From positions 1-13,300 of the forward strand of contig JAOUFI010000058.1 of the NCBI GenBank assembly GCA_029858305.1: DNA of 13,300 nt. The letters run 5' to 3'. This DNA is from Candidatus Thorarchaeota archaeon (GTDB taxonomy: Archaea; Asgardarchaeota; Thorarchaeia; Thorarchaeales; Thorarchaeaceae). Below are positions 1-13,300 of this stretch, one piece after another. The stretch's first letter is position 1, and every line of letters begins with the position of its first letter. Under the pieces are notes generated by a model. That model made no database searches, was not told the DNA's origin, and worked only from the letters and a program-made list of their open reading frames with translations. A program made the translations under genes and the position numbers.

Positions 1-367
1 AGAACAGGTCTCCCTTGGTGACCCGTGGGAGGAACTCTGCCCTTGCCTCAGGTGTACCATACTTGTCAAAGATAAACGCCCATGATGCCTCGACCAGGTA
101 CATGACCGGCAGTGCAATAGAGAGGTCTGCCTTTGCCAGCTCCTCGGCGGCTATACATGCCATGGTCCAGGAGAGGCCCGCACCACCGTACTCCTCAGAG
201 ACCGTTGGAGCCCAGAGCATCTGGTCGGCCATCTTTTTAATAAGATCACGAGGGATCTCGTGAGTTTTCTCATCATATTCTTTCCAGACTGGAGCGACGT
301 ACTTCTGAGCGAAGTCGTGCACAGCCTCGCGGAACATCTTTTCTTCATCCGACTCTTCAAAATGCAT
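1..367 (-). CDS. Acyl-CoA dehydrogenase family protein, N-terminal part (runs off the window's left edge)
   Basis: Not in the ORF track; translated by hand from ATG at 367: MHFEESDEEKMFREAVHDFAQKYVAPVWKEYDEKTHEIPRDLIKKMADQMLWAPTVSEEYGGAGLSWTMACIAAEELAKADLSIALPV...IFDKYGTPEARAEFLPRVTKG. Has the typical ACAD N-terminal motifs (EEYGGAG, EELA, YGT..R..LP...G). RBS-like GAGGT upstream (rc of 376-380). Confidence 0.93.
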   Translation of the reverse strand, partial: MHFEESDEEKMFREAVHDFAQKYVAPVWKEYDEKTHEIPRDLIKKMADQMLWAPTVSEEYGGAGLSWTMACIAAEELAKADLSIALPVMYLVEASWAFIFDKYGTPEARAEFLPRVTKGDLF

Positions 368-423
368 AGTAAACTACCTCTTGTTTGCTTGAGTCTTGCC
401 TGCGGGCGGGGTTGGAAAGCCCC

Positions 424-449
424 CTGCTTATAGTTCCTTCGTATGAGGC
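424..449 (+). repeat. Intergenic direct repeat, copy 1 (CTGCTTATAGTTCCTTCGTATGAGGC)
   Basis: 25/26 identical to the copy at 1509-1534; lies between divergent genes. Confidence 0.9.
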
Positions 450-557
450 GTCTAGTTCCTTCTTTGCAAATGAGAAATGTTCCTTGCAGCATTTCATAAA
501 CAGTCCACTGAACAAGTTAAATAGCTCTCATATACGACTGCCAATCGGTGAATCAAG

Positions 558-1496
558 ATGAGAGTGCTCGTTCTTGGTGGTACTGGTTTTCTTGGTTCTA
601 GAATCGTTACAAGATTGACATCACGTGGTCATGATGTTACTATACTCACCCGACGATCTGAAGCGGCAGAGTACTTCGGTAGCAGGGGCATCGAAACAGT
701 AGTAGGAGACCTCATGAAGCCCGAGGCGTTCATAGGCAATCTGAGTCCACAGGACTGTGTAGTTTTTGTTGCTATGCCTCTCGAGTTCGGTAGAATATCG
801 AAGAATAAGTTTGCTCAGATCAAAGAGAGGACTACCAAGTTCGTGTCGACTGCTCTTGCCATCGGGAAGAGACTCGGATGCCCGACCATACTGACTCTTG
901 GCACTGCGTACAGTACTAAGGCGGGGGAGGTAGCTGATGAGTCTTGGCCACTTTTCAGGACGGGTCTTACGAAGGCTGGCGAAGAGGCGGACGTGCTTAT
1001 TGCTAAGGCAAAGAAGGACGGACAACCACTCATCATAATGCTCCCAGGTCAGATCTATGGGCCGGGTGGCCAGTTCCTCAAAATGTATGAAATGATGAAG
1101 AATGGACGCTCAGGCGTCTTCGGTAGAGGTGACAACCACATCCCGAGGGTACATGTCGATGACTGTGCTCAGGCCTTTGTGCTTGCCATAGAGAAACAGC
1201 CCGTGGGTGAATCGTTCATCATAGCTGACGATACTCCGTGTACCACGCGAGAATTCACAGAGCGCATGGCGGAATGTATGGGACTGCCAAAACCTAGGAC
1301 TGTTCCAATTTTCATGGCTCGAATCATCCTTGGTGGTCTTCTTCTGAGCATTATGCAGATGGACTGCGTGGTGACTAACGAGAAGGCTAAAAGAGAGCTT
1401 GGGTGGGAGCTGGAGTACCCCTCTTATCAAGAGGGTCTCAAGGCCACAATCGAGAATCTAAGTGAAGGCACAGTCCTAGACCAGTCCGTACCATGA
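558..1496 (+). CDS. NAD(P)-dependent epimerase/dehydratase family protein (extended/atypical SDR)
   Basis: N-terminal Rossmann motif VLVLGGTGFLG, PGQIYGPG, VHVDDCA and C-terminal NEKAKRELGW..YPSY.EGL; RBS GGTGA at 547-551. Confidence 0.9.
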   Translation: MRVLVLGGTGFLGSRIVTRLTSRGHDVTILTRRSEAAEYFGSRGIETVVGDLMKPEAFIGNLSPQDCVVFVAMPLEFGRISKNKFAQIKERTTKFVSTALAIGKRLGCPTILTLGTAYSTKAGEVADESWPLFRTGLTKAGEEADVLIAKAKKDGQPLIIMLPGQIYGPGGQFLKMYEMMKNGRSGVFGRGDNHIPRVHVDDCAQAFVLAIEKQPVGESFIIADDTPCTTREFTERMAECMGLPKPRTVPIFMARIILGGLLLSIMQMDCVVTNEKAKRELGWELEYPSYQEGLKATIENLSEGTVLDQSVP

Positions 1497-1508
1497 AAGA
1501 CAAGTGCT

Positions 1509-1534
1509 CTGCTTATAGTTCCTTCATATGAGGC
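1509..1534 (+). repeat. Intergenic direct repeat, copy 2 (CTGCTTATAGTTCCTTCATATGAGGC)
   Basis: 25/26 identical to copy 1; lies between convergent genes, 12 bp after the SDR stop codon. Confidence 0.9.
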
Positions 1535-1580
1535 TCTGTCTGCTACTAAGACTAGGCTGATGAGATGAATAGGGACATTA

Positions 1581-2240
1581 TCATGGGTCAGGACCTTCAT
1601 GAATGATTTTCAGAGTCAGGTTCTGGAACCGCTTTTTGAAACCACTTCCCCTTGGAATTCCGACTAGTACGACTTGAGAATCAATCGATTTTGTATACAG
1701 AGCGAGAAGGATATATTTCGAGAGGACAGGAATCGAATAGGCAAGAAAATAGCCAGCCATCATAAAGAAGCCAAAGTCGCTCAGGAAACGGCTGGTGTAG
1801 AATCCATTGATACTCAGGTCTAGTAAGGAGATAATATTGAGTGGCAGTAGAGGAAGTACCCACCATATAAGAAGAGTAGTATACATTCTCGTACTGAGTT
1901 CAGCCTCTCCCTCTTTCTTCACGACATCAAGTTTCGTCGTTACAAAACGAGATAGATACAGACCAATCATCATCCCAGTAATGCAGGAAGTCAAGACCAC
2001 CAATCGTGATAAGTCAGAACCTAGTAGTGCCAAGATGCTTTGATCGATTGGTGAAGATGCCCCCCTAAGATAGTTGTATGCACCGATAAGCCAAGGTAAC
2101 GTACCAAGAACGAGAACACTCATGAAACAACATATTACTGGGAAAGATACAATGATGATGCCGGGATAGCGGACTCTTTCCATTTCAATCGCTTTTTGTT
2201 CCGAATCATCTATACCGAGCACCTCTGCGCCACTTCCCAC
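1581..2240 (-). CDS. Hypothetical integral membrane protein (about 4 TM helices)
   Basis: 219-aa ORF with four long hydrophobic segments; ends with tandem stops TGA TAA; fills the interval between repeat copies 2 and 3. The start is uncertain (GTG 2240 or ATG 2183). Confidence 0.75.
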   Translation of the reverse strand: MGSGAEVLGIDDSEQKAIEMERVRYPGIIIVSFPVICCFMSVLVLGTLPWLIGAYNYLRGASSPIDQSILALLGSDLSRLVVLTSCITGMMIGLYLSRFVTTKLDVVKKEGEAELSTRMYTTLLIWWVLPLLPLNIISLLDLSINGFYTSRFLSDFGFFMMAGYFLAYSIPVLSKYILLALYTKSIDSQVVLVGIPRGSGFKKRFQNLTLKIIHEGPDP

Positions 2241-2290
2241 CTGAAGGCTTTGCTAAAACTTGCCTTTGAGTATAAATTAACGGCATAACC

Positions 2291-2316
2291 TTGCATATAG
2301 TTCCTTCGTATTGTGC
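2291..2316 (+). repeat. Intergenic direct repeat, copy 3 (TTGCATATAGTTCCTTCGTATTGTGC)
   Basis: Shares TGC.TATAGTTCCTTCGTAT with copy 1; lies between divergent genes. Confidence 0.85.
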
Positions 2317-2430
2317 GGATAAGTCCTTGAATCTTGTCTGGAATGCTAAGACCAAAACTCTCTTGACTCCAAAAACCGTACAATATCATAGCGTGGCGTA
2401 ACATCTTTATCATGAGGGAGGATAGAGCTG

Positions 2431-3159
2431 GTGTTCAAAAGAATCATCAGTAAAATAACCGCTGCCGCTTTATCGGTTAGCCTATATCTGCCAGTCGTTA
2501 CAGGCACAGTGACCGGTATGGGCTGGGTAGTAGGCGGCTTGTATTTTTCATGGAGCCTCCTCCAGTACATAGTTCCTTATTCAAATAGATGGTATGACTT
2601 TGTGTATGTGTTCAATCGTCGTCCTGAGGGGCTGGAGATTGGCATAGTTGTTGCATTTCGATTCTCGCAGGTTCTTATGTTCTGCCTTGGACTATTTCTT
2701 CTCTGCTATGGGTTAGTCATTCTGGTTCGGGCACGAGTACACGAGGAAGGTCTAATCACACACGGTCCATACAGCTGGGTACGGCATCCTCAACACCTGG
2801 GAATCCTGCTCATGCTGTTCCTTCTGGCTTTTCCTCTTGAAACGAGTTACTCGACATTGCTCTATCCGGTAACCCGGCCTGGTGATCTGATATCTATGTG
2901 CTCGGTTCTATTCCTGCTCTTTTTAGTTGCTGATTTTGAGGATTACTGGTTGAGTAAAGAATACGGGGACTTTTATCTGCAATACCAGCAGAACACTCCC
3001 TTCATACTTCCAATTCGAATACAGCTTCCCAAATCAATGCACATTAACATGCTGAAACGTGGGCAGCCGCTTAGATATATACTGGCTACACTATTCTTCT
3101 GGGTTTTCTTGGTGCTGCTATCTTATCATTTCAGAATTGGCAGACCACCTATCTGGTAG
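2431..3159 (+). CDS. Isoprenylcysteine carboxyl methyltransferase / phospholipid methyltransferase-like membrane protein (ICMT/Ste14/PEMT superfamily)
   Basis: Signature LITHGPYSWVRHPQHLG and downstream ED..L...YG..Y..Y...TPFILP; several TM helices; GAGGGAGGA upstream of the GTG start. Confidence 0.85.
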   Translation: MFKRIISKITAAALSVSLYLPVVTGTVTGMGWVVGGLYFSWSLLQYIVPYSNRWYDFVYVFNRRPEGLEIGIVVAFRFSQVLMFCLGLFLLCYGLVILVRARVHEEGLITHGPYSWVRHPQHLGILLMLFLLAFPLETSYSTLLYPVTRPGDLISMCSVLFLLFLVADFEDYWLSKEYGDFYLQYQQNTPFILPIRIQLPKSMHINMLKRGQPLRYILATLFFWVFLVLLSYHFRIGRPPIW

Positions 3160-3208
3160 AGCTGCAGCAGATTCATTCCCGCATCTCAGAACATGTCTAG
3201 AACATGCC

Positions 3209-3228
3209 CTGCGTATAGTTCCTTCATA
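3209..3228 (+). repeat. Intergenic direct repeat, copy 4 (CTGCGTATAGTTCCTTCATA)
   Basis: 19/20 identical to the first 20 bp of copy 2; lies between convergent genes. Confidence 0.85.
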
Positions 3229-3259
3229 GTAGATATTCTATTTATCATCAGCAAATCAA

Positions 3260-4096
3260 TCAATCTGGAAACTTGACTTGAATTATTTTTATGATTCTAA
3301 GCCGATGATTGAGCCTCATCAAAAGTCGTGTCTTGCGTTTCCACTTTGGATTGTGGGGAAGGCGCGAGAATATGGGAAACTCGTCAATCACTTGGAGTGT
3401 AGGGTCCCATCTGGCGATTTGCTCAGCCGCGTTATCTAAGCTAAAAGAGAATGTGACACCCTTTGTGCCAGTCTTTCTCAATCGCCTATTCCATATTCTT
3501 GTTCCAAGGCTAGAAGGCATGTCAAAGATTAGTTCACCACTTGGAAAACGGGATGCCATTTTACGCACGAGAGTGACGACCTCTTCTTCTTTGAAATAAT
3601 TGAGCAGCCCTCCAATAAGGAAAAAGATGCCTCTCTCTTTTGAGAAATCTACTAATTCAAACCAGGTCTGGTCAAACACTGATTTTGGAATGACCTTGGA
3701 TCGTGAAGTCTCGGGAATATTCTCTTTGCGAATGGCTATCGCATCTGGGAGATCTAGGTCATACCAGAGGATCTGTCCGTTGTCCACACGGGAAAAGGTA
3801 GTATCAAGGCCGCATCCAATATTGACGATTGTTGTACGTGGATGTACTTCGATGTATTTCCGAATTGCATCGTCAAAAGAACGTGCTCTAAATACAAGAA
3901 GCAATCCGATAAACTCATCAACAAGCTTCTTCGTTAGGGCCAAATCTTCAGGCGGGGCACGATGTCTCTCTTCTAGGATGTTATAGATTCGAATTGCCTC
4001 TGTGTCATTTAACAACTCTGGATACTTCTGACTTAGAGTAGCACGTGCCCAAAATGGTCCGCCCATCGTTTGTTCAAGTGAATATTCCGGAGACAT
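3260..4096 (-). CDS. Class I SAM-dependent methyltransferase, leucine carboxyl methyltransferase (LCM)/TcmP-like O-methyltransferase family
   Basis: Motifs RARSFDD, IVNIGCGLDT...R, WYDLDLPDAIAIRK and GGLLNYF. The start is probably ATG 4096, preceded by GGTGAGG, rather than 4108. Confidence 0.9.
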   Translation of the reverse strand: MSPEYSLEQTMGGPFWARATLSQKYPELLNDTEAIRIYNILEERHRAPPEDLALTKKLVDEFIGLLLVFRARSFDDAIRKYIEVHPRTTIVNIGCGLDTTFSRVDNGQILWYDLDLPDAIAIRKENIPETSRSKVIPKSVFDQTWFELVDFSKERGIFFLIGGLLNYFKEEEVVTLVRKMASRFPSGELIFDMPSSLGTRIWNRRLRKTGTKGVTFSFSLDNAAEQIARWDPTLQVIDEFPIFSRLPHNPKWKRKTRLLMRLNHRLRIIKIIQVKFPD

Positions 4097-4585
4097 TATC
4101 CTCACCAATATTCCAGATAATGAATATGTCTTATCAGTTACTTGAACATTACAACTGATTTGGATGAATCCTCTTATAGATGATAAGGCTTCTTGTACTA
4201 AATGGCCTCTCTCAGGATTAATGGTATCGAAACATGCAATATGCAGTTAGTTTCTTTTCTTATCCCTCGTAACTATTATCCACTAGAACTTGTGATAAGA
4301 TTTAATTGACTGGTTTGCGAACTATTTCGGATGGGTGTGCAAATATTACTACGCCATATACGAGCGAATGGCTTCTTGAGGAAGAACGAAGAAGCCGCAC
4401 ATCAGTACCGTGGGGTATAGGCTCAAGTAGATATCTGTCAATTATTGTTGTCAGAAGATGATTTTGTTAAAAAATACATTTAAACAAATACATATAGTTC
4501 AATCCATATTTAGAAATTTCACATTTTAAATAATCGATGAAATGTGTCATAGCATGAAAGTGGTATCGAAGAAATGCTACTCTAG

Positions 4586-4650
4586 AAAAAGAAGGAGGAG
4601 AAATTCGAAATATTAATGCGTCCAGACCAGCTGCATAGCGAGTCTGGACG
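4586..4650 (-). terminator. Putative terminator/3' structure: 9-bp hairpin plus pyrimidine tract
   Basis: CGTCCAGAC (4619-4627) and GTCTGGACG (4642-4650) form a perfect inverted repeat about 20 nt after the stops of the 4674-5414 gene, followed on the - strand by TTTCTCCTCCTTCTTTTT. Confidence 0.5.
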
Positions 4651-4673
4651 TTCGTTTAATTCTTTACTGATTA

Positions 4674-5414
4674 TCATGCACTTGCGCGAATTGATCTTCC
4701 CTGAAAGATAGAACCAACTAGAATGAGGAACCATCCGAAGGTATGGAAGCTTACTATTGTCAAGGCTATGCTATTGGTCAATGTAACTCCTAGAGATAGA
4801 AGCTGTCCAAAACTCACTATCATCTCTCCAAAGAACCAGCTTAGGAGTCCCACAAGAGTAAGCCAAATCCATTTCACTCGTGGAGTCCCACGGATCCTAT
4901 CTTGTCTTGTGTATTTGACTGAAGCATAGAGTGGTATCAAAACCATGTATAAGATAGCCAAAACTATCCAGGAAATTAACCAAAGTTGTGTGTATGCCCC
5001 ATTGCCAAACGCGAGGAACATGAAGATTTCCACGACGATTGGTCCAATGAGGAAGACAATATACGCCCACTTTCTTACACTAAAGAAGTCCGGATAGGCC
5101 CACATTACAACATATATTGCGATAAAGAACAGAAACAGATACCTCATACCAAAGTTTAGGTATTGTCCCCACAGCGTCCAATCTGATAAAGGACCAACAG
5201 TGCTTATGATTCCCATCCTAGCCAGCATTACCACAACTACTGAAACAAGCAAGAATATGAAACCAAAGAACTGCAAGAGTGAGAGATTTCTACTTCTTCC
5301 TGAACCTGAAAAGGCACCCCACAAACTTAACAGGATAATAAGAAGCACGATAATAAAACCGAGAGCACCAATGGTGTTCACATAGAGTTCATATTGCATT
5401 AAAATATCCTCCAC
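4674..5414 (-). CDS. Hypothetical 7-TM integral membrane protein
   Basis: 246 aa with seven hydrophobic segments by eye, short loops and a basic loop between TM5 and TM6; ends TGA TAA. Confidence 0.8.
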   Translation of the reverse strand: MEDILMQYELYVNTIGALGFIIVLLIILLSLWGAFSGSGRSRNLSLLQFFGFIFLLVSVVVVMLARMGIISTVGPLSDWTLWGQYLNFGMRYLFLFFIAIYVVMWAYPDFFSVRKWAYIVFLIGPIVVEIFMFLAFGNGAYTQLWLISWIVLAILYMVLIPLYASVKYTRQDRIRGTPRVKWIWLTLVGLLSWFFGEMIVSFGQLLSLGVTLTNSIALTIVSFHTFGWFLILVGSIFQGRSIRASA

Positions 5415-5764
5415 TTGAACATAATGCGTTTCCGAACTTCTATTTAAGATGCATCATTCAGTAATTATTGCAAGTATTATGCTTTCAAAATGAAATTTGG
5501 ATGTTTCACATTCTAACTAGGTCTTGTTCCTAGATTACAGAACACAACATGAGCTATTCGGACTACAATGGTGCACATGCTTCGGTGTCAAATCGGTTCC
5601 TTGGCAAAAGATTGTGTTCCAATAACATCATCGTTCGAAGATGATTAAATCAATGGGCTAGAAATACAAGAGATTGCTAGGAATCGCATCAGAAAAGAAG
5701 AAGTGGAGCCCAATCCAACTTGGGCTCCATGTTGCCGCCGCATACAGCGTTGTTATAGCTTGTA

Positions 5765-5956
5765 TCATACTGCCATCGTGCTTTTGCTGCGTGAACACAT
5801 TATCGCACCTGCATCCACGAAGACCAAAATCCCTAGCAAAATCGCCAGAAATGGGTCGATCATATATGTGTTGAAATAGTTGCATGCTATTCCGCCGATA
5901 ACAACGAAGATTGCTATCATTAGTACTGTAATCACTATCTTGTCCCTTGTTTGCAT
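5765..5956 (-). CDS. Small 2-TM membrane protein
   Basis: 63 aa with two hydrophobic helices; very strong RBS AGGAGGTGA (rc of 5962-5970) upstream of the ATG. Confidence 0.75.
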   Translation of the reverse strand: MQTRDKIVITVLMIAIFVVIGGIACNYFNTYMIDPFLAILLGILVFVDAGAIMCSRSKSTMAV

Positions 5957-6219
5957 TCAGAATCACCTCCTGTACATTTGTTGGCTGTATCCATGACCGT
6001 AATTTCACTTCTCCTCAAGTGTACCCTCAGGACTCCACAACTGCCCTTCACTTCGAGTATTTCAGGTTCCACAAACGTGGCATGTTGCAGTGTACCAAGA
6101 GTTCCTTCTATTAGGACGCCTTCATGCACGTCAGTTGAGAGGGTTGAGAGCTTGTGCTTGTCATAATTGAGTTCGATTGAGAAGATGCGTTCGCCATTTT
6201 CGTCTTCTTGAAAGTTCAT
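5935..6219 (-). CDS. Small soluble hypothetical protein (beta-rich; resembles a conserved archaeal family from memory)
   Basis: 94 aa with pattern FSIEL...VLIEGTLG.L..A.FVE..ILEVKGS.GVLRV.L...EI; overlaps the next gene by 22 nt; purine-rich RBS upstream. Confidence 0.75.
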   Translation of the reverse strand: MNFQEDENGERIFSIELNYDKHKLSTLSTDVHEGVLIEGTLGTLQHATFVEPEILEVKGSCGVLRVHLRRSEITVMDTANKCTGGDSECKQGTR

Positions 6220-6313
6220 CTCTTGACCCTCAAGACAGATATGGGTGAGGACATGTGATAATCTTTAATTAGCAGGGGTACGAAAAAATTCGGACGGGTG
6301 CGAAAATCCTACC

Positions 6314-7087
6314 ATGTTAAGCCATGAGGAAGCCGATAGAATCTCGAAGATTCTCTTTGAATTTGCCAGCGACAGAAGATTGAGCATTCTTTTCGAGGTA
6401 CAACAACAGAACCTCAAGATGCAGCGAATAGCTAAAGTCCTAGATATGAACGTCACAGAAACTTTCAGACACTTGCAGAGACTCACCGAATCGAAACTTG
6501 TTGAGAAGAGAGTTGACGGCACCTATGCAATAACGCCTCTTGGTACTCTGGCAATTGGACTTCTCACAAATCTAGATTTCATTCTGAAAAATGGAAACTA
6601 CTTCCTGGAACACGATCTTTCTTGCCTTCCCTATGAGTTTGTGAACAGGCTGGGCGAGTTGTCAGATGCTGAGTTTTGTGGAGATACGGTGACCAATTTT
6701 AACAGAGTCAGAAAAATAGTGTACGAAGCAGAGGAATACATCTGGGCAATGGCGGAGCAAGTTGAGTCAAGCCACGTCCAAGCAACAAATGAGAAAGTGT
6801 CCAAAGGACTACAGTTTCGATTCATAATGCAGAACGATCTGACAAAGACATTTGAAGCGACTCCGGAAGTTGAGCACTTGAAAGAAAGAAGGACGCTCGA
6901 ACGAATCTGCGTCACGTTTTTGATGAATGAGAAAGAATCATGTGTCAATTTTCGAAGAAGGAACGGAGAAATGGACTACATTGGATTTTTTGGAAAAGAC
7001 GAAAGATTCCGCAAGTGGACCATAGACCTGTTCATGCACTACTGGGATAGAGCTGAAAGGTGGTATCCAAGCATTCGAAGTCCTTAG
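6314..7087 (+). CDS. Archaeal winged-helix (ArsR-like) transcriptional regulator with C-terminal DUF1724-like domain
   Basis: N-terminal ASDRRLSIL...IAKVLDMNVTETFRHLQRLTESKLVEK..DGTYAITPLG; middle YFLEHDLSCLP.EF..RLGEL; C-terminal F.KW..DLF.HYW. Divergent from the two small genes. Confidence 0.85.
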   Translation: MLSHEEADRISKILFEFASDRRLSILFEVQQQNLKMQRIAKVLDMNVTETFRHLQRLTESKLVEKRVDGTYAITPLGTLAIGLLTNLDFILKNGNYFLEHDLSCLPYEFVNRLGELSDAEFCGDTVTNFNRVRKIVYEAEEYIWAMAEQVESSHVQATNEKVSKGLQFRFIMQNDLTKTFEATPEVEHLKERRTLERICVTFLMNEKESCVNFRRRNGEMDYIGFFGKDERFRKWTIDLFMHYWDRAERWYPSIRSP

Positions 7088-7290
7088 AGGTCATTTTGTG
7101 TTACTCTCGTATAATTCAGCGGATTTAGATTAATAACATTGGAGAAGAGTTCAATTCGAGACAGGCGGCACAAGCTGGGGCACTATTGCTAAGGCTGCAG
7201 TAGGAATATTGAACATGGCTTTTGTCTGAAGAGATATTGGCAGGGTCGCTGGGTCAGTTCCTCGTGATATTTTCCTAGTTACTCACCTTC

Positions 7291-10200
7291 TCACGACGAT
7301 TTTCGCGGCAACCTGCCCTCTCTGGCCAAGATTATGATAATCACTGCAAATGCTACGCTTGCCACCGAAACGCCGGCAGCCGCCATCATTGGGATATCTA
7401 GAGTTCCTGCGACTCCAGTTGTGGTTGTTGTACTAGTTGCTTGGAGGACAGTCACGAGGACCGAATCGCTCATCACATGATTTCCTGCGTCAAACACAAG
7501 CAGAAGATACGAGTAGAGACCTGAGTCAAGGTCGTCCACAGAAACAACTATCTGTTCCGAGCTACTGTTCCAAAGCCCCTGCATAATGACAACACCATTC
7601 CTAACTACTTCATACGAACGTGGATTGTCATCGAATGCTTGCCACGTGATTGAGTTGCCTACCTCTCCTTCTGTGTAAGTCACATCATCTGGATGATTGA
7701 TTGATGGGACGGTCACATCGAGGACGACAATCACGATATCAGCCGAGCAGTAGTGACCATAACTGTCATACGCTCTAACCTCGAGCAGAGTTTCGCCGCA
7801 AGGAAGTGAAACATTGTTAGTCACGACTCCCTCATCATCTACACTGAAATTGGCTGTATCGCTGACCCAATAGTGGTCGATGCCTGATGCGTCATAGGCT
7901 TGAATTAGAAGTATGCCCCTCTCTCCATAGTTGACGTACACTGTAGCTGGCACTGCTACCCAAGTGGGGGCTTGTGTGTCAATCACCTCGATGCGAATAA
8001 TTCCTGTCAGGATCTGGCCAAGAGTATCGTTTACAGAGACTGTGATATGGTAGACACCTACAGGCAGGAGAACATTCGACGTCACGATGCCCGCAGAGCT
8101 AATTGAGAATCGACCGGTGTCATTCAGCCACCATGTGTCAAGACCCGAGTAGTCTGTTGCATTGAGGTCATAGTAGAACGCTTCGCCCGCCTCAACCAGC
8201 TGGTCGGTAAGCGCATGAGTCCAATATGGCCCGTCAGTGTCTAGGACTGTCAATGTGAATGTGGCAGAACAATAGTGACCATAGTGGTCAAGGCCCCTCA
8301 CTTCAAGCGCATATTTTCCAGCTGGAATCTCAGTGATGTTTGTCAGCACACCGCTCCCGTCTATGGTCACAATGGCTGTGTTGTTCACCCAATATCCAGC
8401 AATTTCACTGTAACCAACAGCCTCCAGATCCATATAGAGGGTTTCGTAGTATTGAATTGTTACATTACTCGGGGCTATCGACCACGTGATATAGGGCCCC
8501 TTCATGGGCAGAATTAACGGGCGTGAATCCTCTGAGCCAGTAGTCCCTGGTATAGAATACGGTGTATCACCAAAGCCATCGTAGTCATTGTCGAGACCGC
8601 CATAGTCAGCGTAATAGTTCTCACTTATGGTGTTCTGAATACCACTGTCCTGCGCATTATTTGTGTTGTTGAAGTCGTTCCAAGACACAGTCACATTGCT
8701 GGACTGACTACCCAGTATCAGACCCCACGTATTACCGGTGAGAGTGTTGTTTCTGACGACACTGAACTCTGCTGAGAGCAGGTTCAGGGCATTTTCGGTG
8801 CCTGTTAGGAGATTCTGTTCAATTGTCAAATCAGTTGAATCCTCGACATGAATAGCCTCTGAATACTGTATGAATGAATTGTTTGAAAAGCTACAGAGGC
8901 TGCTGTTCTGAATATAGACTCCGTACAAGCCAAGAGGGAATGTGTTGTTGGCTATCACTCCATTTGTAACATTCCAGAGATCTATCCCGGTCCCATCTAC
9001 AGTGTCGTCGTAATCAATAATTGTGCAGTTGCGGATGGTGAAGTTTGCTCTTGTGTTTTGAATGATGATACCAGTGGGTTTACTCCAGTAGGTCAAAATA
9101 TACAAGCCTTCTATAACGTAAGGCTCCTCAATAGTGCCTTCTCCAGGCCATCCTTGCGATACGAAGTCGTCATCACTAAGGATCTCTATTGTGAAGTCAA
9201 CGATTTGACAGAGTATCGTGTGCCGGTTGTCTTCGGTTCTACTCTCTCCAGAAACCTCATCGATAGCCACTGTGAAATTATAGATGCCACTTCGACTCGG
9301 TGTCCATGCATAGTCGTAAGTATAGAGAGTACTCCTATTCAGAATAGGGAAGAGGTCGACGAACACTTGCTGGCCATTCAGATACAATCTCATAATCACA
9401 TAGTTCTCTAAAGATGTACCCGTGTTCAGTATGGAAAGCGTGACGGGCCTTTCATAGCCGGGGAGATCGGGTGTCCATGTGTGAACATGTGACCACACAT
9501 CATGTTCCTGGGTAGCCTGAGCCAGCCACATGAAGGAATTCACACCTAAGCCAAGATTCACAGCACCGTAGGCGTTGGAAACCATATCATTGTCGCTCAT
9601 ACAGACTATCTTGCCTAATCCAATCTGCGAGGCGGCCAGCAAGTGATGACCACCACTGTATTCCATCAGACCTATTGCAGGCCACGTTATATTGAGTCCA
9701 GCACGAGCATCCAAAGCTTGGAAAGACTCGAGTCCTTTTGTGACCGGATGATAAATCTGGTACGGACTGGCCATGCCCACAGACGCGACAATCCACTCAA
9801 TACCAGCAAAGTCAGTGAGGGTGTTGAAGATACTCTCGTCAAGGTCTGCCATCACAAGCAGCCCACCACCTGCAAGAACGAAGTCATGAATTGCGTCGGT
9901 CTCATTTGTGGAATAAGTCAGGGTTGGCTGGGCAATCACAAGTACCGTGTATCCCTGTAGCGAAGAAGCATTGATTGGTCCAGAAGAGAGTGTATCTGTG
10001 ACAAAACCAATCGATCCAATCTCTGCAATGAGGCTGGAGAATTGAGATGGTGCTTGATTGCCATGGATCATGTCCCAGAGGACGTATGTTTCATCACCAG
10101 CGCCGATAGGATTAGACTGGAGGTCGTTTCTTGTGGGCGTTCCTCCTGAAAATGGTCCTGGCTCTGAAATCGATGTATATGATCCATCGCTAGGCACCGA

Positions 10201-10338
10201 AATAGAAACAGGAAGAAGCAGAGCAATACAGATTGATACAAGAACCGGAACAATCCGAACGAGGTCAGTTTTCCGCACGTATTGATGTCTGTTCTTCTTC
10301 AACCTACAGATTTTACGTTCTCCTGCATTACTCACCAT
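7291..10338 (-). CDS. Large membrane-anchored cell-surface glycoprotein: signal/TM, GIFT/DUF4350-like domain, CARDB-like domain, right-handed beta-helix (NosD-like), four Ig-like repeats, Thr linker, C-terminal TM
   Basis: Hydrophobic N-terminal segment; VLWDMIHG...YTVLVIAQP...AIHDFVLAGGGLLVMAD; Asn-ladder repeats with GWPGEGTIEEPYVIEG and NYYADYGGLDNDYDGFGDTPY; ~88-aa repeats ending V.DT..P; TSTTTTT followed by a TM helix and basic tail; many N-x-S/T sequons. Confidence 0.88.
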   Translation of the reverse strand: MVSNAGERKICRLKKNRHQYVRKTDLVRIVPVLVSICIALLLPVSISVPSDGSYTSISEPGPFSGGTPTRNDLQSNPIGAGDETYVLWDMIHGNQAPSQFSSLIAEIGSIGFVTDTLSSGPINASSLQGYTVLVIAQPTLTYSTNETDAIHDFVLAGGGLLVMADLDESIFNTLTDFAGIEWIVASVGMASPYQIYHPVTKGLESFQALDARAGLNITWPAIGLMEYSGGHHLLAASQIGLGKIVCMSDNDMVSNAYGAVNLGLGVNSFMWLAQATQEHDVWSHVHTWTPDLPGYERPVTLSILNTGTSLENYVIMRLYLNGQQVFVDLFPILNRSTLYTYDYAWTPSRSGIYNFTVAIDEVSGESRTEDNRHTILCQIVDFTIEILSDDDFVSQGWPGEGTIEEPYVIEGLYILTYWSKPTGIIIQNTRANFTIRNCTIIDYDDTVDGTGIDLWNVTNGVIANNTFPLGLYGVYIQNSSLCSFSNNSFIQYSEAIHVEDSTDLTIEQNLLTGTENALNLLSAEFSVVRNNTLTGNTWGLILGSQSSNVTVSWNDFNNTNNAQDSGIQNTISENYYADYGGLDNDYDGFGDTPYSIPGTTGSEDSRPLILPMKGPYITWSIAPSNVTIQYYETLYMDLEAVGYSEIAGYWVNNTAIVTIDGSGVLTNITEIPAGKYALEVRGLDHYGHYCSATFTLTVLDTDGPYWTHALTDQLVEAGEAFYYDLNATDYSGLDTWWLNDTGRFSISSAGIVTSNVLLPVGVYHITVSVNDTLGQILTGIIRIEVIDTQAPTWVAVPATVYVNYGERGILLIQAYDASGIDHYWVSDTANFSVDDEGVVTNNVSLPCGETLLEVRAYDSYGHYCSADIVIVVLDVTVPSINHPDDVTYTEGEVGNSITWQAFDDNPRSYEVVRNGVVIMQGLWNSSSEQIVVSVDDLDSGLYSYLLLVFDAGNHVMSDSVLVTVLQATSTTTTTGVAGTLDIPMMAAAGVSVASVAFAVIIIILAREGRLPRKSS

Positions 10339-10485
10339 TCCACGCGAGCCCCTTTCTTTTGTATCTATTATGCCCTTTGACTTAAGCTTTGCTTTCGGAA
10401 ACCAACTGTTTGCGGAACCTGCTCTCAGGCTCCGAATACGATATTAGCAAGGAAATGATACTATTTGCAAGGTTAGGTGCTGAGT

Positions 10486-10650
10486 TTGGATGAGATAGAC
10501 AAAGGAATCCTCTTTGGACTGATGTTCAACTGCAGAACACCATATGTTCGAGCGTATATTCGGGGGAGATTTTCCTCACCAATCCTCGTATTGTTTAGGT
10601 ATCTCATCAGTTACTTGAGTGCAAGATATGGAGAATTAATCTTGACATAA
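10486..10650 (+). pseudogene. Truncated Lrp/AsnC-type HTH relic
   Basis: Translates (M/L)DEIDKGILFGLMFNCRTPY then unrelated sequence to TAA at 10648-10650. The first 20 codons (10486-10545) match LDHIDKQILLMLVGNCRTPY of the downstream regulator. AGGTG RBS-like at 10475-10479. Confidence 0.7.
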
Positions 10651-10756
10651 GGATTCTTGTGCTCACTCGCTCGAAAGGTTGGTGGAATGAGTAATTTGCA
10701 AATCCCATATTCGCCAATCAATAGATTCATGAAGTTGTTTTCTGATAATTCTTTTG

Positions 10757-11671
10757 ATGACCAAACTAGACCATATTGACAAGCAGATACTTCTCATGCT
10801 AGTTGGCAATTGCAGGACGCCATATCGAGAGATTGCCAAATCTCTAGGAATGTCCGCTACTGCCATCAAGAGCAGAGTCGATGACTTGGTCGTTAATGGA
10901 ATTGTGACAGAATTCACCATTGAGTTCTCGCCAGCAATGATTGGTTCTGAATACATGATGGCCTGGTTGAAAACAGACACCACAGAAGATAGAGCGCAAT
11001 TCATTTCAAAGATTGCTACGAATAGAGGCGTGAGACAGGTTGTTCCCCTTTATGGAGGGGACTACTTAATTATTGCAGAGTATGCAAGCTCGCTCGAGCT
11101 GGCCACTCTTGCTGAAGCTCTCAAGAGCAACCCTCATGTCAGTTTCACTGAAATTCATACTCTGCTCGTTCAACGAGGCAAGAAAACGAACTTGACGAAT
11201 CTTCAGCTAAGGGTCCTCAAAGCACTCCTTACGGATGCCAGGATGTTGATTACTGACATCGCAAGAGATACTGGTCTGACAGTGCGCCTTGTCCGAAAGA
11301 CATTACGAGAACTAGAAGAGAGCGAGGCAATTAGATTCTCACTCAGATGGCGTCTTAATGTTAGTGATAGGGTTACCTTTATTCTAAAATTAAAATGGGA
11401 CCCAAAGCGTGCTTCAAGGAATGAAATCATGGATTTGCTGCAAAAGAACTACAAGGACGAACTCTGGGATATCCTTGCATCTGCAAGTGACCCAATTCTG
11501 ATTGGTATTGCTATTGTTGACAACCTGAATCATGTTGACATGATTACAACCGAGATTAGATCACATCCTGCGATGCTATATTCTGAAGCCATCATGTACA
11601 GACCGCCGCTTAATTGCAAGAGCCTAAGGAGACTCACTCTTGAGGAAGCCGTTCAGGCTGCAGGAGTCTAG
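10757..11671 (+). CDS. Tandem (internally duplicated) Lrp/AsnC-family transcriptional regulator
   Basis: Two HTH-plus-RAM-like units: LDHIDKQIL..L..NCRTPYREIAKSLGMSATAIKSRVDDL...GIV and LTNLQLRVLKALLTDARM..TDIARDTGLTVRLVRKTLREL. The start is ATG 10757 or TTG 10754. Confidence 0.9.
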   Translation: MTKLDHIDKQILLMLVGNCRTPYREIAKSLGMSATAIKSRVDDLVVNGIVTEFTIEFSPAMIGSEYMMAWLKTDTTEDRAQFISKIATNRGVRQVVPLYGGDYLIIAEYASSLELATLAEALKSNPHVSFTEIHTLLVQRGKKTNLTNLQLRVLKALLTDARMLITDIARDTGLTVRLVRKTLRELEESEAIRFSLRWRLNVSDRVTFILKLKWDPKRASRNEIMDLLQKNYKDELWDILASASDPILIGIAIVDNLNHVDMITTEIRSHPAMLYSEAIMYRPPLNCKSLRRLTLEEAVQAAGV

Positions 11672-11809
11672 ATAAACGCAATCAAGTCACTATGTAAAGC
11701 GCGTTCTTTACAAATTGACACTTTTCGAGCCTCTTCTGATATTCTTATCAACTTCATACCTGACACAGCTAGATATCCTGTTTTGCAGATGATTTTCTTG
11801 TGAATCACT

Positions 11810-12043
11810 ATGACAGAATCACGAGAAAAACCGAAGGAACGTGAAGACCACACTGTGGTTGAGATTCATGGGCTGAGTAATCTACAGTTACCAATGAACT
11901 CGTTCTTCGCATTCCTAGGTCCAAACGGTGCTGTCAGGAGGATTAAGCTATTCTTTGATCTAACTCAACACACATCGGGCGGCGAACTATTCTTGGTCAT
12001 GAACTCACAACGGAAAACAAATGAATATTGGTTTAGGAGGTAA
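11810..12043 (+). pseudogene. Degenerate ABC ATPase N-terminal fragment
   Basis: VVEIHGLS-NLQLPMNSFFAFLGPNGA-VRRIKLFFDLTQHTSGG aligns with the N-terminus of ABC ATPases, but the Walker A GK[ST] residues and about 10 upstream residues are missing and the rest of the domain is absent. Confidence 0.65.
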
Positions 12044-12047
12044 AAAA

Positions 12048-12992
12048 TTGGATGAAGTGATTATTAAAGGTTTAACGAAGAGATTTGACGACTTAACAGC
12101 CGTCGATCATATTGAGCTGAATGTCCCTGAAGGCTCGATCTACGGGCTATTAGGACCAAATGGCGCGGGTAAGTCCACATCAATTCGGCTTCTCTGCACG
12201 CTTCTCACACCTAGTGAAGGCACAGCATGCATAGGGGGCTTTGATATCATCGAATCACCAGTAAGTGTTCGAGAGATAACTGGTGTAATGCCAGAAGAGA
12301 GCAATCATACTCTCTATTCCACAATGTCCACCTATGAGAATTTGGAGTACTTTGGGAAGCTCTATGGAATTCCTGATGCAGAGATACCTGAAAGGATCGA
12401 GGAGCTACTGAATTTCATGGGGCTTTGGGAACGAAAGGATGATCCTGCTGGAGAGTTGAGCACAGGCAATCGCCAGCGTCTTGCGTTATGTCGTGCTTTG
12501 CTTCACCGACCAAAGGTGCTCTTGTTGGATGAGCCGACATCTGCATTAGATCCCATTGCCGCTAAAAAGGTTCGAGAACTTATCCTTAGTCTTGCTAAGA
12601 AGTATAGACAAACTTTCTTCATCAACTCACACAATCTAGCGGAGGTTCAGAGAATCTGCGACAGGATTGCAATCATCGATAAGGGCCGGATTTTACTTAG
12701 TGGCAAGACAAAAGAGCTTCAGTCTAAATTGCAGGCTAGCCAGAATTTTACGATTCGTGTTACTGATGATCTAGAAAAGGCTCTATCTATTGCCAAATCC
12801 ATGTCATTCGTGACATCTGCTGAGAAAGAAGTCGACTCTCTCCAGGTTACCATTGAGGATCCAATAGGCAATAACTCAACTTTGATGCAATCGCTACTGT
12901 CTCAGGGAGTCAGAATTATCGAATTTGCGGAAGAAGCGGCGACACTAGAAGACCTGTACCTTGATGTCATAAAAGGAGGTGTCAACCAATGA
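12048..12992 (+). CDS. ABC-2 type exporter ATP-binding protein (DrrA/NatA-like) with C-terminal accessory domain
   Basis: Walker A GPNGAGKST, signature LSTGNRQR, Walker B LLLDEPT, switch NSH, C-terminal TLEDLYL. AGGAGGT at 12035-12041 favours the in-frame TTG 12048 as start over ATG 12021. Confidence 0.95.
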   Translation: MDEVIIKGLTKRFDDLTAVDHIELNVPEGSIYGLLGPNGAGKSTSIRLLCTLLTPSEGTACIGGFDIIESPVSVREITGVMPEESNHTLYSTMSTYENLEYFGKLYGIPDAEIPERIEELLNFMGLWERKDDPAGELSTGNRQRLALCRALLHRPKVLLLDEPTSALDPIAAKKVRELILSLAKKYRQTFFINSHNLAEVQRICDRIAIIDKGRILLSGKTKELQSKLQASQNFTIRVTDDLEKALSIAKSMSFVTSAEKEVDSLQVTIEDPIGNNSTLMQSLLSQGVRIIEFAEEAATLEDLYLDVIKGGVNQ

Positions 12993-13300
12993 CTCTAAGG
13001 AAATCGATGCTCGTTGCCAGAGCTGACCTACGAATGGCAATGAAAGTAAAGATGGTCAAGTATAGTCTTGTTATTATGGCTGCGATGGCACCTGTCATGT
13101 TAATTGGACTTGTCTTGCTGTTTGCACTATCAGCGCCTGCAATTGTAGTGGCTACCATAGCAATGCTAGATCCAATCATGTCGCCCATGATTGGTATTAT
13201 GACCATCGTTCCAGCGACTCTAATCTCTGCTAATGCTCTTGTAGGTGAAAGAGAACAGAACACTCTTGAGCCACTTCTATGCACACCCTTAACAAACCGC
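12989..13300 (+). CDS. ABC-2 type exporter permease, N-terminal part (runs off the window's right edge)
   Basis: Not in the ORF track. ATGA overlap with the ATPase stop and RBS AGGAGGTG at 12974-12981. Translates MTLRKSMLVARADLRMAMK...TM...SANALVGEREQNTLEPLLCTPLTNR, containing the ABC-2 permease GERE..TLE.LL..P motif. Confidence 0.92.
   Translation, partial: MTLRKSMLVARADLRMAMKVKMVKYSLVIMAAMAPVMLIGLVLLFALSAPAIVVATIAMLDPIMSPMIGIMTIVPATLISANALVGEREQNTLEPLLCTPLTNR

What the first reader, a model, noticed from the sequence alone, without database searches (positions are those of the whole stretch)
424..3234. Candidate gene-cassette array: single genes separated by a conserved, directly repeated ~20-26 bp site
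Seen: four copies of YTGCDTATAGTTCCTTCRTA start at 424, 1509, 2291 and 3209 (spacings 1085, 782, 918 bp). All are on the same strand, one per consecutive intergenic spacer, with an invariant 12-bp core TATAGTTCCTTC. Each interval contains exactly one gene (SDR +, 4-TM protein -, ICMT-like +), followed by an LCM-type methyltransferase (-). The motif sits in both divergent (copies 1, 3) and convergent (copies 2, 4) spacers without flipping, so an ordinary operator, terminator or RBS does not explain it. The genes are functionally unrelated accessory types, and the array abuts a housekeeping-type acyl-CoA dehydrogenase. Established: integrons and pdif modules stockpile single genes between recombination sites, but attC sites are longer palindromes with RYYYAAC...GTTRRRY ends and largely co-oriented genes, and pdif sites usually alternate in orientation. 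Neither fits here. Inference: an undescribed integron-like gene capture/shuffling system with short att sites and a recombinase encoded elsewhere.
Basis: partly seen in the sequence, partly recalled or inferred. Interest (0 to 1): 0.9.

Follow-up and report, generated by a model that had tools for sequence, protein, structure and literature searches.

The report
Gene-cassette array in a Thorarchaeota genome
Next to a conserved acyl-CoA dehydrogenase gene, this Asgard archaeon keeps a row of single accessory genes, each bounded by the same ~40-bp site, and related species hold different genes between the same sites, so it looks like an integron-like gene-swapping platform that lacks the usual integron machinery.

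Summary
Four same-strand copies of TGCNTATAGTTCCTTCRTA lie at 425, 1510, 2292 and 3210 (0.06 expected), and nowhere else in the 3.04-Mb genome, a Thorarchaeota MAG.

Comparative data support the cassette reading:
- An orthologous acyl-CoA dehydrogenase (ACAD) sits left of the first site in 23 of 36 related loci. The genes to its right differ between species.
- The same cassettes (SDR, 4-TM, ICMT-like, LCM) recur at other positions or beside other neighbours.
- 433 of 1092 internal blastn alignment ends fall within 25 bp of a site centre, against 1.4% of the sequence.
- 36 of 47 site-to-site intervals hold one ORF, 20 on + and 16 on -.
- "Empty" relatives have ACAD, one site, then a conserved backbone. 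In this genome that backbone lies on another contig.
- One cassette is 94% identical between two species whose ACAD genes are 74.5% identical.

The site is not an attC: single-strand folds are no better than shuffles. Its core coincides with the family-wide ACAD promoter-like element, CTTATAG about 60 nt before the start codon.

No recombinase was found: eleven recombinase or transposase families are negative in this genome. The mechanism, site-specific recombination in trans, remains an inference.

The parts
2..367 (-). 5' part of the anchor gene, an acyl-CoA dehydrogenase cut by the contig start
   Evidence: Acyl-CoA_dh_N E=1.4e-30. The full-length orthologue has all three ACAD domains. Orthologues of 79-93% aa identity occur in 47 of 85 genomes of the family, plus one of 62% in the other family of the order. 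The gene lies left of the first site in 23 of 36 loci.
413..453 (+). Site 1, ACAD-proximal (attI/attB-like); overlaps the presumed ACAD BRE/TATA on the minus strand
   Evidence: Profile score 39.2 bits. CTTATAG starts 61 nt from the ACAD start codon here and 50-67 nt in the relatives where the start codon was located. ACAD homology between species ends 10-30 bp past the site centre in every pair.
558..1496 (+). Cassette 1: SDR / NAD-dependent epimerase-dehydratase family gene
   Evidence: PF01370 E=4.9e-20. The same cassette occurs in L009, L014, L037 and L055 in other contexts.
1498..1538 (+). Site 2
   Evidence: 35.8 bits. Homology with L009 ends at window 1533.
1581..2240 (-). Cassette 2: 219-aa multi-pass membrane protein of no Pfam family
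   Evidence: No Pfam hit. The three-way alignment with L011 and L017 shows homology running from site to site with unrelated flanks. L009 carries a GNAT gene here instead.
2280..2320 (+). Site 3
   Evidence: 27.2 bits. Homology with L009 resumes at window 2289.
2431..3159 (+). Cassette 3: ICMT/PEMT-like membrane methyltransferase (weak match)
   Evidence: PF04140 E=3.6e-4 and PF04191 E=7.8e-4, both below the curated cut-offs. Shared with L009/L050 at 74% nt identity.
3198..3238 (+). Site 4, with a deviant right half (ATAGTAG instead of GTATGAGG)
   Evidence: 24.5 bits. One contig of run X1 follows the window up to 3225, then continues with a canonical right half and different DNA (table 7).
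3260..4108 (-). Cassette 4: LCM-type methyltransferase, with no detectable site on its far side
   Evidence: PF04072 E=2.3e-9. A homologue lies directly after a site in L075. A contig of run X2 joins an ACAD-type left arm directly to this cassette at 3209.
4109..13300 (.). Rest of the variable region, without recognisable sites (HTH regulators, NosD/CARDB surface protein, ABC ATPase and others)
   Evidence: The conserved backbone that follows the variable region in relatives (methyltransferase, 114-aa and 251-aa proteins, HAD, TPR, MBL) lies on another contig in this genome, C152:25550-30615. Window 5693-7121 is a site-flanked two-gene cassette in L010, whose ends lie +34 and -6 from site centres.

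Best explanation
The locus is a chromosomal gene-cassette array. Its attachment point is a ~40-45-bp double-stranded site that overlaps the core promoter of a conserved acyl-CoA dehydrogenase gene.

Each cassette is a self-contained unit: usually one gene, in either orientation, with about 130 bp of its own upstream region. Its left end carries the strongly conserved right half of the site (TTCCTTCGTATGAGGCTCTGTCTGC). Its right end carries the more variable left half (GGAGAGTGCCCTGCTTATAG).

I infer that cassettes enter and leave as circles by conservative site-specific recombination, with exchange inside or next to the short asymmetric centre (T)TCCTTC. New cassettes would go in preferentially at the ACAD-proximal site. 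Older ones would be pushed distally, where their sites decay. The recombinase would be supplied in trans, most likely a tyrosine-type enzyme on an unbinned mobile element.

Shown: the repeated site, the variable content, breakpoints at the sites, empty sites, and incongruent cassette versus anchor similarity. Inferred: circular intermediates, the exchange point, the direction of array growth and the type of enzyme.
For: 1. Site repeat. Four copies in the window against 0.06 expected, unique in the genome.
2. The same site clusters on one contig and one strand in 11 of 24 congeners first searched. It also occurs in other genera of the family. 80 distinct site sequences were collected from 36 loci.
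3. ACAD is the left neighbour of the array in 23 of 36 loci, while the genes to its right differ. Three near-identical locus pairs are included in that count.
4. The window and L009 share cassettes 1 and 3, but cassette 2 differs. Homology stops at 1533 and resumes at 2289, which is at sites 2 and 3.
5. The 4-TM cassette has three different left neighbours, with homology running from site to site.
6. 433 of 1092 internal HSP ends lie within 25 bp of a site centre. Only 1.4% of the sequence, or 8.9% of intergenic sequence, lies that close. The pairs are related, so this is not an independent test.
7. 36 of 47 intervals hold one ORF, median length 918 bp. Orientation is 20 + and 16 -.
8. Empty states: ACAD, one site, then the backbone in L067, L088 and L097. 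L090 has ACAD directly followed by backbone genes, but its site was not detected by the profile. The same backbone lies distal to variable regions in L015, L052, L075 and L066, and on C152 in this genome.
9. A hybrid site in L037 keeps only ...CCTTCGTATGAGG with the SDR cassette. A contig in run X1 diverges right after TTCCTTC at 3225.
10. The central 4 nt differ between genomes while the arms are kept: TTCC, ATAA (three of four sites in G023), ATAC, GTAC, ATGG.
11. L011 versus L017: the 4-TM cassette is 94.0% identical and the next cassette 93.8%, but ACAD only 74.5%.
12. In 5 of 6 ACAD-anchored arrays with three or more sites, the most distal site scores lowest. The profile is biased towards first sites.
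Against: No recombinase was found.
- PF00589, PF00239, PF16795, PF01797, PF07282, PF01548, PF00665, PF01867, PF01609 and PF13495 give no match in this 89%-complete genome.
- Only 8 of 28 genomes of the genus have any PF00589 match, and only 3 of the 12 array-bearing ones.
- The integrase loci that exist carry no site.
- None of about 60 array and neighbouring proteins scanned is a recombinase.
- The two 18-mers from the site (one spanning the left half and centre, one the centre and right half) have no exact match in IMG/VR viral contigs.

No joint or circular junction was seen, but only assembled contigs could be laid, not reads.

The inverted-repeat symmetry of the site is weak: about 5 of 8 for the inner arms, by my own reading of the consensus.

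Some events are not site-to-site. L013 carries a 135-bp ACAD 5' fragment in front of an internal site. Several blocks lack sites altogether.

The core equals a conserved promoter-like element, so its conservation at the first position needs no recombination function.
Confidence: 0.6

Rival explanations
1. The repeat is a regulatory element: a copy of the ACAD BRE/TATA region or an operator for a local factor. It happens to lie in each spacer. Cassette-like shuffling arises because general homologous recombination and horizontal transfer use these 20-45-bp identical stretches as anchors. No dedicated recombinase exists.
For: The core CTTATAG-N4-TTC lies 50-67 nt upstream of the ACAD start codon in all family loci where the start was located, including genera without arrays. 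No recombinase gene is in the genome. A duplicated 135-bp ACAD 5' fragment sits before an internal site in L013 and looks like a homology-driven or illegitimate event. Mixed central variants occur within one array.
Against: All copies keep one strand whether the flanking genes are + or - (20 versus 16), and each lies about 130 bp from the nearest gene start. The motif occurs nowhere else in the genome. The conserved right arm GTATGAGGCTCTGTCTGC is absent from the ACAD promoters of array-free genera, so it is cassette-specific and not part of the promoter. Homologous recombination does not explain how the repeat came to flank unrelated incoming genes.
Confidence: 0.2
2. The sites are targets of a chromosome-dimer-resolution-type (Xer/dif-like) recombinase. 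The cassettes would be recombinase-less elements exploiting it, as IMEX elements or pdif modules do in bacteria.
For: The sites are short double-stranded sequences with imperfect inverted arms around an asymmetric centre. The cassettes encode no recombinase. The direct orientation matches tandem IMEX integration (my knowledge of IMEX; not tested here).
Against: G000 has no PF00589 or PF13495 match, and only 8 of 28 genomes of the genus have any PF00589 match. The site is tied to the ACAD promoter rather than to a terminus-like position. pdif sites alternate in orientation, and these do not.
Confidence: 0.05
3. It is a classical integron cassette array without integrase (a CALIN), of the type reported in Asgard archaea.
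For: One gene per interval and conserved repeats within the array. Integrons and CALINs are reported as enriched in Asgard MAGs (PMC9668308, passages read).
Against: Twelve single-strand DNA folds of 61 nt around 8 sites give z-scores from -1.2 to +1.6 against shuffles, so there is no hairpin. The conserved part is 40-45 bp of sequence, not structure. There are no RYYYAAC/GTTRRRY ends (read). Genes are in both orientations with their own upstream regions. There is no IntI.
Confidence: 0.02
4. It is an assembly artefact or a chance repeat: metagenome assemblers joined unrelated fragments at a short shared k-mer.
For: All the data are MAGs or metagenome contigs. Contigs often end at or near the array.
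Against: The same order ACAD-SDR-GNAT-ICMT is recovered in a MAG (L009) and in an independent metagenome contig (L050), which share 8054 bp of alignment at 98.5% identity or more. Logan contigs of run X1 bridge sites 2-4 of the window with 0 to 6 differences. The chance expectation is 0.06.
Confidence: 0.02

Closest known systems
Integrons, including sedentary chromosomal integrons and CALINs (IntI, attI, attC)
   Same: A fixed chromosomal platform with an array of mostly single-gene accessory cassettes, each bounded by a related recombination site in one orientation. Content varies between close relatives. Sites within a genome resemble each other. Distal sites are poorer.
   Different: There is no IntI. 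Sites are about 45 bp of conserved double-stranded sequence with no single-strand hairpin. Genes lie in both orientations with their own upstream regions. The platform is the promoter of a housekeeping gene, not an integrase gene with attI and Pc. The host is an Asgard archaeon.
Tandem accretion of integrase-less elements at an att site (cis-mobilizable elements beside ICEs; listed, not read)
   Same: Direct att repeats separate successive elements that lack their own integrase and would depend on one supplied in trans.
   Different: These units are about 0.4-4 kb, mostly single genes. No element with an integrase was seen in any of the arrays. Up to seven sites occur per array.
Xer-dependent modules (IMEX elements at dif; pdif modules of Acinetobacter plasmids)
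   Same: Short sites with two arms and a central region, and cargo modules without a recombinase.
   Different: No Xer-type gene was detected. The sites do not alternate in orientation. The target is a promoter, not dif.
Archaeal integrative elements using SSV- or pNOB8-type tyrosine integrases, sometimes integrated in tandem (PMC8371274, passages read)
   Same: Site-specific integration into a conserved chromosomal sequence that is duplicated at the element ends. Tandem integration is known.
   Different: Those elements are plasmids or viruses of several kb that encode the integrase and usually target tRNA genes. Here no integrase is present, and PF16795 and PF00589 are negative in this genome.
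Tn7-family elements with fixed attachment sites in Asgard archaea (bioRxiv 10.1101/2025.07.27.667033, passages read)
   Same: Insertion next to a conserved housekeeping gene in one orientation.
   Different: No rve-type transposase is in the genome. There are no multi-repeat transposon ends. A single shared site lies between the units.

Membership tests
Integron | Integron integrase IntI (PF00589 plus the IntI-specific insert) next to the array or elsewhere in the genome | tested here: not met
   No PF00589 match in G000, which is 89% complete. None is present in the array loci scanned.
Integron | attC sites: imperfect palindromes of about 55-140 nt that fold as single strands, with RYYYAAC and GTTRRRY ends | tested here: not met
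   12 of 12 folds are no better than shuffles, z from -1.2 to +1.6. Conservation is in sequence over about 45 bp. IntegronFinder itself could not be run.
Integron | Array of mostly single-ORF cassettes whose content varies between relatives | tested here: met
   36 of 47 intervals hold one ORF. Content varies at a fixed anchor.
Integron | Cassette ORFs mostly co-oriented and promoterless, expressed from Pc | tested here: not met
   20 + and 16 - single-gene cassettes. The median distance from the upstream site to the ORF start is about 130 bp in both orientations.
Xer/dif-type modules (pdif, IMEX) | A host Xer tyrosine recombinase | tested here: not met
   PF00589 and PF13495 are negative in G000. 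Only 8 of 28 genomes of the genus have any PF00589 match.
Xer/dif-type modules (pdif, IMEX) | pdif sites alternate in orientation around modules | tested here: not met
   All sites of every array lie on one strand.
Tyrosine-recombinase core-type site (functional class, not a family) | Two inverted binding arms around a 6-8-bp asymmetric overlap region in which exchange occurs | tested here: inconclusive
   The arms CTTATAG / GTATGAG are only partly symmetric (read). The central 4 nt vary between genomes while the arms are kept. Breakpoints are compatible with exchange in (T)TCCTTC. No enzyme is known and no cleavage data exist.
Tn7-like or other transposons | A transposase (rve, DDE_Tnp_1, IS110-type, Y1, TnpB) and terminal repeats with target duplication | tested here: not met
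   PF00665, PF01609, PF01548, PF01797 and PF07282 are all negative in G000. No terminal inverted repeats were noted in the cassette-boundary alignments; one search listed no short-range inverted pair around a window cassette.
Transcription-factor regulon / promoter motif | Copies at a fixed distance and orientation relative to gene starts, at several loci of the genome | tested here: not met
   There are no copies outside this locus. The strand is constant while gene orientation is mixed. Only the ACAD-proximal copy sits at a promoter-like distance.

The most novel reading that the evidence does not exclude
Thorarchaeota carry a previously undescribed gene-capture platform that is analogous to an integron but mechanistically unrelated. 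A recombinase outside the families tested here, or one carried on an unsampled episome, inserts circular single-gene cassettes into the core promoter (BRE/TATA region) of a conserved acyl-CoA dehydrogenase gene and rebuilds that promoter each time. Cassettes pass between species and genera of the family. This would be the first cassette system specific to Asgard archaea and the first whose attachment site is a promoter.
Probability: 0.35. Interest if true: 0.9.

Novelty: new variant of a known kind. Interest (0 to 1): 0.8.

Why it matters
Asgard archaea are the closest known relatives of eukaryotes, and how they acquire genes is debated. The only cassette-type capture system reported for archaea so far is the classical IntI/attC integron found with IntegronFinder (PMC9668308). 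The locus described here would escape that tool. If it is real, it adds:
- a second, independent route of modular gene acquisition;
- a defined, short, sequence-specific site that could be used to fish cassettes by PCR from sediments;
- a concrete assay, two sites on a plasmid, with which to look for a new recombinase.

It also explains why these MAGs repeatedly break at the ACAD gene: the neighbouring region is polymorphic within populations.

Tried and rejected
1. attC-like folding: rejected.
2. Known RNA families or tRNA fragments as integration targets: none in window 1-6000 at E<=1, and no tRNA in the window.
3. Recombinase in cis. Pfam scans of about 60 proteins from arrays, flanks and backbone found none. 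The two unannotated backbone proteins look like a secreted membrane-anchored protein and a small soluble protein by their sequences, not enzymes acting on DNA.
4. Recombinase in trans within G000: eleven recombinase or transposase families were searched. Only a eukaryote-type topoisomerase IB was found (C188). I considered a topoisomerase-IB-type exchange at the TCCTT in the core, recalling the poxvirus enzyme's (C/T)CCTT preference. I set it aside because the pentamer is not kept in the ATAA, ATAC and GTAC variants of the site.
5. Sites next to the tyrosine-recombinase genes that some congeners have: none. A shared ATATAGATCCTTCA in two such loci lies inside unrelated ORFs, and I take it as chance.
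6. Viral contigs carrying the site: 0 exact matches for two 18-mers.
7. Reads. Only Logan contigs were available. No joints or circles were found, and no RNA holder is listed, so nothing can be said about excision or expression.
8. G052, a one-contig genome, had a single one-mismatch pattern hit that the profile did not confirm. Control patterns show that such single hits occur by chance, so the '21 of 87 genomes' count is inflated.
9. Literature. Searches and passages of four papers gave nothing resembling this locus. Supplementary tables were closed, including the list of archaeal CALIN contigs of PMC9668308, so I cannot exclude that some of these contigs are listed there.
11. The repeat at 4064-4145 versus 10538-10618 was checked as a possible gene duplication. 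The second copy has stop codons.


Full report
**Observation.** The 12-mer TATAGTTCCTTC occurs four times exactly, all on the + strand, at 429, 1514, 2296 and 3214. A one-mismatch copy lies at 451. Chance expectation is 0.06. The copies align over 40 nt. One ORF lies in each interval:
- SDR/epimerase, 558-1496 (+);
- a 219-aa membrane protein with no Pfam family, 1581-2240 (-);
- a weak ICMT/PEMT-like protein, 2431-3159 (+);
- then an LCM methyltransferase, 3260-4108 (-).

A truncated acyl-CoA dehydrogenase (ACAD) lies at 2-367 (-). The window is contig C60 of a 3.04-Mb, 205-contig, 89%-complete genome. Public record titles of matching contigs name Candidatus Thorarchaeota. In the whole genome the site occurs only at these four places. 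This holds for a 22-mer with up to 4 mismatches and for an nhmmer profile built from 40 sites.

**Distribution.** The motif was found in 11 of 24 congeners first searched, always clustered on one contig and one strand. It also occurs in several other genera of the same family. Single one-mismatch hits in that wider search are partly chance, as the control pattern shows. An exact-match scan of one genome per prokaryotic species gave 19 stretches. Of these, 12 are Thorarchaeota, Promethearchaeota or uncultured-archaeon MAGs, including the two stretches with three matches each. The other 7 are single hits in a Woesearchaeota MAG and in bacterial MAGs, which I take as chance. A metagenome scan gave 13 contigs, several of them duplicates of MAG contigs. 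In all, 80 distinct 49-nt site sequences came from 36 loci. The consensus is about 45 bp: GGAGAGTGCCCTGCTTATAGTTCCTTCGTATGAGGCTCTGTCTGC. The right half is the better conserved at internal sites.

**Cassette behaviour.** After orienting all loci by the site and clustering the ORFs, the ACAD gene is the left neighbour of the first site in 23 of 36 loci. Three near-identical pairs are included in that count. The genes to the right differ between loci.
- Window: SDR | 4-TM | ICMT-like | LCM.
- L009 (and the independent contig L050): SDR | GNAT | ICMT-like | another gene.
- L011: a 548-aa protein | 4-TM | ...
- L017: 4-TM directly after ACAD.
- L020 and L064: a NhaA antiporter directly after ACAD.

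Between the window and L009, homology runs to 1533 and resumes at 2289, so exactly cassette 2 is exchanged. A three-way alignment of the 4-TM cassette shows homology from site to site with unrelated DNA on both sides. Of 1092 internal ends of blastn alignments between loci, 433 lie within 25 bp of a site centre. Only 1.4% of all sequence, or 8.9% of intergenic sequence, lies that close. The pairs are related, so this is descriptive, not a probability. Of 47 site-to-site intervals, 36 hold one ORF of at least 75 aa, 7 hold two, 1 holds three, 2 hold four and 1 holds none. The median interval is 918 bp. Single-gene cassettes are 20 on + and 16 on -. Both orientations have about 130 bp before the start and about 65-85 bp after the stop, so each cassette seems to carry its own expression signals.

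**Cassette products.** They are unrelated accessory types: SDR, ICMT/PEMT-like and LCM methyltransferases, GNAT, NhaA, Rce1-like protease, a PF10118 hydrolase, an arginase-family protein, flavodoxin, an HxlR-type regulator, a small ATP-cone protein, DinB, and an acyl-CoA synthetase with a MaoC dehydratase.

**Empty sites and the backbone.** In L067, and in L088/L097 of another genus, ACAD and a single site are followed directly by a conserved set of genes. These are a methyltransferase, a 114-aa and a 251-aa protein of no family, a HAD hydrolase, a TPR protein and an MBL-fold protein. L090 of a further genus shows the same ACAD-then-backbone order, but its site was not detected by the profile. 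The same set lies distal to the variable region in L015, L052, L066 and L075. In this genome it is on contig C152:25550-30615. The whole 13.3-kb window therefore lies inside the variable region. Only the four ACAD-proximal junctions still carry recognisable sites. Window 5693-7121 is a site-flanked two-gene cassette in L010 but has no sites in the window. In 5 of 6 ACAD-anchored arrays with at least three sites, the most distal site scores lowest. The profile favours first sites, so this is only suggestive. These patterns fit insertion next to ACAD with decay of older, distal junctions.

**Where exchange happens.**
- In L037 the SDR cassette keeps ...CCTTCGTATGAGGCG..., but the left half of the site is replaced by unrelated sequence.
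- In Logan contigs of the best-holding run, one contig follows the window through TTCCTTC (3225), then continues with a canonical right half and other DNA. Two contigs leave after 449.
- Contigs of two other runs join other left halves to the SDR cassette at 434/435. One joins an ACAD-type left arm to the LCM cassette at 3209.

Together these events are compatible with exchange in (T)TCCTTC. Because the site itself is conserved, the limits are soft. The four central bases differ between genomes while the arms are kept: TTCC in most, ATAA in three of the four sites of G023 and in G016 and G010, and ATAC, ATGG and GTAC elsewhere. This is what arms bound by protein around an exchange region would give.

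**Recent transfer.** L011 and L017 share the 4-TM cassette at 94.0% and the next cassette at 93.8%. Their ACAD genes are 74.5% identical. The window's ACAD is closer to L017 (87.3%) than to L011 (76.7%), yet its 4-TM cassette is equally distant from both (78.9% and 79.2%). Cassette history therefore does not follow anchor history.

**What the site is not.** Single-strand DNA folds of 61 nt around eight sites, four of them on both strands, give z-scores from -1.2 to +1.6. There is no attC-like hairpin. There is no Rfam family and no tRNA. There are no copies elsewhere in the genome, so this is not a regulon motif.

**What the first site also is.** ACAD orthologues of 79-93% aa identity occur in 47 of 85 genomes of the family; one of 62% lies in the other family of the order. 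In the loci of the family where the start codon was located, CTTATAG-N4-TTC begins 50-67 nt (mostly 58-62) upstream of it. This includes genera with no array. There the right arm GTATGAGGCTCTG is absent. Read on the ACAD strand, the sequence is CGAA-NNNN-CTATAAG: a purine-rich stretch followed by a TATA-like box, at a distance that would give a leader of about 35 nt with a GAGGT before the start codon. Reading this as BRE/TATA rests on general knowledge of archaeal promoters and on no call. I conclude that the chromosomal target is the ACAD core promoter, and that cassettes carry a matching core plus their own right arm. This is the way integrative elements carry a copy of the tRNA end that they target.

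**The missing enzyme.** This genome gives no match to Phage_integrase, Phage_int_SAM_4, Phage_integr_3, Resolvase, Y1_Tnp, the TnpB zinc-ribbon family, IS110-type, rve, DDE_Tnp_1 or Cas1. It does have a eukaryote-type topoisomerase IB. Only 8 of 28 genomes of the genus have any PF00589 match, and only 3 of the 12 array-bearing ones. Those loci carry no site. No viral contig carries the site. MAGs lose mobile elements, so absence is weak evidence. Still, the mechanism is inferred.

**Comparison with known systems.** Functionally this is closest to a sedentary chromosomal integron. It fails three of the four integron features listed in the membership table (IntI, attC, and co-oriented promoterless ORFs), so it is not a member. 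It also resembles tandem accretion of integrase-less elements at an att site and Xer-dependent modules, but no integrase or Xer gene is present and the orientation rule of pdif is not met. Literature searches and passages read in four papers turned up no description of such arrays. Supplementary lists were closed.

**Verdict.** My best reading, at 0.6, is an integron-like cassette array. It would be maintained by site-specific recombination at a promoter-derived 45-bp site, with the recombinase unknown and acting in trans. The main rival, at 0.2, is a regulatory repeat exploited by homologous recombination. I rate it a new variant of a known kind, with interest 0.8.

Noticed in passing
window 451-462 and 478-487: Just after site 1 the SDR cassette leader repeats the core fragment twice more (TCTAGTTCCTTC, TGTTCCTTGC). 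The stretch is partly conserved in the SDR cassettes of L009 and L037. These could be accessory binding sites or relics of a tandem site.
   Followed up: partly
window 4064-4145 and 10538-10618: About 80 bp covering the LCM gene start and its upstream region recurs at 78-94% identity upstream of the NosD-like gene (D2 and D15). The second copy has stop codons, so it looks like the remnant of a second LCM-type cassette lost by deletion.
   Followed up: partly
G000:C188:20112-20837 (L103): A eukaryote-type topoisomerase IB (PF01028, E=2.7e-61, 687-aa frame) is encoded in this archaeal genome. Among the 14 control genomes only Deinococcus rings.
   Followed up: no
genus-wide: Only 8 of 28 genomes of this Thorarchaeota genus have any Phage_integrase (PF00589) match, and this genome has none. 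A review states that most archaeal genomes possess XerA (PMC8371274). The genus may lack a Xer-type dimer resolvase, or it may be too divergent or left unassembled.
   Followed up: partly
L013 (G023:C181), oriented 11750-11884: An internal site is preceded by a 135-bp copy of the ACAD 5' end, including its start codon, followed by the NhaA cassette that sits next to ACAD in L020 and L064. A whole ACAD-edge-plus-cassette block was imported or duplicated, so not every event is site-to-site.
   Followed up: partly
ACAD orthologues in relatives: In many MAGs the ACAD gene lies at or within about 200 bp of a contig end (for example G022:C182, G057:C49, G008:C377, G056:C32, G091:C38, G101:C10). This suggests that assemblies break at the neighbouring variable region because of population heterogeneity.
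   Followed up: no
L015 (G012:C61) and L065 (G063:C40): In some genomes the genes after the single or last site are core operons: a leuA/leuCD/leuB-like set in L015 and a shikimate-pathway operon in L065. The backbone next to the hot spot therefore differs between lineages.
   Followed up: no
window 6314-7087 and 10754-11671: Two winged-helix regulators lie in the variable region, one HVO_A0261/FilR1-like and one with AsnC-type HTH_24 and TrmB-like HTH domains. They were not tested as binders of the site.
   Followed up: no
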